This document shows, one piece after another, positions 1-64,000 of a DNA stretch of 64,000 nt. The stretch comes from an uncultured delta proteobacterium (lineage in GTDB: Bacteria > Desulfobacterota > Binatia > DP-6), in the NCBI GenBank assembly GCA_963815115.1, contig CAWFFN010000005.1, forward strand, positions 1,248,001 to 1,312,000, written 5' to 3'. The position numbers were made by a program, and so were the translations under genes. How positions within the stretch are numbered: position 1 is the stretch's first letter; each line of letters starts with the position of its first letter. Below the pieces are notes generated by a model, which was given only the letters and a program-made list of their open reading frames with translations, ran no database searches and was not told where the DNA came from.

Positions 1-2
1 AG

Positions 3-425
3 CCCAGCGATCTGCGCTGGCACACGATGATCCACGTGAGCCAGACCCCCGATGCGTGGAGCGAGTGGCTGCGCCAGGCGGGTGTCCCTGGACTGCGGCC
101 GAGGCGCAGCATCACCTACGACCATCTGTCGATCGCGTTGAGCGCGGCGGAGTCCGGTCACGGCGTCGCGCTGTCGAGCGACTTCCTGTGCGCACAGCGG
201 CTGGCGACAGGGCGACTCCGGGCGCCGTTCACGGTCCGGGCCCGCTCGGCGTCGACCTATCATCTCGTCTGTCGGCCGGAAGGGCTCGAGGATTCGCGGA
301 TCGTCGCATTCCGTGACTGGCTGGTCGAGGCGCTCGGCGAGGCAGAGCGGTTGCGTCCTGCGCAACCGCGCGTGCGGAGAAATCGTTTGCGTGGCTCCGC
401 GCCGCTCGGTAGCTGCCGTCCATGA
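3..425 (+). CDS. LysR-family (GcvA-like) transcriptional regulator, C-terminal substrate-binding domain; 5' part outside window
   Basis: W..W...AG, 'ALSAAESGHGVAL' and 'IVAFRDWL' motifs typical of GcvA/TrpI-type LTTRs; stop overlaps next start (ATGA). Confidence 0.85.
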   Translation, partial: PSDLRWHTMIHVSQTPDAWSEWLRQAGVPGLRPRRSITYDHLSIALSAAESGHGVALSSDFLCAQRLATGRLRAPFTVRARSASTYHLVCRPEGLEDSRIVAFRDWLVEALGEAERLRPAQPRVRRNRLRGSAPLGSCRP

Positions 426-1444
426 GGCAGCTCACGTGCAGCGCACCCAACACCATCGGATGGCAGGAGGTTCCCGAGCCGCGGCTCCAGGGAGACGACG
501 AGGCCCTCGTCCGTCCTCTCTCCGTCGCACGGTGTGACATCGACCTCTTCCTCACCTCCGGCCTGTTCCCGTCGCGCGGGCCCTTCGCGCTCGGCCACGA
601 GGGTGTCGCCGAGATCCTCGAGCTCGGGGATGCGGTACGCGGGCTGGAGGTTGGCCAGCGCGTCGTCGTCGCCTTCCAGGTGTCGTGCGGCACCTGCGGC
701 TCCTGCGCCGCGGGCCATACCGCGAACTGCGATCGCTATCCGGTGCTCTCCGACTACGGCATGCAGCCGCTCTCGGGCACCGAGTACGGCGGCATGCTCT
801 CGGACGTCCTCCGCGTCCCGCACGCGCAGGCGATGCTCGCACCGGTCGCCCCGGGCCTCGACCCGATCGCGCTCGGCAGCGTGTCCGACAACGTGCTCGA
901 CGGCTATCGCGCCGTCGCCCCGCACCTCGCGGCCCAGCCCGGGGCCGACGTCCTCATCGTGTGTCACGGTCTGAAGAGCGTCCCGCTCTACGCGGCACAG
1001 GCGGCGCTCGCCCTCGGCGCCGGGCGAGTCGACTACGCCAGTGACGACACCGAGGCGTTGGCGATCGCCGAGCGTCTCGGCGCTCGGCCCATTCGCACCG
1101 ACTTCGAGAAGCCTGAGCGGCGGTACCCGATCGTCGTCGACGCGGGACTCACGCCCAACGGTCTGCGCTACGCCGTGCGTGCCACAGCGCCTGAAGCCAC
1201 CTTGCAGAGCGTGAGCTTCTACGCCGGCGGCGACACGCCGATGCCGCTCGGCCGCCTGTACACGCTCGGCATCCGCTTCTTCACCGGCCGCGCCCACGCG
1301 GCGGCCCTGCTTCCCCAGGTGATGCCCCTCATCGAGGCAGGACGCCTGCGCCCCGCGGAGGTGACCACGCGTGTCGTCGACTGGGAGGAGGCGCCGGCGG
1401 CGTACGCGGAGCCGGCGATCAAGCTCGTGGTCCGCCGCGCATGA
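422..1444 (+). CDS. Zinc-dependent alcohol dehydrogenase (MDR superfamily)
   Basis: C-D-I-D catalytic Zn site, GHEG motif, structural Zn CGTCGSC...C. Confidence 0.9.
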   Translation: MRQLTCSAPNTIGWQEVPEPRLQGDDEALVRPLSVARCDIDLFLTSGLFPSRGPFALGHEGVAEILELGDAVRGLEVGQRVVVAFQVSCGTCGSCAAGHTANCDRYPVLSDYGMQPLSGTEYGGMLSDVLRVPHAQAMLAPVAPGLDPIALGSVSDNVLDGYRAVAPHLAAQPGADVLIVCHGLKSVPLYAAQAALALGAGRVDYASDDTEALAIAERLGARPIRTDFEKPERRYPIVVDAGLTPNGLRYAVRATAPEATLQSVSFYAGGDTPMPLGRLYTLGIRFFTGRAHAAALLPQVMPLIEAGRLRPAEVTTRVVDWEEAPAAYAEPAIKLVVRRA

Positions 1445-1529
1445 GCCGGGCACGCCCAGTGCAGCGCTCCCGCGCGACCGCGCTTTGATTCGCGCATGTC
1501 CGCGTGGCTTGATCGCCTCGGAGGTGCCC

Positions 1530-2384
1530 ATGGAGCAACTGAACTACGAGGAGTTCGTCCGCGAGCTCGAGGCTGATCCGCGTACGCTGGTGCGGGTGGA
1601 GCGCCCGCGACCGCATGCCGCCGTGCTTCGTGTCGACGACCCCACGAACATGAACGCGCTTTCGGGGCCCCTGACCGTGCAGCTCCGCCGGGCGCTCGCG
1701 GGCGCGCTCGGCGATCCGTCCGTGCGCGCCGTCGTGCTCACCGGCACCGGTCCGTTCTTCTCGGTGGGCGGCGACTGGAAGCTCATGCGCGACCGCGCGC
1801 ACACGGCGGAAGGACGTGACGAGGGCTCCGTCGGCATCTGGAAGTGGATCCGCTACCAGTTCGGTGGCATCGCGCGCCTCATCGCTCAGTCCGACACCCC
1901 GGTCGTCGTCGCGCTGAACGGCACCGTCGCCGGTGTCGCCCTCGCCTGGACGCTCTCGAGCGATCTCGTGGTCGCGTCCGACCGCGCGCAGCTCGTCCTC
2001 GCCTTCGGCCGCATCGGCCTCGTGCCCGAGGTCGGTACCAACTGGGCGCTCACGCGCCGGGTGGGACACCGCAAGGCCTTCGAGCTCTTCGTCCGCGGCG
2101 GCACCGTGGCCGCCGACGAGGCGCTCGCGCTCGGCCTCGTGAACCAGGTCGTCCCCCACGACGGCCTCCTCGATGCGGCGCTCGGGTGGTGCGATCGCAT
2201 CGTGCGCCTTCCCGAGCACGTGGTCTCGATGACGAAGCCCCTCATGCGGGCGGCGGCCGACATGAGCTGGCAGCACGCGATCTTGACGGAGGAGTTCGCC
2301 GAGCCGATGACGTTCACGACAGGCGCCCATCGCCGCGCGGTGGACGCGCTGCTGGCGAAGACCGAGCGGGCGGTCGAGCAGTAG
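1530..2384 (+). CDS. Enoyl-CoA hydratase/isomerase (crotonase family, PaaG-like)
   Basis: MNAL, FSVGGD, ALNG.VAG, GLVPE motifs; GGAGG RBS at ~1520 before ATG 1530. Confidence 0.88.
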   Translation: MEQLNYEEFVRELEADPRTLVRVERPRPHAAVLRVDDPTNMNALSGPLTVQLRRALAGALGDPSVRAVVLTGTGPFFSVGGDWKLMRDRAHTAEGRDEGSVGIWKWIRYQFGGIARLIAQSDTPVVVALNGTVAGVALAWTLSSDLVVASDRAQLVLAFGRIGLVPEVGTNWALTRRVGHRKAFELFVRGGTVAADEALALGLVNQVVPHDGLLDAALGWCDRIVRLPEHVVSMTKPLMRAAADMSWQHAILTEEFAEPMTFTTGAHRRAVDALLAKTERAVEQ

Positions 2385-2470
2385 GCCGCCGGGCGACCGT
2401 ACGTTCCCCGGTCGGTCACGATTGCCCACGCCGGGTCGAGCGCGTCGGTCTCTGTTGAACCCCGGATCCG

Positions 2471-2896
2471 CTACCCGTGGGGCTGGTCGACGGGTTCTCC
2501 GGCCGCCTTCCAGCCCTTGAGTCCGTCGACCATGACGCTCACGTCGGTGTACCCGGCTTCGACCGCCCGACGGGCAGCCGCGTGGGACGCCAGTCAATGG
2601 ATGTTCGCGCAGTAGAAGACCAGCCGGGCGTCCTTCCGAGGCGGCAACTCCTTCGCCACGTCGTACTTGTTGTCACTCGACAGGAGGACCGCGCCGGGAA
2701 TGACGCCCTCTCGCGCCCGGAAGTCCGGCGCGTTGGCGTCGAGCACCGTGACGGCCGCGTTCGGGGCGGCTCTCAGGGCGACGAGGTCGTTCACGTGGAT
2801 CAGCTTGAAGCCGTCGCCCGCTGGCGCCGCAGTCGCCGTCCCGCTCACGAATACGGCAAGCACGAATACGGCGGGCAACAGCCGAACGAGTCGCAT
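2471..2896 (-). CDS. Exported rhodanese-domain protein with in-frame TGA (probable selenocysteine, C-x4-U motif)
   Basis: Signal peptide, LDAN, GVIPGA, LVFYCANIH-TGA-LASHAAARRAVEAGYTDVSVMVDGLKGWKAAGEPV; the canonical rhodanese C-terminus lies after the TGA (2594-2596); TAG at 2471-2473. Confidence 0.8.
2560..2580 (-). promoter_or_regulatory. Candidate bacterial SECIS hairpin
   Basis: CGGCUGCCC-GUC-GGGCGGUCG stem-loop 14-34 nt 3' of the UGA, GU in the apical loop. Confidence 0.6.
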
Positions 2897-3006
2897 GTCC
2901 GGATCGTAGCTCGACCGTCGCTCTGGCACAACGAGAATACCCGGATGCCTCTCCTCCACGACCAGCCGCCGCCCGCGCTCGCGCGACTTGGCTTCGGCGG
3001 GAGACA

Positions 3007-3022
3007 TGGCTAGACCCTTGCA
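3007..3022 (+). promoter_or_regulatory. Putative sigma-54 (-24/-12) promoter
   Basis: TGGCTAG-ACCC-TTGCA (GG-N10-GC) ~40 nt before ATG 3065. Confidence 0.45.
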
Positions 3023-3064
3023 CGCTCCAGTTGCCGACAACTCGTAGGAAAGAGGGATTAGATC

Positions 3065-4207
3065 ATGCCGATTTCGCGCTCCATCTTCCGGTCGATCGGT
3101 GCAGGGCTGGCGATCATGCTCGCTGCCTCGGGCCCCGCATCGGGCGCTGACGCCGCCGTGACGTGTAGCGCCGCCAAGGGCAAGGCGGCGGGGACGAAGG
3201 TCGACGGGAAACTCGCCTGCGCGGCCAGGGCCGCAATCAAGGGTGAGGCCGCAGATCCTCTGTGCCTGGCGAAGGCGGAGCACCGGTTCGAGCGTGCCTT
3301 CGAGAAGGCGGAAGACAACGCGCAATCCAGCGGCGGCTGCGCGACGGTCGGCGACGCGGCGGAGGTCGAGGCGCTGGTCGACGCGTGCGTGAACGACGTC
3401 CGGAGCCGCCTCGGCGTCGCGGGCGCAGCGCAGGCCGCCTCGAGGTGTACGGCCGACAAGCTGCGTGCCACGGGAACGGCCGTGAATGGCAGTCTGGTGT
3501 GCTGGGCCAAGGCGGCGGCGCGTGGGGCAGCCGTCGACTCCGACTGTCTGGCGAGGGCAGCGGCGAGATACGGCAACGGCTTCGCGAGGGCGGAATCGAG
3601 GGGCGACTGCCTCACGACCGGCGATGCGGCGGCGGTCTTCACGGCGGTCGACGACTGCGTCGCTGCCATCGTCCCGGCACTGGGCGGCTCATCGACGACC
3701 ACCACCATCACGAGCCCCGCCTCGACCACGACGACACTCGCGTGCGGCACCGAGCCGGCGGCGGTCCGAGGCGTCACGGCACGGCACAACCAGGTGCGCG
3801 CGAGCGCGACGCCGGCGCCCAACCCTCCGCTGAACCCGCTCTGCTACAGCACGACCGTGCAGGCGACGGCGCAGGCGTGGGCCGATCGCTGCCACTACGA
3901 GCACAACACCGCGCTGCGCGGTGTCTACGGCGAGAACATCGCTGCCTACGGATCGGCTTCCGGTACGGTGGTGGGCGCGGCCGGGCTCTGGGCTGCCGAG
4001 GCGCCGAACTACACCTACTCCAACAATCGCTGCTCCGGCGTCTGCGGCCACTACACCCAGATGGTCTGGCGGTCGACGCAGCGGCTGGGGTGCGGGATCA
4101 AGGTGTGCACGACGGGATCGCCCTTCGGGCACGACTACCCGACGTGGACCTTCATCGTCTGCGACTACGATCCGCCGGGGAACTGGGTGGGGCAGAAGCC
4201 GTACTGA
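3065..4207 (+). CDS. Secreted CAP/SCP (PR-1-like) domain protein with two N-terminal Cys-paired helical repeats and a Thr linker
   Basis: Signal peptide; HN..R, GENIA, CGHYTQMVW, LGCG, VCDYDPPGN CAP motifs; repeats C..AK.KAAG.K...C...AA..G..D..CL.KA. Confidence 0.88.
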   Translation: MPISRSIFRSIGAGLAIMLAASGPASGADAAVTCSAAKGKAAGTKVDGKLACAARAAIKGEAADPLCLAKAEHRFERAFEKAEDNAQSSGGCATVGDAAEVEALVDACVNDVRSRLGVAGAAQAASRCTADKLRATGTAVNGSLVCWAKAAARGAAVDSDCLARAAARYGNGFARAESRGDCLTTGDAAAVFTAVDDCVAAIVPALGGSSTTTTITSPASTTTTLACGTEPAAVRGVTARHNQVRASATPAPNPPLNPLCYSTTVQATAQAWADRCHYEHNTALRGVYGENIAAYGSASGTVVGAAGLWAAEAPNYTYSNNRCSGVCGHYTQMVWRSTQRLGCGIKVCTTGSPFGHDYPTWTFIVCDYDPPGNWVGQKPY

Positions 4208-4507
4208 CCGGGGTACGCAGCTTGCCGCGTGCGACCGATGGCAGCGACATGCCATGGGGGGGAAGTCCACATGCGCGGCTCGCGAGGACGTCTGGGCGGT
4301 TCCAGTGTGCTCCTGTCGGGTGCGTTCCCGGTCGTGTGGGCCGCCGGCGCTCGGGCGCAGGTGCCCTTCGAGGGTGGGACCGCAGATCGCCGGCGCTCGT
4401 CTCCAGCACTGCGCCGGACCGGCCATGCATTGCCGACGCGGAGCGTCGCCCACCCGTGGCCAACGCGGCTCCCGGAGGTGTCCCGCCGTCGGCCCGTGGC
4501 GGCCGGG

Positions 4508-4897
4508 TCAGTAGCCGGCGAGGAGCAGCCCCGCCGCGAGCACGAGGCCGGTGGCGCCCATGGCATGGAGCACCCGCGGATCCATCGCACGCGCCCGCGC
4601 TCCGGACATCGCCGCGCGACGATCATCCGTGACGACGACGTAGTCCGCCAGCGCGACCACCGCGGTGAGGCACAGCCCCAAGGCAAGTGGCCCGCGTCGA
4701 TGCTGGAAGGCGATCACGGCGAGGAGCCCGCCGATCACGACGTCCCGCGCGCCCATCGCGCGAATGAACGCGAGCCCTCGCGGATCGTCGAGCACGATCC
4801 CGTACAGCACAGCCGATCGGCGTGGCGCCGCGAGTGCCCCGAAACCGACCGCGACGAGGGAGATGATGACCGCCGCCGACAACGCCCATCCGAGCAT
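4508..4897 (-). CDS. Small membrane protein (DUF4267-like)
   Basis: Four hydrophobic segments, 'G.RD' motif, A-D in TM3 and His in TM4. Confidence 0.7.
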   Translation of the reverse strand: MLGWALSAAVIISLVAVGFGALAAPRRSAVLYGIVLDDPRGLAFIRAMGARDVVIGGLLAVIAFQHRRGPLALGLCLTAVVALADYVVVTDDRRAAMSGARARAMDPRVLHAMGATGLVLAAGLLLAGY

Positions 4898-5152
4898 CGG
4901 CCCCGGGGTATCAGAGCCGCGACCTGCGGTCACGACAGCTCCGGTAGTTCCGGCGCAGTATCCCGGCCGGCGCCGTGAGATGCCGCTCGACCGGCCCTCG
5001 GCGATCCCGAGCAGCACCCGAGCGCACGCTGCACCGGCGTGCCGTCGTGCCGCGGTCATCTGGGGCGTGTCCGCGGTGAGCACCGACCCGCCGTCGGACC
5101 TCGCCGGCCGCGGCGCGACTTCGTTGCCCGTGCCGTGATAGGAGGTGGTCCC

Positions 5153-6541
5153 ATGCAGGCCGCCGCAGCTCCGCTGCCGGGCGTCGGATCGCCGCTCCCG
5201 CCCGGACCGCGCACGCCGCGCCTCTGGCAGAGCCTCTCCTACGCCCTCCGGCCCTATGCCACCGTCGAGTCCGCGCGACCGTGGGGTGACCGGTATACCG
5301 TCGAGGCCATCGGCACGCGCGGGAAGCTCGTCGTGTTCTCGGATCCCGAGGCCGTCAGGGACATCTTCGGCAGCGACGGCGATACGCTCCGCGCCGGCGA
5401 GGCCACCGGTGCGATCCTCGGTCCCCTCATCGGCTGGCACTCGCTTCTCGTCCTCGACGGGGAGCGGCATCTGCATGAGCGGCGACTGATGAGCCCGCCG
5501 TTCCACGGCGAGCGCATGCACGTCTACGGCCGCCTCATGCGCGACATCGCGGTGCGCGCGATCGCGCGCTGGCCGGTGGGCCAGCCATTCCCGATCCATC
5601 GCGAGATGCAGGCGATCACGCTCGACGTCATCATCCGCGCGGTGTTCGGCGTCGATCAAGATGCGCTGTTCACGAAATTCCGCGCCGAGGTCGCACGCTT
5701 CGTCGCGCAGGTGAACGGCCCCTCGGCATCGTTCATCGCACTGCACCCGTTCCAGGTCGATCTGGGTCGCTTCTCGCCCTGGGGCCGGTTCGTGCGCAAC
5801 CGCCAGGTGATCAGGGACAGCGTGCTCGCCGAGATCAAGCGCCGGCGCGGCGATGGCGTGGCGGGGCGCACGGACATTCTGTCGCTCCTCCTCGAGGCCC
5901 ACGACGAGCACGGCGAGCCGATGCAGGACGACGAGCTGGTCGACGAGATGTTCACCTTGCTGATGGCCGGGCACGAGACCACCGCGACCTCGCTCGCCTG
6001 GGTCGTCTGGCACCTGCTCAACCATCCCGGGGTGATGGCGAGGCTGCGCGAGGAGATCGCGCGGGTGACCGGTGGTGCGGACCTTGAGGCGGAGCATCTC
6101 CCCCGCCTCGAGTACCTCGATGCGGTCATCAAGGAGTCGATGCGCTTGACACCTGTCGCGACCATGGTCGCCCGCCGGCTCCACGCGCCCGCGCGCGTCG
6201 GCGGCCTCGACCTCCCGGCCGGAACGAGCGTCGGCGCGAACATCTACATGGCGCACCGCCGGCCGGAGGCCTGGCCGAACCCCGAGCAATTCGACCCCTC
6301 CCGCTTCCTGGGTGCCCGTCCCAATCCGTTCACCTTCTTCCCCTTCGGCGGCGGCGTCCGGCGCTGCCTCGGCGCGGCCATCGCGACCTACGAGATGAAG
6401 ACGGTCCTGCCCGAGATCCTGTCACGGGTCGACCTCCGCATCGCGCCCGGCTACCGCATGCGGCCGGTCCTCCGCGCTGTCACGATCGCGCCGTCGCGCG
6501 GGATGCCGGTCGTCGTGGAGCGCCGGCGCCAACCCGGGTAA
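5153..6541 (+). CDS. Cytochrome P450
   Basis: AGHETT I-helix, E-x-x-R, FPFGGGVRRCLG heme motif; GGAGG RBS. Confidence 0.95.
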   Translation: MQAAAAPLPGVGSPLPPGPRTPRLWQSLSYALRPYATVESARPWGDRYTVEAIGTRGKLVVFSDPEAVRDIFGSDGDTLRAGEATGAILGPLIGWHSLLVLDGERHLHERRLMSPPFHGERMHVYGRLMRDIAVRAIARWPVGQPFPIHREMQAITLDVIIRAVFGVDQDALFTKFRAEVARFVAQVNGPSASFIALHPFQVDLGRFSPWGRFVRNRQVIRDSVLAEIKRRRGDGVAGRTDILSLLLEAHDEHGEPMQDDELVDEMFTLLMAGHETTATSLAWVVWHLLNHPGVMARLREEIARVTGGADLEAEHLPRLEYLDAVIKESMRLTPVATMVARRLHAPARVGGLDLPAGTSVGANIYMAHRRPEAWPNPEQFDPSRFLGARPNPFTFFPFGGGVRRCLGAAIATYEMKTVLPEILSRVDLRIAPGYRMRPVLRAVTIAPSRGMPVVVERRRQPG

Positions 6542-6636
6542 CGCCGCGCTCGCCCGTGATCGTCCCGGTGGCGCCAGCGGCCGGAGCGCGCGCATCAACT
6601 CAAAGGATACATCCCGCTGCCATCACTCGGCTCTGC

Positions 6637-6822
6637 TCACGCCTTCTTGTTCTTCGATCCCGGCGGACGGCCGGGGCCACGGCGACGCCTGCGACGGCGG
6701 CGGCCGTTCTTCGGCTTCGTCTTCCTCGGGGAGACGCTTCCGAGTAACGCCTGGATCGCAGAGCGCACCTCCTGTTGCACCATGTCCCGGATGATCGTCA
6801 GCAAACTCTTCTGTCTCGGCAT
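6637..6822 (-). CDS. Small highly basic protein with AT-hook-like C-terminus
   Basis: 61 aa; amphipathic N-terminal helix, R8 run, GPGRPPGSKNKK; AAAGGA RBS upstream. Confidence 0.65.
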   Translation of the reverse strand: MPRQKSLLTIIRDMVQQEVRSAIQALLGSVSPRKTKPKNGRRRRRRRRGPGRPPGSKNKKA

Positions 6823-6942
6823 CGAGTCATCCTTTCGGGCGGCAGATACACGAATGGGCGATCATCGGCAAAGGCAGTGAGACAGGCGAGCCAGCTTCAG
6901 GAGAACATGCAGGCGGTACCACAGCCACAGCGGCGCGCCCGA

Positions 6943-7671
6943 CTACCAGCGGCCGAAATGAGAGCCGCCATCGACGTACAGGATGTGACCGGTGACCGTC
7001 GCGGCATCCGTGAGGTACATGACCGCGTCCGTGATGTCCTTCACCGTCGAGGGCCGACCCATCGGCGACAGGCTCTCCATCACGTCCTGCGGAGTCTCCC
7101 GGTGAAGCGGCGTGTAGACGACGCCAGGCGCGACGGCGTTCACCCGGATGCCGTCTTGCGCGTACTCCATCGCAAGGTGCTGGGTGACCGTCTCAAGACC
7201 GCCTTTGGTGACCATGGGCACGGCCGCCGTGACGCCCCGGATCGGGTTGCGAGCAAGGGCCGCCGTGATCGTGACGATGCTCCCGCCGGTCTTCTGCGCC
7301 AACATGTGCTTGATGGAGAGCTGGGTGACGTACAGGAAGCCCTCGATGTTCGTCGAGACGAGCGACCTGAAGTCCTCGGCCGTGTAGTCGGTGAACGGCT
7401 TGGTGAAGAAGATGCCGGCGTTGTTGACCAGTGCGTCGATCGACTTGAAGCGCGACAGCGCCGTCTCGACGATCCTGGCGGCAGTTGCCGGCTCGCCGAT
7501 GTGGCCGTCCACCAGAGCGACGTGGTCGGAAGCCGCGACCTCGCCGGACTGGGTCATCTTGCGGGAATTGGCAACCACGTTGAAACCGCGTTCGACAAAC
7601 CCTTTCACGATTCCCGCGCCTATCCCCTGCGAAGCTCCGGTCACCAGGGCAGTCTTCCGTGGGTCGCTCAT
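6943..7671 (-). CDS. Short-chain dehydrogenase/reductase
   Basis: TGASQGIG, NNAG, VNAVAPG, VDGG. Confidence 0.92.
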   Translation of the reverse strand: MSDPRKTALVTGASQGIGAGIVKGFVERGFNVVANSRKMTQSGEVAASDHVALVDGHIGEPATAARIVETALSRFKSIDALVNNAGIFFTKPFTDYTAEDFRSLVSTNIEGFLYVTQLSIKHMLAQKTGGSIVTITAALARNPIRGVTAAVPMVTKGGLETVTQHLAMEYAQDGIRVNAVAPGVVYTPLHRETPQDVMESLSPMGRPSTVKDITDAVMYLTDAATVTGHILYVDGGSHFGRW

Positions 7672-7738
7672 CGTCGTTTAGCCCTCGAAGCCGATCGCCC
7701 AGAGATGAGCAGAACCCGGCATCATGGAATTTGTGGGC

Positions 7739-8725
7739 CTACTGTTTGTTCGACATGAAACCGCGAACGAGGTCGGCAATCTCATCGGCGGCGGTATCCA
7801 GGGCGAAGTGCCCCGCATCGAGGAGGTGAACCTGGGCCTTCGGAACGTCACGGTGGTACGCCTCGGGCTCCGTCAGCTCAAACGACAGGTCGTACTTTCC
7901 CCAGAGCACCAGCAGGCGCGGCTGGGTCTTTTGCATCCATGCCTGCCATTTCGGGTAGGCGTCCACGTTGGTGCGGTAGTCGTAGAACAGATCGCTCTGG
8001 ATGTCGGCCTCTCCTGGCTTGTTCAGGAACGCGTATTCGTCGGTCCAGAGATCGGGATCGTACTTCTCGGGGTTCGGGTCGTTGCCGACGTGACGCGTCC
8101 GCGTGGTGTCCAGAGAGAGCAGGTTGGTCCGCAGCGCAGCCTCGTGTGAGGTGCGGTCCGCCCAGAACGCACGCCTCGTCTTCCAGTTGTCGCCGAGCCC
8201 TTCGTTGTGGGCGACGGCATCCTGAACGATCAGGGCTTCGACGCGATCCGGGTGAGCGAGCGCCATCCGAAAGCCGACCGGTCCGCCGTAGTCCTGCATG
8301 TAAAGGGTGTACCTGGTCAGGTTCAACGCCTCGGTGAAGTGATCCATCACCTTGGCGATGCTGTCGAAGGTGTACGAGAACTCCTTCGGTGTCGGCGCGT
8401 CGCTGTGCCCGAAGCCCGGATAGTCGGGAGCGACCATGTGAAACTGGCCCGCCAGCCGCCCGAGCAGCGGCTCGAACATGCGCGACGACGACGGAAGGCC
8501 GTGAAGCAGCAGCATGGTCGGGGCGTCGTTCGGCCCGGCTTCGCGGTAGAAGATGGAGAGGCCGTCCACGTTCACCGTACGGTACGAGACATGCTGCGCC
8601 ATCGCAGGCTCCTTCGACTGGGCGGCGAGCATGTTGCCGGACAGAATGGACACGGCGACCAGACCGGGCCACGTCATCCTCGGGGAGAACATGTCACGTA
8701 CCCTCGGCGGCAAAAGCGTCATCAA
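7739..8725 (-). CDS. Alpha/beta hydrolase (epoxide hydrolase/haloalkane dehalogenase-like)
   Basis: LLHGLPSS, DYPGFGHSD, QDYGGP nucleophile elbow, GHFALD; start uncertain. Confidence 0.9.
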   Translation of the reverse strand: MMTLLPPRVRDMFSPRMTWPGLVAVSILSGNMLAAQSKEPAMAQHVSYRTVNVDGLSIFYREAGPNDAPTMLLLHGLPSSSRMFEPLLGRLAGQFHMVAPDYPGFGHSDAPTPKEFSYTFDSIAKVMDHFTEALNLTRYTLYMQDYGGPVGFRMALAHPDRVEALIVQDAVAHNEGLGDNWKTRRAFWADRTSHEAALRTNLLSLDTTRTRHVGNDPNPEKYDPDLWTDEYAFLNKPGEADIQSDLFYDYRTNVDAYPKWQAWMQKTQPRLLVLWGKYDLSFELTEPEAYHRDVPKAQVHLLDAGHFALDTAADEIADLVRGFMSNKQ

Positions 8726-8770
8726 TCATGGCCGGTGAGATGTGGTCCGAGTAACCGCCGACGACCTTGG

Positions 8771-10129
8771 TCACGCGGCCCCGCGCGGAACGAAACGTTT
8801 GACCTTTCCGGAAATCTGACGCGACAGCTCCGGCACCTGCTCGAGAATCACGGCGGGGTCCGAGAGGCCGCAGCGGCGCAGCTCCGCTTCGAGAGTGCCG
8901 GCCAGTTCCGGCAGCTCGACCGGTCCGTTCGCGCAGAGGCGCACCCGGATCCCCCGGTCGGTCTGGATCACCTGGTACTCGACCACGTGCCGATGGCGGC
9001 CGAGCGGAGCGCGGATGGTGAGCGGATGCACGCAGACCCCACCCGGGTAGGTGAAGGCATCGTCGCTCCGTCCGAGCACGTGATCGATGCGACGTGACTC
9101 CACGCCACAGGCGCATGGCTCCGCGAGCACGACCATCTGGTCGGTCACCTCGTAGCGGATCAGCGGCTGGACGAGATTGTAGAGATTGGTGATGAGCAGC
9201 TTCGCGGCCTGCGTGCCGGGCGGCACGGGGCGGTCCGCATCGTCGACCAGCTCGATGTAGTAGAGGTCGTCGGGCAGATGCATCGCGTCGCCCGCGCGGC
9301 ACGGGATGGCGTACGGTCCCTCGGACATGCCGTAGTAGTTGTGGACGTGAACCGGCCACGCGGCCTCGATCTCGTCACGGGCCTCCGGTAGGAGCGGCTC
9401 GCCACACGTGAACACCGATTGCGGCGCGATGACCAGCCGACCGGCCCTCGCCTCCCCCGCGAGGAGCGCGAGCGTCGAGGCGTACCCCGACAGGGTCCGC
9501 GGCTGGAGGGCGTTGAGCCGCTGCACCATGTCCGCGAGGGGCAAGGTCGGGGCGATGCTCGTGAGCTCTACGGGCGGTGGGAAGACCTCGAGGGAGACCC
9601 ACGAGACGTGCGCTCCGCGCGGAGCCCAGAGGTTTGCCCAGGGAGCCTCAGCCGGAAAACCGTTCCTCATCCGCCAGCGGGCGAGCTGGCACGTGAAGAT
9701 GATGAACGCGTCCCAGTCGTACGCGAACACGCCCCGGCGTCCGCTCGACCCCCCGGACGCGATGACGAGATAACGATCGAAGAGATAGAGGTTCTCGGGG
9801 GGGTGCTCCACGTAGCTGTCGACGGCAGCGCGCGTGAGACGCGGATCGGTCACGACGGCCTCGAAATTGTCCATGAGGTCGCCTTTGGTCATGATCGGTA
9901 GCGAGCGGAGATCCGTCTCCGTGAAGGCCGCCGCATCGACGTGGCGGAGGCGATCGCGATGCCACGCCGAGCGTGCCTGTGCGGTCGCGAGCAACACCCG
10001 CATGCGCCGCTCGCGCTCGACTCGGAGCTGGGCCGCCGGCCACTCGAGTTGGCTCAGATATCTCGGGAGGGCAGCATCCCTCTCGGCAGCATGACGGGTC
10101 CGCAGTTCCTCGAACGTGCCGTGTGACAT
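8771..10129 (-). CDS. Phenylacetate-CoA ligase / F390 synthetase-like adenylating enzyme
   Basis: SGGSSG P-loop, YGMSEG, ITNLYN..PLIRYE.TD, GRSDD. Confidence 0.85.
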   Translation of the reverse strand: MSHGTFEELRTRHAAERDAALPRYLSQLEWPAAQLRVERERRMRVLLATAQARSAWHRDRLRHVDAAAFTETDLRSLPIMTKGDLMDNFEAVVTDPRLTRAAVDSYVEHPPENLYLFDRYLVIASGGSSGRRGVFAYDWDAFIIFTCQLARWRMRNGFPAEAPWANLWAPRGAHVSWVSLEVFPPPVELTSIAPTLPLADMVQRLNALQPRTLSGYASTLALLAGEARAGRLVIAPQSVFTCGEPLLPEARDEIEAAWPVHVHNYYGMSEGPYAIPCRAGDAMHLPDDLYYIELVDDADRPVPPGTQAAKLLITNLYNLVQPLIRYEVTDQMVVLAEPCACGVESRRIDHVLGRSDDAFTYPGGVCVHPLTIRAPLGRHRHVVEYQVIQTDRGIRVRLCANGPVELPELAGTLEAELRRCGLSDPAVILEQVPELSRQISGKVKRFVPRGAA

Positions 10130-10346
10130 GGCTTCCCCTGCCACGCGCCGTTCGGTGCGGTCAACGACTGGCGTGCGGAGGGCCGCCTCCGGCTGGCGGC
10201 TGCGGCACCGGGTGCAGCCGGCGGAGGTCGATGCCGGGCGGGGATCCACCGGCTGCGTCAGTCCGGTTGCGTTCGAGCGCCAGTACGGGGAGAAGCAGGA
10301 AGCGCAATCAACGCAACGCGGATCCAGGGATGTCGAGAGGCCCGCA

Positions 10347-10772
10347 ATGAAGTCTCGCTCCGCACGCTGCCATTGCGGGCAACTCGAACTCACATGTTCT
10401 GGTGAGCCGAGGCGGATCTCGATGTGTCACTGCCTCGAATGCCAGCGTCGCACGGGCAGTGTCTTCAGCGTCGCGGTCTTCTACGAGCGCGGCAGGGTGC
10501 GCATCGAGCGCGGCACATCCGAGGTCTTCGAGCGCGGATCCGCCAGTGGCTTTCCCGTGAGGTTCCACTTCTGTGGCCGATGTGGATCGAACGTGTACTG
10601 GGAGCCGGTGCGGATGCTCGACCTCGTCGGCGTCGCGGTCGGCGCATTCGGGGACCCGACCTTCCCCCGACCGGCGCAGTCGGTCTGGACGAAGGACAGG
10701 CACGCGTGGATCGGTCTTCCAGAAGACATGGCGACGTTCGAGTCGAACCCGCCGCCTCGCGGCGTGCGGTAG
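10347..10772 (+). CDS. GFA/CENP-V family zinc protein
   Basis: CHCG, CHC..CQRRTGS, FC..CGS motifs. Confidence 0.9.
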   Translation: MKSRSARCHCGQLELTCSGEPRRISMCHCLECQRRTGSVFSVAVFYERGRVRIERGTSEVFERGSASGFPVRFHFCGRCGSNVYWEPVRMLDLVGVAVGAFGDPTFPRPAQSVWTKDRHAWIGLPEDMATFESNPPPRGVR

Positions 10773-10826
10773 CCTGCACGCTGTGGAACGTGTCTTCGAA
10801 TGTCCCGGCTTGTAGCGGAGGTGTCT

Positions 10827-11153
10827 ATGGTATTCCGAAACATTGAGCGGCAAGGAACTCGATGGAAGTTCGATTGCGACAGCGGAAGGGAATATCGCAT
10901 CTCCGCGACTAAGACAGGGCAGGCCGACGCCAGCCTCGAATTCTTCGGTGACAACGGCACGCATTTTAGATGCAGCGGTCGGTGCGGTCCGCAAAAGTGG
11001 GTCGCCGGCGAGACGACCAACTACGTGCACGCCAGCGTCTCGAGGGTTTCCATGGAAACGGTATCCGAGAGCCGTGATTCCGATGATCTCTGGACCTGCT
11101 CCTTTCGGAAGGATGCGACGTCGTTCTCGTTTACGATACAAATAGTGCACTAG
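10827..11153 (+). CDS. Hypothetical protein (orphan-like, lower GC)
   Basis: GGAGGTG RBS, 108-aa beta-rich ORF, atypical codon usage; no motif recognised. Confidence 0.5.
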   Translation: MVFRNIERQGTRWKFDCDSGREYRISATKTGQADASLEFFGDNGTHFRCSGRCGPQKWVAGETTNYVHASVSRVSMETVSESRDSDDLWTCSFRKDATSFSFTIQIVH

Positions 11154-11207
11154 CAGAAGGCCTGAGAGGTGCGGCGGGCATCTTGCGGTAGTGCTCGGTG
11201 TGGGTGG

Positions 11208-11278
11208 CCGGCCATGTTTCCATGAGCACGGAATGGCACTCAAGAGTTCGGGCGTTCGACTTCCATTGGCTCCGCTCA
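11208..11278 (+). pseudogene. Degenerate tRNA-Ala(GGC) copy (att-site-like remnant)
   Basis: GAATGGCACTCAAGAGTTCGGGCGTTCGACTTCCATTGGCTCC matches the 3' half of tRNA-Ala GGC (anticodon GGC 11235-11237, GTTCGA T-loop, TGGCTCC acceptor strand); D-arm and T-stem pairing lost. Confidence 0.6.
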
Positions 11279-11424
11279 TCCCTCTTCGCCAGTCGCTCGG
11301 CTCTTCCCGACTCCACCGCGTCGGCATTGAGCCTCCGCCGTCTCGACTGACTGCGGCCGGGTCGAGGTGATGCCGTCTGCTCGGCGACTCGGTCGCAGGC
11401 AGGCCTGGGGCGACGGACCCGAGC

Positions 11425-11865
11425 TCAACCGGTCGAAGGGCCAAGCTCACGCAGCCACTGACCGATGCGTGCGCCGATCTCGTCGCGTACGCGACGGAAC
11501 CTAGCGAGTTGGAGTTCTGGTGACCCCTGCGACGCGGCAGGGTCGTCGAAGGGCCAGTAGAGCGTCTGTCTGGCGAACGGGAAGACCCGTGGACAGTTGG
11601 CCTGGTCCTGTGCGCACACGATGATCGCGTAGCGCACCGATTGTCTTCCCAGGAACTCCCGTGTGCCCTTCGCGTAGAGGCCGCTCGTATCGAGACCGAT
11701 CTCCCCGAGCACCTCGCGCGTGAGAGGATGCACCTCGGTGGGCTCCAGCCCGGCGCTCGCCACCTCGAACCGGTGTGCCGCCTTCTGCCGCAGGAGCGCC
11801 TCCGCCATCTGGCTTCGCGCTGCGTTGTGGGCGCACACGAACAGCACGCGCGGCTTCTCGGTCAT
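11425..11865 (-). CDS. arsC: Arsenate reductase (LMW-PTP/thioredoxin type)
   Basis: VLFVCAHNAARSQMAE, C-x5-CP, WPFDDP. Confidence 0.9.
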   Translation of the reverse strand: MTEKPRVLFVCAHNAARSQMAEALLRQKAAHRFEVASAGLEPTEVHPLTREVLGEIGLDTSGLYAKGTREFLGRQSVRYAIIVCAQDQANCPRVFPFARQTLYWPFDDPAASQGSPELQLARFRRVRDEIGARIGQWLRELGPSTG

Positions 11866-12272
11866 CGCGCGGGCCGCACCCAGCCGTTCACCGTGATCAA
11901 TGCCTCCACCCGGCGGCGGATCTCGTCGCGGATGTCCCGCACCCGCTCGACCGACTGGCCCTTGGGATCCGGCACGGCCCAATCCTCGCGCCGCAGTCCC
12001 GGCACGTAGGGGCAGGCTTCGCCGCAGCCCATCGTGACCAGCAGCGTTGCTCCATTCGCGACGTCCTCGGTGAGGCGACGTGGTCTGGCCATATCTCGGT
12101 CGAGACCCACCTCGCGCATCCCTTCGACGACCTCGGGATGCACGCGCTCGGCGGGGTCTGTCCCAGCCGACACGGCCGTCGCCCGCGATGAGTCGGCGAG
12201 CGCGTTGAAGAACGCCGCAGCCATCTGCGACCGGCCGGCGTTGTGCACACAGGCGAAGAGCACGGTGGTCAT
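11862..12272 (-). CDS. arsC: Arsenate reductase (LMW-PTP family), second copy
   Basis: LFACVHNAGRSQMAA, TMGCGEACP, DW.VPDPKG. Confidence 0.9.
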   Translation of the reverse strand: MTTVLFACVHNAGRSQMAAAFFNALADSSRATAVSAGTDPAERVHPEVVEGMREVGLDRDMARPRRLTEDVANGATLLVTMGCGEACPYVPGLRREDWAVPDPKGQSVERVRDIRDEIRRRVEALITVNGWVRPAR

Positions 12273-12278
12273 CGGGCT

Positions 12279-13439
12279 TCACGGACGCCCGGCGGCCTGT
12301 GACCGGTGCTTCGGCTCGACGTCGGCGGCATATCGGGAAACGCCGTCCCGCGCCGCGCGGTCCTCCGGAAACAGGCGGCGGCTGGCCAGCGCGACGTAGA
12401 CGAGGGCAACGAGCACCGGGACCTCGATAAGCGGACCGACCACGCCAGCGAGGGCCTGGCCGGAGGTGACGCCGAACGTCGCGATCGCCACCGCGATGGC
12501 CAGCTCGAAGTTGTTGCCCGCGGCGGTGAATGCCAGCGTTGCCGCCCGGGGATATGGCAGCGCCAGGGCGCGGCCGAGCACCATGGAGCCGGTCCACATG
12601 ACGCTGAAGTAGACCAGCAAAGGCAGCGCGATGCGGGCCACATCCAGCGGCCTGGCAACGATGGTGTCTCCTTGCAGGGCGAACAGGACGACGATGGTGA
12701 ACAACAGTCCGTAGAGCGCGAACGGGCCGAGACGTGGGAGCAGCGCCGCCTCGTACCAGGCATGTCCCTTCTGCCGCTCGCCGATCCGGCGCGTGAGGAA
12801 GCCGGCGAGCAGCGGGATGCCGAGGAAGATCAGGACGCTGCGGACGATGGTCCAGGTCGGCACCTCCAGGTGCGCGGTGGACAGGCCCAGCCAGCCCGGA
12901 AGGATCTCCAGGTAGAAGTAGCCCAGCAGCCCGAAGGCGAGGACCTGGAAGATCGAGTTGAGGGCGACCAGCACGGCGGCAGCCTCCCGGTCCCCGCCGG
13001 CGAGGTCGTTCCAGATGATCACCATGGCGATGCACCGGGCCAGGCCGACGATGATCAACCCGGTGCGGTACGCGGGCAGGTCGGTGAGAAAGATCCAGGC
13101 GAGGGCGAACATCACGGCCGGACCGATCACCCAGTTGAGCGCCAGCGACGGCACCAGCAGACGCGGATCACCGGTGACGCTGCCCAGCCGGTCGTACCGC
13201 ACCTTTGCCAGGACGGGGTACATCATCACCAGGAGCCCGAGGGCGATCGGTAGCGAGACCCCCGCGACCTCGCCCTTGGCCAGCCAGAGGCCGAGATCCG
13301 GCCAGAGCCGCCCCAGCAAGAGCCCGACAGCCATGGCCATGCCGATCCAGGCGGGCAGGAAGCGATCGAGGGTGGAGAGTCGCTTCGTCACCGGTGCGAT
13401 GGCCGGCGGTACCGCTGCCAGCGGACTCACGCGGCTCAT
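12279..13439 (-). CDS. acr3: ACR3-family arsenite efflux transporter
   Basis: LDRFLP.WI, MMYPVLAKV, ARCIAMV..WN, GNNFELAIAVA, GPLIEVP. Confidence 0.96.
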   Translation of the reverse strand: MSRVSPLAAVPPAIAPVTKRLSTLDRFLPAWIGMAMAVGLLLGRLWPDLGLWLAKGEVAGVSLPIALGLLVMMYPVLAKVRYDRLGSVTGDPRLLVPSLALNWVIGPAVMFALAWIFLTDLPAYRTGLIIVGLARCIAMVIIWNDLAGGDREAAAVLVALNSIFQVLAFGLLGYFYLEILPGWLGLSTAHLEVPTWTIVRSVLIFLGIPLLAGFLTRRIGERQKGHAWYEAALLPRLGPFALYGLLFTIVVLFALQGDTIVARPLDVARIALPLLVYFSVMWTGSMVLGRALALPYPRAATLAFTAAGNNFELAIAVAIATFGVTSGQALAGVVGPLIEVPVLVALVYVALASRRLFPEDRAARDGVSRYAADVEPKHRSQAAGRP

Positions 13440-13804
13440 GCGGAACGCTTGGTCCTGCTTGGCTTCTCGGCCGACAGCGCCAGTGCCTGGCGGAGCGCCT
13501 CCACCCGGGCGGGGACGAGTCGGTAGAACATCCACGTTCCGCGCCGCTCGCGCTCCAGCAACCCCGCGGTGGTGAGCACCTTCAGATGGTGGCTGACCGT
13601 CGGCTGCGAGAGACCGACGGGGGCGATCAGATGGCACACGCACGCTTCGGCTCCGGGCTGCGCGGCGATGAAGCTCAGCAGCCGGAGGCGCGCCGGATCG
13701 GCGATGGCCTTGAACACGCCCGCGAGCGCTTCCGCGTCCTCATCTCGCATGCGGCTCCGGAGGATCGGCGCGCAGCACCCCACGCCTCGACCTTTTATCG
13801 ACAT
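13436..13804 (-). CDS. arsR: ArsR/SmtB transcriptional repressor
   Basis: N-terminal CC, FKAIADPARLRLL, ACVC, LSQPTVSHHLKVL. Confidence 0.93.
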   Translation of the reverse strand: MSIKGRGVGCCAPILRSRMRDEDAEALAGVFKAIADPARLRLLSFIAAQPGAEACVCHLIAPVGLSQPTVSHHLKVLTTAGLLERERRGTWMFYRLVPARVEALRQALALSAEKPSRTKRSA

Positions 13805-13859
13805 GGCTGGATATTGACAGATGTCGATGAGGTGTGCAATACCATCGACAACGATCGAT
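13797..13859. promoter_or_regulatory. Three ATCGAC-N4-GTCGAT-like palindromic boxes (putative ArsR operators) in the divergent arsR/arsI promoter
   Basis: 13797 ATCGACATGGCTGGAT, 13813 ATTGACAGATGTCGAT (contains TTGACA), 13844 ATCGACAACGATCGAT. Confidence 0.6.
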
Positions 13860-13875
13860 GAAGGAGGATCGCCCA

Positions 13876-14334
13876 ATGGCCCACAACACGTTTCACGTCG
13901 CCCTCTACGTGCAGGACCTCGACGCCGCCGTCGCCCGCTACCGCAAGCTGCTGGGCCAGGAGCCCGCGAAGGTGCGCCACGACTACGCCAAGTTTGAGCT
14001 GGAGGACCCGCCCGTGATCCTGTCGCTCAACACCGGCGGCGAACCGGGCACGGTCAGCCATCTCGGCATCCGCTACCCGGGCACGGGGGACGTGGCGTCC
14101 GCGCTGGTGCGAACCAAGCAGGAGCAGCTCGATCTGCTGGAGCAGCAGGGGACGACCTGCTGCTACGCCAAGGCAGACAAGTTCTGGGTGCGCGACGCCG
14201 ATGGCCTGCCGTGGGAGATGTACACCCTCCTCGCCGACGCCGAGGCCGAGACGGCGGCGGACGCGCAGCTCCGCGACTTTCTCGGTCAGCAGACCGAGGC
14301 CGCGCAGGAGCGGGGATGGACCGGCTGCTGCTGA
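13876..14334 (+). CDS. arsI: ArsI/CadI-family VOC metalloenzyme (putative C-As lyase)
   Basis: FHVAL.V.DL, YAKF, HLGI, TTCCYAKADKFWVRD.DG..WE, C-terminal CC; AAGGAGG RBS. Confidence 0.85.
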   Translation: MAHNTFHVALYVQDLDAAVARYRKLLGQEPAKVRHDYAKFELEDPPVILSLNTGGEPGTVSHLGIRYPGTGDVASALVRTKQEQLDLLEQQGTTCCYAKADKFWVRDADGLPWEMYTLLADAEAETAADAQLRDFLGQQTEAAQERGWTGCC

Positions 14335-15344
14335 GGCTGCTCGTTCTCCTCGTGGTCGCTGCGTCGCCCGCACGCCCCGGACATGCCACCATCCTCCTCA
14401 ATGGCTCCGGCTCGACGTTCGCGGCTCCCCTCTACATGAAGTGGGGCGACGTCTTTCACCAGCACGACCCTGACATCACCATCAACTATGCGGCTGTCGG
14501 GAGCGGGGCCGGCATCAGCAACATCAGCGCGGGGCTGGTGGACTTCGGTGCCACCGACGGCCCCATGACGGACGAGCAGCTCGCGACCCTGGCCGTGCCC
14601 GTCCTTCACCTGCCGACGGCGCTCGGCGCGGTCGTCATCACCTTCAACGTGAACCACATCGACCGGCTCCGTTTCGACCCCGAGACGATCGCGGGCATCT
14701 TCCTCGGGAAGATCACCAACTGGAAGGATCCCGCGATTCGGCGGAGCACCTCCGTGCCCGTTCCCGACGCCCCCATCACCGTGGTGCATCGCGCCGACGG
14801 CAGCGGGACCAGCTATGTCTTCACCGACTACCTCTCCAAGGTGAGCCCCGAGTGGCAGACGGCGGTCGGGCGAGGCACGACCGTGAACTGGCCGGTCGGT
14901 GTAGCCGGAAACGGCAACCAGGGGGTCGCCGACCTCGTGAAGGAGACGCCAAACTCCATCGGCTACGTCGAGCTGATCTACTCCGAGCAGCATGACCTGC
15001 CCTATGCGGGCGTCCGGAACCGAGCGGGTCAGTTCCCGCTGCCGACGCTCGACTCCGTCACTGCGGCGGCCCGCGCGGTCGCCGACCACATGCCCGCCGA
15101 CTTCCGCGTGTCGATCACGGACGCGGAAGCCTCTGATGCCTACCCCATTTCGAGCTTCACCTGGCTGCTCATTCCGGCGCGCATCTCCGACACCCAGAAG
15201 GGCGCAGCGATGAAGAAGTTCCTCGAGTGGATGCTCGCCGACGGTCAGACGCTCGCCACTGCGCTGCGGTACGCGCCGCTCCCGTCGCAGGTCATTGCGC
15301 TGGAGCGCAAAGCCATTGAGCAGATCGTCGTTGGATCCAACTAG
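14316..15344 (+). CDS. pstS: Phosphate ABC transporter substrate-binding protein
   Basis: GSGSTFAAPLY, GSGAG, DFGATD, HRADGSGTS, AYPISSFTW; signal peptide. Confidence 0.93.
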   Translation: MDRLLLRLLVLLVVAASPARPGHATILLNGSGSTFAAPLYMKWGDVFHQHDPDITINYAAVGSGAGISNISAGLVDFGATDGPMTDEQLATLAVPVLHLPTALGAVVITFNVNHIDRLRFDPETIAGIFLGKITNWKDPAIRRSTSVPVPDAPITVVHRADGSGTSYVFTDYLSKVSPEWQTAVGRGTTVNWPVGVAGNGNQGVADLVKETPNSIGYVELIYSEQHDLPYAGVRNRAGQFPLPTLDSVTAAARAVADHMPADFRVSITDAEASDAYPISSFTWLLIPARISDTQKGAAMKKFLEWMLADGQTLATALRYAPLPSQVIALERKAIEQIVVGSN

Positions 15345-15633
15345 CCGTCGCCAGGTGGCCGTCGCCGGCCGTCCAGCCCCTGCCGTTCTGAACCGGGAGT
15401 CAGTGCGTGGCCGAGCGATGCGATCCCGCGTCGAGTCCTACGGCGGCAGCGTCTCGCCGCGCGGCAAATGCACGAGGAGCGATTTGCTCACCCAGCCGGT
15501 GAAGCGGCCGCGGAAGTTTGCCCCATTTCACCCGATCGCCTGAGAGGCGTGTGGGGCACTTCGCCTCGGCTCGAACTTATGCGCGCGTGTTCACATCGCG
15601 CGGCGCTCGTCGGAGCCAGGAAGCTGACGACCT

Positions 15634-15992
15634 TTGGGAGTGCCCTTCGGGTCGTTCGACTGCCGGCTCGTCGCGTTGCTCGGCCGGGTAGACTCCGAGT
15701 CCGACCTCGGCACCTTCGGGCCGAAGCTCGTCCAGAACCTGTCGAACGCAAAGGACGCCGAGGAGGCGGGCGGCATCGCGTGCGCGGCCTCGGACCTGAA
15801 GCTCGCAAACCGGCGGCTCAAGCAGACGACCCGGACATGATTCAGTTCGCGCACCACCTGAAGACGCTCCGCGCCCGCAAGAAGCTGCCGGGTACCCTGC
15901 GCGCCGACCTCCTCGCCGAGGGGAATCCCATCACGGACGACGTGAAGAGCCTCAAGCGCACGGTCCGGTGTCCAGCGGATGCTCCCGGGTGA
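15634..15992 (+). pseudogene. Frameshifted, 5'-truncated remnant of a helical C-terminal domain
   Basis: Coding-like frame (…SFDCRLVALL…RRLKQTTR) stops at 15840 and continues in the -1 frame (MIQFAHHLKTLRARKKLP…CPADAPG); in-frame stop at 15625 upstream. Confidence 0.55.
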
Positions 15993-16079
15993 ACGGCAGC
16001 ACCACCGTCGCATGGTGCGGCTGACGCCGGAAGCGAGCGCGGCTTGCAACAGGTCGGCGGCGGCTTCTTTGTCTCGAGG

Positions 16080-16967
16080 ATGCCAACGCTCGCAGACGAC
16101 GTCCTCGGTGCCTTCCATCGCCTGTTCGGGCTCCACCGGGGCCTGCGACCGGTCCACACCCGAGGTGTGTTTCTCGAAGGGGAGTTCCTCCCCGCCGACC
16201 CGCCCGCCGGACTCTCGCGTGCCGCCTTCCTGCACGGCGCGCCGACGCCCGTCGTGGCGCGGTTCTCGAACTTCGTCGGGGATCCGGACGGCGCGGACAA
16301 CGCGCCGCAGCGGCGTGGCTTCGCCGTGCGCTTCCTGCTTCCGAACGACGCCAGCACCGACGTGATCGCGCACTCGTACGATGGCTTTCCCACCCGGACG
16401 GCCGAGGACCTCGTGCTGTTTCTTCGCGCCGTGGCGGAGGGCAGCGCGGCCGTGGAGCGGTTCCGTGCCGCGCACCCGGAATCGCAGCCGTTCCTCGAGG
16501 CGCCCGAGGCCGCCCCGGTCAGCTACGCGACCGAGGTCTACTTCGGCGTCCATGCCTTTCGCTACGTCGCCGGCGACGGCAAGGCGACGTTCGGCCGTCC
16601 GCGCTTCGAGCCGGTGGCCGGAGTCCAGCACTACTCCGCGGAGGCTGCCGCGGCGCTGGCGCCCGACTACCTGCGCACCGAGCTGCGGCAGCGGCTGGCG
16701 TCGGGCCCGGTGCTCTTCCGCTACCGGGTGCAGATCGCCGGCCCGGGCGATCCGCTCGACGACGCCACCCGACGCTGGGCCGACGACCGGCTGCTGGCCG
16801 AGCTCGGAGTGCTCCGCCTGACGAAGCTCGCCACGGACGAGGACGGCCTCGCCCGCCGCATCGGGTTCCTTCCCACCCACCTCGTCGACGGGATCGAGCC
16901 GCCGTCCGATCCCCTGTTTGCCGCGCGCCGCGATGCCTACATGGCCGCGTACGCGGAGCGGTCCTGA
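16080..16967 (+). CDS. Catalase-related peroxidase (SrpA-like mini-catalase)
   Basis: R..H.RG distal His, VVARFS, GFAVRF, DPLFAARRDAY proximal Tyr. Confidence 0.85.
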   Translation: MPTLADDVLGAFHRLFGLHRGLRPVHTRGVFLEGEFLPADPPAGLSRAAFLHGAPTPVVARFSNFVGDPDGADNAPQRRGFAVRFLLPNDASTDVIAHSYDGFPTRTAEDLVLFLRAVAEGSAAVERFRAAHPESQPFLEAPEAAPVSYATEVYFGVHAFRYVAGDGKATFGRPRFEPVAGVQHYSAEAAAALAPDYLRTELRQRLASGPVLFRYRVQIAGPGDPLDDATRRWADDRLLAELGVLRLTKLATDEDGLARRIGFLPTHLVDGIEPPSDPLFAARRDAYMAAYAERS

Positions 16968-16968
16968 C

Positions 16969-17751
16969 TCACGCGGGGCAGGCCAGATAGCCGCCGTCGA
17001 TCGGCAGCACCGCCCCGGTGACGTAGCGCGATTCGTCTGACGCGAGGTAGACGCAGCCCCACGCGATGTCCTCGGGGACGCCGAAGTACGGCAACGGGAT
17101 GCTGCGCTCGAGCCAGTCGCGCGTGGCGGGATCGCCCAGCAGCTGCGTGATGCTCTCGCCGCTCTCGATCAGGCCGGACGAGATCGCGTTCACCCGGATG
17201 CGGCGCTTCGCGTAGCCGACGGCCATCGAGCGGGTGAGGGCGTTCATCGCCCCCTTGGTCGCCGAGTAGGCATCCATCATCGCGGCGCCCTTCGTCGCCA
17301 CGCCGGACGAGATGTTCACGATCGAGCCGCCGCCGGCCTTGCTCATCTCCGCGATCGCGTGCTTGCAGCACCAGACCATTCCCCAGAGATTCGTCTGCAA
17401 CGCCTCGCCGAGGACGTCGTTGGCGAGCTCGCCGACGCCCGAGTCCCCGCGCTCGGGCAAGCCGGAGAGGTGGGTCGCCGCGGCGTTGTTGACGAGCGTG
17501 GTGAGCGTGCCGAACCGCTCGACGGCGGTGTGCACGGCGCGGACGACGTCGGCCTCCTTGCCGACGTCGGTCGGCACGTAGATCGCCGCCCCGCCGGCGG
17601 CCGCGATCTCGGCCCGGAGCTCTTCGCCGGCCGCCACCGTCCGGCCGGCGAGCACGACCTTCGCCCCCTCGCGCGCGAACACCGTCGCGATGCTGCGACC
17701 GATGCCTTTCGTGGCACCCGTGACCAGGGCCACCTTGCCTGCGAGCCTCAT
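16969..17751 (-). CDS. Short-chain dehydrogenase/reductase
   Basis: TGATKGIG, NNAA, YSATKGA, IDGG. Confidence 0.93.
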   Translation of the reverse strand: MRLAGKVALVTGATKGIGRSIATVFAREGAKVVLAGRTVAAGEELRAEIAAAGGAAIYVPTDVGKEADVVRAVHTAVERFGTLTTLVNNAAATHLSGLPERGDSGVGELANDVLGEALQTNLWGMVWCCKHAIAEMSKAGGGSIVNISSGVATKGAAMMDAYSATKGAMNALTRSMAVGYAKRRIRVNAISSGLIESGESITQLLGDPATRDWLERSIPLPYFGVPEDIAWGCVYLASDESRYVTGAVLPIDGGYLACPA

Positions 17752-17852
17752 CGTCCCGTTCGCTCGTGGTGCGCGCATCCTTTGCCCGGCGGGTCGGCGA
17801 GGGTCAAGGCGACTGGACTGCCCGCGGGACCCCGTCGTAGGACGGGACGATC

Positions 17853-18878
17853 GTGCTGAAGATCGGCCGCCTCCTCGATCATCCGACCGCCGCGGGCACG
17901 TTGGACTACGGACGCGCCGCGATCGATCTGATCTTCGGTGCCGTCAATGCCGGCGGTGGCATCGCGGGACAGGAGATCACCGTGGTCGACGCCGACGCCG
18001 TCGGCAGCGTCGAGCGGGTGGTCGCGGGGGCACGCAGGCTCGCCGCCGAGGGATGTCTCCTGATCCTCGGGCCCTCCGTCACCGACTTCGCCGTGCCGCT
18101 GATTCCCGTGCTCGACGAGATCCGGGTGCCGGCGATCAACTGGTCGGGCAGCGGCCTGGCGCGAGGCGCATGGGGGTTCCAGCTCAAGATCGGGTCGTTG
18201 CCGGACGAGGCCGGATATCTCACCCGTCTGATCGCGGCGCGGGGCGACCGCGCGATCGCCCTGGTGCGCGACCGCGGCCCGATCGGGGACGAGTACGCCG
18301 GCTTCCTGCGAGGTGGGCTGGACAGCGTGGGCGTCGCGCTGGCGGCGGATCTCGAGATGTCCGATGCGACGGATGCCGCGCGATGCGCGGACGCGCTCGG
18401 CCCGCACGAGCCTCCCTGCGTCGTCTATCTCGGTCTCGGGCCCAACGGCGTCTCGCTCTGCCGGACGCTGCGCGCGCGGGGCTGGCGTGTCCCGGTGATC
18501 GGGAACATCGGCCTCGGCGTCTTTCCCGAACCCGCTCTGGAGGGAATCGTCTTCACCGACGTGATCGACGAGGCGAACCCGGTCCTGCAGCGTTTCGCGA
18601 GGCAATGGCACGCTCGATTCGGCCCACATCCGGTGCTGCTCGGGCTGGCGGCCGCGCACGACCTCGCCGTCACGGCGGTGGAAGCGCTGCGCCGTGCCCC
18701 GACGCTCACGCCAGCGGGCGTGCGCATCGGGCTCGAGAGGCTGCGCGGCCTGCCCGCCGCGGCGGGCGCCGCGGGGACCACCGTCGGCTTCGCACCGTGG
18801 GATCGCGACGGCTACAAGGGCCCGCTGATCGTCTACCGCCAGATCCGCGAGGGCCGCGCGGTGATGTTTCGCCCGTGA
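17853..18878 (+). CDS. Type 1 periplasmic-binding-fold (LivK/LivJ-like) protein without signal peptide
   Basis: LKIG.L, VN..GGI.G..I, LILGP, VP.I; in-frame TAG at 17838 excludes an N-terminal extension. Confidence 0.78.
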   Translation: MLKIGRLLDHPTAAGTLDYGRAAIDLIFGAVNAGGGIAGQEITVVDADAVGSVERVVAGARRLAAEGCLLILGPSVTDFAVPLIPVLDEIRVPAINWSGSGLARGAWGFQLKIGSLPDEAGYLTRLIAARGDRAIALVRDRGPIGDEYAGFLRGGLDSVGVALAADLEMSDATDAARCADALGPHEPPCVVYLGLGPNGVSLCRTLRARGWRVPVIGNIGLGVFPEPALEGIVFTDVIDEANPVLQRFARQWHARFGPHPVLLGLAAAHDLAVTAVEALRRAPTLTPAGVRIGLERLRGLPAAAGAAGTTVGFAPWDRDGYKGPLIVYRQIREGRAVMFRP

Positions 18879-19774
18879 CCGGAGACTCCATCGTCCTCTG
18901 CGCCGGGACGATTCCCCGCGCGTCCTTCCGCGCGCGCATCGCCGCGGCGAGCGCGGGCGGGTTCGACGGCGTCTCGCTTCGTCTGCACGACTATACCCGC
19001 GCGCGCGCCGAGGGGTTGTCCGACGCAGACGTCCGTTCGCTGCTGGCGGGGGAGGGGATGGCCGTCGCGGAGCTCGAGGCGCTCACCGCGTGGCGGCCGG
19101 GCACCACGCCGTCACGCCCCGAGTACGTTGCGCCACGGGTTCTGGAGATCGCCGATGCGCTGCGGGCGCGCTCGATCAGCGTGGTCGAGGGGCCGGGAGC
19201 GCCGCTGCCGGTGGACGTCGCGGCGGAGGCCTTCGCCGCGCTGTGCGACGGTGCCGCCGCATTCGGACTCCTGGTGGGCATCGAGTTCTGGCCCGGCTCC
19301 GGGCTCGACCTTCGCACGGCGGCGGCGGTGGTCGGGGCGGCCGATCGTCCGAACGGCGGCCTGCTGGTCGACACCTGGCACCTGGCGCGAACGCGGGATG
19401 GAGCCGCACTGCTCCGGGACGTCCCGGGCGCGCGCATCGTGGCGGTACAGATCAGCGACTCGCCACGCGTCGGAGAGCCGGAGTCCGACTATCTCGCGGC
19501 GACCCTCACCCGGCGGCTGATGCCGGGCGAGGGGGCGCTCGACCTCGTCGGATTCCTGCGTCTACTCGACGCACGCGCATCATCCGCGCCGATCGGCGTC
19601 GAGGTCTGCTCCGAGCGCCTCGCCGCCGAACCGCCCGAGAGCGTCGCGCGGCGCGCCGGCGATGCCATCCGCGTCCTGCTGGCGTCCGCGCGACGGGGGC
19701 ACGATCAGGGCTCGCCCGGCAGCGGACCGAAGTCCGGGGGTGGGACCCGCACCTCCGGGAAGGCCCCCTCGTAG
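18875..19774 (+). CDS. Sugar phosphate isomerase/epimerase (AP endonuclease family 2 TIM barrel)
   Basis: GFDGVSL, GIEF, LLVDTWH, VQISD, R.MPGEG.LDL, GVEV; GTGA overlap with previous gene. Confidence 0.85.
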   Translation: MTGDSIVLCAGTIPRASFRARIAAASAGGFDGVSLRLHDYTRARAEGLSDADVRSLLAGEGMAVAELEALTAWRPGTTPSRPEYVAPRVLEIADALRARSISVVEGPGAPLPVDVAAEAFAALCDGAAAFGLLVGIEFWPGSGLDLRTAAAVVGAADRPNGGLLVDTWHLARTRDGAALLRDVPGARIVAVQISDSPRVGEPESDYLAATLTRRLMPGEGALDLVGFLRLLDARASSAPIGVEVCSERLAAEPPESVARRAGDAIRVLLASARRGHDQGSPGSGPKSGGGTRTSGKAPS

Positions 19775-19799
19775 GCCGAGGCGACCCGGAACAGCGTCG

Positions 19800-20738
19800 T
19801 CATTCGACGAGGCGGATCGGGATCGAGTGCTCGTTGCCCGGCTCCAGCACGTAGCGCCGGACCCGCGGGAGCACGCGCTCGACCGTCTCCAGGTAGAGAC
19901 GCTTCTCGAGCAACGCGGGCGAGCGTGCGTGCTCGGCCGCGAGCAGGACGAAGCGTTCCGCGTCCGCGCGCGCGGCGTTCAGGCGCTGGTCGCTGAACGC
20001 CATGGCCTCGCGCACGGTCTTCTCGGCCTCGCCGCGCGCGATCGGAACCGTCGTGTTGGCATACGTCTCGGCCTCCGACACCAGGCGCTCGCGGTCGGCG
20101 CGGGCGTCCTGGACGTCCTGGAACGCCTTCACGACGACGGGCGGCGCCTCGACGGCCTCGAGGTTCACCGCCAGGACCTGGATGCCGGTTCGCCACGCGT
20201 CCAGCATCGTCTGGGTCCGCGCCCGCACCTGCTCGCGCAGGATCAGCCGGCCCGAGGTGAGCACGTCGTCGACGGGGAGCGCGCTGGCGGCGGCGGTGAA
20301 CGCGGCGCCGATCGCCATCTGCAGGATGCGCTCCGGGTTCTCGCTGTGGAGCAGGTAGTCGCGCGCCTCGCCGATCCGCCAGGTCACCTTGCTGCGCAGG
20401 TGAAGGATGTTCGTGTCGCTGGTCAGCCACCGGCTCTCGACCGGGTCGCTCGTGTCCGGCTCGCCGCCGGCGCCTGCCCGGAAGCCGATCGGCAGGGAGA
20501 ACGTCCGGGTCGCCGGGACCCGGTCGACGCGTCCGAACGGCCGCGGCCACCACCAGTGGACGCCGGGCGGAACGGGGCTGGTGCTGACCTCGCCGAACAG
20601 CCGCGTCACGGCGACGGTGGTCGATGGTACGGTGAAGGTCCCGCTGGCCGTCCAGGCGAGCAGGGTGAGGGCCAGGACGCCGGCCGGCACCCCGCGACGC
20701 CGGGCGACCGCCGCGAACGTGGCCCACGTTCGCGTCAT
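19800..20738 (-). CDS. hflK: HflK-like SPFH/band-7 protein
   Basis: N-terminal TM, PGVHWWWP.P, LTSD.NI, V..AFQDVQ.AR, P.ARGEA, RLYLETVE.VLP. Confidence 0.85.
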   Translation of the reverse strand: MTRTWATFAAVARRRGVPAGVLALTLLAWTASGTFTVPSTTVAVTRLFGEVSTSPVPPGVHWWWPRPFGRVDRVPATRTFSLPIGFRAGAGGEPDTSDPVESRWLTSDTNILHLRSKVTWRIGEARDYLLHSENPERILQMAIGAAFTAAASALPVDDVLTSGRLILREQVRARTQTMLDAWRTGIQVLAVNLEAVEAPPVVVKAFQDVQDARADRERLVSEAETYANTTVPIARGEAEKTVREAMAFSDQRLNAARADAERFVLLAAEHARSPALLEKRLYLETVERVLPRVRRYVLEPGNEHSIPIRLVE

Positions 20739-21652
20739 CGCGTCTCGGCTCCGTTCGCATGCACGGGACCGGCGATCCCCGGCGGCCCCTGGAGCAAGCT
20801 CGTCATCAAGGGCGAGTCGGCCGGGAGGACCAGTGTCGTGTCCTTGTCGATGATCTTCTCGTAGGCCTCGAGCGTGCGTACGAAACGGTAGAAGTCGGGA
20901 TTGGTGCCGACGGCGTCGGCGTAGATGCGTGCGGCCTCCGCTTCCGCCTTGCCGCGAATCTCCGACGCCTTGCGCTCCGCTTCCGACATGATGCGCGCGC
21001 GCTTCAGATCGGCCTCGGCACGGATCTCCAGCGCGCGCTCCTCGCCTTCGGAGCGGAATTGCTTGGCGATCCGCTGGCGTTCGGCGCGCATGCGCTGATA
21101 GACGCTGGCCTCGTTCTGCTGCGGGAACGACAGGCGCTCGAGACGCAGTGCCACCAGCTCGATGCCGAACTCGCGCACCGCCGTGGCGCGGACCCGCTCC
21201 TCGACGTCGCTCACCACGGCGTCGAGCCGCATGCGCGCCGGATCGGGCGACACGAGCGCCTCGAACGGCGCCGAGCCGAACGCCGCGCCCAGCTCCGAGG
21301 CCGACACGGCGGCGAGGCGCGCCTCGGCGGTGTCGCGGACGAGCATGGTCTGCAGGAACCGCAGCGGGTCGGCGACGCGCCAGGTGAGGAACGACCGCGC
21401 CACGATGTTCTTCTTGTCGAGAGTCAGATACTCGGTGGCCGGCGGCTCCGTCAGGAGGACGCGCGCATCCAGCCGCACGACCTGGTCGATCAGCGGCACC
21501 CGGAAGCGTAGCCCCGGCGTCATGCAGGTCCGGATCGGGCGCCCGAAGCGCGTCACGATGGCGTACTCGGTCGCATCCACGACGAAGGGGGAGAGCAGCG
21601 CCAGCGCCGTCACCACCAGCGTGCCCGCGAGGAGAATCCGTCTCGTGGTCAT
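20735..21652 (-). CDS. hflC: HflC-like SPFH protein
   Basis: IVTRFGRP, LTLDKKNIV, VYQRMRAERQRIA..FRSEGEE, PDFYRF.RTLEAY. Confidence 0.9.
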   Translation of the reverse strand: MTTRRILLAGTLVVTALALLSPFVVDATEYAIVTRFGRPIRTCMTPGLRFRVPLIDQVVRLDARVLLTEPPATEYLTLDKKNIVARSFLTWRVADPLRFLQTMLVRDTAEARLAAVSASELGAAFGSAPFEALVSPDPARMRLDAVVSDVEERVRATAVREFGIELVALRLERLSFPQQNEASVYQRMRAERQRIAKQFRSEGEERALEIRAEADLKRARIMSEAERKASEIRGKAEAEAARIYADAVGTNPDFYRFVRTLEAYEKIIDKDTTLVLPADSPLMTSLLQGPPGIAGPVHANGAETR

Positions 21653-23778
21653 AGGTCGTCGTCCTCGTTCTGGCCCAGCATGTTGGCGATCGTCCGCCGC
21701 GGCTGTGCGGCGGCAGGGGTCACCGGCGGCGCCAGGGGTGGCGGCACGACGGGCGTGCCGTCACCCCGGAGCCAGAGCTCGTAGCCCTGTGGACCGCCGC
21801 GGGCAGATCGAATCACCTTCCTCGCGCCCGGCAGGACCCGCTCCGCGGTCTCGATGTACATGCGCGTCTCCGTGGTCTCGGGCGCCGTTCGATACGCGGC
21901 GGAGAGGGCGAGGAAGCGCCCGGCATCCGCGTGCGCCCGGACCCGCCGCTCGAGCGCCCACGCCTGCGCCTCGTCCACGGTCTTCTCCGCCTCGCCGCGG
22001 GCCACGGCGACGACCCCCGCGGCGTACTCCTCGGCCTGGTGAATGGTGTTCAGCCGGTCCTCGTGTGCGCTGGCGACGTCGCGGAACGCGTCGTGCACCT
22101 TGGGCGGCGCATGGACGTCGAGCAGGCGGACGCCGCCGACGTCGATACCGAGGCCCATCGTCTCGACGTCGTCGCGCACCCGCCGGAGCATCCACTCCTC
22201 CACCTCGGCACGATCGCGCGTGTACACGGCGTCGATGGGATGCGTCGCCAGCGCGTGCACGAGCTGGCCTCGTGCGATCGCCGTCAGGACGGCTTCCGGA
22301 TCGGCGACGCCGAGCCGGTAGCGGACCGAGTCGCCGACGCGGAACTGGACCTCGGCGCGCACGTCCATCAGGTTCTCGTCGGCCGTCACGTAGAGGGGCG
22401 CATCGGGATCGGCCTCGCGTTCCAGCGAACGGGGCTCGAGCGTGAAGTTGATCGGGCGCTCGCGGACCTGGGCGGTGCGCACGAGTGAGACGGTGTCGAC
22501 GAGCGGGACCGCGTAGAGCAGGCCGGGCGCCCGCGGCGTGCCGTCGAGCGCACCGAAGCGTTGCATCACGGCCTCCTCACCCGGCGACACGCGACGGAAT
22601 CCGCCCAGGAGCGCCGCGACGACCCAGAGGGCCGCCAGGGCCTGGACCGGCCGGCTGCGCACGATCGGGCCGAGGCGCAGGTCGCGCATCCATGCCAGCG
22701 AGGCGCGCGCGTTCGTGGCCAGGTCGCGCAGGCCCGGGCGGACGCCGGTCCGATGCAAGGAGCGGAGCAGCAGCCACGCGAAGCTGACCGCGCCGAGGAT
22801 CTTGAGCGGCGCCAGCAGCTCGGGGCCGGCCGGACCGCGAAGCGCCACCGCCTGGCCGAGATCGGGCAGCAGGAGGTCGACCACGAGCCCCGCCGCCAGC
22901 GCCACGCCGACGATCGTGCCGAGGTAGAGCTGCATCAGCCCGGGCCCGAGCATGCGCCGCAATGCCATCATCGTGGCGCCGTTGGTCGCCGGACCGACGA
23001 GGAGGAACACCAGGGCCGCCCCGGCCGACGCCCCCTTGGCGACGAACAGGGCGGCCAGCGGGGTCGACGCGCTCGCGCAGACATAGAGAGGAGCGCCGAT
23101 CAGGACCATGACCGCCATGGCGGCGATCGACGACGGGAAGTAGCGATCGAAGAAATCGGCCGGCAGGATCGCGCCCAGCGTCCCCGTCAGCAGCACGGCC
23201 GCCAGCAGCCAGAACCCGACGTCGTCGAAGAGCTCGACGAAGGCGTAGTGCGCCGCGCGCCGGACCTTCCGTCTCGTGCGCCCGGGAAGCGAGATCTCGC
23301 CGGTGGCGGGTGCCTCGCCGTGATCGTGGCAATCGACGGCGAATGATCCCCGTTCGCAGCCGTGGTCGGGCAGCCGGAGCGAGAGCATGCCCGCGACGAC
23401 GCCGGTGATCGTCGCCACCACGGGGCGGATCACGGCCATCACCGGGCCGAAGTAGGCGGCGGTGATGGCCACCGAGTCCACGCCGACCTCGGGGGTGGTG
23501 ATGAGGAAGGACAGCGTCGCTTCCCGGCTCGCGCCCTTGCGGCGGAGCGCCATCGCCGCCGGAAGCACGCCGCACGAGCAGAGCGGGATCGGCGCCCCGA
23601 GGAGCGACGCGCGCACGCAGGCGCCCAGGCTGCGGCTGCCGAGATGCTTCACCAGTCGTGCCGGATCGATCAGGACGTGCAGCGCGCCGGCGACGGCGAA
23701 GCCGAACACGATCCAGAGCCCGCCCTCGTACAGCGTACGTCCGGTCTCCCGGACCACCGCGATGATGAAGTCGATCAA
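21649..23778 (-). CDS. Fusion: DUF318/ArsP-type (SO_0444-like) metal permease + HflK-like SPFH domain
   Basis: N-half PIPLCSCGVLP, TPEVGVDS, PLYVCASASTP, GPATN and a His/Cys loop; C-half QRFG, TADENL, AFRDVASA.ED, ARGEA, RMYIET; single ORF with no stop between domains; TTG start inferred. Confidence 0.88.
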   Translation of the reverse strand: MIDFIIAVVRETGRTLYEGGLWIVFGFAVAGALHVLIDPARLVKHLGSRSLGACVRASLLGAPIPLCSCGVLPAAMALRRKGASREATLSFLITTPEVGVDSVAITAAYFGPVMAVIRPVVATITGVVAGMLSLRLPDHGCERGSFAVDCHDHGEAPATGEISLPGRTRRKVRRAAHYAFVELFDDVGFWLLAAVLLTGTLGAILPADFFDRYFPSSIAAMAVMVLIGAPLYVCASASTPLAALFVAKGASAGAALVFLLVGPATNGATMMALRRMLGPGLMQLYLGTIVGVALAAGLVVDLLLPDLGQAVALRGPAGPELLAPLKILGAVSFAWLLLRSLHRTGVRPGLRDLATNARASLAWMRDLRLGPIVRSRPVQALAALWVVAALLGGFRRVSPGEEAVMQRFGALDGTPRAPGLLYAVPLVDTVSLVRTAQVRERPINFTLEPRSLEREADPDAPLYVTADENLMDVRAEVQFRVGDSVRYRLGVADPEAVLTAIARGQLVHALATHPIDAVYTRDRAEVEEWMLRRVRDDVETMGLGIDVGGVRLLDVHAPPKVHDAFRDVASAHEDRLNTIHQAEEYAAGVVAVARGEAEKTVDEAQAWALERRVRAHADAGRFLALSAAYRTAPETTETRMYIETAERVLPGARKVIRSARGGPQGYELWLRGDGTPVVPPPLAPPVTPAAAQPRRTIANMLGQNEDDDL

Positions 23779-23800
23779 AGCCGGATGCCCCGCGCGACTT

Positions 23801-23816
23801 AGCAGGCATGATGCCG
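23801..23816 (-). promoter_or_regulatory. Putative sigma-54 promoter of the permease-hflK/hflC/hflK operon
   Basis: CGGCATC-ATGC-CTGCT (GG-N10-GC) ~22 nt before the inferred start. Confidence 0.35.
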
Positions 23817-23944
23817 ACGGCAGTTCCTGATGCGTGGCCCATTCGCACGTGCAGAGTGCGTGCGACGTCGGCATCGAATCGCCGAAATCGTCAGCACGGC
23901 GACGTCGCGTTTCACGGTCGAGCGATCTGCGCGGACGTCGCTGC

Positions 23945-23960
23945 GGGCACCATCGTTGCT
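23945..23960 (+). promoter_or_regulatory. Putative sigma-54 promoter of the acetamidase pair
   Basis: GGGCAC-CATCG-TTGCT, close to consensus TGGCAC-N5-TTGCW. Confidence 0.55.
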
Positions 23961-24019
23961 ACTCACGCTCGTTCAGCAGCGTTCAGACGATGGGTCGGTT
24001 CGAAAGAGGGAGGGAATCC

Positions 24020-25189
24020 ATGGCGAAAGGATTCACGGCACCACGCACGGTCGCCGTCGCAGCAGGCGTAGCTATTCCCGTCTGCCTCGGCGTGCTCGGT
24101 CATCGCGCCGCGAATGCCACGAAGAGCGAGGCGACGTACTTTGCGCCCTCGACGTCGCAGACGGTGTGGCGCGGCTTCTATCCGAAGGATGCGCCGCCGC
24201 TCCTCACCGTCCCGAGCGGGGCCATCGTGCGCATCGACACGCTGTCGCATCAGGGGCTGAACCAGAAGCCGAGCGGCCAGCCGGATCCGGTCACCCAGGC
24301 CGCGGCCAGCGGCGTTCCGGCGGATCAGGTCCTCGCCGACGCGATCGACGTCTACGACAATCTCGACTACGCCAACCGGACCAAGAACGGTGGCACCCAC
24401 GTCCTGACCGGGCCGATCTACATCGACGGCGCCGAACCGGGCGACACGCTGGAAGTGCGCATCCTGAAGGTGGAGGCGCGCGTGCCCTGGGGTCGGGCGC
24501 CCGGCGGCAAGATCGTCTACATCGACAACAAGCGCGCGCTGTTTGCGCCGGGCATCGAGATATCGCTCAAGCCGTTCCAGGGCATCATGGCGACGTGCCC
24601 GTCGGACGACTATGTCTCGCCGATTCCCGAGGTCGCGGCGGCCGGGTTCGCCGGAACGCGGCCGCCCGGTCCGTACGGCGGCAACATGGACACCAACGAT
24701 CTCGGCGAGGGGACCAGCCTCTACCTGCCGGTCTTCCGCCCGGGAGCACAGTTCTTCACCGGTGACCCGCACCAGGTTCAGGGCAACGGCGAGATCGGCG
24801 GCAGCGCGCTCGAGCAGTCGAACACGGTCACCTTCCAGTTCATCGTGCACAAGGGCGGCGGTCTCACGGGCCCACGCGCCGAGACGCCGACGCACTACAT
24901 CCTGATGGGCATCGACGTCGACCTCGACGTGGCCATGCGGGCGGCGCTGAAGGACGCGCTCGACTTCCTCCAGGCGGAGAAGGGATTCACGCCCGCGGAG
25001 GCGATGTCGTTCGCCAGCCTGGCCGTCGACATGAACATCGCGGAGGCGGTCGACTTCACGCAGCTCGTGATGGCGCGGATCCCCAAGCGCTTCTTCAAGG
25101 ACGACTTCGGGAAGCAACCGGACTTCTGGCACAAGCCGCTGACGGTGAAGAGCGAAGCGCAGCGTCAGGGTCTCGAGGACATCCGATAG
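24020..25189 (+). CDS. Acetamidase/formamidase family protein with N-terminal signal/anchor
   Basis: H.LTGPIYIDGAEPGDTL, GGNMD, LYLPVF, GDPH..QGNGE. Confidence 0.9.
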   Translation: MAKGFTAPRTVAVAAGVAIPVCLGVLGHRAANATKSEATYFAPSTSQTVWRGFYPKDAPPLLTVPSGAIVRIDTLSHQGLNQKPSGQPDPVTQAAASGVPADQVLADAIDVYDNLDYANRTKNGGTHVLTGPIYIDGAEPGDTLEVRILKVEARVPWGRAPGGKIVYIDNKRALFAPGIEISLKPFQGIMATCPSDDYVSPIPEVAAAGFAGTRPPGPYGGNMDTNDLGEGTSLYLPVFRPGAQFFTGDPHQVQGNGEIGGSALEQSNTVTFQFIVHKGGGLTGPRAETPTHYILMGIDVDLDVAMRAALKDALDFLQAEKGFTPAEAMSFASLAVDMNIAEAVDFTQLVMARIPKRFFKDDFGKQPDFWHKPLTVKSEAQRQGLEDIR

Positions 25190-25200
25190 GAACGGAGGGG

Positions 25201-26409
25201 ATGGGCATGTTGACCAAGTCGACCACACGGCGCGCCATCGCGATCGGGGCGGCGCTGACGGCACTCGTTGCGCTCGGGGTCCTCGGCCACCGCGCCGCGA
25301 ATGCCAGGAAGAACGAAGCCGACTACTTCCTGTCCTCCACCCCCGAGAACCTCTGGTTCGGGTGGTTCCCGCGTGACGCGCCGCCGGCGCTCACCGTGCC
25401 CAGCGGCGCGGTCGTCAAGATCGACACGATCTCGCACCGCGGTGTCGGCGGCAACGGTCTCGACCCGGTCGCCTTCCTCGGCCAGTTCGGGGTCAGCCCG
25501 GAGGAGGTGCTCCCCGACGTCATCAACGCCTTCAACAACCTGCCTCCCGACCACCGCGCGCCGCGCGGGGGCGGCGGCCACTACCTCACCGGGCCGATCT
25601 ACGTCGACGGCGCGGAACCCGGCGACACCCTCGAGGCTCGCATCCTGAAGGTCGAATCGCGGGTGCCGTACGGCATCAACGCGCAGAGCTCCGGCGGTGC
25701 GCTGCCGGGCTATCTGAGCCAGTCGACCGTTCGCCTGATGCGCACCAACGGTGACGTCGTGCTCTTCAAGGAGGGCGTCGAGATCCCGATGAAGCGGTTC
25801 CAGGGCATCATGGCGGTCGCCGCCGCCGACGACTTCGTCTCACCGGTCGGCAGCGCCGCCTCCGTCGGGATCGTCAGCTCGACCCCGCCGGGGCCCTTCG
25901 GTGGCAACATGGACACCAACGACCTCGGCGAGGGAACGAGCCTCTACCTCCCCGTGTTCCGGACCGGCGCCCAGTTCTTCACCGGCGATCCGCACGGTGT
26001 GCAGGGCAATGGCGAGGTCTCGGGCAATGCGCTCGAGCAGTCCAACACCGTCACCATCCAGTTCATCGTTCACAAGGGCGGCGGCCTCACCGGACCGCGC
26101 GCCGAGACCCCGACGCATTTCATCACGATGGGCATCGACCAGGATCACGACACGGCGTACATGCTGGCCCTCGCCGACGCGCTCTCGTTTCTGCAGACGG
26201 AGAAGGGCCTCTCGCTGTCCGACTCGCGCGCGTTCGCCAGTCTCGCGGTGGACTTCGACATCGCGGAGTCGGTGGACAACACGCAGCTCGTGATGGGGAG
26301 GATTCCGAAGCGCTTCTTCGTCGACGACTGGGAGCCGAAGGAGTTCTGGCACAAGCCGCTCCACGTCCGCACGGAAGCGCAGCGCCAGGGACTCGATCGG
26401 TTCCACTGA
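25201..26409 (+). CDS. Acetamidase/formamidase family protein, tandem paralogue
   Basis: Same motifs; N-terminal TRR plus hydrophobic segment and AANA. Confidence 0.9.
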   Translation: MGMLTKSTTRRAIAIGAALTALVALGVLGHRAANARKNEADYFLSSTPENLWFGWFPRDAPPALTVPSGAVVKIDTISHRGVGGNGLDPVAFLGQFGVSPEEVLPDVINAFNNLPPDHRAPRGGGGHYLTGPIYVDGAEPGDTLEARILKVESRVPYGINAQSSGGALPGYLSQSTVRLMRTNGDVVLFKEGVEIPMKRFQGIMAVAAADDFVSPVGSAASVGIVSSTPPGPFGGNMDTNDLGEGTSLYLPVFRTGAQFFTGDPHGVQGNGEVSGNALEQSNTVTIQFIVHKGGGLTGPRAETPTHFITMGIDQDHDTAYMLALADALSFLQTEKGLSLSDSRAFASLAVDFDIAESVDNTQLVMGRIPKRFFVDDWEPKEFWHKPLHVRTEAQRQGLDRFH

Positions 26410-26456
26410 GGACCTCGGAATTGCCTTCACGGGAACGGCGGTTCTAGAGTCGGTCG

Positions 26457-26984
26457 ATGACGACCGACGACGACCTCCGAGCCGTGCTCCGTCGCCTCGA
26501 GGACCGCGAGGCGATCCGCGACCTGCACGCCCACTACTGCTTCGTTCACGACCGCGGCCATGCCAGCCACGCCGAGGTCGACGTGCAGGCATTTCTGGCG
26601 CTTTGCCATCCGGACGTCGTCTGGGACAACAGCACGGACGGGTCGCGGGCTCATCGCGGTCACGCCGCGGTGGCGGCGTACCTGCGCCGGCTCTGGCCGC
26701 GCTTCGAGTCGTGCATGCACTTCGTCCACAACCTGGCGATCACGTTCGCTGGACCCGATCGCGCCCGCGGGCGGTCGAGCTTCGAGGCCGTCGGCGACAT
26801 GGGCGGCGTCGCATTCGTCGCGGCGGGCTACTACGAGGACGAATACGTGCGCACCGAGGACGGCTGGCGATTCACCCTCCATCGCGAGCTGCCGTTCTTC
26901 TTCGTGAAGACCGGCGAGAGCTGGGCCGGACCGAAGCCGCGCATCATGGAGGAGTGGAAGCAGCGGCCGACCAGCTCGCCGTAG
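26457..26984 (+). CDS. SnoaL/NTF2-like protein (SnoaL_4/LinA/BaiE-like)
   Basis: LEDREAIRDL..Y, H.V.N, G.Y.DEY.R..DGWRF. Confidence 0.85.
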   Translation: MTTDDDLRAVLRRLEDREAIRDLHAHYCFVHDRGHASHAEVDVQAFLALCHPDVVWDNSTDGSRAHRGHAAVAAYLRRLWPRFESCMHFVHNLAITFAGPDRARGRSSFEAVGDMGGVAFVAAGYYEDEYVRTEDGWRFTLHRELPFFFVKTGESWAGPKPRIMEEWKQRPTSSP

Positions 26985-27103
26985 CGCGCCGCCGCATGCC
27001 GCCCAGTCCGCCGCGAACAGCCCCGGTGCACCACACGGTTCGCGAGAAGCCGGGCGCGGTTGCTGCTACGAACGTGCGCCGCTATCGTGCGACCGGAGGC
27101 ACG

Positions 27104-27307
27104 ATGGAGATCAGCGCGCGGAACCAGCTCAAGGGCAAGGTGAAGCAGGTGACCTCCGGAGCCGTCATGAGCGAGGTGGTGGTGGACATTGGCGGCCAGG
27201 AGGTGGTGTCGATGATCTCGAAGGCCTCGGTCGAACGCCTCGGTCTCAAGGCAGGCGATGCGGTGGTGGCGATCATCAAGGCCACCGAGGTGATCATCGG
27301 CAAATGA
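27104..27307 (+). CDS. mop: Molybdenum-pterin-binding protein (Mop/TOBE, molbindin)
   Basis: SARNQLKGKV…S.ERLGLK.GD.V.AIIKATEV; GGAGG RBS. Confidence 0.92.
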   Translation: MEISARNQLKGKVKQVTSGAVMSEVVVDIGGQEVVSMISKASVERLGLKAGDAVVAIIKATEVIIGK

Positions 27308-27359
27308 CCGCACGGCAAGCGCAAGGCAAACCCGAGGTACGCCCCCCAAGGTAGGACCA

Positions 27360-27767
27360 ATGAGCGTCCCGGTTCCTCTCGAACGCCTGCGCGAGGCCGT
27401 CGAAGAGCGCAACGCCACCACGTACCTGCTGACGGTATCCGACGACGGCTCGCCACACGCGGTGCATGTGCCGGTCCGTTGGGAGGGCGGGGCCATCGTC
27501 GCAGACGTCGGCAGGCGCAGCGCAGCGAACGCGTGCGCGCGACCGTCGGTGTCGTTGCTCTTTCCGGTGCGAACCGAGGGCGACTACAGTCTGATCGTCG
27601 ACGGTACGGCCAGCGTCGGGGCCGGCGACGACGCGCGGAGCGTGCGCGTCACACCAACGAGAGCGGTTCTCCACCGTCCCGCCGTGGTGCCCGACCGGTC
27701 GTCGTCATGTAGCGCCGACTGCGTGCCGCTGTTCCCCGGGTCCAAAAGCGGTAGCCAAGAGCGGTAG
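27360..27767 (+). CDS. Pyridoxamine 5'-phosphate oxidase-like split-barrel protein
   Basis: YLLTV.DDGSPH.V.V, P.VSLL.P, YSLIVDGTA. Confidence 0.72.
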   Translation: MSVPVPLERLREAVEERNATTYLLTVSDDGSPHAVHVPVRWEGGAIVADVGRRSAANACARPSVSLLFPVRTEGDYSLIVDGTASVGAGDDARSVRVTPTRAVLHRPAVVPDRSSSCSADCVPLFPGSKSGSQER

Positions 27768-27787
27768 ACAAGGCCGGTAGACAAGCC
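27749..27787 (+). repeat. Three 13-bp direct repeats CGGTAG(A/C)CAAG..
   Basis: CGGTAGCCAAGAG / CGGTAGACAAGGC / CGGTAGACAAGCC spanning a stop codon. Confidence 0.6.
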
Positions 27788-27913
27788 CGCGGCCCCGGAG
27801 GGGCCAAATCGGTTTCTCCGGCCTGTCTCCCGCTTTGCCGCGCGTTCCTACGCGGCGCATCGGGCTGGGAGTGACCGCGGCGATGGTGTGCCGGTGCCCG
27901 CGGCATGCAGTCA

Positions 27914-27929
27914 CGGCATGCGCCTTGCT
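27914..27929 (+). promoter_or_regulatory. Putative sigma-54 promoter
   Basis: CGGCATG-CGCC-TTGCT 40 nt before ATG 27970. Confidence 0.5.
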
Positions 27930-27969
27930 GGCTCGATCCTCACAGGAGATCGCAACGCGGAGGACCGGG

Positions 27970-28119
27970 ATGATTCGCAAGCTCAAGTCGGGCCAGTATC
28001 GGCTGTACTCGCAGAAGAGGGACAAGGCGGGCAAGCGGAAGAACCTCGGGACGTTCGCCAGTCGCCAGGCCGCCGAGAAGCACGAGCGCGCCGTGCAGTA
28101 CTTCAAGCGGCACGGGTAG
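27970..28119 (+). CDS. Small basic conserved hypothetical protein (49 aa)
   Basis: MIRKLKSGQYRLYS…RKNLGTF.SR.AAEKHERAVQYFKRH; GGAGG RBS; good codon usage. Confidence 0.8.
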   Translation: MIRKLKSGQYRLYSQKRDKAGKRKNLGTFASRQAAEKHERAVQYFKRHG

Positions 28120-28436
28120 CGCGCGATGCGTCGAGCCCCCGGGTGACCGCGCAGTACGTTGGGAGCGGTAATTCGTAGGAAACCCGTCCGAGAACGTGAA
28201 CGCCCCGAGCATGCGACATGGTTCGGCTCTGGCGACCGCCGTTCACGACAGCCTGCCGATCCCCGAGCCGGCGCACCCTTGAGACGCTGAGCGCGACCAG
28301 GATCCGGCGGCGACCGGGAAGCGCCCCACGAAGACTCCAGGAGCCGCCAGCGCGCTGCGTCGACGGAAGATGCCTGGGTCGGTCGTTCGATTACCGGGGC
28401 ATCTCTCAACCCCCTGAAGATAGTTGCGAAAATCCA

Positions 28437-28483
28437 TTGACAGCGAGGGGTGCCCTTCGATAGGGCGGGACTGACATGTCAGT
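28437..28483 (+). promoter_or_regulatory. Sigma-70-type promoter plus 14-bp palindromic operator (copy 1)
   Basis: TTGACA-N18-TAGGGC, then ACTGACATGTCAGT (28470-28483); the same elements recur in copy 2. Confidence 0.65.
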
Positions 28484-28649
28484 TCAATCCGGCCCGCCGT
28501 GACGGACCCGGACCCCCCGCCGAAGCTGTCACTTCGGCGGGGGAGTGCCCCGCTCGCCGCCTCGCGCATAAAGTGCCCGCGACGCGCCGGGGCTTCCGGG
28601 CGGGCCGGGAGCCATCCGGGATCAACGGCCCCTACGAAGGAGTCTGGCG
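28484..28649 (+). ncRNA. Candidate structured 5' leader RNA (copy 1)
   Basis: 12-bp hairpin with CUGUCA loop (28514-28543) and a second stem with AAA loop (28547-28593), retained with compensatory changes in copy 2. Confidence 0.45.
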
Positions 28650-30854
28650 ATGGTCCGATGGCTACTCTCAGGAGCGCTCATCCTGGGCGGTTTGTGTAGG
28701 ACCGCCTCGGCAGACGTCATTCCGCCCCCGATCACCTCGTCATTCGTGGGCTTTGAGGAGGTTTTCGGGGCACCCGATGCTCTGTCGGTGCCTGGGCCGC
28801 TGACCACCGAGTATGCCGATCGCGGCGTGATCTTCTCCGGCTTCCCGCCTCAGAACGGCGGCGGCATCTTGGGCCTCGGCCTGGATAGTGGCCACCCCGA
28901 GGTCGAGGGGAACAACTTCATGCTCTTCCTGAGCGCGTTCCCGCTGCTGAACGGCGGCCTCCCGCAATCGCCGGAGACCCTCACGTTCTACCCAGCGATC
29001 ACGGCGTTCCAGTTCGACACCGGCACCTTCGGCATCTCGTGCGCGGACGAAAGCGCCGGGTTGGCGACCACCATGGTGCTGACTGTCCAGGGATTCGACG
29101 CGGGCGGCACGTTGGTCGGCTCGGCCACGCACCCGGTCGTCATCGAAGGTTCGACCGTCCAGCTCAGCTTCACGTCGCCGGCCGAGAAGGTCGTCATCAC
29201 GAGCACCCACACGTGCGGAGCGCCGGACTTCCTGCTCCACGGCGTCGAGCTCTTCACGATGGACCGGGTTTCCTTCACGCCTGTCGCTTCGGCGGCGAGC
29301 AAGTGCGATCAGGGCACGATTGACGCCGCCGGCAAGAAGGCCAAGGCCGAGGCGAGCTGCTACTCCAAGGCGCTCCAGAAGGGCGTTCCGGTCGATGCCG
29401 CCTGCATCCAGAAGGCCGTTGACGCCTTCAACAAGGGCTTCACCAAGGCGCAGGCGAAGGGCGACTGCCTCGCCCCCGACACGGACGCGGGCGCGGTCGA
29501 GAGCGCGGTCGACAACATGCTGGCGAGCGTCATCCAGACGGTGACGGGCGGCGCACCAGGACCGGACGCCTGCTTCGCCAAGAAGCTCACCTCCATCGGC
29601 AAGAAGGCGCAGTCCTTCACGAAGTGCTTCTCGAAGGCAGCGAAGTCGGGCGTGCAGGTCGACGAGGCCTGCGGCCAGAAGGCCGCGGCCTCCTTCAACG
29701 GCTCGCTCAAGGCGTGCGGCACGCCGACCCAGCTCGCGCCGGTGGAGTCGGCGCTCGACACCTTCGGCGTGGCACTGTCGCGGTCGCTGACCGTGGCGAC
29801 GACGAGCACCACCACCACGACCACGAGCACGACGACGACCACCCTGCCTCCGCCGCTCGGCCAGCACCTGTCGTTCACCACGACGGCGGGCACGGCCAAC
29901 TGTGGCACCACCGGTCAGTTCGGCTCGCCGCCCGATCCGCCGTTCTCGGGTGAGCTCGACTCCGACGCGGTCGGAACCAAGATCAGGGACCTCGGGCTCG
30001 GCTGCCTCTACATCGGCGGCGGCGCTGCGACGGTGAACCCGTCGCTCATTCCGGAGAACGCCACCACGGTCCTCGACAGCCCCGACGGCACCACGCTCTC
30101 GGGCAGCCTGGGAACGGGCCGCGCGGACTGCTCGGTGGGGCCGCAGGGCAGCACCAAGCACTGCGTCAACAACCCGGGCTTCGAGTGCAGCAGCGACGGC
30201 GACTGCTTCGCGCCGGGCGGCTGCCAGGCCGACCCCACCTGCTACTTCGGGCCGCCGGTCCTGGTGAACGGCTTCCCCTCGAGCTGCGTGGTGAACACCT
30301 TCGCGCAGAGTGCGAGCGGGACCCTCAACCTGGCCACGGGCGAATCGACGGTCGACATCGAGCTCGCCTCGTTCGTCTACCTGACCCTGGGCAAGCCCAC
30401 CGTGTGCCCGATCTGCGACGGCGGCTTCTGTAACTACGGCGCCAACAGCGGGCAGGCTTGCACGACCAACAACAGCACGCAGACGTCGCTCGATTGTCTG
30501 CCGGATGCCGGCACCTTCGTGGCCACGCTGCCGATCAGCCTCAATCCGCTGACCTCGTCGACGATCACGGCCTCGGCGGCGGACGGACTGTTCTGCCCGG
30601 CGCAGCCGCATGCGGGAGCCTTCGGCACGACGGTGCCCCCAGGCGACGAGACCCCGGGGGTGATGGCTGAGGCGATCGTGCAGAACGGATCGCCGGCGGG
30701 TGATCTGACCGACGGGGCACCCCACGCCGGGGTACTCGTGAGCAACTTCTGTATCCCGCCGACCGGGAGCCTGGCACTCGACGGGCTTGCCGATCTGCCG
30801 GGCGCGGGCTCGCTCAGCTTGCCCGGAAACGCGCAGTTCGTCACCGTTCCGTAG
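28650..30854 (+). CDS. Secreted Cys-rich multidomain protein, 734 aa (copy 1)
   Basis: Signal peptide, beta-rich N-domain, two KC..AAGKK-type Cys-paired repeats, poly-Thr linker, Cys-rich C-domain; GAAGGAG RBS. Confidence 0.88.
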   Translation: MVRWLLSGALILGGLCRTASADVIPPPITSSFVGFEEVFGAPDALSVPGPLTTEYADRGVIFSGFPPQNGGGILGLGLDSGHPEVEGNNFMLFLSAFPLLNGGLPQSPETLTFYPAITAFQFDTGTFGISCADESAGLATTMVLTVQGFDAGGTLVGSATHPVVIEGSTVQLSFTSPAEKVVITSTHTCGAPDFLLHGVELFTMDRVSFTPVASAASKCDQGTIDAAGKKAKAEASCYSKALQKGVPVDAACIQKAVDAFNKGFTKAQAKGDCLAPDTDAGAVESAVDNMLASVIQTVTGGAPGPDACFAKKLTSIGKKAQSFTKCFSKAAKSGVQVDEACGQKAAASFNGSLKACGTPTQLAPVESALDTFGVALSRSLTVATTSTTTTTTSTTTTTLPPPLGQHLSFTTTAGTANCGTTGQFGSPPDPPFSGELDSDAVGTKIRDLGLGCLYIGGGAATVNPSLIPENATTVLDSPDGTTLSGSLGTGRADCSVGPQGSTKHCVNNPGFECSSDGDCFAPGGCQADPTCYFGPPVLVNGFPSSCVVNTFAQSASGTLNLATGESTVDIELASFVYLTLGKPTVCPICDGGFCNYGANSGQACTTNNSTQTSLDCLPDAGTFVATLPISLNPLTSSTITASAADGLFCPAQPHAGAFGTTVPPGDETPGVMAEAIVQNGSPAGDLTDGAPHAGVLVSNFCIPPTGSLALDGLADLPGAGSLSLPGNAQFVTVP

Positions 30855-30884
30855 TGTAGAGACGTAGCATCGGCTGTACGGAAC

Positions 30885-30917
30885 TCCCGGCGCCGGCCCA
30901 CGCGGCCTGCGCCGGGA
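30885..30917 (+). terminator. GC-rich stem-loop after copy 1
   Basis: TCCCGGCGCCGGCC-CACGC-GGCCTGCGCCGGGA; no U-tract. Confidence 0.5.
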
Positions 30918-30982
30918 CGCGTCTCGGCCTGCGCGCCTACCCCTCAGGTACCGAGATTCGCATCAGTTTACGCAAAAAATGA

Positions 30983-31028
30983 TTGACAGGAGCGGGGGAG
31001 GTTGGTTAGGGCAGACTGACATGTCAGT
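30983..31028 (+). promoter_or_regulatory. Sigma-70-type promoter plus 14-bp palindromic operator (copy 2)
   Basis: TTGACA-N18-TAGGGC, ACTGACATGTCAGT (31015-31028). Confidence 0.65.
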
Positions 31029-31209
31029 TCCCCGGCCCATGAGGAGATAGCCAGAATCAGGAGTCAGGAGCCGCGCCGGGGGCTGTCACTTCGACGCGGT
31101 CTGTCCCGCTCGCCGCCTCGCGCACAAAGTGCCCGCGACGCGCCGGGGGACCCCCGGGCGACCCCGAGGAGCCACCGGAACCAACGGCCCCTACGAAGGA
31201 GTCTTTCTG
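31029..31209 (+). ncRNA. Candidate structured 5' leader RNA (copy 2)
   Basis: Hairpin 31070-31100 with CUGUCA loop; stem 31103-31151 with GCAC-AAA-GUGC. Confidence 0.45.
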
Positions 31210-33414
31210 ATGGTTCGATGGTTACTCACAGGAGCGCTGATCCTAGGCGGCCTGTGCCGGACCGCTCCGGCACAGCTCATTCCACCCCCGATCACCTCGA
31301 CGTTCGTCGGCTTCGAGGAGGTCTTCGGGGCGCCCGACGCGTTGTCGATGTTCCCGCTGACGACCGAGTACGCCGACCGCGGCGTGATCTTTTCCGGCTT
31401 TCCGGCCCAGAACGGTGGCGGCATCTTCGCTGCAGGCCAACAAGGCCCGCCGGAAATTGAAGGCAACAACATCATGCTGTTCGTCAGCGCGTTCCCGCTG
31501 CTGACCGGCGGACTCCCGCAGACGCCCGAGACCCTCACCTTCTACCCCCCCATCACCGCCTTCCAGTTCGACACCGGCACCGTCGGCATCAGCTGCGCGG
31601 ATGAGGACGCCGGCCTGGCGACCACGATGGTGCTGACGGTCCAGGGATTCGACGCCGGCGGCACGTTGGTCGGCTCGGCCACGCACCCGGTCGTCATCGA
31701 AGGTTCGACCGTCCAGCTCAGCTTCACGTCGCCGGCCGAGAAGGTCGTCATCACGAGCACCCACACGTGCGGACCGCCGAGCTTCCTCTTCCACGGCGTC
31801 GAGCTCTTCACGATGGACCGGGTTTCCTTCACGCCTGTCGCTTCGGCGGCGAGCAAGTGCGATCAGGGCACGATTGACGCCGCCGGCAAGAAGGCCAAGG
31901 CCGAGGCGAGCTGCTACTCCAAGGCGCTCCAGAAGGGCGTTCCGGTCGATGCCGCCTGCATCCAGAAGGCCGTTGACGCCTTCAACAAGGGCTTCACCAA
32001 GGCGCAGGCGAAGGGCGACTGCCTCGCCCCCGACACGGACGCGGGCGCGGTCGAGAGCGCGGTCGACAACATGCTGGCGAGCGTCATCCAGACGGTGACG
32101 GGCGGCGCACCAGGACCGGACGCCTGCTTCGCCAAGAAGCTCACCTCCATCGGCAAGAAGGCGCAGTCCTTCACGAAGTGCTTCTCGAAGGCAGCGAAGT
32201 CGGGCGTGCAGGTCGACGAGGCCTGCGGCCAGAAGGCCGCGGCCTCCTTCAACGGCTCGCTCAAGGCGTGCGGCACGCCGACCCAGCTCGCGCCGGTGGA
32301 GTCGGCGCTCGACACCTTCGGCGTGGCACTGTCGCGGTCGCTGACCGTGGCGACGACGAGCACCACCACCACGACCACGAGCACGACGACGACCACCCTG
32401 CCTCCGCCGCTCGGCCAGCACCTGTCGTTCACCACGACGGCGGGCACGGCCAACTGTGGCACCACCGGTCAGTTCGGCTCGCCGCCCGATCCGCCGTTCT
32501 CGGGTGAGCTCGACTCCGACGCGGTCGGAACCAAGATCAGGGACCTCGGGCTCGGCTGCCTCTACATCGGCGGCGGCGCTGCGACGGTGAACCCGTCGCT
32601 CATTCCGGAGAACGCCACCACGGTCCTCGACAGCCCCGACGGCACGACGCTCGCGGGCAGCCTGGGAACGGGCCGCGCAGATTGCTCCGTCGGGCCGCAG
32701 GGGACGACCAAGCACTGCGTCAACAACCCCGGGGCCGAGTGCACCACCGACGGCGACTGCTTCGCGCCGGGCGGCTGCCAGGCCGACCCGACCTGCTACT
32801 TCGGCCCGCCGGTCCTCGTGAACGGCTTCCCCTCGAGCTGCGTGGTGAATGCCTTCGCGCAGAGTGCGAGCGGGACCCTCAACCTGGCCACGGGCGAATC
32901 GACGGTCGACATCGAGCTCGCCTCGTTCGTCTACCTGACCCTGGCCAAGCCCACCGTGTGCCCGATCTGCGACGGCGGCTTCTGTAACTACGGCGCCAAC
33001 GCCGGGCAGGCTTGCACGACCAACAACAGCACGCAGACGTCGCTCGATTGCATGCCGGATACCGGCACCTTCGTGGCCACGCTGCCGATCAGCCTCAATC
33101 CGCTGACCTCGTCGACGATCACGGCCTCGACGCCGGACGGACTGTTCTGCCCGGCGCAGGGGCACGCAGGAGCATTCGGCACGACGGTGGCCCCAGACCC
33201 GGACAACGGGATCCCCGGGGTTACTGCCGTGGTGATCACGCAGAACGGCTCGCCGGCCGGTGATCTGACCGACGGCCTGCCGCACCCCGGGGTGCTCGTG
33301 AGCAACTTCTGTATCCCGCCGACCGGCAGCCTGGCACTCGACGGGCTGGCGGACCTGCCGGGACCGGGCTCGCTCAGCTTGCCCGGGAACGCGCAGTTCG
33401 TCACCGTTCCGTAA
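31210..33414 (+). CDS. Secreted Cys-rich multidomain protein, 734 aa (copy 2)
   Basis: Paralogue of 28650-30854; start set by homology and RBS GAAGGAG. Confidence 0.88.
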   Translation: MVRWLLTGALILGGLCRTAPAQLIPPPITSTFVGFEEVFGAPDALSMFPLTTEYADRGVIFSGFPAQNGGGIFAAGQQGPPEIEGNNIMLFVSAFPLLTGGLPQTPETLTFYPPITAFQFDTGTVGISCADEDAGLATTMVLTVQGFDAGGTLVGSATHPVVIEGSTVQLSFTSPAEKVVITSTHTCGPPSFLFHGVELFTMDRVSFTPVASAASKCDQGTIDAAGKKAKAEASCYSKALQKGVPVDAACIQKAVDAFNKGFTKAQAKGDCLAPDTDAGAVESAVDNMLASVIQTVTGGAPGPDACFAKKLTSIGKKAQSFTKCFSKAAKSGVQVDEACGQKAAASFNGSLKACGTPTQLAPVESALDTFGVALSRSLTVATTSTTTTTTSTTTTTLPPPLGQHLSFTTTAGTANCGTTGQFGSPPDPPFSGELDSDAVGTKIRDLGLGCLYIGGGAATVNPSLIPENATTVLDSPDGTTLAGSLGTGRADCSVGPQGTTKHCVNNPGAECTTDGDCFAPGGCQADPTCYFGPPVLVNGFPSSCVVNAFAQSASGTLNLATGESTVDIELASFVYLTLAKPTVCPICDGGFCNYGANAGQACTTNNSTQTSLDCMPDTGTFVATLPISLNPLTSSTITASTPDGLFCPAQGHAGAFGTTVAPDPDNGIPGVTAVVITQNGSPAGDLTDGLPHPGVLVSNFCIPPTGSLALDGLADLPGPGSLSLPGNAQFVTVP

Positions 33415-33453
33415 TGTAGCTTCGTTCGAGACGTAGCATCAGCAGCACGGAGC

Positions 33454-33486
33454 TCCCGGCGCCGGCCGACACGGCCGGCGCCGGGA
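33454..33486. terminator. Perfect 15-bp stem-loop between convergent genes
   Basis: TCCCGGCGCCGGCCG-ACA-CGGCCGGCGCCGGGA. Confidence 0.6.
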
Positions 33487-33496
33487 AGCCTCCGCC

Positions 33497-34708
33497 TCAG
33501 GATTCGGCGGCCTCACCCGCGCGAGCCCCTCCGAAGGTGACGCCGCGCCGCTCCGGTCCCAGCGCCACCACGAGGGCGGCGACCGACAGCACGACCACCG
33601 CCACCGACGCCATCGCATTGGCGTAGCTGGTGCGCTCCGCGAGCAGCGCCTCGATGTATGCCACGGAGCTCGCGGCCAGGACGCCGCACTGGTAGGCGAA
33701 GCCGGGCAGGAAGCCGCGCACCGGGTCCGGTGACAGCTCGGAGATGTGTGCCGGGACCACGCCCCACGCGCCCTGCACCATCAGCTGGAGAAGGAAGGCG
33801 CCGGCGACGAGCACGGCCGGATACGGCGCGAACGCCCACAGCGGCAGGACCGTGAGCGCGCCGAAGAGCGCGGTCACCATGGCGCGCCGGCGCCCGATCC
33901 GGCCCGACAGCGCGCCGAAGAGCACGCCGCCGCCGATCGCGCCGACCATCGAGAAGGCCGTGATCCCGGCGCGCGCGCGCGCGCCGAAGCCCCAGTGGCG
34001 CTCGAGAAACGTGGGGTACATGTCCTGCGTGCCGTGCGACACGAAGTTCATCATCGCCATCAGCAGCGTCAGATAGAGGAACAGCCTCCAGCTGGACACG
34101 ATGCCGCGCCCGAGTGCCCCCCAGCTCCCGAGCCTCGTGCGCTCCCAGACCTCGGACTCGGTGACGCGACTCCGGACGTAGACGGCGAGCAGCGCGGGAA
34201 GGCCGCCGAGGAAGAACAGCGGGCGCCAGCCCCAGCGCGGGAAGACGACGAGGTAGGCGAGGGCAGCCAGGAGATAGCCCACCGCATAGCCTTCCTGCAG
34301 GAGGCCGGACACGGGTCCCCGCAGGCGGGCGGGTACCTTCTCCATGGCCAGGGATGCCCCGAGCCCCCATTCCCCGCCCATGCCGATGCCGAACAGGGCC
34401 CGCAGCAGGATGAACGTCCGGTAGTCGGGCGCCAGCCCGGAGGCGACCTCGCACACCGAGTAGAAGACCAGGTTGAGCATCAGGGGAATGCGCCGGCCGT
34501 AGCGGTCGGCGAACAGGCCGAAGATCAACGCTCCGAGCGGCCGGAACGCGAGCGTCACGGTGATCGAGAGCGCCAGCTCGCTGTCGATGCGGCCGAAGTC
34601 GTGCGCGATGGCGGTCAGGCAGAAGACGACGAGGAAGAAGTCGAACGCGTCCAGCGTCCAGCCGAGGAAGCTGGCGATGACGGCGGCACGCCAGTCGCTA
34701 CTCGGCAT
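33497..34708 (-). CDS. MFS transporter (sialate:H+ symporter / NanT-JEN1-like carboxylate transporter)
   Basis: GWTLDAFDFF, FG..ADRYGRR, GMGGEWG, SHGTQDMYPTFL, QGAWGVVP. Confidence 0.92.
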   Translation of the reverse strand: MPSSDWRAAVIASFLGWTLDAFDFFLVVFCLTAIAHDFGRIDSELALSITVTLAFRPLGALIFGLFADRYGRRIPLMLNLVFYSVCEVASGLAPDYRTFILLRALFGIGMGGEWGLGASLAMEKVPARLRGPVSGLLQEGYAVGYLLAALAYLVVFPRWGWRPLFFLGGLPALLAVYVRSRVTESEVWERTRLGSWGALGRGIVSSWRLFLYLTLLMAMMNFVSHGTQDMYPTFLERHWGFGARARAGITAFSMVGAIGGGVLFGALSGRIGRRRAMVTALFGALTVLPLWAFAPYPAVLVAGAFLLQLMVQGAWGVVPAHISELSPDPVRGFLPGFAYQCGVLAASSVAYIEALLAERTSYANAMASVAVVVLSVAALVVALGPERRGVTFGGARAGEAAES

Positions 34709-36143
34709 AGCGGCCGATGCGCGTCTCCTGCACGAGGGCGGCCTTGCCGGCGGCTGCGTCACCGCCGCAGCCGCGTCCGTGGAACGAGAACGACCTCGGA
34801 TTCCGCAGCAGGTCGACGGCCTGGTCCCGGATCTGGTCGGGGAGGTCGAACGGCACCTGCAGGATGGTCTGGACGCCGCTCAGGCGGTCGACGATCGCCG
34901 CCCGGATCTGGCGCACGATGCAGCCCTGGTCGACGCGCTGGCCGTCGTCGAACTTGTTCTGGGTCCAGAGAAGCCGCCGGCCGCCGGGATCGAACGCGAA
35001 CTCCGGAATGACCCAGCCCTCCTCACCCGAGGTGGTCAAGCGGACGATCCGCCCGGGCTTGAACCTGGTGCGGGCGCGGTTCCAGCGCAGCGCGATCTGG
35101 TAGAGGTCGGTCGCCTGCTGGAAGACCGGCTGCAGGTAGCTGTCGTTGAAGACCGGCAGGATCAGCTGGTAGTCGTACTCGGCGGGGAGGCCGAGCAGCG
35201 TCGCGACGGTGGCCCAGTCGTTGTGGGCGCCGGGCAGGTTGCGGGACGACATGAAGATCACGCGGTTCATGTCGCGACTGAAGATCGCCTGCTCGTCCCA
35301 CGCGGGATCACTCGTCAGGCGCACCGGACGGCACGTGTCCCGGGCGGGGTCCGGCAATCGGCAGAAGAAGAGCTCGGGATTGATCGCGGTGTCGACGGTC
35401 TCGGTGTAGAGGAATCCCGACCCGTCGGGTGCCCACCATTGCGTCTCGTACCAGTGGCCATTGCCCGGTCGCACGACGTGCGCGTCGACCAGCCGCGGGC
35501 CGTTGGGACCGCGCGGGTCGAAGCGTGCGACCCGGATGTCGGACTTCCCGTTGCCGCCCTCGTCGGCGTTCCAGCTGAGCGCCGTCCACACGATGTAGCG
35601 ACCGTCGGGTGACCAGTAGGCGTGGAAGTTGTCGTGCAGCTCGCCGTCGAGGGTGAGCCTCGTGGGCCGGTCGCCGTCCCGGGTGATGACCCAGATGTCG
35701 GAGCCAAGACCTCCGAACCCGGGCGATCCGATCTTCACCGCGTGGCCGCTCCAGGAGTGGAAGAGGATCCACCGGCCGTGCGGTTGCACGACCGGGACCT
35801 GGTTCGGCCCCGCGAGCCCGCACGTGAGGCAGACCTTCTCGGTGCCGTCGAGCGTCGAGCGATGGATCTGGATCTCGCCGTCGCCGTCCTCGTCGCGCGT
35901 GGTGGGGTCCTGCCAGACGACGTGCTCGTCGTCGAGCCAGTCGACGGCCTGACCGAGCAGCACGGGGGCGGCGTCGACGACGAACCGGCGAGCGCCTCGC
36001 GCCGCCTGGGCGTCGGCGTCGCCGGCAAGCGCCCGCGCCGCCACGCCGGCGAGCGCGACGGCGAGCGCGAAGGCCACGCGGCGAGTCCAACGAACCGCGT
36101 GGGCACCGGGCCTGTTCGAGGCCTGGCGTCGTGTCGTGAGCAT
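34698..36143 (-). CDS. Exported TolB-like (PD40/WD40) beta-propeller protein
   Basis: Signal peptide; WSPDGRYIVW, WAPDGSGFLY, FSRDMNRVIF, FDPGGRRLLW repeats. Confidence 0.75.
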   Translation of the reverse strand: MLTTRRQASNRPGAHAVRWTRRVAFALAVALAGVAARALAGDADAQAARGARRFVVDAAPVLLGQAVDWLDDEHVVWQDPTTRDEDGDGEIQIHRSTLDGTEKVCLTCGLAGPNQVPVVQPHGRWILFHSWSGHAVKIGSPGFGGLGSDIWVITRDGDRPTRLTLDGELHDNFHAYWSPDGRYIVWTALSWNADEGGNGKSDIRVARFDPRGPNGPRLVDAHVVRPGNGHWYETQWWAPDGSGFLYTETVDTAINPELFFCRLPDPARDTCRPVRLTSDPAWDEQAIFSRDMNRVIFMSSRNLPGAHNDWATVATLLGLPAEYDYQLILPVFNDSYLQPVFQQATDLYQIALRWNRARTRFKPGRIVRLTTSGEEGWVIPEFAFDPGGRRLLWTQNKFDDGQRVDQGCIVRQIRAAIVDRLSGVQTILQVPFDLPDQIRDQAVDLLRNPRSFSFHGRGCGGDAAAGKAALVQETRIGRYAE

Positions 36144-36284
36144 GATCTGCAAGACCCTCCGATGTGCCGGAATCCGTGTGGCAGTGTGATCGAATGTTCG
36201 CGCCGGATTTGCAACGATCGCGCCGGTTGACCATTCTCGAAAGGAGAGACCAGACAGCGTCCGGCGAGACCGGAGGCCCAGCCG

Positions 36285-36926
36285 ATGATCCGCCTGCACT
36301 GGCATCCGTTCTCGATTGTCCCGCGACGCGTCCGGATCGTCCTGCGGGAGAAGCGCATCCCGTACGAGGAGGTCGAGGTCGATCTCCTGCGCGGCGCCCA
36401 TCGCGGCCCGGAGTTCCGTCGCCTGAATCCGTTCGGTCAGGTCCCGGTTCTGGAAGACGATGCGCTCGTCATCTGCGAGTCGGTCGCCATCCTCGAGTAC
36501 CTGGAAGAGCGCTTCCCCGATCCGCGCCTGCTCCCCGTCGACGCCGCCGCGCGCGCCGTCACGCGCCAGTTCATGCTGTGGAGCGGCGACTACCTGAGCG
36601 GTCCCTGGGAGACCTGGATGCGACCGGCGCTCGCCCCCGATGCCCCCGTCGACGTCCCCGGGCGCGCGCAGGCGCGGGCCAAGATCGCGGCGCATCTGGA
36701 CGTCATCGAACGCCGCCTCGTCGGGCGCGACTGGCTGGTCAATCGCTACACGTTCGCCGACATCTGCTACGCGCCGTTCCTGACCGTCCTCGACCGCGTC
36801 GGGCTCGGCGATCTGGTCGACGCTCGCCCGCTGGTTGCGTCCTGGGTAGGCCGACTTCTCGACCGCCCGGCGGTGCGCGACACGGCTCCGCCACCCGTCC
36901 CGGTGTCCCTGCCCCCGAGCGGCTGA
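36285..36926 (+). CDS. Glutathione S-transferase family protein
   Basis: LNPFGQVPVL, ESVAILEYLEE, T.ADI. Confidence 0.92.
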   Translation: MIRLHWHPFSIVPRRVRIVLREKRIPYEEVEVDLLRGAHRGPEFRRLNPFGQVPVLEDDALVICESVAILEYLEERFPDPRLLPVDAAARAVTRQFMLWSGDYLSGPWETWMRPALAPDAPVDVPGRAQARAKIAAHLDVIERRLVGRDWLVNRYTFADICYAPFLTVLDRVGLGDLVDARPLVASWVGRLLDRPAVRDTAPPPVPVSLPPSG

Positions 36927-36942
36927 CGCCCGTCCTCGGGCC

Positions 36943-38055
36943 TCAGGCCGTCCGATCCGGGGCCGTGACGGCGTCGCCACGCGATCGCAGCGTGGCAGCC
37001 GCCTCGAGCAGACAGCGCTCGGTGGTGGGCCAGTCGATGCAGCCGTCCGTGATCGAGATGCCGTAGGCCAGGCCGTCGCGGCCCCCCGTGAGCCGCTGTG
37101 TTCCGGCGCCGAGATTGCTCTCGAGCATGAAACCCATCACGGGCGACCCCCCGTCGCGCGCCTGGTCACGAACTTGGCGGACCACCTCGGCCAGGACGTC
37201 GGGCTGCCTGGCGTAATCCTTCCCGGTCTGGGCGTGGCTGCAGTCCACCATGACTCGCGCCGGGAGGCCGGCTTTGCGGAGCATCGCCTCGCACGTGCGC
37301 AGGCTCTCAGCGTCGTAGTTGGGCGTCCGGCCTCCGCGGAGGACGACGTGGCCGTCGGGGTTGCCGGTCGTGTGGATCACCGAGGCGGTGCCAGCCGGGT
37401 CGATGCCGAGAAACGTGTGTGGATACCGAGCCGACTCGATGGCGTTGACGGCCACCGCGAGGTTGCCGTCGGTCGCGTTCTTGAAGCCGACGGGCATGGA
37501 GAGTCCGCTCGCCATCTCGCGGTGCGTCTGGCTCTCGGTGGTGCGCGCGCCGACGGCGGTCCAGCTGAGCAGGTCGGTGACGTACTGCGGGACGATGGGA
37601 TCGAGCAGCTCGGTGGCGGCCGGGAGCCCGAGCCTGGTGACGTCCAGCAGCAGCCGCCGAGCGAGCCGGAGACCCAGCTGCATGTCGTTCGTGCCGTTGA
37701 GATGCGGGTCGTTGATCAGCCCCTTCCAGCCGATCGTCGTCCGGGGCTTCTCGAAGTAGACCCGCATGACGACGAAGAGCGTGTCCTCGACCAGCCGAGC
37801 GAGTCCGGCGAGCCGTCGCGCGTACTCGACGGCCGCCTCGGGATCGTGGATCGAGCACGGGCCGACCACGGCGAGCAGCCGGCCGTCGCGACCGCCCAGG
37901 ATGCTCCGGATGGTCTCTCGCGCGCGCAGCACGACGGCGTAGTCGGCGTCGCCGGCGGGCAACTCCGCCCGCAGCGTCTGCGGCGGCGTGAGTGGCTCGA
38001 CGCGGGCGACCCGGATGTTCTGGGTCTTCAGCATCCGGCGCACTCTACGATCCAC
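36943..38055 (-). CDS. aroG: 3-deoxy-7-phosphoheptulonate (DAHP) synthase, class I-alpha
   Basis: GPCSIHD, RVYFEKPRTT.GWKGLINDP, GARTTESQTHREMASGLS, DCSH, SITDGCI. Confidence 0.93.
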   Translation of the reverse strand: MDRRVRRMLKTQNIRVARVEPLTPPQTLRAELPAGDADYAVVLRARETIRSILGGRDGRLLAVVGPCSIHDPEAAVEYARRLAGLARLVEDTLFVVMRVYFEKPRTTIGWKGLINDPHLNGTNDMQLGLRLARRLLLDVTRLGLPAATELLDPIVPQYVTDLLSWTAVGARTTESQTHREMASGLSMPVGFKNATDGNLAVAVNAIESARYPHTFLGIDPAGTASVIHTTGNPDGHVVLRGGRTPNYDAESLRTCEAMLRKAGLPARVMVDCSHAQTGKDYARQPDVLAEVVRQVRDQARDGGSPVMGFMLESNLGAGTQRLTGGRDGLAYGISITDGCIDWPTTERCLLEAAATLRSRGDAVTAPDRTA

Positions 38056-38156
38056 GGGGGGCGGGTGCCACCGGGCATCAGTCGTGTCCCGGGGAGGCGC
38101 GCGGACGGGCAGCGCCCGATCGTGCTATCTGACCCCCGGCGAGGAGGAACCCGGCC

Positions 38157-39383
38157 GTGTCGAGAACGTTCCTGGGCGCCCTGATCGGCCTGGTCGCTGC
38201 CTCCTCGGTAGCGGCCGACGAGCCACTACTCGAGCGCCAGTACCTCACCGGGACCTGGAACGGCATCCGTCCCGTGCTCTCCGCCCACGGCTTCCAGCCC
38301 TACCTCACCTACACGGCGACGATGTGGTCGAACCTCGCCGGCGGACGCGCCACCGGGGTGCGGTTCAACGGCTACCTCGACTTCGGTCTGGAGGTCGACC
38401 TGACGAAGCTCGGCGCGTGGGAGGGGCTCGGCTTCCACGCCGACCTTCACTGGTGGCAGGGACGGCGTCCGACCGACGAGCTCGTGGGCGGTGTGCTCGC
38501 ACTGGCGCTGAGCGACTGGGAGGCCGCCGCCACCCTGCGCGTCTTCAACCTCTATTTGCGCCAGGCCTTCGATGGCGATCGTCTCGTCCTCAAGATCGGA
38601 CAGATAGCCGCCGACACCGACTTCATGGTCTCGCGCTACGGCGGGGTCTTCCTCAATGCCGGGTTCGGCGACCTGCCGTCGCAGAACCTCAACCTGGATG
38701 CGCCGGTCTATCCGCTCGCCGCCCCCGGCTTCTTCGCCTCGGGCCGTCCGCTGCCATGGCTCACCGCGCGCTTCGGGGCCTATTCCGGTGACGCGGGCGA
38801 CGACGTCGCCGGCAATCACGGCTTCGGCTGGGCGATCGGCAACAACGCGGGCTATACCTTCTTCTCCGAGATCGCCGCGGCAGCCTCCGCCGGCCGCCTG
38901 CCGGCCACCTACACGCTGGGCGGGATCTTCGACACGGGGGGCTCGGCCCAGTTCGGTACCGGCGAGGAGCGCCGCGCGCACTACGAGCTCTACCTGATGG
39001 TCGACCAGGCGCTCATCGCGAACGACCGCGGCGAGCCGGTGCTCGGCGCCTTCGCGAGCCTCTCCGGCAGCCCGCAGGACGCCCGAAACGTCGTCGGCAT
39101 CTACGCCGCCGCGGGGCTGGCGCTGTTCGGCCCCGTGCCGGCGCGGCCGCGTGACGTGCTCGGCGCCGCGGTCTCCGTGCTGCGCTTCACCGACGATTTC
39201 CAGCAGCACGAGGCAGTCGCCGGAACTCCGGTCGGCCACGGACAGACCGTCCTCGAGGTCACCTACCAGCTGGCGATCGCTCCCTGGCTGGTGGTGCAGC
39301 CCGATGCCCAGTTCTTCTTCGACCCGGCGTTCTCACGCCGCGACGCGTACGCCCTCGGCGTCCAGATGACCACGATCTTCTGA
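38157..39383 (+). CDS. OprB-family carbohydrate-selective porin
   Basis: LTG.W.G.R..L...G, NL.GG, E.TY......W..VQPD.Q, terminal Phe. Confidence 0.88.
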   Translation: MSRTFLGALIGLVAASSVAADEPLLERQYLTGTWNGIRPVLSAHGFQPYLTYTATMWSNLAGGRATGVRFNGYLDFGLEVDLTKLGAWEGLGFHADLHWWQGRRPTDELVGGVLALALSDWEAAATLRVFNLYLRQAFDGDRLVLKIGQIAADTDFMVSRYGGVFLNAGFGDLPSQNLNLDAPVYPLAAPGFFASGRPLPWLTARFGAYSGDAGDDVAGNHGFGWAIGNNAGYTFFSEIAAAASAGRLPATYTLGGIFDTGGSAQFGTGEERRAHYELYLMVDQALIANDRGEPVLGAFASLSGSPQDARNVVGIYAAAGLALFGPVPARPRDVLGAAVSVLRFTDDFQQHEAVAGTPVGHGQTVLEVTYQLAIAPWLVVQPDAQFFFDPAFSRRDAYALGVQMTTIF

Positions 39384-39474
39384 AGGAGCCTGCGGTCGCG
39401 GACGCGTCGAGCGCGCCGCGTTGACTCCATCGCGAACCACTGTCAGGACCAGAGCCCGAAAAGGAGGAGCATCC

Positions 39475-40296
39475 ATGAGCGCGACGCACTCTCTCGACGG
39501 CAAGACGGCCATCGTCACCGGCGCCTCCAGCGGCATCGGGCGTGCCATCGCCGAGAAGCTCGGCGACGCCGGGGCGCACGTGTACCTGGCGGGCCGCACC
39601 GTCTCCGCGATGGAGGAATCGCGGGCGCGAATCGAGCGGGGAGGGGGCCGCGCCGTGGCGGTCGGGCTCGACGTGCGCGACGTCGGGGAGGTCCAGGAGC
39701 TGGTCGCACGTGCCGCGCGCGACACCGGGCGCCTGGACATCATGGTGAACAACGCCGGCCTCTCGTATCCCACGCCGATCATCGAGGGCGATCCGGAGGA
39801 GTGGCGGTCCATGCTGGAGACGAACGTGCTGGCGCTGCTCGTCGGCTGCCAGGCCGCCATCCGGGCGATGCGCGCCTGCAAGGCGCAGGGGCACATCGTG
39901 AACCTCTCCTCGATCGCCGCGCAGCGCGCCGACTCGGGCGTCTACGGCGCGACCAAGCATGCCGTCACGTGCATCAGCCATACCCTGCGCCGCGAGCTGG
40001 AAGAGGACACCATCCGCATCGTGGACGTGCGGCCCGGCGCCATCGCGACGAACTTCGCCCGGAACTTCGACCCGGCGTTCGTCGGCAACTTCATCCGCGC
40101 GACCGGCATGGACATCGAGGTGAAGCGCGGCGAGCGGCTGCCGGACGAGGTGATGGAGAAGCTGCAGCCGATCATGAAGCAGGTCCTCGCCAGCGCCGAG
40201 CACGTCGCCAACGCGGTGCTCTATGCGGTGACGCAGCCGATCGACGTGAACGTCGCGGAGATCGTCGTCCGCCCGCCGAAGCAGCTCGCGCTCTAG
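39475..40296 (+). CDS. Short-chain dehydrogenase/reductase (YdfG-like)
   Basis: TGASSGIG, NNAG, YGATKHA, C-terminal QP..VNV.EI.VRP; AAGGAGG RBS. Confidence 0.92.
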   Translation: MSATHSLDGKTAIVTGASSGIGRAIAEKLGDAGAHVYLAGRTVSAMEESRARIERGGGRAVAVGLDVRDVGEVQELVARAARDTGRLDIMVNNAGLSYPTPIIEGDPEEWRSMLETNVLALLVGCQAAIRAMRACKAQGHIVNLSSIAAQRADSGVYGATKHAVTCISHTLRRELEEDTIRIVDVRPGAIATNFARNFDPAFVGNFIRATGMDIEVKRGERLPDEVMEKLQPIMKQVLASAEHVANAVLYAVTQPIDVNVAEIVVRPPKQLAL

Positions 40297-40386
40297 GTTC
40301 GGCCGTTCGGGGACGGAGAGCGCGTCGCCGAGCCATACTGGAAGCAGGACTTCCGTTCTGCTACTTCGCGCGCCGCGGACCCGGAG

Positions 40387-40824
40387 ATGGCGATGCGTTC
40401 CCCGAGATTGGCTGCCGTCGCGCTGGCGATCGGAACCGCCGGCGGAATCGGGTGCGGCCCGTCCCGCGTACCGCTCATCCAGCCCAAGCCGGCGCCCGAG
40501 CCCGAGGTGAGCGCGGAGCAGGCTCAGCGCGCCGCGGCCTCGAAGTTCCAGAAAGAGATCGTGATGGCGGAGGTGGCGCGGACGCACCCCGTGCTCGCCG
40601 CCACGCTCGCGCGCAACCTGGCCGACCTGCAGAAAGCCATCAAGCAGCGCGGCAACCTGAACGAGGTCCGCAAGGACATGCACCTCGGGCCCCCCCTGCG
40701 CGAGGCCTGCCGCATCGGGTGGAGGGAAGGGATCGACGAGCTGCGCAAGGCGGGGGCGAAGTGTCTCGGCGACGCCCGCTGCGAGGCATGCGTCCAGCGC
40801 AGCATGCCGCCGCCGACCGGCTAG
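40387..40824 (+). CDS. Putative lipoprotein, hypothetical
   Basis: Signal with GIGC lipobox-like Cys; C-terminal C-x5-C-x2-C. Confidence 0.6.
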   Translation: MAMRSPRLAAVALAIGTAGGIGCGPSRVPLIQPKPAPEPEVSAEQAQRAAASKFQKEIVMAEVARTHPVLAATLARNLADLQKAIKQRGNLNEVRKDMHLGPPLREACRIGWREGIDELRKAGAKCLGDARCEACVQRSMPPPTG

Positions 40825-40840
40825 CGTCGTCCGGCGGCCG

Positions 40841-42334
40841 TCACTCCCCGATGCTCGAGCGCGCCGCGGCCTCCTTGATCGCCTTCCCGTCGATCTTGAG
40901 CATGAAGCCCGCCCGGACCGCCCGGCGTGTCGCCCTGCTCACCTTCGCGACGTAGGCGCGGTGATCGGGATAGAGGGAGGCGAGCGTCACGGCGTCGAAC
41001 GGCTCCGTGGTGCCGAAGAGAAGGCAGAACCCCGATCCGCTCTGTCCCTCTCCCGACAGGGAGGCGATCGGCACGTCGAGCTGCGGCGTCCGGATGCCGC
41101 CAAGGGCGTTGCCGTGCGGGTCGCGCGCGAGGGCCGGCGGCGAACCCGAAGCGATCTCCAGATGGGGGGCGTGGCGTGCCGGGGTGCCGCGCCGTACCCA
41201 GCGATGGAGCGCGGCGAACGCGGCATTCAGCACGTAGTGCGCCGGTCCGGCGTTGATGGGCGAGCTGCAGACGATGCCCGGGATGGGCGACGAGGTCACC
41301 ACGAGAGCGGCGGCGGCGGCCGACCCGAGCGGGTCCGAGTTCGCCACCGCCAACCCATAAGCGTCGTCGTGGGCGGTCCCGGCGATCTCCCAGAGCCGGA
41401 TGCGCTTGCTGTCCGATTGACGCTCCTTGAAGAAGTTGAGCCCGAAGATGTCGGTCTCCGTCTGCAAGATCAGCACCGGGACGTCGAGGTCGCTCCGGAT
41501 GCGGCCCGGGGAGGGCGTCGCGACCACGGCCTGCGGCGGCTCCGACAACGCTGCGGCGCGGTAGCGGCTGTGGACGAGGTAGCCGTCGTACACGCCGGCG
41601 AGCGGATGGATCGCGTTGACGTAGGTGACGAGCCGAGAGGCCGACTGCGAGTTTCCAGATCCGATCACCCTCTTTACCTTCAGGCCGCCGAGCGGGTCGG
41701 CGCCTACCGGGTGACGCATTGCCTGGCCGACCTGCGAATAGATGTCGTACGAGAAACTGTCGCCGGGATGGCTGAGCGACCCGTAGCGTACCGGATCAAC
41801 GAACTTGAGCGAGATGGTTAGCTGTCCCACGATCGTCGTTCCGCCTTCGATGCCGACGCGCTGGGCCGAGACGCCGACCCATGCGAAGCCGTCGCGGAGC
41901 ATCTCGCTGTGCGCCGACGTCCAGTCCGGGGCGGAGTCCAGACCGCCACTGACGTTGAGCCACTCGACGACGACCGTGCCATTGAACTTCGCGGCGTCCG
42001 TCGGCCGGTGCACCACGATGCGCGTCTTGTAGGGCGCCCTGTCCGCCGGGGTCGCCATCCACCGGCCGTCCGAGCCGAAGGTCCCGGCATTGGCGTAGGA
42101 GCTGGCGGTGCCGGAGATGAAGTACTCCTGCTCGAGGTAGCCGAATGGGCTCAGATCGAAGGTGGTGGCCGCGATGAACGTCCCGCGTCCGCTGGTGATC
42201 GGGCCCTCCACGGTGGGGCTGGCGACGTCCGCGGATGCGACGGTCACGGCCGGCGCGGCGAGCAGCGGGGCGACGAGCGCGAGCCCGACGACGTGGGCGG
42301 CGAGATTCGGACGCTGGCGAAGTGACCTACGCAT
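40841..42334 (-). CDS. Secreted alpha/beta-hydrolase-domain protein (Abhydrolase_10-like)
   Basis: EEYF.SG.A-like, FNGTVVVEWLNVSGG.D, G.SQSA, E.AGTAH.D, GNALGGIR.P..DVP. Confidence 0.82.
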   Translation of the reverse strand: MRRSLRQRPNLAAHVVGLALVAPLLAAPAVTVASADVASPTVEGPITSGRGTFIAATTFDLSPFGYLEQEYFISGTASSYANAGTFGSDGRWMATPADRAPYKTRIVVHRPTDAAKFNGTVVVEWLNVSGGLDSAPDWTSAHSEMLRDGFAWVGVSAQRVGIEGGTTIVGQLTISLKFVDPVRYGSLSHPGDSFSYDIYSQVGQAMRHPVGADPLGGLKVKRVIGSGNSQSASRLVTYVNAIHPLAGVYDGYLVHSRYRAAALSEPPQAVVATPSPGRIRSDLDVPVLILQTETDIFGLNFFKERQSDSKRIRLWEIAGTAHDDAYGLAVANSDPLGSAAAAALVVTSSPIPGIVCSSPINAGPAHYVLNAAFAALHRWVRRGTPARHAPHLEIASGSPPALARDPHGNALGGIRTPQLDVPIASLSGEGQSGSGFCLLFGTTEPFDAVTLASLYPDHRAYVAKVSRATRRAVRAGFMLKIDGKAIKEAAARSSIGE

Positions 42335-42421
42335 GGTCGGACGAGTTTCCTCCTCCGGTTGACCTACCCGAGGGCCGAGAGGGCGACAAGGCTTGGCGAC
42401 CAGGGCGGCTGGAGCGCGCGC

Positions 42422-42697
42422 ATGACAGGGCGCAAGATGCGGGCCGTGCATGCCACCGAAAGCCCGGTCACGGTGAAGTGGTACTACCGCCCGCTCTGGG
42501 TGCTGGTGCTGCTCTTCCTCGTTCTCGGCCCGCTGGGACTACCGTATCTCTGGAGGAGCCCTCGCTTCTCACGCGGCGCCAAGATCGCCCTCACCGCCTG
42601 CGTGCTCGCCTACACGGGGCTGCTAGTCGTGGAGACGGTTCGCATCGTGCATGAGGTGCGCCACGAGATGAAGGAGCTCCAGATCGACCTGGATTGA
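42422..42697 (+). CDS. Small membrane protein
   Basis: KWYYR, two TM segments, GPL.LP.LW.SP.F motif. Confidence 0.7.
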   Translation: MTGRKMRAVHATESPVTVKWYYRPLWVLVLLFLVLGPLGLPYLWRSPRFSRGAKIALTACVLAYTGLLVVETVRIVHEVRHEMKELQIDLD

Positions 42698-44884
<2,187 letters not shown>

Positions 44885-44912
44885 TAGACCTCGCGGTCGG
44901 CGGCGGTCAAAT

Positions 44913-45041
44913 CAGGTCGCGGCGATCGAGCAGCAGGGCAACACCGTCGTGGCCCACATCGGCGACCAACAGAGCGACCTCGAAGGCGGCCACGCGCTCC
45001 ACGTCTGCAAGGTGCCGAACCCGATGTACCTCATCCCTTGA
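44913..45041 (+). pseudogene. C-terminal remnant of a HAD class B / plant-VSP-type acid phosphatase
   Basis: IEQQGNTVVAHIGDQQSDLEGGH…KVPNPMYLIP*, the typical GDQxSDL and PNPMY terminus; the rest of the gene is absent. Confidence 0.7.
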
Positions 45042-45086
45042 CGCGGCGGGACGCGGGGATAGGCTCCGCACCCGGGAGGACGATCG

Positions 45087-45992
45087 ATGGACGCGCGCGA
45101 CGAGGCCTTGCTCCGGATCGGGATTGCCGCGGCACTCGCCGACGGCGTGTGCGACGAGCGAGAGCGCAGCCACCTGGACGCGCTGGCGCGCGCGGCCGGC
45201 GCCGAGAGCAGCGCGGAACTCGGGAGGGACCCGAGCCTGCCGCCCGATCTGGCGACCCGCCTCGACACGCCCGAGGCCAGGCAGTCCGCCTACGACCTCG
45301 CCGTCGCCGTGTGCAACGCCGACGGCAGCGCCAACGCGGCCGAGATGCGCTTCCTCGCCACCCTGCGCGGCACGCTCGGGCTGAGCGAGGCGAGCGTCGC
45401 GGCGGCGGCGAGCACGGGCGCAGCCCTCGCCGGCTCCGCGGTAGCGGGCGCGCCCGCGGCGGGAGCCGCGGCGTCGACCGACGACCTGATCCTCCAGCAG
45501 GCGGTCCTGGCGGGTGCGCTCGAGCTGCTCCCACAGACACTGGCGTCGCTGGCGGTGATCCCGGTGCAGCTCCGGCTCGTCTACCAGATCGGCAAGCGGC
45601 ACGGGCAGCAGCTCGACGCCGCGCAGGCGAAGGACCTGCTGGCGACGCTCGGGATCGGCGCCGCGACGCAGGTGCTCGATGGTGCGGCGCGCCGGGTGCT
45701 CAGCGGAGTCGCCAGCGGCGTGCTCGGCCGGCTTCTCGGCGGGCTCGTCGGCGGCGTCGCCGGCTCGGCTGCGGGCGCGGGCACCGTGTTCGCCGCGACC
45801 TACGCCCTCGGCCACGCCGCCGAGCAGTACTACCGGCAAGGACGCGATCTCGGCACGGCGGATCTGCAGGCGCTGTTCGCGAAGCTGCGCGACCAGGCGC
45901 AGACGCTCTATCCCAAGGTGCAGGCGGAGATCCAGGAGCGCGCGCGGTCGCTCGACTTGAAGCAGCTCACGGCGTCGCTGACGCGCGGGTGA
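45087..45992 (+). CDS. TerB-like (DUF533) + DUF697/YcjF-like domain protein
   Basis: AALADG..DE.ER, AVAVC.ADG....E..FL..L; C-half with IP.Q..LV..IG and TYALG. Confidence 0.75.
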   Translation: MDARDEALLRIGIAAALADGVCDERERSHLDALARAAGAESSAELGRDPSLPPDLATRLDTPEARQSAYDLAVAVCNADGSANAAEMRFLATLRGTLGLSEASVAAAASTGAALAGSAVAGAPAAGAAASTDDLILQQAVLAGALELLPQTLASLAVIPVQLRLVYQIGKRHGQQLDAAQAKDLLATLGIGAATQVLDGAARRVLSGVASGVLGRLLGGLVGGVAGSAAGAGTVFAATYALGHAAEQYYRQGRDLGTADLQALFAKLRDQAQTLYPKVQAEIQERARSLDLKQLTASLTRG

Positions 45993-46774
45993 GCCGGTCT
46001 CTCGCCATCGTGGCCGCGTGCCTCGCGGCCTGGGGCTGCGCCGAGCGCGTCCGGCTGCCCGCCGGGCCGCCGTTCCGTTTCGCCAACGACACCTTTGCGT
46101 TCTCCAACGAGACCGTCTGGGAGTACAACATCGACGAGGCGACGGGACACGCGACCTGGCACCGCCGGGATCCGCGACCACCGTTCTCGCTGCGCTGCGG
46201 GAACATGGCGCGCGCGGCCCGCCAGTTTCATCTCGAGGCTCGCTTTGCACCCGACCGGAGCCCGCCCGACGAAGCCACGCTGGGCGCGCTCGTGAGCGAG
46301 GTGCTCGCGCGCGATCCGCGCGAGACCCGACCCTCGGCAGATCCGGTCCTGATCCCGGGCTATGCCGATCTTCGTCAGCTCACGGCGGCGCACCGGCCGC
46401 TGTTCGAGCGGGAGCTCGGCGGCGCGCTGCTGAGCCACCTGCAGCGCGGCAACTGGCGCATGATCTTTCCCTTCCTGCCCGGCGAGCAACGGCGCGAGGC
46501 CGACCATCTCGCCGATGCGCTGCGCCGGGGAGAGACGCCGATCCTGCACGTGGTCCGCTTTCCCGCGCTCACCCTGAATCACATGGTGCTGCTCTTCGAG
46601 GTCGAGGAGACCCCGGAGGAGCTGCGCTTCCAGGCCTATGATCCGAATGACGCCAGCGCTCCCATCGTCGTGCGCTGGGACAGGGGAGGGCGCACGTTCG
46701 TCTTCCCACGCACGCCCTACTTCGGGGGCGGTCCGGTGAAGGCGTACGGCATCTATGATGGCCTGCTCCTGTAG
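45989..46774 (+). CDS. Putative lipoprotein with possible papain-like Cys-His-Asp triad
   Basis: AWGC lipobox-like; LRC..MAR, LNH.VL.F, YDPN; GTGA overlap. Confidence 0.6.
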   Translation: MSRSLAIVAACLAAWGCAERVRLPAGPPFRFANDTFAFSNETVWEYNIDEATGHATWHRRDPRPPFSLRCGNMARAARQFHLEARFAPDRSPPDEATLGALVSEVLARDPRETRPSADPVLIPGYADLRQLTAAHRPLFERELGGALLSHLQRGNWRMIFPFLPGEQRREADHLADALRRGETPILHVVRFPALTLNHMVLLFEVEETPEELRFQAYDPNDASAPIVVRWDRGGRTFVFPRTPYFGGGPVKAYGIYDGLLL

Positions 46775-47348
46775 GCGGCGCCTCGCGGCGCTGGTGCTCC
46801 TCGCCGCCGTCCTGCCCGGCTGCGTCACCGGCCACCTGATGGATGCCGCCCGGCGGCGCGAGCGGCCGATCAGGGTCACCGCGGCGGCCATCGACGGAGA
46901 GCGCCTGGTGGTCCGCTACACCGCCGAGGTGCGTGACGCCGACGGCGATCCGCTCGGCACCACCGACGGCGCGGCGGCGATCCCGCTCGCGACCATGCGG
47001 AGCGCGGAGTCCCCGCTGGCCGATCGCGTCTCGCCGTCGTGGCCGTCACCGCGGCGAGCTGCCGGCGGCGTCCCGATCGTGGTCGAGCGCGCACCGGGGG
47101 CGGGAGGCGGATCGACCTGCGCCGGTCCGCTGCTCGAGGTGGTCGAGAAGGATGGTCGCGACACGGCCCTGGTCTGGCGCGATGCGCCCGGCGCGCCGCC
47201 GAATGCGCCCGTCCCGCTCGCGGCGCTCACCCGCACCCGGACGGCACCGTGGGCGTGGCCGCTGGTGCCGCCGCTGCTGGCGGTGGACGCAGTGCTCACT
47301 CCTGTCCTGGTGTTCTTCGCCCCGGCAGTCATGGTGATCGGCGAGTGA
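46755..47348 (+). CDS. Putative lipoprotein, hypothetical
   Basis: LPGC lipobox; hydrophobic C-terminus (P..LAVDAVLTPV). Confidence 0.6.
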   Translation: MMACSCRRRLAALVLLAAVLPGCVTGHLMDAARRRERPIRVTAAAIDGERLVVRYTAEVRDADGDPLGTTDGAAAIPLATMRSAESPLADRVSPSWPSPRRAAGGVPIVVERAPGAGGGSTCAGPLLEVVEKDGRDTALVWRDAPGAPPNAPVPLAALTRTRTAPWAWPLVPPLLAVDAVLTPVLVFFAPAVMVIGE

Positions 47349-47353
47349 GCGGC

Positions 47354-48754
47354 TCAGTGCCGCGCGTCCATCACCACCGGCATGCCGCGGGAGGGCCCGT
47401 ACGTGATGGCGCGCTGCACGGGGCGCATGCGGTAGCCGGGCGCGATGCGCAGGTCGGCCAGCCGCAGCACTTCGGCCAGCACGACCTTCATCTCGTAGGT
47501 GGCGAACGCCGCACCGAGGCAGCGCCGCACGCCGCCGCCGAAGGGGAAGAAGTGAGACGGGCTCGGGCGCACGCCGAGGAAGCGATCGGGATGGAAGCGC
47601 GCGGGCTCCGGCCACAGGTCGGGTCGGCGATGGACGAGGTAGATCGCGGGCGAGACGACGACGCCCGCGGGCAGGTCGCGTCCGCCGATGCACGCCGGAG
47701 CGTGCAGCATACGCCCCGTGAAGGCAACGACCGGCGTCAGGCGCTGGGTCTCCTTCAGGACCGCGTCCAGGTACTCGAGCCGGCTCACGTGTTCGGGCTC
47801 GAGCGGCCCGTCGCCCAGCACGGCGTGCAGCTCGTCGCGCAGGCGCCGGTGCACGTCGGGATGGCGTAGCACCTGGTAGAAGGCCCAGGCGAGCGACGTC
47901 GCCGTGGTCTCGTGCCCGGCCATCAGCAGCGTGAACATCTCGTCACGCAACTCGGGGTCGGTCATGCGCTCGCCGTGCTGGTCGCGGGCGTCGAGCAGGA
48001 GCGACAGGATGTCGGTCCGGCCCGCCGTGCCCTCGGTGCGGCGTCTGGCCATCTCCGCGTACAGGATGTCGTCGATGGCGCGCGCCCGGCGCACGTACTG
48101 GCCCCACGGCGAGAGACCGCGCAGCTCGACCTGGAGGAACGGAGGCACGACGAAGGCGGCGGCCGGTCCGTCTGCCAGGGCGAGGAAGCGATCGATCCGG
48201 CGCCGCAGCTCGACCAGCCTGGGGCCGTCGTCGATGCCGAAGACGGCTCGCAGGATGACATCGAGGGTGATGGTCTGCATCTCGTGGTGGATCGGAAACG
48301 GGTGCCCCAGCGGCCAGCCGTCGAGCACGCGCTGCGCGCTCTCGCGCACGAGCCGCCCGTAGAGGTACACGCGCTCGCCGTGGAACGGCGGCGACATGAG
48401 CCGGCGTTCGCGCAGGTGGCGCTCGCCGTCGAGCACGAGCAGGGCATGCTTGCCGAGCAACGGCACCAGGATGTCGCCGGCCGCTTCGCCGGCGCGGAAG
48501 GTCTCGGGATTCCCGGCGTGGATGTCACGAATGGCGTCGGGGTGGCTGCAGAAGACATTGGTGCGCCCGCCGATCAGGCGAAGGGTGAACCAGTCGCCCC
48601 AGCGCCGCGCGCACGCCTCGATGGTCTGCAACGGCCGGAACGCGAAGCGGAGGGTCTGGAACAATCGCGGCGCGGTGGGACCGGGCGGCAGCGACGGCCC
48701 CGTCGGCTCGGTCCGGGAAGAAGCGTCCTGGAGCTGGAAGCGGAGAGCGCTCAT
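47354..48754 (-). CDS. Cytochrome P450 (paralogue of 5153-6541)
   Basis: AGHETT, ETQR, FPFGGGVRRCLG. Confidence 0.95.
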   Translation of the reverse strand: MSALRFQLQDASSRTEPTGPSLPPGPTAPRLFQTLRFAFRPLQTIEACARRWGDWFTLRLIGGRTNVFCSHPDAIRDIHAGNPETFRAGEAAGDILVPLLGKHALLVLDGERHLRERRLMSPPFHGERVYLYGRLVRESAQRVLDGWPLGHPFPIHHEMQTITLDVILRAVFGIDDGPRLVELRRRIDRFLALADGPAAAFVVPPFLQVELRGLSPWGQYVRRARAIDDILYAEMARRRTEGTAGRTDILSLLLDARDQHGERMTDPELRDEMFTLLMAGHETTATSLAWAFYQVLRHPDVHRRLRDELHAVLGDGPLEPEHVSRLEYLDAVLKETQRLTPVVAFTGRMLHAPACIGGRDLPAGVVVSPAIYLVHRRPDLWPEPARFHPDRFLGVRPSPSHFFPFGGGVRRCLGAAFATYEMKVVLAEVLRLADLRIAPGYRMRPVQRAITYGPSRGMPVVMDARH

Positions 48755-48785
48755 CGGAACCTCCGTGGGGCCGCGGCCCGGCAGC

Positions 48786-49367
48786 TCAGCGCGGGAGCAG
48801 GCCCTGGTAGACGATCTGCTCGAAGACCGGCATCAGCTCGGCGTACGGAATGTGCTGCTGGAGCGACAGCATACCGCCGCTCAGGAAGAGCACGTAGGCG
48901 GCGCGCTCGGGATCGATGTCGCCGAACGTGCCCTCGCGGATTCCGTCGCGGATCACGTCGGCGATCATGGCCACGTTACGGCGCTGCATGTCTTCGTACA
49001 GCTGCTCGATCAGCGGCGCGAAAACGATGTCGGTGTCGCGCGTGACGATGGCGGTCATGAGCGCGTTCTCCGCCGCGAAGCTGACGCTGGCGGTGCCCAG
49101 CCCGCGCAGGCGCTCCACGGCCGTGCCCGGGCCCTCGAGCGCGCGGCGCGACTCCGCCAGCCAGGCGTCGTTCATGGCCTGCACCACGGCGAGGAAGACC
49201 GCTTCCTTGCCGGCGAAGTACCGGTACACCGTCCCGACCGCGACGCCCGCCGCGCGCGCGATCTCGGCGATGCTCGTCCGGCGGTACCCGAAGGCCTCGA
49301 AGCGCTGTCGCGCGGCATCGACGATCCGGGCCCTGGAGATCGCCTCCGGAGCGGGCCCGTTGGTCAT
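48786..49367 (-). CDS. TetR-family transcriptional regulator
   Basis: RI.DAA...F...GY..TS.AEIA.AAGVAVGTVYRYF.GKE. Confidence 0.93.
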   Translation of the reverse strand: MTNGPAPEAISRARIVDAARQRFEAFGYRRTSIAEIARAAGVAVGTVYRYFAGKEAVFLAVVQAMNDAWLAESRRALEGPGTAVERLRGLGTASVSFAAENALMTAIVTRDTDIVFAPLIEQLYEDMQRRNVAMIADVIRDGIREGTFGDIDPERAAYVLFLSGGMLSLQQHIPYAELMPVFEQIVYQGLLPR

Positions 49368-49395
49368 AATGAACGTTTGCCTCTAAACGTTCATT
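49368..49395. promoter_or_regulatory. Perfect inverted repeat, putative TetR autoregulatory operator
   Basis: AATGAACGTTT-GCCTCT-AAACGTTCATT abutting the ATG; TTGACA on minus strand at 49398-49403. Confidence 0.75.
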
Positions 49396-49407
49396 CCTGT
49401 CAAGACC

Positions 49408-49788
49408 TCACGCGGGCTCGGGGTCCGGATGCCCTTCTCGACCGGCGGGGAAGACCGAGTGCAGCTGATGGCGGGGATGCCGCAGCCGGAGCGCGCGCCG
49501 CCGTCCGACGCCGAGCTTCTGGCGCACCGCCTCGGCGTCGATGCCGACCATCGCGCACACGTTCTCGAAGCTGAACAGCCATTTCGTGTCGTCGGACGCG
49601 AACCAGCCCTCGACCCCGTCGATCAGGGAGCGGCTTCGCGCCAGTGACTCGGGGAGCGCGAGCGGTCGCGGCAGGGCGCGGCGTCGCTCGAGGTCCGCCA
49701 CGGCCTGTTCGAGTACGGCCAGTGCCAGCTGCTGCGCGGGGCTGGTGGGGCGGCTCCCGGGACCGTCGAAGGCTCCCACGCGACCCAT
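49408..49788 (-). CDS. Hypothetical protein (LAVLE.AV…WFASDD..W.FSFEN.C..G.D family)
   Basis: Recognisable recurring motif set; function unknown. Confidence 0.7.
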   Translation of the reverse strand: MGRVGAFDGPGSRPTSPAQQLALAVLEQAVADLERRRALPRPLALPESLARSRSLIDGVEGWFASDDTKWLFSFENVCAMVGIDAEAVRQKLGVGRRRALRLRHPRHQLHSVFPAGREGHPDPEPA

Positions 49789-49856
49789 GGTAGCCCGATT
49801 CGGCTTTTCCCGAAGGTGAACTTTCTGCGACAGGCGCCGCGACGATCGCGGCGCGG

Positions 49857-50480
49857 CTAGGGGGTGACGCGCCAGTCCGCGAAGTAGGGCAGCGCAGCGG
49901 CCGTGCGGGCGATGGCGTCCCGGGCGGCGAGCAGCTCGCCCGTCGTGTCCCAGGTGCCGTCGACGAGCTGCTGCCGTGCGGACTCCGGCATCGAGATCGG
50001 AAAGCTCGCGTCGCCCGCGGTGACGCGCATGGCCTCCAGGTCGACGTACATCTCGCGCGCGGGATTCGCCTCGCAGCGAGCCATCAGGTCGGCCACGGCG
50101 GCCGCATCGGCCGTCACGCAGGGGATGCCCAGCGCCAGACAGTTGCCGGCGAAGATCTCGGCGAACGACTCGCCCACGATGGCCTGGATGCCGCGGCCCC
50201 AGCGCATGATGGCCTGCGGGGCGTGCTCGCGCGACGAGCCGCAGCCGAAGTTGCGATTCACCAGCAGGACGCGGGCAGCCCGGAAGCGGGGATCGTCGAA
50301 CGGGTGCAGCTCACCCGCGGCCTTTGCCTGGGCGCGGTCGTCCTCGAACGCGGCGGCGCCCAGTCCCTCGAAGACGACGCTGCGGAGAAACCTGGCGGGG
50401 ATGATGCGATCGGTGTCGATGTCGTGGCCGCGGACCGGGATCGCCGGGCCGCCGCTCCGTACGCGCTTGGCCTCCTCCAT
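49857..50480 (-). CDS. leuD: 3-isopropylmalate dehydratase small subunit
   Basis: DIDTDRIIPARFL, NFGCGSSREHAPQA, ESFAEIF.GNC. Confidence 0.93.
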   Translation of the reverse strand: MEEAKRVRSGGPAIPVRGHDIDTDRIIPARFLRSVVFEGLGAAAFEDDRAQAKAAGELHPFDDPRFRAARVLLVNRNFGCGSSREHAPQAIMRWGRGIQAIVGESFAEIFAGNCLALGIPCVTADAAAVADLMARCEANPAREMYVDLEAMRVTAGDASFPISMPESARQQLVDGTWDTTGELLAARDAIARTAAALPYFADWRVTP

Positions 50481-50482
50481 GA

Positions 50483-51910
50483 TCAGGCTCCTTCCGTGTC
50501 GATGCCGAAGAGCTCGCGAGCGTCGGTCACCTCGCCGGCGATGGCGGCGGCGGCGACCATGACGGGCGACATGAGGAGCGTGCGGCCCGTCGGCGAGCCC
50601 TGGCGGCCCTTGAAGTTGCGGTTGGACGACGAGGCGCACAGCTGGGTGCCTTCGAGCTTGTCGGGATTCATGGCGAGGCACATCGAGCAGCCCGCCTCGC
50701 GGAAGTCGAAGCCCGCGTCGCGGAAGACCCGATCCCATCCGCGGCGCACCGCCTCCTCGCGCACGCGCTGCGAGCCGGGCACCACCAGCGCCTGCACGTG
50801 CGGCGCGACCCGGAAGCTGCGGCCGCGGATGCGCCGCACCACCTCCTCGAGATCGGAGAGCCGGCCGTTGGTGCACGAGCCGATGAACGCGACGTCGATC
50901 TTCGTGCCGCGGATGGGCTTGCCGGGCTCGAGACGCATGTAGCGATAGGCCTCGCCGACCAGCGGGCGCTCGGCCTCGGGAAAGTCGCCGGCCGCGGGCA
51001 GTGCCGCGCCCACCGGCGTCGACTGACCCGGCGTGATCCCCCAGGTGACGACGGGCTCGATGTCCTCGCCGCGCAGGCGCACCACGTCGTCGTAGTGCGC
51101 GTCCGGGTCGCTTCGCATCGATTCCCAGTAGGCCACCGCCCGATCCCACGCCGGCTCGCCGGGCACGAAATCGCGGCCCCGGAGATAGTCGTAGGTGGTG
51201 CGGTCGGGATTGACGTAGCCGCAGCGCGCGCCGCCCTCGATGGACATGTTGCACACCGTCATCCGCTCCTCCATCGAGAAGCGATCGATGACCTCGCCCG
51301 CGTACTCGTAGGCGTAGCCCACGCCGCCGTGCACCCCGAGGCGGTTGATGATCCAGAGGATCACGTCCTTGGCGTAGACGCCGGGACGCAGCCGGCCGTT
51401 CACCTCGATGCGGCGGACGCGGAGCTTGTCCATGGCGAGGCACTGGCTGGCGAGGACGTCGCGGACCTGCGACGTGCCGATACCGAAGGCGATGGCACCG
51501 AACGCGCCGTGCGTGGAGGTGTGGGAGTCGCCGCAGCAGATCGTCATGCCGGGCTGGGTCAGCCCGCGCTCGGGCCCGATCACGTGGACGATGCCCTGCT
51601 CGCCCGCGCTTGGCGCGAAATAGCGCAGGCCGTGTTCGGCGACGTTGCGCTCGAGGTGCTGGAGCATCTCCTCGGCCATCGGGTCGGCGAGCGGACGCGC
51701 CTGGCTGTGCGTCGGGATGATGTGGTCGACGGTCGCGAAGGTGCGCTCGGGGTAGAGAACCCGCAGTCCGCGGTCCCGCAGCATCGAGAACGCCTGCGGG
51801 GAGGTGACCTCGTGGATGAGATGGAGCCCCATCAGGAGCTGGTACTGGCCCGAGGGCAGCTGGCGCACGGTGTGCGCGTCGAAGACCTTCTCGTAGAGCG
51901 TGCGGCTCAT
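50483..51910 (-). CDS. leuC: 3-isopropylmalate dehydratase large subunit
   Basis: [52 protein letters not shown]. Confidence 0.96.
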
Positions 51911-52377
51911 GGAGCCTCCTTGGCGTGGCGGGTCGCGTAGGACTCCAGCCGGGTGATCAGCTCGCCGCTCAAGTCGGTGAAGGCGGCGAGCGCGCGGGGA
52001 TCGAGGTCCATCCAGACGACGTCGACCGCCCGGCGGCGGAGTCCGCGCAGCGCGTCCAGCGTCTTGCGGCCGCGCGCGGTGAGCTGGTAGCGGCGCTGGC
52101 GGCCGTCGGTGTCGGAGACCGACACCGTGATGAGCCGCTTGCGCAGGAGCTGGCGGATGATGCGGGACACGGCCGGCGGGCTCGAGTCGCGGTGGCGGGC
52201 GAAGAGCGACGGCATGAAGCGCTCGCTGGCGATGCGCTCGAGCACGTCCCACTGTGCCTCGGTGAGGCCCGCGCCCTGGGCGAGCTGGGCACGGCGCTGG
52301 CGAAACAGGTCCACCAGGCGCTGCAACCGGCCGATGGCCTCGTAAACGTCGGCCGTCTGCGCCGTCCGTGCCTTCAT
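51907..52377 (-). CDS. MarR-family transcriptional regulator
   Basis: GLTEAQW.VL, AVSR.IRQL, D.RQR.Y.LT.RG; ATGA overlap with leuC. Confidence 0.88.
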
Positions 52378-52385
52378 GCAGGCCA

Positions 52386-52407
52386 ATAGTTAACACATGT
52401 CAATTAT
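52386..52407. promoter_or_regulatory. AT-rich imperfect palindrome, putative MarR operator
   Basis: ATAGTTAACACATGTCAATTAT (16/22 self-complementary), contains TTGACA on the minus strand. Confidence 0.65.
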
Positions 52408-52479
52408 CGTGCGCAAGAGGCTTCCGGAGGGATGCGCAGGTCGCCCGGCGCGCAGCGGTCTGGTAGCACCGGCCCCGTC

Positions 52480-53235
52480 ATGCCCGCTTTCGAGCTTCCC
52501 GCGGTCGCCGTGCACGACCTCCGCAAACGCTTCGCGCGCACGACGGCGCTGGCCGGGGTGTCCTTCGAGGTGCGCGCGGGAGAGGTCGTCGGGCTGCTCG
52601 GCGCCAACGGCGCGGGCAAGACCACGACCCTGCACATCCTGCTCGGGTTGATCCTGCCCAGCGCGGGTCGCGTCGAGCTGTTCGGCCACGGGCCGCGCGC
52701 GAACGGGAAGGCGGCGCTCCGTCGGGTGGGCTTCGCGTCGCCCGAGGCGCTGATGGACTGGCGCCTGACGGTCGCCGAGAACCTGCGCATCTATGCGGGC
52801 CTGTACGGGGTGGGCCGGCACGCGGTCGAACGCATGGTCGAGCGCTTCGAGCTCGAGCCGCTGGCGCGCCAGCCTTTCGGCGAGCTGTCGCTCGGGCAAC
52901 AGACCCGTGCCGGCCTGGCCCGCGCTCTGCTGCACGATCCGGATCTGCTCGTGCTCGACGAGCCCACCGCGAGCCTCGACCCCGACATCGCCGACAAGAC
53001 CCGCGGCCTTCTGCTCCAGGTGCGCCGCGAACGCGGCCTCGCGATCCTCTACTCGTCGCACAACATGACCGAGGTGGAGGACGTCTGCGATCGCGTGGTC
53101 TTCGTTCACCACGGCCGCGTGGTGGCCGAGGGCACGCCGCTCGCGGTCTCGCGCCAGGTGCTCGGCAGCGACGCGCTCGACGCCGCCTCGATGCAGGAGG
53201 TGTTCTTGAAGATCTCCCGGGGGGGCGCGGCATGA
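52480..53235 (+). CDS. ABC-2 type exporter ATP-binding protein
   Basis: GANGAGKTT, LSLGQ, LDEPT. Confidence 0.93.
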   Translation: MPAFELPAVAVHDLRKRFARTTALAGVSFEVRAGEVVGLLGANGAGKTTTLHILLGLILPSAGRVELFGHGPRANGKAALRRVGFASPEALMDWRLTVAENLRIYAGLYGVGRHAVERMVERFELEPLARQPFGELSLGQQTRAGLARALLHDPDLLVLDEPTASLDPDIADKTRGLLLQVRRERGLAILYSSHNMTEVEDVCDRVVFVHHGRVVAEGTPLAVSRQVLGSDALDAASMQEVFLKISRGGAA

Positions 53236-54017
53236 GCCGGCGCATCGGGGCACTCCTGCTGCGCTACCTGCTCCTCATCCGGCGCGACTACTCGCGGGTC
53301 GTCGACCTCGTCTACTGGCCCCTGCTCGACATCACCGTGTGGGGCCTCTTCACCTTCTTCATCTGGCGCGCGCAGATGCAGCTGCCGAACGCGATGGCGA
53401 TACTGCTGGGCGGGGCCATCCTGTGGAACGTCTTCCTGCGCGCGGCCCAGGACGTCAGCGTCTCCTTCCTCGACGACGTGTGGGCGCGCTCGGTGGTGAC
53501 CGTCTTCGCCTCGCCGCTCACCTTCGCCGAGTTCGCGGTCTCCGTCATGCTGGTCGGCCTGGTGAAGGTGGTCATGTCGCTCGCGCTCATGGGGCTGGCC
53601 GCGTGGGCGCTCTATGCCTTCCGCCTGACCACGCTCGGCTGGGCGCTCCTGCCGTTCGCCGGCAACCTCGTTCTCTTCGGCTGGACGCTCGGCCTGGTGG
53701 CCTTCGCCATCATCCTGCGCTTCGGCGGCCGCTGGCAGATCCTCGCCTGGAGCCTGCCCTTCACGGTCCTGCCCGTGTCGTGCGTCTTCTATCCGGTCTC
53801 GGTGCTACCGCCGGGCCTGCAGGTCGTGGCCCGCGCCTTGCCGGCGACGCACGTCTTCGAGGGCATGCGGACGGTGCTCCTCGAGCACCGCATCGCGTGG
53901 GACCAGCTCGCCTGGGCGAGCGCGCTCAACCTCGGCTATCTCGCCCTCGCGGCATCGCTCGTGGCCCTGGCGCTCCGCATCGCGCTGGAGCGCGGCTTGC
54001 TGCCGAAGATCCGCTGA
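53232..54017 (+). CDS. ABC-2 type exporter permease
   Basis: Six TM segments, FYPVSVLP..LQ….LP.T.VFEGMR. Confidence 0.9.
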   Translation: MSRRIGALLLRYLLLIRRDYSRVVDLVYWPLLDITVWGLFTFFIWRAQMQLPNAMAILLGGAILWNVFLRAAQDVSVSFLDDVWARSVVTVFASPLTFAEFAVSVMLVGLVKVVMSLALMGLAAWALYAFRLTTLGWALLPFAGNLVLFGWTLGLVAFAIILRFGGRWQILAWSLPFTVLPVSCVFYPVSVLPPGLQVVARALPATHVFEGMRTVLLEHRIAWDQLAWASALNLGYLALAASLVALALRIALERGLLPKIR

Positions 54018-54030
54018 GGTCGGCGCCGGG

Positions 54031-55200
54031 TCACCGAGCAGCCGCGATGCCGGGAACGTGGCGCGCGTTTCGCACGATCAGCGCATTGATCAGGATCGTC
54101 ACCAGCGACGTCCCGAGGATGGCGTCGTAGAGCGGGCGTGTCAGGAGGCCGTGGTCGAGGCCGACCTTGCCGAGGATGTAGGAGAACTCGCCGATCTGGG
54201 TCATGGTCAGGGCGGCGAATGTCGCCGTGGCGGTCGGGTAGCCGGCCGCACGGATGATGCCGGTCCACACGCCGAGCTTACCGAGCGAGACCAGCAGCAC
54301 CATGGCGATGACCGCTGGCAGCTCGGCGATCAGCACCGCTGGCCGGATCAGCATCCCGACCGAGACGAAGAAGATCGCGACGAAGATGTCGCGGATCGGC
54401 AGCACGCGGTCGAGCGCCCGATGCGCCAGTTGTGATTCGCTGATCACCATGCCGGCCAGGAACGCGCCCAGCGCGTGCGACAGGCCGAGCACCACCGTGA
54501 GTGCGGCCGTCGCCATGGCGATGGTCACGGCCGTGAGGAGTAGCAGCTCGTCGTTGGCCGTCCGGGCGACGGCGACGAGAATGCGCGGGATGACGTAGCG
54601 CGCCAGCCACACCGTCGGGACGAGGATCAGCGTGGCGAGCAGAAGACCGCGAGCGAGCGAGAGCAGATGACTGCCGCTGGACGGACCGAGGGCCGGAATG
54701 AGCAGCGTCATCACCACCACCGCGAGATCCTCGACCAGGGTGATCCCGACGACGACCTGCCCGTGCGGCGCGGTGAGCTCGCCGCGTTCCATGAGGAGCT
54801 TCAGCAGGACCATGGTGCTGGCCACGCTCAGCGCGGCCCCCACCACGACCGATGCGGTCGTCCCCCACCCGAGGAACCAGCCGACCCCGACGGCGAGGAG
54901 CGTGATCAGGACGATGCCGAGCGGTCCGCCGATCAGCGCCAGGCGGCCGACGCGCACCAGCTCGCGCAGGGAGAACTCGACCCCGATCGAGAACATCAGC
55001 AGGATGACGCCGATCTCGGCGATCTGCTCGAACGGGTGCGGGTCGGCGATGGTCGGCCCCGGCGTGAAGGGACCGACCAGGATGCCCGCCAGGACGTAGC
55101 CGACGATCAGCGGCTGGCGCAGGAGCTGCGCGAGCATCGCCCCGCCGCAGGCGGCGAGGAAGAGCAGGCCGAAATCGAGGAAGAACCGGGTCTCGTGCAC
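54031..55200 (-). CDS. CPA2-family cation:proton antiporter (YbaL/RosB/Kef-like), membrane domain only
   Basis: GY.LAG..VGP, EIGVILLMFSIG.EFS, LGAFLAG, QIGEFS. Confidence 0.9.
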   Translation of the reverse strand: MHETRFFLDFGLLFLAACGGAMLAQLLRQPLIVGYVLAGILVGPFTPGPTIADPHPFEQIAEIGVILLMFSIGVEFSLRELVRVGRLALIGGPLGIVLITLLAVGVGWFLGWGTTASVVVGAALSVASTMVLLKLLMERGELTAPHGQVVVGITLVEDLAVVVMTLLIPALGPSSGSHLLSLARGLLLATLILVPTVWLARYVIPRILVAVARTANDELLLLTAVTIAMATAALTVVLGLSHALGAFLAGMVISESQLAHRALDRVLPIRDIFVAIFFVSVGMLIRPAVLIAELPAVIAMVLLVSLGKLGVWTGIIRAAGYPTATATFAALTMTQIGEFSYILGKVGLDHGLLTRPLYDAILGTSLVTILINALIVRNARHVPGIAAAR

Positions 55201-55203
55201 ACG

Positions 55204-56112
<909 letters not shown>

Positions 56113-56215
56113 CCGTGCCGTCCCCCGTTGCCGACCTCCTAGCCCGCGCCCGAAGCCCGGGCAAACCCGACGCGGGGCTCGCCTTCTTGGCGGGTTTGGA
56201 CTATCCTCCGCCACC

Positions 56216-56515
56216 ATGCGCCGGATGCTGCTCGTCGGCTGCCTCGCTGTTGCCCTCGCCTCGCACGCCGGGGCGGGCACGGAGCAGACCGTCGAGGGGA
56301 TCGCGCCGCCCGCAGAGCAGGAGGTCAACGGCTTCGGCCCCGGCCAGGAGCAGGTGGTCGAGGGCTTCGGCAGCGGGACCGAGCAGGTCGTCGAGGGCAC
56401 GGCCCCGGCGAGCGACGCGGCAAAGCTGGCGTCCAACGTGGGAAAGGTGGCCATCGGTGTGACCGCTGCCGGTGTCTCCCTCGCGGCCATGGCCGCGATG
56501 CTGATGTTCCTCTGA
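56216..56515 (+). CDS. Small exported/membrane-anchored protein with four 11-aa EQxVxG repeats
   Basis: Signal peptide; 33-bp repeats 56282-56413; C-terminal TM. Confidence 0.7.
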   Translation: MRRMLLVGCLAVALASHAGAGTEQTVEGIAPPAEQEVNGFGPGQEQVVEGFGSGTEQVVEGTAPASDAAKLASNVGKVAIGVTAAGVSLAAMAAMLMFL

Positions 56516-56737
56516 AATCGTTGACCGTCGGGGGGAGGGTGGCTTTTCCTCCGCCGATGGGGTAGATGCGACACTGAACCCGGGCCGAGCGCATAGGCGA
56601 CGCGCTCAGAAGCCCACCCGCGCGCGAGCGACGCGCAAGCCGAGGGCGCACGCGGTCACGAGGCGCGAGGCCCGAGGGCCTTGCGAAGCCGGTCCGCCAG
56701 GTCCTCATCGGCCTGGCCTCCAGCGAATGGAAGCACG

Positions 56738-58765
56738 GTGGAGACCCTGGAAAGCACAGCCCTGGAGATTCCTGCCACGGTCGGTCTCGACGACATCCGT
56801 CGTACGGCGCGCGAGCGCTTCGGGATATCGCGGCTCTATCGCGAGCAGGAGCGAGCCATCACGTCGGTCCTCGAGGGCCGCGACACGTTGCTCGTCATGC
56901 CCACGGGCGGTGGCAAGTCGCTGTGCTACCAGCTGCCGTCGCTGCTCTTGCCGCAGCCCACGGTCGTGGTCTCGCCGCTCCTCGCGCTGCTCGAAGACCA
57001 GTATCTGAAGATGCAGCAGTTCGGCGTCCCGACCGTTCGCCTCGACAGCACGGTGGGCGTCGCGGATCGTCGCGAGGGTCTGGCGCGCATCGCGAAGGGC
57101 GGTCCGTTGCTGATCCTGACCACCCCGGAGACGCTCGCCGGCAACGAGCTCGGCCGCTTGCTCGAGATCGTGCCGCCCGCCCTGGTGGCGGTGGACGAGG
57201 CGCACTGCATCTCGGAGTGGGGCCACGATTTCCGTCCCGCCTACCTCGCGCTCGGGCAGCGCCTGCAGCAGCTCCAGGCCGGTCGCATCCTCGGCCTGAC
57301 GGCCACGGCGACTCCGCCCGTGCGCGACGACATCGTGCGCTACCTGGCGCTGCGCGAGCCGGACATCATCGTCTCGTCCCCGCACCGCCAGAACCTGCTC
57401 TTCGAGGTGCGGCGCGCCGGCGGCGACGAGAAGCTGCGCCAGCTCGCCAAGCTCGCCCGGCGCTTGCCGCGTCCGGGCATCGTGTACTGCTCCACCACGA
57501 AGTCGGTCGAGGACGTGTGGCTCGGGCTCCGCCTCATCAAGGTCCCGTGCGCGCGCTACCACGGGAAGATGACCGACAAGGATCGCACGCAGCACATGGC
57601 TCGCTTCATGCGCAAGGGCAAGCGCATCGTCATGGTGGCGACGAGCGCGTTCGGCCTCGGCATCGACAAGCCGGACATCCGCTACATCGTGCACTACCAG
57701 GCGCCGGCGTCCCTCGAGCGCTACGTGCAGGAGGCCGGACGCGCGGGTCGCGACGGGCAGATCGCCCGCTGCATCCTGCTCTTCGACGAGAGCGATCTCG
57801 CGATCCAGGAGCATCTCCTGGCGCTCTCCCGCCTGTCGCCGACTCTGCTCGGGCGCTTCGGGCGCGCACTCGCCGCCTGGGCGGGTGAGGAGCGCGACGC
57901 CAACATCGAAGAGCTGGCGCTCTCGGCGGGCATCTCGCAGCGCGCGGCCAGCTCGCTGGTGACCGTGCTCGTCGAGGCGGGGATCTGCGAGCGCGTGCCG
58001 GGAGGGCGCGTCCATCCGACGGTGGCGCTCGATACGCTCGTCGAGCGTGTCGAGGGACTGCGCAGCCGCTTCGAGATCCTCCGGCGCGAGGACGCGCGCC
58101 GCCTGCGCGCCGTCGTCGAGTACGCGACCGAGGCGGGCTGCCGGAGCGACGCCTTGCGGCGTTACTTCGGTGACGTCGACTCCCGTCCGTGCGGGCGGTG
58201 CGACCTCTGTCGCGCCCAGGGCGTGGCGGAGCCTGCGCGTCCGGGCCGGCGGCGGCGCCATCGCGATCGCCGCCGCGGCGGCGTCGCGCCCGGAGTGACG
58301 GCACCGCCGGCAGGCGAGGGAATCGCCGCCGCACCGGCCGAGGACGGCGAGCGGCGTCGCCGTCGGCGTCGGCGGGGACGGCGGCGCGGGGGCGCCGGCC
58401 CGGTGCCGCAGCAGCCGGTTCAAGCTGCTGCCCCGCCACCACCATCCTTCGCGCTGCCTCCGCTCGATCCGGAGGCAGACGATCTCGCCGCCGAGCTGGG
58501 CGCGCCCGGGCTGCCTCCGTCTCCGACCGACGGCACTGCTGCCGGCGCGCCTCCTCCCCCGGGGCGAGCAGGCACCGCCGGCGGCGGCGCCGGCGCCGCA
58601 GTCACGGAGCGCGGACCGAGACCACGTCGACCTCGAGCCCGTCTCAGGCGTAGCGAAGCGCCTCGACCGGCGCCCGGCGTGTCGCTTGCAGGACCGGCGG
58701 CAGGGCGGCGAGCGCCGCCAGAGCCGGGGGCAGCAGCGCGGCGGCGGCGACGAGCCGGGGAGTGA
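56738..58765 (+). CDS. recQ: RecQ-family ATP-dependent DNA helicase with Arg/Pro-rich tail (3' end possibly frameshifted, true stop may be 58653)
   Basis: MPTGGGKS, VDEAHCISEWGHDFRP, LTATAT, QEAGRAGRDG, RQC Zn CR…CG.CD.C. Confidence 0.9.
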   Translation: METLESTALEIPATVGLDDIRRTARERFGISRLYREQERAITSVLEGRDTLLVMPTGGGKSLCYQLPSLLLPQPTVVVSPLLALLEDQYLKMQQFGVPTVRLDSTVGVADRREGLARIAKGGPLLILTTPETLAGNELGRLLEIVPPALVAVDEAHCISEWGHDFRPAYLALGQRLQQLQAGRILGLTATATPPVRDDIVRYLALREPDIIVSSPHRQNLLFEVRRAGGDEKLRQLAKLARRLPRPGIVYCSTTKSVEDVWLGLRLIKVPCARYHGKMTDKDRTQHMARFMRKGKRIVMVATSAFGLGIDKPDIRYIVHYQAPASLERYVQEAGRAGRDGQIARCILLFDESDLAIQEHLLALSRLSPTLLGRFGRALAAWAGEERDANIEELALSAGISQRAASSLVTVLVEAGICERVPGGRVHPTVALDTLVERVEGLRSRFEILRREDARRLRAVVEYATEAGCRSDALRRYFGDVDSRPCGRCDLCRAQGVAEPARPGRRRRHRDRRRGGVAPGVTAPPAGEGIAAAPAEDGERRRRRRRRGRRRGGAGPVPQQPVQAAAPPPPSFALPPLDPEADDLAAELGAPGLPPSPTDGTAAGAPPPPGRAGTAGGGAGAAVTERGPRPRRPRARLRRSEAPRPAPGVSLAGPAAGRRAPPEPGAAARRRRRAGE

Positions 58766-59840
58766 CCAGGAAGACGGGCGCGCCCACCCGCTCGGTGATG
58801 ACGTTGAGCCCGTGCGTGAGGATGCCGCCCGCGACCAGCCCGAGCAGGCTGCCCGCAAGGCCGAGGAGCACGGCCTCCAGCACCAGCCGGCCGACGATCT
58901 GGGCGCGGGTCGCTCCCACCACCCGCCACAGCCCGATCTCACGGCGCCGCTCCACCATGGCCGTGATGGTGGTGTTGGCGACCGCCAGTGTTGCCACCAG
59001 CAGCGCCACCAGGCCGCCTCCCTCGATCACGCCCCTCAGAAAGGCGAGGGTGCGGTCGAGCTGCGCTTCGGCCTGTGCGGGTGACACGACCGACAGGCCA
59101 GGCACGTGGTCGCGGATGCGCTGGGCGAGCGCCTCCGGATCCTCGCCCTCGTTCCAGAAGACTGCGGCCGCGGTGGCGATCGGCAGCACCGTCGCCCCCG
59201 GTATGAGCGTGAGACGGCGGAGCACCGGCTCGCTGTCGAGCAGCAGGCGCTCGGCGGTGGCGAAGGGCATCATCACGAAGCTGTCCGGGCCGGTCAGGGT
59301 GGGCTCGAGCACCCCCACGACCCGGAAATCGTGTCCGCGCACCCGGATCGTCGAGCCGAGGTCCGCTCCGAAGCGCTTGGCCACCTGGCTCCCGATGACC
59401 ACCTCGTTGCCATCCGGGGCGGGGATGAACTGGCCCACACGGACGCGCGGCGGTGGCGAACGGCTGTTGCGGGTGAGGAGCGCCGCGTCCACCCCGAAGA
59501 CGAGGGGGGCCAGGGTGAAGGGCATGGAGGTGGGGCTCTCCGCGACCGGGAACATGACGATCGGTGCGACCTCGGCGACGCCCGGGACCTGGCGGACTCC
59601 CTCCAGCTGCTCGCCGGCGACCAGGGCCCCGCGGGACATGCCGGTGCCGATGTCCCCGCCGGCACCGCTGACCGTGATCTGACCGGCACCGAAGTCGCGT
59701 CCGCCCTCGACCAGGCGGCTCGTCCGCTCCGAGAGCGCTCCCAGGAGGACCAGCGCGGCCGCCCCGATGGCGATCCCGCCGGCGGTGAGCATGCTTCGTA
59801 GCGCGTGCCGGCGCAGCTCCCGGATCGCGTGGCGGAGCAT
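58644..59840 (-). CDS. MacB/FtsX-family ABC permease
   Basis: RS.LT..GIAIG, periplasmic domain, ERRREIGL.R.VGA, P.EALRY. Confidence 0.88.
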   Translation of the reverse strand: MLRHAIRELRRHALRSMLTAGGIAIGAAALVLLGALSERTSRLVEGGRDFGAGQITVSGAGGDIGTGMSRGALVAGEQLEGVRQVPGVAEVAPIVMFPVAESPTSMPFTLAPLVFGVDAALLTRNSRSPPPRVRVGQFIPAPDGNEVVIGSQVAKRFGADLGSTIRVRGHDFRVVGVLEPTLTGPDSFVMMPFATAERLLLDSEPVLRRLTLIPGATVLPIATAAAVFWNEGEDPEALAQRIRDHVPGLSVVSPAQAEAQLDRTLAFLRGVIEGGGLVALLVATLAVANTTITAMVERRREIGLWRVVGATRAQIVGRLVLEAVLLGLAGSLLGLVAGGILTHGLNVITERVGAPVFLVTPRLVAAAALLPPALAALAALPPVLQATRRAPVEALRYA

Positions 59841-59985
59841 GGATGCCTGCTCGTAGATGAGGGGTCGATGGGGTGCAACCCGACCGGCGTGCGCCTCCGC
59901 GGCGGGGAGAAAACTGGGCGCCTCCCGTCGACCAACGCCGGCTCCTGCGCTACACTCCGCGCAATCGGTGCCAGGAGGTGACGCG

Positions 59986-61983
59986 GTGGGCGATGAGGCA
60001 CAGGAACGCGTTCCGGCGAGCGAGCTGACGACCGGGTCGAACGTGCCTGCCCGCGTGCGCTCGGCCTTCCTCGCGCGAGGCCGGACCCGCGCCCCCGAGC
60101 CAAGGGTGCGCTTCGGATGGTCGCTGTTGCCGGGGCTCGCCTGTCTCGGGCCCTCGCAGCGATCCGCGGCGGGACCGATCCTCGTCGCCGCGGATGCCCT
60201 GCGCGCGGAACGTCTCACTCTGCTCGGCCGTACCGCACCGTGTGATCGGGGCGTCGACTGGGCGGCGCGCGACGCCACGCCATCGTGGCGCGTCGCACTG
60301 CACGGCCTGGAGCACTTGATGCCTGCGGGCTTCGCCGCCGCCCTCGCGGAATCTCCGCAGGAGCGGGCGACGTGGTGGGAGCTGGTCAGGGCACACCTGC
60401 TCGACTGGCTGCACGAAGGACGCCGCGGCCACGGCGCCGCTGCACGGCTCGAGGCTCAGACGCGGCGGACGACCAATCTCATCCGCCTGGCCACCATCTT
60501 CTCCGAGGAGCTGCTCGCCGACCCGGATGCGCGCCGCGCGCTGCTGGACGCCGTCTACACCGACGCCACCTCGCTGGCGGTGACGGTGCCGCGCCAGCCC
60601 GCGGACGTGTGGCTCGTAGTGGGCGCGAACGCCCTCTTCACGGCCGGCCGCTTCTTCGACGGCGAGGAGGCGCGCGGGTGGGTCGAGAGCGCCACCGCGA
60701 TCCTGTGGCGCCAGCTGCGGGAGCTGGTGCACGACGACGGCGGCCTGCGCGATCGCAACCCTGCTCGCCACGCCCTGGCGCTCGCGGAATACCTCGAGGT
60801 CCTCGCCTCGCTGTGGACGGCGATGGAGGAGATCCCGGCGTGGGAGCGCAAGCGGGTCAAGGCGATGGCGTACTGCCTCGCGCGCCTGCTGCACCCGAGT
60901 GGCGAGCTCGCGCTGGGCGACGGGGGCACCCTCGCGCCGCCGCACCCCGGTCGCGAGCTTCTCTCGGTGGCCGCAGTCGTGCTGGAGGAGCCCGCCCTCT
61001 CGGCACCGGGCGACCTGCCCGGCATCTGGCCGCTCGCCATCCTCGGCGAGCGGGGCCGGCGCGTGTATCAGGGCCTCGCGCGTCTGCCGCAGGCGCCGGC
61101 GCCGCGCGCGCTCAGGCGTACGGGTTTCTACGTGCTGCCCGGCGCCGACGGGGACGTCATGGTGCTCGACGCCTCCGCGTCGGGCGCGGGCGGCCGCATC
61201 GGAGGGTTCGCCTTCGAGCTGTCGGTCGGCGGCCAGCTCCTGATCGTCGGCGCGGGAGCCGGCGCCGACGACGGCCATCCCATGGCGCCGTACGCGCGCA
61301 GCGCTCGGGCGCGCAACGTCGTCCTCGACCGCCAGACCCTCGCGCCCCTGCCGGGACGAGGCGCCCACGAAGCCCATATCTACTGGACCATGCGGGACGG
61401 CCTCCTGTGCTTCTCCGGCCTCGACCAGCGCAGCGCGGACCTTCGCCACCGGCGCTGCGTCTTCTGTCTGCCGGGCCGCTTCTGGATCGTCTGCGACGAG
61501 CTGATAGGCAACGGGCACTGGGAGGGCGAATCGCTGGTGCACCTGCATCCGCAGGCGCGGCTGCTGGCGACGTGCGCCGGGCGGCCGTCGTTCGTTGCCG
61601 AGCGCTCCGAGACGTCGCGGGTGGCCATCGTCCTCGCTAGCGGCGGCGAGGTACGGGTGCACACCGGTCTCGCCGGAGCCAGGCCACAGGGATGGTATGC
61701 GACGGGTCCTGGCGAGTTCGTGCCCGCCCCCGCTCTGTCGGTCACGGTCGAGGGTGCGCTGCCGCTGGTCACCGGCTATGCGCTGCTCCCGCGCAGCGCG
61801 AAACCGGCCACCCTCGCCGTCGAGCGCGATGCCTTCCAGCTGAGCGCCGTGCTGCGGCAGGGCGACGAGGAGTTCGCGATCACCGTGATGGAGCACGACG
61901 TCGAGCTCGCCCGGCGCCGGCCGTCACTCGAGGGCCCCGCTCCGGACCAGCTCGGTGATGAGCGCCTCGTCGTAGCCGAGTAG
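59986..61983 (+). CDS. Heparinase II/III-like protein, apparently degenerate active site
   Basis: QL.E.V.DDGG, LHPSGE.AL.D, TGFYVL, FELSVGG..LIV, H.R.V…FWIV.DEL, HLHP; AGGAGG RBS. Confidence 0.75.
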   Translation: MGDEAQERVPASELTTGSNVPARVRSAFLARGRTRAPEPRVRFGWSLLPGLACLGPSQRSAAGPILVAADALRAERLTLLGRTAPCDRGVDWAARDATPSWRVALHGLEHLMPAGFAAALAESPQERATWWELVRAHLLDWLHEGRRGHGAAARLEAQTRRTTNLIRLATIFSEELLADPDARRALLDAVYTDATSLAVTVPRQPADVWLVVGANALFTAGRFFDGEEARGWVESATAILWRQLRELVHDDGGLRDRNPARHALALAEYLEVLASLWTAMEEIPAWERKRVKAMAYCLARLLHPSGELALGDGGTLAPPHPGRELLSVAAVVLEEPALSAPGDLPGIWPLAILGERGRRVYQGLARLPQAPAPRALRRTGFYVLPGADGDVMVLDASASGAGGRIGGFAFELSVGGQLLIVGAGAGADDGHPMAPYARSARARNVVLDRQTLAPLPGRGAHEAHIYWTMRDGLLCFSGLDQRSADLRHRRCVFCLPGRFWIVCDELIGNGHWEGESLVHLHPQARLLATCAGRPSFVAERSETSRVAIVLASGGEVRVHTGLAGARPQGWYATGPGEFVPAPALSVTVEGALPLVTGYALLPRSAKPATLAVERDAFQLSAVLRQGDEEFAITVMEHDVELARRRPSLEGPAPDQLGDERLVVAE

Positions 61984-63138
61984 ATCCGCCAGCACGGTCG
62001 AGGTGTCGCGGCCATACGTTGGTGCGTCGTCGGGGACGATCGCCGGCGTGCGCGAGAGATGAAAGCGCGTCGCCTCGATCGTGGTCGCTCCGAGGCTCTC
62101 GTGCGGAACGCGGAGGAAGTGGCCGCGGTGGGCGAGCTGGGGGTCGGCGCACAGCGCCGCGCTGTCCTGGACCGCGCTCGCCGCGACGCCGTGTGCCTGG
62201 AGCAGGGCCTCGATCGCCGCCGCGTCACGCGGCCTGGTCCAGGCGGCCAGCTCGTCGTCGAGCGCCGCCTCGTGCGCGCGGCGCGCGTCGGCGCTGGCGA
62301 AACGCGGGTCGCAGGCGAGCTCGGCACGTCCCATGGCGGTGCACAGCGCCCGGAACGGCGGGTCGCCGTCGACGGCGATGGCCACCCAGCGGTCGTCGCC
62401 CGCCGCGGGATAGACGCCGTGCGGGACCAGGTCCCGGTCGCGATTGCCGACCCGGCCGGGCAGCCGGCCGTTGGCGACGTGATCGAGCAGCGCGGCGCCG
62501 AGGAGGTGCAGCGACGCCTCGGCCTGGGAGAGGTCGATGTACTGCCCGGCTCCCGTGCGGCGCCGGTACTCCAGGGCCGCCAGGATCGCCGCCGCGATGA
62601 AGCGCGGCGACACGTAGTCGGTGTATGCGCTGAACGGGCCCGCCGGCGGGCGATCGGGCCAGCCGCCGAGGTTCGAGAACCCCGAGACCGCGGCGGCGAG
62701 GTTGCCGTAGCCGGCGAACGACGCCCACGGGCCCGTCTGTCCCATGAGACAGGTGCTGAGCATCACGACGTCGGCCTTGACGGTTCGGAGCGCGTCGTAG
62801 TCGAGCCCCCACCGGCGCATCACCCCGGGCGCGAACGACTCCGTCACCACGTCGGCCCAGCGCACCAGGTCGAGCACCACCGCGCGGCCCTCCGGGCGGC
62901 TCGGATCCAGGGTGAGCATGCGCTTGTTCGCGTTGGCGTTGTGGAACAGCGCGGAGCGCTCGGCTCCGGGCCGGCCGCCGTGGAACGGCGCGAGCGTTCG
63001 CGCCGTGTCGATCCGGCGCGTCGACTCGACCCGCACCACCGTGGCGCCGTAGTCGGCCAGGACGCGGGTGGCGGACGGGCCTGCGATGACCCACATGAAG
63101 TCGAGTATCTTGACGTCGGAGAGCGGCGCGGCGGCCAT
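61924..63138 (-). CDS. Family III CoA-transferase (CaiB/BaiF; BbsF-like)
   Basis: V.ILDF.W..AGP…LADYGA.V..VES, N.NKR..TLD, ADVV.ESF.PG, catalytic Asp in YTDY. Confidence 0.92.
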   Translation of the reverse strand: MAAAPLSDVKILDFMWVIAGPSATRVLADYGATVVRVESTRRIDTARTLAPFHGGRPGAERSALFHNANANKRMLTLDPSRPEGRAVVLDLVRWADVVTESFAPGVMRRWGLDYDALRTVKADVVMLSTCLMGQTGPWASFAGYGNLAAAVSGFSNLGGWPDRPPAGPFSAYTDYVSPRFIAAAILAALEYRRRTGAGQYIDLSQAEASLHLLGAALLDHVANGRLPGRVGNRDRDLVPHGVYPAAGDDRWVAIAVDGDPPFRALCTAMGRAELACDPRFASADARRAHEAALDDELAAWTRPRDAAAIEALLQAHGVAASAVQDSAALCADPQLAHRGHFLRVPHESLGATTIEATRFHLSRTPAIVPDDAPTYGRDTSTVLADLLGYDEALITELVRSGALE

Positions 63139-63140
63139 GG

Positions 63141-64000
63141 TCAGACGATCCCGCGGCGGACGAGGCCGTCCACGTCGAGGCCGAGCTCGTTCCCGTAGAT
63201 CTCGGCGTTGTGCTCGCCGACGGTCGGGGGCCTGCGCCGGTAGCGGATCGGGGATGCGGCGAACCGCGCGAAGGGGCCTGGATGGGGGAAGGCGCGGCCG
63301 AGCTCCGGATGCTCGAGGCGCTGCCAGTAGTCGCGCGCGGCGAGCTGCGGGCTCGCGACCACCTCGTCGAGCGTCGAGACCGGCGCGATGAGCAGCCCGC
63401 GGGCCAGAGCCAGGGCGAGCAGCTCGGCCTTCGTCCGCCTGCGCGTGCAGGCGTCGATGCAGGCTTTCACGCGCTCGAACTCGTCGAGCGGCTCCGCACC
63501 CGAGAGCAGGAGATCGCCGTAGCGGATCCAGTCCTTGTCCCGCGTCGTGGTGTCGCAGAACCCCTCCTCGTGCACCCACTCCATCAGTCGTCGCGCAAAC
63601 GGCCCGATGGCGGAGCCGAAGAGAAAGGCGATCGCCACGTGGCCGTCGCGAGCCGGGAAGACGAAGCGGAGCGTGAAGCCGCCGTGCTTGATGCCGCCCG
63701 CCACGCGGTGGACCTGCGGCGCGCCCACGGCGGCGCACAGGATGTAGGACTGCGTCGCGAGCGCCAGTGCCTGCTGGGCGGAGACGTCGACGTGCTGGCC
63801 GCGGCCGGAGCGCTGGCGCTCGTGGTGCGCGATCAGTGCTCCCACGGCGGCCTCCGCGCCGGCATGAAGGTACGCCTGTGGCACCGGCAGCCGCACCGGC
63901 GGCCGGTCGTCGTCGCCCGTCAGCAGCAGCGGGCCGCCGGCGGCGAGGAGGATCAGGTCGCTGTCGGCAAGGGCGGCCCTGGGACCGGTCTGCCCGAACG
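63141..64000 (-). CDS. Family III CoA-transferase (BbsE-like partner), 5' part outside window
   Basis: FGQTGP, SG.GQHVDVSAQ, PP.VGEHN.EI; lacks the catalytic Asp. Confidence 0.88.
   Translation of the reverse strand, partial: FGQTGPRAALADSDLILLAAGGPLLLTGDDDRPPVRLPVPQAYLHAGAEAAVGALIAHHERQRSGRGQHVDVSAQQALALATQSYILCAAVGAPQVHRVAGGIKHGGFTLRFVFPARDGHVAIAFLFGSAIGPFARRLMEWVHEEGFCDTTTRDKDWIRYGDLLLSGAEPLDEFERVKACIDACTRRRTKAELLALALARGLLIAPVSTLDEVVASPQLAARDYWQRLEHPELGRAFPHPGPFARFAASPIRYRRRPPTVGEHNAEIYGNELGLDVDGLVRRGIV

Follow-up and report, generated by a model that had tools for sequence, protein, structure and literature searches.

A candidate selenocysteine-containing rhodanese, predicted to be exported and cut short in databases at its in-frame UGA

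Within the window, by which we mean the whole 64-kb stretch of DNA analysed here (70% G+C), a minus-strand gene for a predicted exported rhodanese carries an in-frame TGA in the codons of its active-site loop, and comparison with its relatives leads us to regard it, at a probability of roughly 0.9, as a genuine selenoprotein gene whose UGA would be recoded as selenocysteine (Sec) and whose product is truncated in the databases. A preliminary description of this DNA had noticed an open reading frame that ends at LVFYCANIH* and continues in frame for a further 40 codons; that observation is confirmed, and its interpretation as a selenoprotein gene is supported by the conservation of the codon, by a downstream hairpin particular to the Sec forms, and by a complete Sec decoding system elsewhere in the same genome.

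Gene layout, predicted fold and export

Translated with table 11 and with TGA read as U, the gene comprises 141 codons followed by a TAG stop (Table 1). From the ATG at 2896-2894, the conventional table-11 frame closes with ...RLVFYCANIH* at TGA 2596-2594, beyond which exactly 40 open codons (LASHAAARRAVEAGYTDVSVMVDGLKGWKAAGEPVDQPHG) lead to the TAG at 2473-2471. The in-frame TGA is codon 101, five residues past the catalytic Cys96 (FYC96-ANIH-U101-LASH). The codons that follow it had been proposed to form the C-terminal half of a rhodanese, and the Pfam Rhodanese match (PF00581, residues 40-132, E 1.2e-11, 45.4 bits against a cut-off of 22.2) does indeed span the TGA.

Table 1. Positions of the features of the candidate selenoprotein gene in the window
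Feature	Position	Strand	Basis
Complete candidate selenoprotein gene, predicted exported single-domain rhodanese	2471..2896	-	Translation with TGA=U, Pfam, AF2, Foldseek
Start codon and predicted Sec-type signal peptide (MRLVRLLPAVFVLAVFVSGTATA)	2828..2896	-	Sequence, low pLDDT, N-termini of orthologues; cleavage after A-T-A guessed
TGC codon of Cys96, at the end of strand 91-95	2609..2611	-	Invariant in 23/23 aligned rows; opposite the first Sec of TsoB
In-frame TGA, putative Sec codon 101	2594..2596	-	TGA/Cys column, contigs of sequencing runs; opposite the second Sec of TsoB
Putative SECIS hairpin, 9 bp; conserved 7-bp core 2562-2578, apical loop GUC 2569-2571	2560..2580	-	Comparison of Sec with Cys forms
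40 codons downstream of the TGA, encoding helix 103-113, strand 118-122 and helix 125-131	2474..2593	-	Conserved in all orthologues; pLDDT about 97

The AF2 model built from a 23-row alignment (pLDDT 88.6 and pTM 0.77, with a pLDDT of about 97 over residues 31-140) adopts the alpha/beta rhodanese fold, in which strand 91-95 is followed by a loop, 96-102, that begins with a cysteine and leads into helix 103-113. Foldseek returned 55 PDB matches at E<=0.001, with E down to 9e-07, and nearly all of the titles read are those of rhodanese domains; the matches include 6mxv, 2hhg, 3nhv, YgaP and Sud (1qxn), at a probability of 1.00 and TM of about 0.6-0.67. Because the fold is that of a rhodanese and Cys96 follows strand 91-95, we take Cys96 to be the canonical catalytic cysteine and Sec101 to be the penultimate residue of the loop, in agreement with the C-x4-U placement within the active-site loop that was put forward in the preliminary description. 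GlpE/PspE-type proteins, Sud of Wolinella (1qxn), 6mxv and 2hhg share with the window rhodanese both the fold and the placement of the catalytic Cys behind the central strand; of these, Sud and PspE reside in the periplasm. Classical rhodaneses, in contrast, have a single Cys, no Sec and a shorter loop (CGGGFRS or CAGGLRS versus CANIHULAS), and PDB profile alignment of FYC-anskCmA-S with FYC-GGG--FR-S (6mxv) and FYC-AGG--LR-S (2hhg) puts the difference from these two structures at two residues. A reading of the loop as one of the arsenate-reductase/Cdc25 type, which takes the form C-x5-R, was considered and rejected, as the residue after Sec is L, M, T, R or G and there is no conserved Arg.

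At its N-terminus the protein reads MRLVRLLPAVFVLAVFVSGTATA followed by AP; the basic n-region gives way to a hydrophobic core of 12 residues and then to an A-x-A site. Residues 1-30 are poorly modelled (pLDDT 56-67). As judged by eye, nearly all complete genes of the family, Sec and Cys forms alike, begin with a signal-type peptide; lipoboxes are found in the same-family genomes G007, G008, G009 and G020 (VAGC, VVGC, VVAC and VLGC, respectively), and a few N-termini carry RR-S-[FI]-[LV], reminiscent of Tat signals. Predicted export of the C-x4-U rhodanese is well supported at the level of sequence, and the signal peptide originally ascribed to this one protein appears, in the form of a signal peptide or a lipobox, to be the rule of the family by the same visual assessment. 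The product would thus be exported via its N-terminal signal peptide to yield a single rhodanese domain of about 117 residues.

Conservation of the UGA codon, the downstream hairpin and the means of decoding

A search of a protein collection gave 172 matches at E<=0.001, the best 120 of which were listed and 34 examined. Among the latter, 21 proteins with 59-100% identity to the query stop exactly at ...FYCA[ND/S]xH, residue 100, including clusters labelled 'rhodanese-related sulfurtransferase' by one source. The collection's own record of the window rhodanese (P0002) ends at ...CANIH, so that pipelines do cut the protein short at the TGA, and the suspicion that standard pipelines lose its C-terminal part is borne out for this and the other Sec-form records that stop at residue 100. 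Full-length proteins of the collection read FYCANxxC[MLTK]ASH..., and P0014, which shares 94% identity with the query wherever the two overlap, carries Cys at the Sec column; the YCANxxC motif that the preliminary description gave for homologues is right for the Cys forms.

In a search of 41 related genomes with stop codons read through (the source genome, G000, included), 10 had a match at E<=1e-10. Exactly one TGA, always at the same column, is carried by 9 of the 12 match rows, and related genomes with it at that identical column are G001, G007, G008, G009, G020, G024, G025 and G032; the three remaining rows comprise the frameshifted N-terminal piece of G001, a tandem paralogue in G032 and the G036 copy, the last two featuring Cys at the Sec column. 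When these 12 genome loci were combined with the best 80 of at least 407 confirmed relatives from a metagenome scan, yielding 93 gene copies at 92 loci, the column was found to hold TGA in 61 copies, TGC in 25 and TGT in 7 (hence 32 Cys in all) and no other codon, although the resulting Sec:Cys ratio is no population estimate, since the retrieval patterns and motif filter demanded the family loop, the filter itself requiring Cys at the first loop position. A further scan of genome contigs gave 6 loci, 3 of which duplicate genomes already in the set, and in an independent 23-row protein alignment both C96 and C/U101 are invariant (23/23). The window's gene thus belongs to a family with UGA conserved in orthologues and Cys at the same column in other homologues.

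More broadly, a profile search matched 131 of 401 genomes of the phylum. Close orthologues (E<1e-40) were found only in the window's class (G032 and G296), and many of the weaker matches carry one TGA. All six of the distant TGA-bearing loci that were read have the form C-x4-U-x-x-S (UMAS, UGQS, UVLS/UKLS, UVLS, ULPS and UALS), and some distant C-x4-U loci lie inside multi-domain proteins of 460-500 residues. The C-x4-U rhodanese is common in soil metagenomes, with at least 61 TGA-bearing copies in the best-80 metagenome set and a few dozen genomes.

The codon was also followed into sequencing data, a check suggested with the preliminary description. Twenty listed sequencing runs hold part of the stretch, at most 0.33 of the sampled words, and 4 were examined. 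Contigs of two DNA runs (X1 and X2) and two metatranscriptome runs all read TGA at 2594-2596, with neither TGC nor TGT at this position in any of these four independent runs. The run contigs, 90-99% alike, represent close strains that need not be one and the same organism; the substitutions they show at 2582, 2558 and 2552 fall on third codon positions (His, Glu and Gly, respectively), are synonymous and lie outside the hairpin stem. The metatranscriptome contigs over the gene, spanning 2410-2864 in X6 and 2496-2837 in X16, give only a hint of transcription.

These data bear directly on the possibility that the TGA is a nonsense mutation or a sequencing error, which would make the locus a pseudogene or the gene for a 100-residue fragment. 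Such an origin would agree with gene callers stopping at the TGA, with the 21 of 34 collection proteins that end just before it, and with the additional frameshift of the same-genus G001 copy, from which it follows that the gene may be dispensable, or else that the G001 assembly is wrong. It is already contradicted by conservation, as judged from sequence: the TGA occupies the identical column in 61 gene copies and down to about 50% identity, the 40 codons beyond it are the best-conserved part of the protein, differences between strains are synonymous only, and the codon persists in the contigs of all four runs. Moreover, a 100-residue fragment would, according to the model, be without two helices and one strand of the fold. 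We accordingly consider the chance of a nonsense mutation or sequencing error negligible.

Downstream of the TGA, the 9-bp hairpin reported in the preliminary description, with its GU-containing loop 14-34 nt away, is exactly reproduced. The stem pairs 2580-2572 with 2568-2560 (including one G-U and one U-G pair) around the loop GUC (2571-2569), so that, with the U of UGA numbered +1, the hairpin lies at +17..+37, the conserved part of its stem begins at +19 and the apical G falls at +26. Such a position and a G-containing apical loop fit the usual geometry of bacterial SECIS elements. Folded alone (76 nt), the hairpin is unremarkable in DNA of this G+C content (z = -0.45 versus shuffles, giving no signal), and positions 2400-3000 matched no SECIS family of Rfam at E<=10, giving just two chance-level sRNA matches; because the lone hairpin does no better than shuffles, the case for it has to be made by comparison.

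For this comparison, 53 distinct Sec-type and 32 distinct Cys-type 60-nt stretches downstream of the column were placed in a gap-free alignment. Five inner pairs (columns 21-25 with 29-33) are all standard in 53/53 Sec forms versus 2/32 Cys forms, and seven pairs (columns 19-25 with 29-35) in 47/53 versus 1/32, with minimum free energies over columns 17-37 of -14.1 +/- 2.0 and -6.0 +/- 2.6 kcal/mol, respectively; the two outermost pairs of the 9-bp stem are poorly kept (5/53 and 35/53 Sec forms). Three stem pairs are invariant among the 53 Sec forms, and pair 21-33 alternates between C-G (43), U-A (6) and U-G (4) while being broken in none. Since the majority of stem pairs are invariant, genuine covariation inside the close family depends on this pair and on comparison across families. 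The observed covariation score and double-change count were each unmatched in 500 shuffles, and sliding the partner by 1-3 columns lowers pairing from 84.9% to 24-55%; relatedness inflates these covariation figures, and we therefore place the main weight on the contrast between Sec and Cys forms.

At the sequence level, the clearest sign of a functional hairpin is the freezing of synonymous sites in the Sec forms. Counting from the TGA, their codon 6 (Ala) is GCC or GCT in 52/53, the exception being one TCC, codon 7 is GCC in 52/53, codon 8 (Arg) is CGG or CGT and codon 9 is CGG or AGG, both in 53/53. In the Cys forms, by contrast, codon 6 uses all four Ala codons, codon 7 is GCC in only 12/32, codon 8 is CGC for 12 of the 14 Arg and often specifies another residue, and codon 9 is varied. 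Codons 2, 3, 13 and 14 vary freely in Sec and Cys forms alike, and the sole free third position inside the element, that of codon 8 (G or U), is located in the apical loop. Beyond the close family, a hairpin of different sequence stands in the same register in six distant C-x4-U rhodanese genes of the phylum and in five genes for TsoB (for example GGCAGCG/CGCUGCC, UCCGCCA/UGGCGGA, and GCUGC/GUAGC with loop GGUC), which amounts to covariation across families. Overall, the element has the character of a SECIS stem-loop placed shortly past the UGA inside the coding region and, however ordinary in isolation, is Sec-specific by comparison.

We then consider the means of decoding. The source genome spans 6.89 Mb in 12 contigs with a completeness of 100, and the window corresponds to G000:C5:1248001-1312000. 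As the preliminary description stated, selA, selB, selC and selD are absent from the 64-kb window; the full set sits on another contig of the same genome, C12, where a genome-wide check locates three proteins above curated cut-offs, SelA (548.9 bits, cut-off 267.9), SelB (351.7 bits, cut-off 242.25) and SelD (372.5 bits, cut-off 125), encoded by genes that adjoin one another at C12:419444-423705, as well as a tRNA-Sec at C12:592977-593068 (65.8 bits, cut-off 47), called by ARAGORN as tRNA-SeC with anticodon tca. The genome thus holds SelA, SelB, SelD and tRNA-Sec together. The decoding route is the standard bacterial one, with all parts present, and the rhodanese gene changes nothing in what is known of it: SelA and SelD would produce Sec on its tRNA, SelB with Sec-tRNA(Sec) would bind the GC-rich hairpin starting 14 nt past the UGA and deliver Sec to the ribosome, and UGA codon 101 would be decoded as Sec during translation.

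The UGA could in principle be read through in other ways, by a near-cognate Trp or Cys tRNA or under an altered code, with the hairpin acting merely as a read-through stimulator. Sec incorporation is itself a prediction from sequence, and hairpins downstream of stop codons can promote read-through in general. On the other hand, the column alternates only with Cys codons and never with those for Trp or other residues, the genome contains a complete Sec system, many genes of the same genome end in TGA as their normal stop, as do three of the orthologues, and the position of the hairpin and the G in its apical loop fit the criteria for bacterial SECIS geometry. Read-through without Sec is in our estimation highly improbable, and we retain Sec insertion as the reading of codon 101.

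As a side observation, a crude genome-wide screen for TGA codons flanked by strong coding-type GC3 gave 193 candidates, by eye mostly ordinary gene boundaries and not a complete selenoproteome. It includes a second candidate selenoprotein gene, AhpD-like, at G000:C5:493251, which reads ...RLNDCHY-U-IDAHEGF (C-H-Y-U), scores 77.5 bits with TIGR01926, just below the cut-off of 81.8, and 45 bits with ahpD_dom (cut-off 27.8), and has an 8-bp hairpin with loop GGC after its TGA. TIGR01926 with CxxU is a selenoprotein family catalogued in a 2026 review (PMC13188914). From the C-H-Y-U gene and its hairpin, the Sec system of this genome probably serves at least two genes with similar hairpins.

Relation to catalogued rhodanese selenoproteins

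Sec-containing rhodanese-like proteins are, as the preliminary description noted, already known. The same review (PMC13188914) catalogues five forms, namely form 1 with UxxS (exemplar WP_010941598.1, credited to Zhang and Gladyshev 2005), form 2 with UxxG, form 3 with CxU (NF041203), form 4 with UxxG, and form 5, TsoB, with UxxxxU. The designation of the window's gene as a 'hidden' selenoprotein consequently holds with respect to databases but not with respect to kind, as Sec-containing rhodaneses have been catalogued before. In a full-text search of the main texts of open-access literature, TsoB was mentioned only in this 2026 review, the motif 'CxxxxU' was absent both from the review and from the literature searched, and no relevant publication joined Binatota and selenocysteine.

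No NCBIfam model reaches its cut-off with the window rhodanese. The best, seleno_TsoB (NF045694), matches with E 6.1e-14 and 51 bits versus 805 over profile positions 40-158 of 572, which places the protein outside TsoB as that model defines it. The second, rhodanese_LYCAU (NF041203), gives E 5.2e-11 and 42.3 bits versus 115, and at a score below that cut-off the rhodanese is not a member of this family either. The LYCAU type resembles the window rhodanese in its single rhodanese domain and in having Sec in the loop after the catalytic Cys, but its Sec lies two residues after the Cys rather than five.

The similarity to TsoB is confined to its head. Of 201 genomes sampled within the phylum, 15 carry two-TGA TsoB genes above cut-off, and none above cut-off was found in the source genome. 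The TsoB N-terminal domain, which reads ...IVFY-U-AGL[TA]-U-VRSDSAARVAVKLGY, aligns with the window rhodanese at 34% identity (E 2e-14), with FY-U-AGLx-U-VRSDSAAR opposite FY-C-ANIH-U-LASHAAAR. Since the alignment is ungapped through the loop and pairs C96 with the first Sec and U101 with the second, the Sec of the window rhodanese is homologous to the second Sec of TsoB, and in both the hairpin follows this homologous UGA in the same register. The two differ in that TsoB is membrane-anchored and features a DsbD-like membrane domain and two Sec residues, whereas the window rhodanese has no such domain and a single Sec, with Cys in the first position, and its family carries a cleavable signal peptide or a lipobox instead.

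With its motif U-L-A-S in a PF00581 domain, the window rhodanese also shows the pattern of form 1 (UxxS). Ser occupies U+3 in 53/53 Sec forms and in 6/6 distant C-x4-U-x-x-S loci, which suggests that form 1 is probably the same Sec site. In the accessible part of the catalogue the entry for form 1 makes no mention of a Cys five residues upstream, of export or of soil Binatia-type members, and we find it fairly likely, from a comparison by motif description only, that form 1 is the C-x4-U site described without its upstream Cys. ExtH, a rhodanese-like lipoprotein of Geobacter (PMC5877670), may be another relative and is given here as a lead. Taken together, the window rhodanese belongs to a recognised kind, the rhodanese-like selenoproteins, among which the TsoB head domain and probably form 1 stand nearest to it.

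Proposed chemistry, evolution and significance

The C-x4-U loop would place two chalcogens at its opposite ends, Cys96 at the canonical site and Sec101 just before the following helix. In the mechanism we propose, one of the two would accept sulfane sulfur (or selenium) and the other would attack to form an intramolecular Se-S bond, making the domain a periplasmic redox relay or reductase for persulfide- or polysulfide-type substrates rather than a plain transferase, after which a DsbD-type thiol-reducing pathway of the periplasm may reopen the Se-S form. Relatives of DsbD-like modules carry reducing equivalents across the membrane, and the source genome encodes a DsbD-like protein on contig C9 (242429-243619). 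We favour this relay because positions 96 and 101 are never other than Cys or Sec and because both are Sec in TsoB, where they are fused to a DsbD-like module; as an argument by analogy from motif position and the TsoB fusion, it seems to us somewhat better than an even proposition.

Alternatively, the protein could be a genuine selenoprotein that does no more than carry or transfer sulfur or selenium, with Sec101 only tuning the Cys96 persulfide and with neither an Se-S cycle nor DsbD-type recycling. Cys96 does occupy the canonical place of the rhodanese fold, the classical loop ends in a Thr or Ser of comparable tuning role, no reductase gene is linked to the rhodanese gene, and polysulfide carriage is a function of exported rhodaneses of the Sud kind (see the title of 1qxn). 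A purely tuning role sits less well with a second position that holds nothing but Cys or Sec across the sequences examined, with the presence of Sec at both positions in TsoB next to an electron-transfer module, and with reviews in which Sec is nearly always the redox-active residue of known selenoproteins. We regard a plain carrier as possible but rather unlikely, and continue to prefer the relay.

The gene neighbourhood is not conserved between genomes and thus gives no functional clue; the neighbours in the window encode an ADH, an enoyl-CoA hydratase, a CAP-domain protein, a P450, an SDR and a hydrolase. An OPT transporter gene lies downstream in three loci of one subgroup only, too few to build on.

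Combining these elements, we tentatively suggest that the stand-alone exported C-x4-U rhodanese may constitute a sixth, uncatalogued form, a family spread throughout soils of which the Sec-form records examined are all truncated. It would be a periplasmic persulfide/polysulfide (or selenium) reductase module that operates through a catalytic Cys96/Sec101 selenenylsulfide, would as a free-standing domain be ancestral to the TsoB head or derived from it, and would be recycled in trans by a DsbD-type protein. This composite proposal is a speculative one, which we hold to be on balance doubtful as a whole.

Sec and Cys forms are interspersed in a quick maximum-likelihood tree of 85 distinct sequences (54 Sec and 31 Cys) over 108 columns, computed with the Sec/Cys column masked and with an arbitrary root. 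The tree needs at least 7 changes between the Sec and Cys states, and its well-supported branches alone force at least 2; given a quick tree of so few columns and an arbitrary root, we limit the claim to interspersed forms that have exchanged more than once, with at least two and probably about seven switches. In G032 a Sec copy and a Cys copy stand in tandem.

For the family, the immediate meaning is one of annotation. As the 21 Sec-form records examined end at residue 100 and no NCBIfam cut-off is reached, annotation loses both the C-terminal third and the selenium site, and what databases contain of the C-x4-U rhodanese protein is its initial two thirds. The interspersed forms also provide a compact natural series of Cys/Sec pairs in which the contribution of selenium to a rhodanese loop can be examined, and the poorly understood TsoB is now linked to a simpler, free-standing domain that is amenable to expression and assay.

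Candidate genes beyond the rhodanese

The source genome G000 holds a gene for an AhpD/peroxidase-related protein (Table) that is, as judged from sequence, a candidate second selenoprotein gene besides the rhodanese of the window, with an 8-bp hairpin of loop GGC lying at +22..+40 past its UGA. The encoded protein scores 77.5 bits against the AhpD-type family TIGR01926, below the cut-off of 81.8, and its match to a second such family, ahpD_dom, exceeds the cut-off of that model. Within the window, the divergent neighbour of the rhodanese encodes a signal peptide, a repeat region rich in Ala and Cys and, at the C-terminus, a domain of the CAP (cysteine-rich secretory protein) type.

Table. Coordinates of the features discussed
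Feature	Location	Strand	Remarks
CAP-domain protein gene, 380 residues, divergent neighbour of the rhodanese	window 3065-4207	+	Pfam E 2.5e-17
Candidate selenoprotein gene, AhpD/peroxidase-related	G000:C5:493251, outside the window; locus L125 397-1464	+	C-H-Y-U motif
Tandem Sec-type and Cys-type rhodanese copies	L029 1378-2447 (G032:C22); also L035, L036		one genome has both

Export signals and multi-domain relatives

In one subgroup of the family (loci L055, L057, L058 and L078 and protein record P0025), twin-arginine-like N-termini such as RRSFLAAIVG replace the plain Sec-type signal, which suggests Tat export of the folded selenoprotein in some lineages. Same-phylum genomes also encode exported multi-domain proteins of ~400-550 residues (L130, L131, L133, L138, L155) in which rhodanese domains, again of the C-x4-C or C-x4-U type, stand in tandem, and these proteins may be related to ExtH, a rhodanese-like lipoprotein of Geobacter.

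Possible recent Sec/Cys exchange and the two meanings of TGA

Downstream of the rhodanese, an OPT-family oligopeptide transporter gene lies on the same strand at all three loci examined of the G032-type subgroup (L029, L035, L036). In P0014, a relative from the protein collection, Cys replaces Sec at the column, identity to the window's rhodanese is 94% across the shared part and the N-terminal part is in a different reading frame, a combination that points either to an exchange between Sec and Cys in the very recent past or to a record that is chimeric or was mis-called. The copy in the closest genome, G001 of the same genus (L027/L034), retains both the TGA and the SECIS-like hairpin, but a frameshift near codon 77 breaks it in two; unless the assembly is wrong there, this copy is a pseudogene. 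In three orthologues (L025, L026, L029), TGA serves as the predicted Sec101 codon and again as the true stop ~40 codons downstream, a double use by which TGA decoding is evidently context-dependent within a single mRNA.

Follow-up and report, generated by a model that had tools for sequence, protein, structure and literature searches.

Within a stretch of 64,000 nucleotides from an uncultured delta proteobacterium (hereafter the window), three minus-strand genes form an operon in which a permease of a Cu/Zn efflux family is covalently carried by an HflK-type protein. The fusion gene is followed, within one translationally coupled unit, by genes for an HflC paralogue and a second, free HflK paralogue, and both junctions read ATGA on the minus strand, just as the preliminary description had it (Table 1). 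Judging from the sequences of its relatives, this tethered-exporter operon is almost certainly conserved, and we lean towards the view that it encodes a dedicated HflK/C-type assembly whose tethered exporter, for Zn and perhaps Cu or Cd, would serve local periplasmic metal handling. No functional description of the fusion system was found in the literature; what is new here is an exchange of the permease for a P-type ATPase, a His pair peculiar to the tethered HflK, the absence of adjacent metal sensors, and the metal-related neighbours.

Table 1. Features of the operon and its surroundings, in window positions
Feature	Position	Strand	Remarks
Gene 1, exporter-HflK fusion	21649..23778	-	709 aa from TTG 23778 (most likely start)
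Gene 2, HflC paralogue	20735..21652	-	305 aa, N-terminal TM, ATGA overlap with gene 1
Gene 3, free HflK paralogue	19800..20738	-	312 aa, N-terminal TM, ATGA overlap with gene 2
Permease module, residues 1-344, SO_0444/ArsP_1 type	22747..23778	-	Pfam, NCBIfam, helices
C67-S68-C69 motif, helix 2 break	23572..23580	-	Nearly invariant in alignment A1
His/Cys/Asp-rich loop between halves, residues 135-178 (DHGCE...DCHDH)	23245..23376	-
Y232-V-C234-A-S-A-S238 motif, helix 6 break	23065..23085	-	Alignment A1
Arg-rich linker, residues 345-375	22654..22746	-	Alignment of 24 sequences
HflK module, residues 376-709	21652..22653	-	TM anchor, SPFH domain, long coiled coil, C-terminal strands
H556...H562 pair (VHAPPKVH)	22093..22113	-	Alignment rows, tethered HflK
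Divergent intergenic region, gene 1 / first FmdA-like gene	23779..24022	.
Two tandem FmdA_AmdA-family genes	23834-25189, 25201-26409	+	Hydrophobic N-termini, divergent from gene 1

Distribution of the fused operon

The longest ORF of gene 1 spans 21649..23874 on the minus strand (741 aa). Its relatives start at MxDF in alignment A1, and because such a start fits at TTG 23778, the true start is most likely there, which is also where the preliminary description let the gene end on the map. Neither an inverted repeat nor a sigma-70-like site was found in the divergent intergenic region upstream. That description had proposed an architecture search and a neighbourhood census, and these found the fusion to be widespread. 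Both PF01145 and PF03773 are present in 118 of 120 relatives among the matches listed, and an Atlas cluster with this architecture counts 1,191 members, with ArsP_1 in 100% and Band_7 in 99%. Of the 80 loci kept in a genome scan, 45 are fused, under record names from many phyla, and two of them (L079 and L086) have frame breaks. The operon census scored 43 fused loci, and in all 37 of those followed by 2,000 nt or more of DNA the fusion, an hflC-like gene and an hflK-like gene follow one another on one strand, mostly with 4-nt overlaps. No SPFH gene stands at any of the 35 unfused permease loci, and a search of 72,556 plasmids yielded no fused form. The system is also present in cultured, harmless Bradyrhizobium strains. 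The tree was made with FastTree only and carries long-branch warnings.

Might the fusion nevertheless be an error of sequencing or assembly, or result from read-through by chance? The two frame breaks would be in keeping with this, but the reading frame runs through without a break in the window and in 43 loci whose records are named separately, the Arg-rich linker is exactly 31 residues long in 24 of 24 aligned sequences, and the size of the Atlas cluster speaks against it as well. An artefact has practically no chance of being the explanation, and that reading was already refuted by the locus census.

The permease and the HflK modules

Pfam and NCBIfam matches agree with the earlier reading of gene 1 as a DUF318/ArsP-type permease joined to a complete HflK in one ORF. 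In the numbering of the 741-aa ORF, ArsP_1 is found at 53-333 (1e-39) and Band_7 at 428-617 (1.5e-19), while in NCBIfam the protein narrowly exceeds the cut-off of 300 for the SO_0444 Cu/Zn efflux family NF033936, with 302.1 bits, and also passes that of 159.4 for hflK TIGR01933, with 164.1 bits. Gene 1 is the sole SO_0444 family member in the genome. Its permease module consists of two homologous halves, each ending in KGAS, and an extra helix (323-344). The translation contains the CSC(G) motif, the YVCASAS motif and the DHGCE...DCHDH loop, all pointed out before; Y232, C234 and A235-S238 are invariant in alignment A1, and of 240 permease-type relatives, 229 combine a CSC-type motif with a YxCAS motif, the former of which is treated in an excerpt of 10.1101/2022.07.06.499078. 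The loop between the halves, with a mean of 6.5 K+R and of 4.9 H+C over 24 sequences, would lie in the cytoplasm, and so would the Arg-rich linker.

The labels HflC-like for gene 2 and stand-alone HflK-like for gene 3 hold as well: Band_7 is found in both, and each scores above its NCBIfam cut-off, gene 2 with 193 bits against hflC TIGR01932 (cut-off 134.4) and gene 3 with 172.6 bits against hflK TIGR01933 (159.4). From its sequence, each probably has a single N-terminal anchor followed by a periplasmic SPFH body. The SPFH part of gene 1 matches the HflK chains 7vhq_E, 9cz2_XA and 7wi3_B in a fold search, with a sequence match to HflK as well. The C-terminal end of P1B-ATPases lies in the cytoplasm. 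This topology, together with K+R counts and the helices of gene 1, suggests a periplasmic position of its SPFH body and of H556 and H562, which are 100% conserved in 44 rows of tethered HflK and missing from the rows of free HflK, canonical HflK and HflC. The motif of the pair is held by all 259 fetched proteins. An AF2 model of gene 1 is of moderate quality (pLDDT 71.8, pTM 0.55), with values below 50 in the His-pair segment 556-572.

Exporter exchange and gene neighbourhood

What would the tethered permease transport? In one alphaproteobacterial order, a Cd/Zn P1B-ATPase takes its place while linker, anchor and SPFH module stay the same, in an otherwise identical operon; at loci L226-L230 the order is hflC'-fmdA-like-[ATPase or permease]-HflK-hflC-hflK. 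The ATPase fusion P0131 reaches 587 bits against TIGR01525, 497 against TIGR01512 (whose cut-off is 313.5) and 186 against hflK. A gap-free alignment of its residues 724-1077 with residues 374-727 of P0153, a permease fusion, shows 83% identity. P-type ATPase fusions account for 19 of 120 relatives of the SPFH part of P0131 among the matches listed. Fusions of SPFH proteins to metal P-type ATPases, which the preliminary description had mentioned from annotations, do exist, and on the same SPFH module. The link to metals is strengthened by this exchange and by the neighbouring genes, and from the sequences Zn, Cu or Cd is the likely substrate. Of the metal(loid) handling proposed earlier, the metalloid, ArsP-like part is less likely than the Zn/Cu/Cd part.

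Regulation seems to set the fused loci apart. A search with six seed proteins at E<=1e-4, by which distant regulators could have been missed, found a MerR/ArsR-like ORF at 0 of 52 fused loci (the arsR of the ars cluster in the window set aside) and directly upstream of 22 of 35 unfused permease loci. The neighbours of fused loci include exported or periplasmic, putatively metal-related proteins, namely ZnuABC-like transporters, FmdA-like amidohydrolases and SCO1. Of 45 fused loci, 13 have ZnuA/B-like genes, whose start and stop codons overlap in L043 and L056; all NCBIfam scores of the ZnuABC-like importer are below the cut-offs, and its metal could be Zn or Mn. An importer in the operon of an exporter is hard to reconcile with simple efflux. 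The two FmdA-like genes in the window are the sole members of their family in the 6.89 Mb genome and are a candidate associated part of the system: FmdA-like genes with signal peptides are found at 8 of 45 fused loci and at 5 of 5 further alphaproteobacterial loci, but the link is missing in the nearest relative (G143) and in 37 of the 45. SCO1, CDF (in L040) and M23 peptidase genes lie upstream, each in single loci. In clustering of the neighbours of fused loci, in which ftsH was no query, nothing recurred beyond the ABC-transporter and FmdA-like sets, and no ars genes were seen beside them. The ars cluster noticed earlier in the window is real (~11.4-14.3 kb, with ArsC-type LMWPc, Acr3/SBF, ArsR and ArsI/CadI), about 5.5 kb from the 3' end of the operon; it is a separate unit with its own Acr3, has unrelated genes on both strands in between, and has no bearing on the system.

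Proposed function and known systems

The three SPFH proteins probably co-assemble, by analogy with E. coli HflK/C, and would form a ring or dome of alternating K and C subunits, with the exporter attached at some of the K positions; free HflK might, as proposed earlier, set the transporter stoichiometry. Through the exporter, Zn(II) or possibly Cu or Cd would leave the cytoplasm and reach the periplasmic side at the assembly or beneath it, where the His pair of the tethered HflK, as a putative metal site, may accept or sense the exported ion. Because metal-excess sensors are absent and the metal-related neighbours are exported or periplasmic, we tentatively suggest, with considerable reservation, that the job of the system would be local supply or handling of periplasmic metal rather than bulk detoxification. 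In a bolder and rather unlikely version, the dome would be a protein-walled periplasmic nano-compartment fed by the tethered exporters: Zn (or Cu) would be held under it by the His sites and handed to exported clients such as the FmdA-like amidohydrolases, while ZnuABC would refill the cytoplasmic pool, so that the closed relay would stop scarce metal from diffusing off.

The same genes can be read otherwise. If the SPFH proteins just clustered or stabilised the exporter for more efflux under Zn, Cu or Cd excess, with neither compartment nor supply, the Cd/Zn-type efflux ATPase as the exchanged module and the CDF gene in L040 would fit well, as would SO_0444 itself, on which growth under ZnSO4 or CuCl2 stress depends according to passages from the one Shewanella fitness and complementation study on which the function of the family rests (PMC3219624), and a mycobacterial non-SPFH scaffold which, in parts of PMC9374683, stabilises a Zn P-ATPase in 'metal efflux platforms'. 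Such a detoxification platform is nevertheless unlikely, given that MerR/ArsR sensors were found adjacent to 22 of 35 unfused and to none of 52 fused loci, that plasmids yielded no fused form, and that in several loci genes for a ZnuABC-like importer follow downstream in translational coupling; it would also leave the invariant, putatively periplasmic His pair without a role. Still less probable is that the permease moves organoarsenicals or other small molecules as ArsP does and that its metal-related neighbours are coincidental. The Pfam domain ArsP_1, the nearby ars cluster and the hint of an amide substrate from the FmdA-like genes would suit this very improbable reading, but the best-matching family is SO_0444 and not ArsP, a Cd/Zn P1B-ATPase can take the place of the permease, and by gene order the permease is not part of the ars operon, which has its own Acr3 beyond unrelated genes.

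A paralogous HflK/C ring might instead recruit FtsH, so that turnover or quality control of the exporter ties metal status to proteolysis. Genes 1 and 3 do pass the HflK equivalog model and gene 2 that of HflC, FtsH is enclosed by HflK/C cages in the PDB matches and excerpts of the literature, and the genome has two to three ftsH genes. These are, however, on contigs C9, C8 and C7, with hflX on C7 and the operon on C5, in line with the earlier remark that neither gene is adjacent; neighbour clustering, again with ftsH as no query, gave only the two recurrent sets; and a separate canonical hflKC pair, for which a check had been advised, is already present. Binding the exporter covalently and for good to a degradation chamber would come at a cost, and the conserved periplasmic partners would go unexplained. 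FtsH-coupled control is thus quite improbable.

The role of bacterial SPFH cages and how they act on client membrane proteins are debated, and FtsH is, to our knowledge, their only well-defined client. Here, evolution fixed a client to the scaffold, joining metal exporters of two unrelated classes to one and the same module, and the tether names the client and indicates the ion (Zn-type) and the relevant side of the membrane. The nano-compartment, if true, would be the first defined client and purpose besides FtsH for such a cage. Since the system occurs in cultured Bradyrhizobium, whether an SPFH dome organises or encloses transport is directly testable.

The E. coli HflK/HflC-FtsH complex (7VHP/7VHQ, 7WI3, 9CZ2) is alike in its body of SPFH domain and coiled coil, its TM anchor at the N-terminus, the pairing of K and C within one operon and HMM membership. 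Our system differs in the entire exporter at the N-terminus of one K, in the gene for another K that is free, in having neither ftsH nor hflX linked to it, in its presence alongside canonical hflKC, and in the His pair of the tethered K, which stands where the aligned residues of E. coli HflK are R and K. SO_0444 of Shewanella oneidensis (NF033936) shares the permease fold family, with a score above cut-off, and the CSC motif; it is stand-alone behind a ZntR-like MerR regulator in an excerpt of PMC3219624, whereas the permease here is fused to HflK without such a regulator. Our system is a branch of that family with regulation and neighbours unlike a classic stress-induced pump. PacL1-CtpC of Mycobacterium tuberculosis also has a scaffold encoded beside a Zn-exporting P-ATPase which it stabilises, but PacL1, as described in passages of PMC9374683, is a small, unfused DUF-type protein with no SPFH domain and flotillin-independent foci. 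Stomatin and other SPFH domes associate with channels or transporters, such as aquaporin-1 in 9ZD2, although that complex is, from its entry in the fold search, eukaryotic, homo-oligomeric and non-covalent. SPFH-NfeD operons (QmcA-YbbJ, 8Z5G; PH1511/PH1510) likewise pair a prokaryotic SPFH protein with a dedicated membrane partner, in parts of PMC2636767; Pfam found no NfeD domain in genes 1-3, and the partner here is an exporter, and fused. In this operon, a bacterial SPFH scaffold naturally comes with its client built in.

A permease-HflK fusion and its two partner genes

The minus strand of 19800-23874 holds three ORFs, with ATGA at both junctions (genes 1/2 and genes 2/3). Because relatives of gene 1 start with MxDF in their alignment (A1), the TTG at 23778 was taken as its start codon, giving a product of 709 aa. 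All three genes have a Pfam Band_7 domain, which in gene 1 is joined to ArsP_1. In NCBIfam, gene 1 reaches 302.1 bits for the SO_0444 Cu/Zn efflux family (cut-off 300) and 164.1 bits for hflK (cut-off 159.4); the hflC model gives 193 bits for gene 2 (cut-off 134.4), and the hflK model 172.6 bits for gene 3. Judged by these models and by operon arrangement, the SPFH parts belong to the HflK and HflC families. The permease motifs named in the preliminary description are all present in gene 1. A sequence scan of the operon surroundings found no inverted repeat, promoter-like or terminator-like site. Parts of the stretch are present in three DNA runs, all from one soil study, and no RNA run was listed among the sequencing runs searched for it.

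Is such a fusion an artefact, or peculiar to this contig, as the preliminary description had allowed? It is neither: both Pfam domains occur in 118 of the 120 best database relatives of gene 1 (identity 40-85%), and ArsP_1 is found in 100% and Band_7 in 99% of the 1,191 members of an ESM Atlas cluster. A scan of genome contigs gave no match with a single protein as query and gave matches with alignment A1; a pattern scan with A1, limited to a single genome for each species, retained 45 fused loci and 35 stand-alone permeases, 80 in all. Record titles name the source MAGs of the fused loci as Gemmatimonadales, Binatia, Myxococcota, Eiseniibacteriota, Holophagales/Acidobacteriota, Thermoanaerobaculia, Phycisphaerae/Planctomycetales, Spirochaetales, Rokuibacteriota, Burkholderiales and Woeseiaceae; cultured Bradyrhizobium, such as B. 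australiense WSM 1791 and B. erythrophlei GAS478 (L063, L067), carry a fused locus as well. Their spread is patchy: among 201 sampled genomes of the window's phylum, only the window's genome and one of its family have the system. In two of the 45 fused loci (L079, 7001-9189; L086, 7001-9452), the permease and the SPFH part are split between adjacent or overlapping frames, owing to frameshifts or misassembly in these two MAG records.

The gene order of the operon does not vary. An operon census scored 43 fused loci; downstream DNA of 2,000 nt or more is available for 37, and each of these 37 continues on the same strand with an hflC-like and then an hflK-like gene, usually overlapping by 4 nt. 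No SPFH gene was found near the unfused permeases (0/35 loci, fetched DNA of up to 7 kb on each side). Alpha-, betaproteobacterial and Rokuibacteriota versions have an extra hflC-like gene upstream. At locus L230 (G234:C2, 5275-8490), a single ORF of 1,071 aa scores for permease, tethered HflK and HflC; the fusion seems to continue there into hflC, as a triple fusion, a lost stop or an assembly error. On two contigs (G083:C57 and G117:C141), stand-alone SO_0444-type permeases have two tandem HflK-like genes 15-18 kb away, which may reflect chance or an unfused form related to the system.

The separate canonical pair for which the preliminary description proposed a check is present in the window's genome, with hflK (278 bits) and hflC on contig C12; ftsH is on C9, C8 and C7, and hflX on C7. 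Therefore, the operon is an addition to the housekeeping HflKC-FtsH set and not its replacement. Gene 1 is the sole SO_0444-family member of the genome. In a FastTree of 153 SPFH bodies, which gave long-branch warnings and whose canonical sequences come from one phylum, K and C types separate, tethered HflK forms a basal grade, free operon HflK is sister to the sampled canonical HflK (local support 98-99), and operon HflC is intermixed with canonical HflC. Subclades of the three genes mirror one another, as expected for a unit inherited together.

Exchange of the exporter on the HflK module

The main new result is that the exporter on the HflK module is swapped. SPFH fusions to metal P-type ATPases, which the preliminary description mentioned, do exist: a search for longer proteins containing the SPFH part returned Band_7 fusions to P-type ATPases, for example the database protein P0131. 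It is a Cd/Zn-type heavy-metal P1B-ATPase (587 bits with TIGR01525; 497 with TIGR01512, cut-off 313.5; 382 with the Cu model, below the cut-off of 397), and it also exceeds the hflK model cut-off. Residues 724-1077 of P0131 and 374-727 of P0153, a permease-HflK fusion, are 83% identical and ungapped, and upstream of that point there is no similarity. Since the similarity begins at residues 724/374, the break is within the linker. With the SPFH part of P0131 as query, 19 ATPase fusions and 101 permease fusions are among the 120 matches listed, and their SPFH identities interleave at 70-92%. A search of 107 genomes from one alphaproteobacterial order found hflC'-fmdA-like-[ATPase-HflK]-hflC-hflK in three published genomes and, in two others, the same operon with a permease instead of the ATPase. 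These ATPase-type operons were reached by genome search and not by the metagenome scan, which with the database protein P0129 as query found ordinary P1B-ATPases only (SPFH part in 0/80 loci).

What sets the tethered subunit apart? Across aligned rows of tethered HflK (44), free operon HflK (40), canonical HflK (9), operon HflC (42) and canonical HflC (9), only tethered HflK conserves H556 and H562 (100%); E527, R566 and W669 are further residues specific to the tethered form. The motif H-x-P-x(2,3)-[VILA]-H is in 259/259 proteins returned by database searches, the ATPase type included; the corresponding residues of E. coli HflK are R and K. H556/H562 are read as a candidate periplasmic metal site, in a segment of low model confidence.

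The AF2 model of gene 1 made with A1 is moderate (pLDDT 71.8, pTM 0.55). The permease consists of two homologous halves and an extra helix 323-344; each half has a long helix, a broken helix, a KGAS tetrapeptide and two further helices, and the helix breaks carry CSC and YVC-ASAS. ArsP has a Cys pair. The His/Cys-rich loop between the halves and the linker 345-375, exactly 31 residues in 24/24 sequences, have mean K+R of 6.5 and 6.2, respectively, and by the positive-inside rule both would be cytoplasmic. From a cytoplasmic linker, helix 376-392, which corresponds to the HflK anchor, would run in-to-out, so that the SPFH body would be in the periplasm. Genes 2 and 3 encode N-terminal Arg clusters ahead of single TM helices, the same arrangement as gene 1's anchor. 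In both fold and sequence, the C-terminal part of gene 1 corresponds to solved HflK chains, and a fold search returned no solved relative of the permease part. P1B-ATPases export from the cytoplasm and have a cytoplasmic C-terminus, which supports the transport direction and topology proposed for the permease fusion.

Regulators and neighbours

Stand-alone SO_0444 permeases have a MerR/ArsR-family gene directly upstream on the same strand in 22/35 loci, SO_0444 itself has a ZntR-like neighbour according to PMC3219624, and these permeases look like classic stress pumps. At the fused loci no MerR/ArsR-like ORF was found (0/52), other than arsR in the separate ars cluster of the window (Table); that this cluster is part of the fusion system was considered and dropped. 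ZnuA/ZnuB-like importer genes (metal Zn or Mn) occur in 13/45 fused loci, twelve times after free hflK and once before the operon, with start/stop codon overlap at L043 and L056. FmdA_AmdA-family genes with clear signal peptides lie within the operon in 8/45 loci and in 5/5 further alphaproteobacterial loci; the two in the window are the only family members in the 6.89 Mb genome. One review, in the portion searched, does not establish metal dependence of FmdA_AmdA enzymes. Elsewhere, SCO1 (L055, L060), a CDF transporter (L040) or M23 peptidases (L039, L041) are directly upstream of the operon. Two large upstream ORFs of L048 (2296-3573 and 3592-6516), without Pfam match, recur in 6 Acidobacteriota-type loci.

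Table. Features of the window around the operon
Feature	Position	Orientation	Remarks
ars cluster	11425-14334		compact
ArsC-type LMW phosphatase	C-terminal part of ORF 11425-13035	minus	
Acr3/SBF-family carrier	12279-13643	minus	
ArsR	13436-13876	minus	
ArsI/CadI-family gene	13834-14334	divergent from minus-strand ars genes	130 bits, cut-off 116
Two tandem FmdA_AmdA paralogues	23834-26409	divergent from gene 1, adjoining	hydrophobic N-termini
Second FmdA_AmdA paralogue	25201-26409		best solved relative 3B9T, deposited as 'twin-arginine translocation pathway signal protein'
Small ORF	27100-27307		by eye, resembles molybdenum-pterin-binding (TOBE/Mop) domain
734-aa ORF	28650-30854		signal-like N-terminus, many Cys, poly-Thr stretch

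Proposed assembly and possible job of the system

In the known HflK/C cage, the stoichiometry is 12:12. The best-supported reading is that the operon would make a dedicated HflK/C-type ring or dome, whose K positions may be shared by subunits with and without an exporter; that exporter would bring a Zn-type cation across to the periplasmic side, at the ring or dome, where the His pair may receive or sense it. The data establish the operon, the fusion, the exporter swap, the His signature and the neighbour counts, whereas assembly, topology, substrate and purpose are interpretation. A complex prediction with the tethered SPFH part, HflC and free HflK (score 0.00, mark 0.32) was weighed neither way.

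What would such a ring be for? Local metal supply or handling is our tentative preference, held at somewhat short of an even chance, and bulk detoxification is a serious and only slightly less probable rival. Supply or handling is favoured because sensors of excess are lost at the fused loci, because their location is chromosomal (no fused form among 72,556 plasmids), and because the neighbours are exported proteins. FtsH-coupled turnover, for which the genome has ftsH on other contigs, is a weaker candidate than either.

The literature searched, from which subscription journals were mostly absent, contained no account of SPFH/HflK fused to either a P-type ATPase or an ArsP/SO_0444 permease, no text naming ArsP together with HflK, and no functional description of a tethered-exporter system; database annotation of the fusion genes is automatic, as 'SO_0444 family Cu/Zn efflux transporter' or 'HflK'. 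We rate the system as an SPFH scaffold whose client, a metal exporter, is covalently attached and exchangeable. Its permease in gene 1 is not an ars-operon ArsP; it belongs to the SO_0444 family by score and by motif, but no regulator like the one next to SO_0444 was found beside it.
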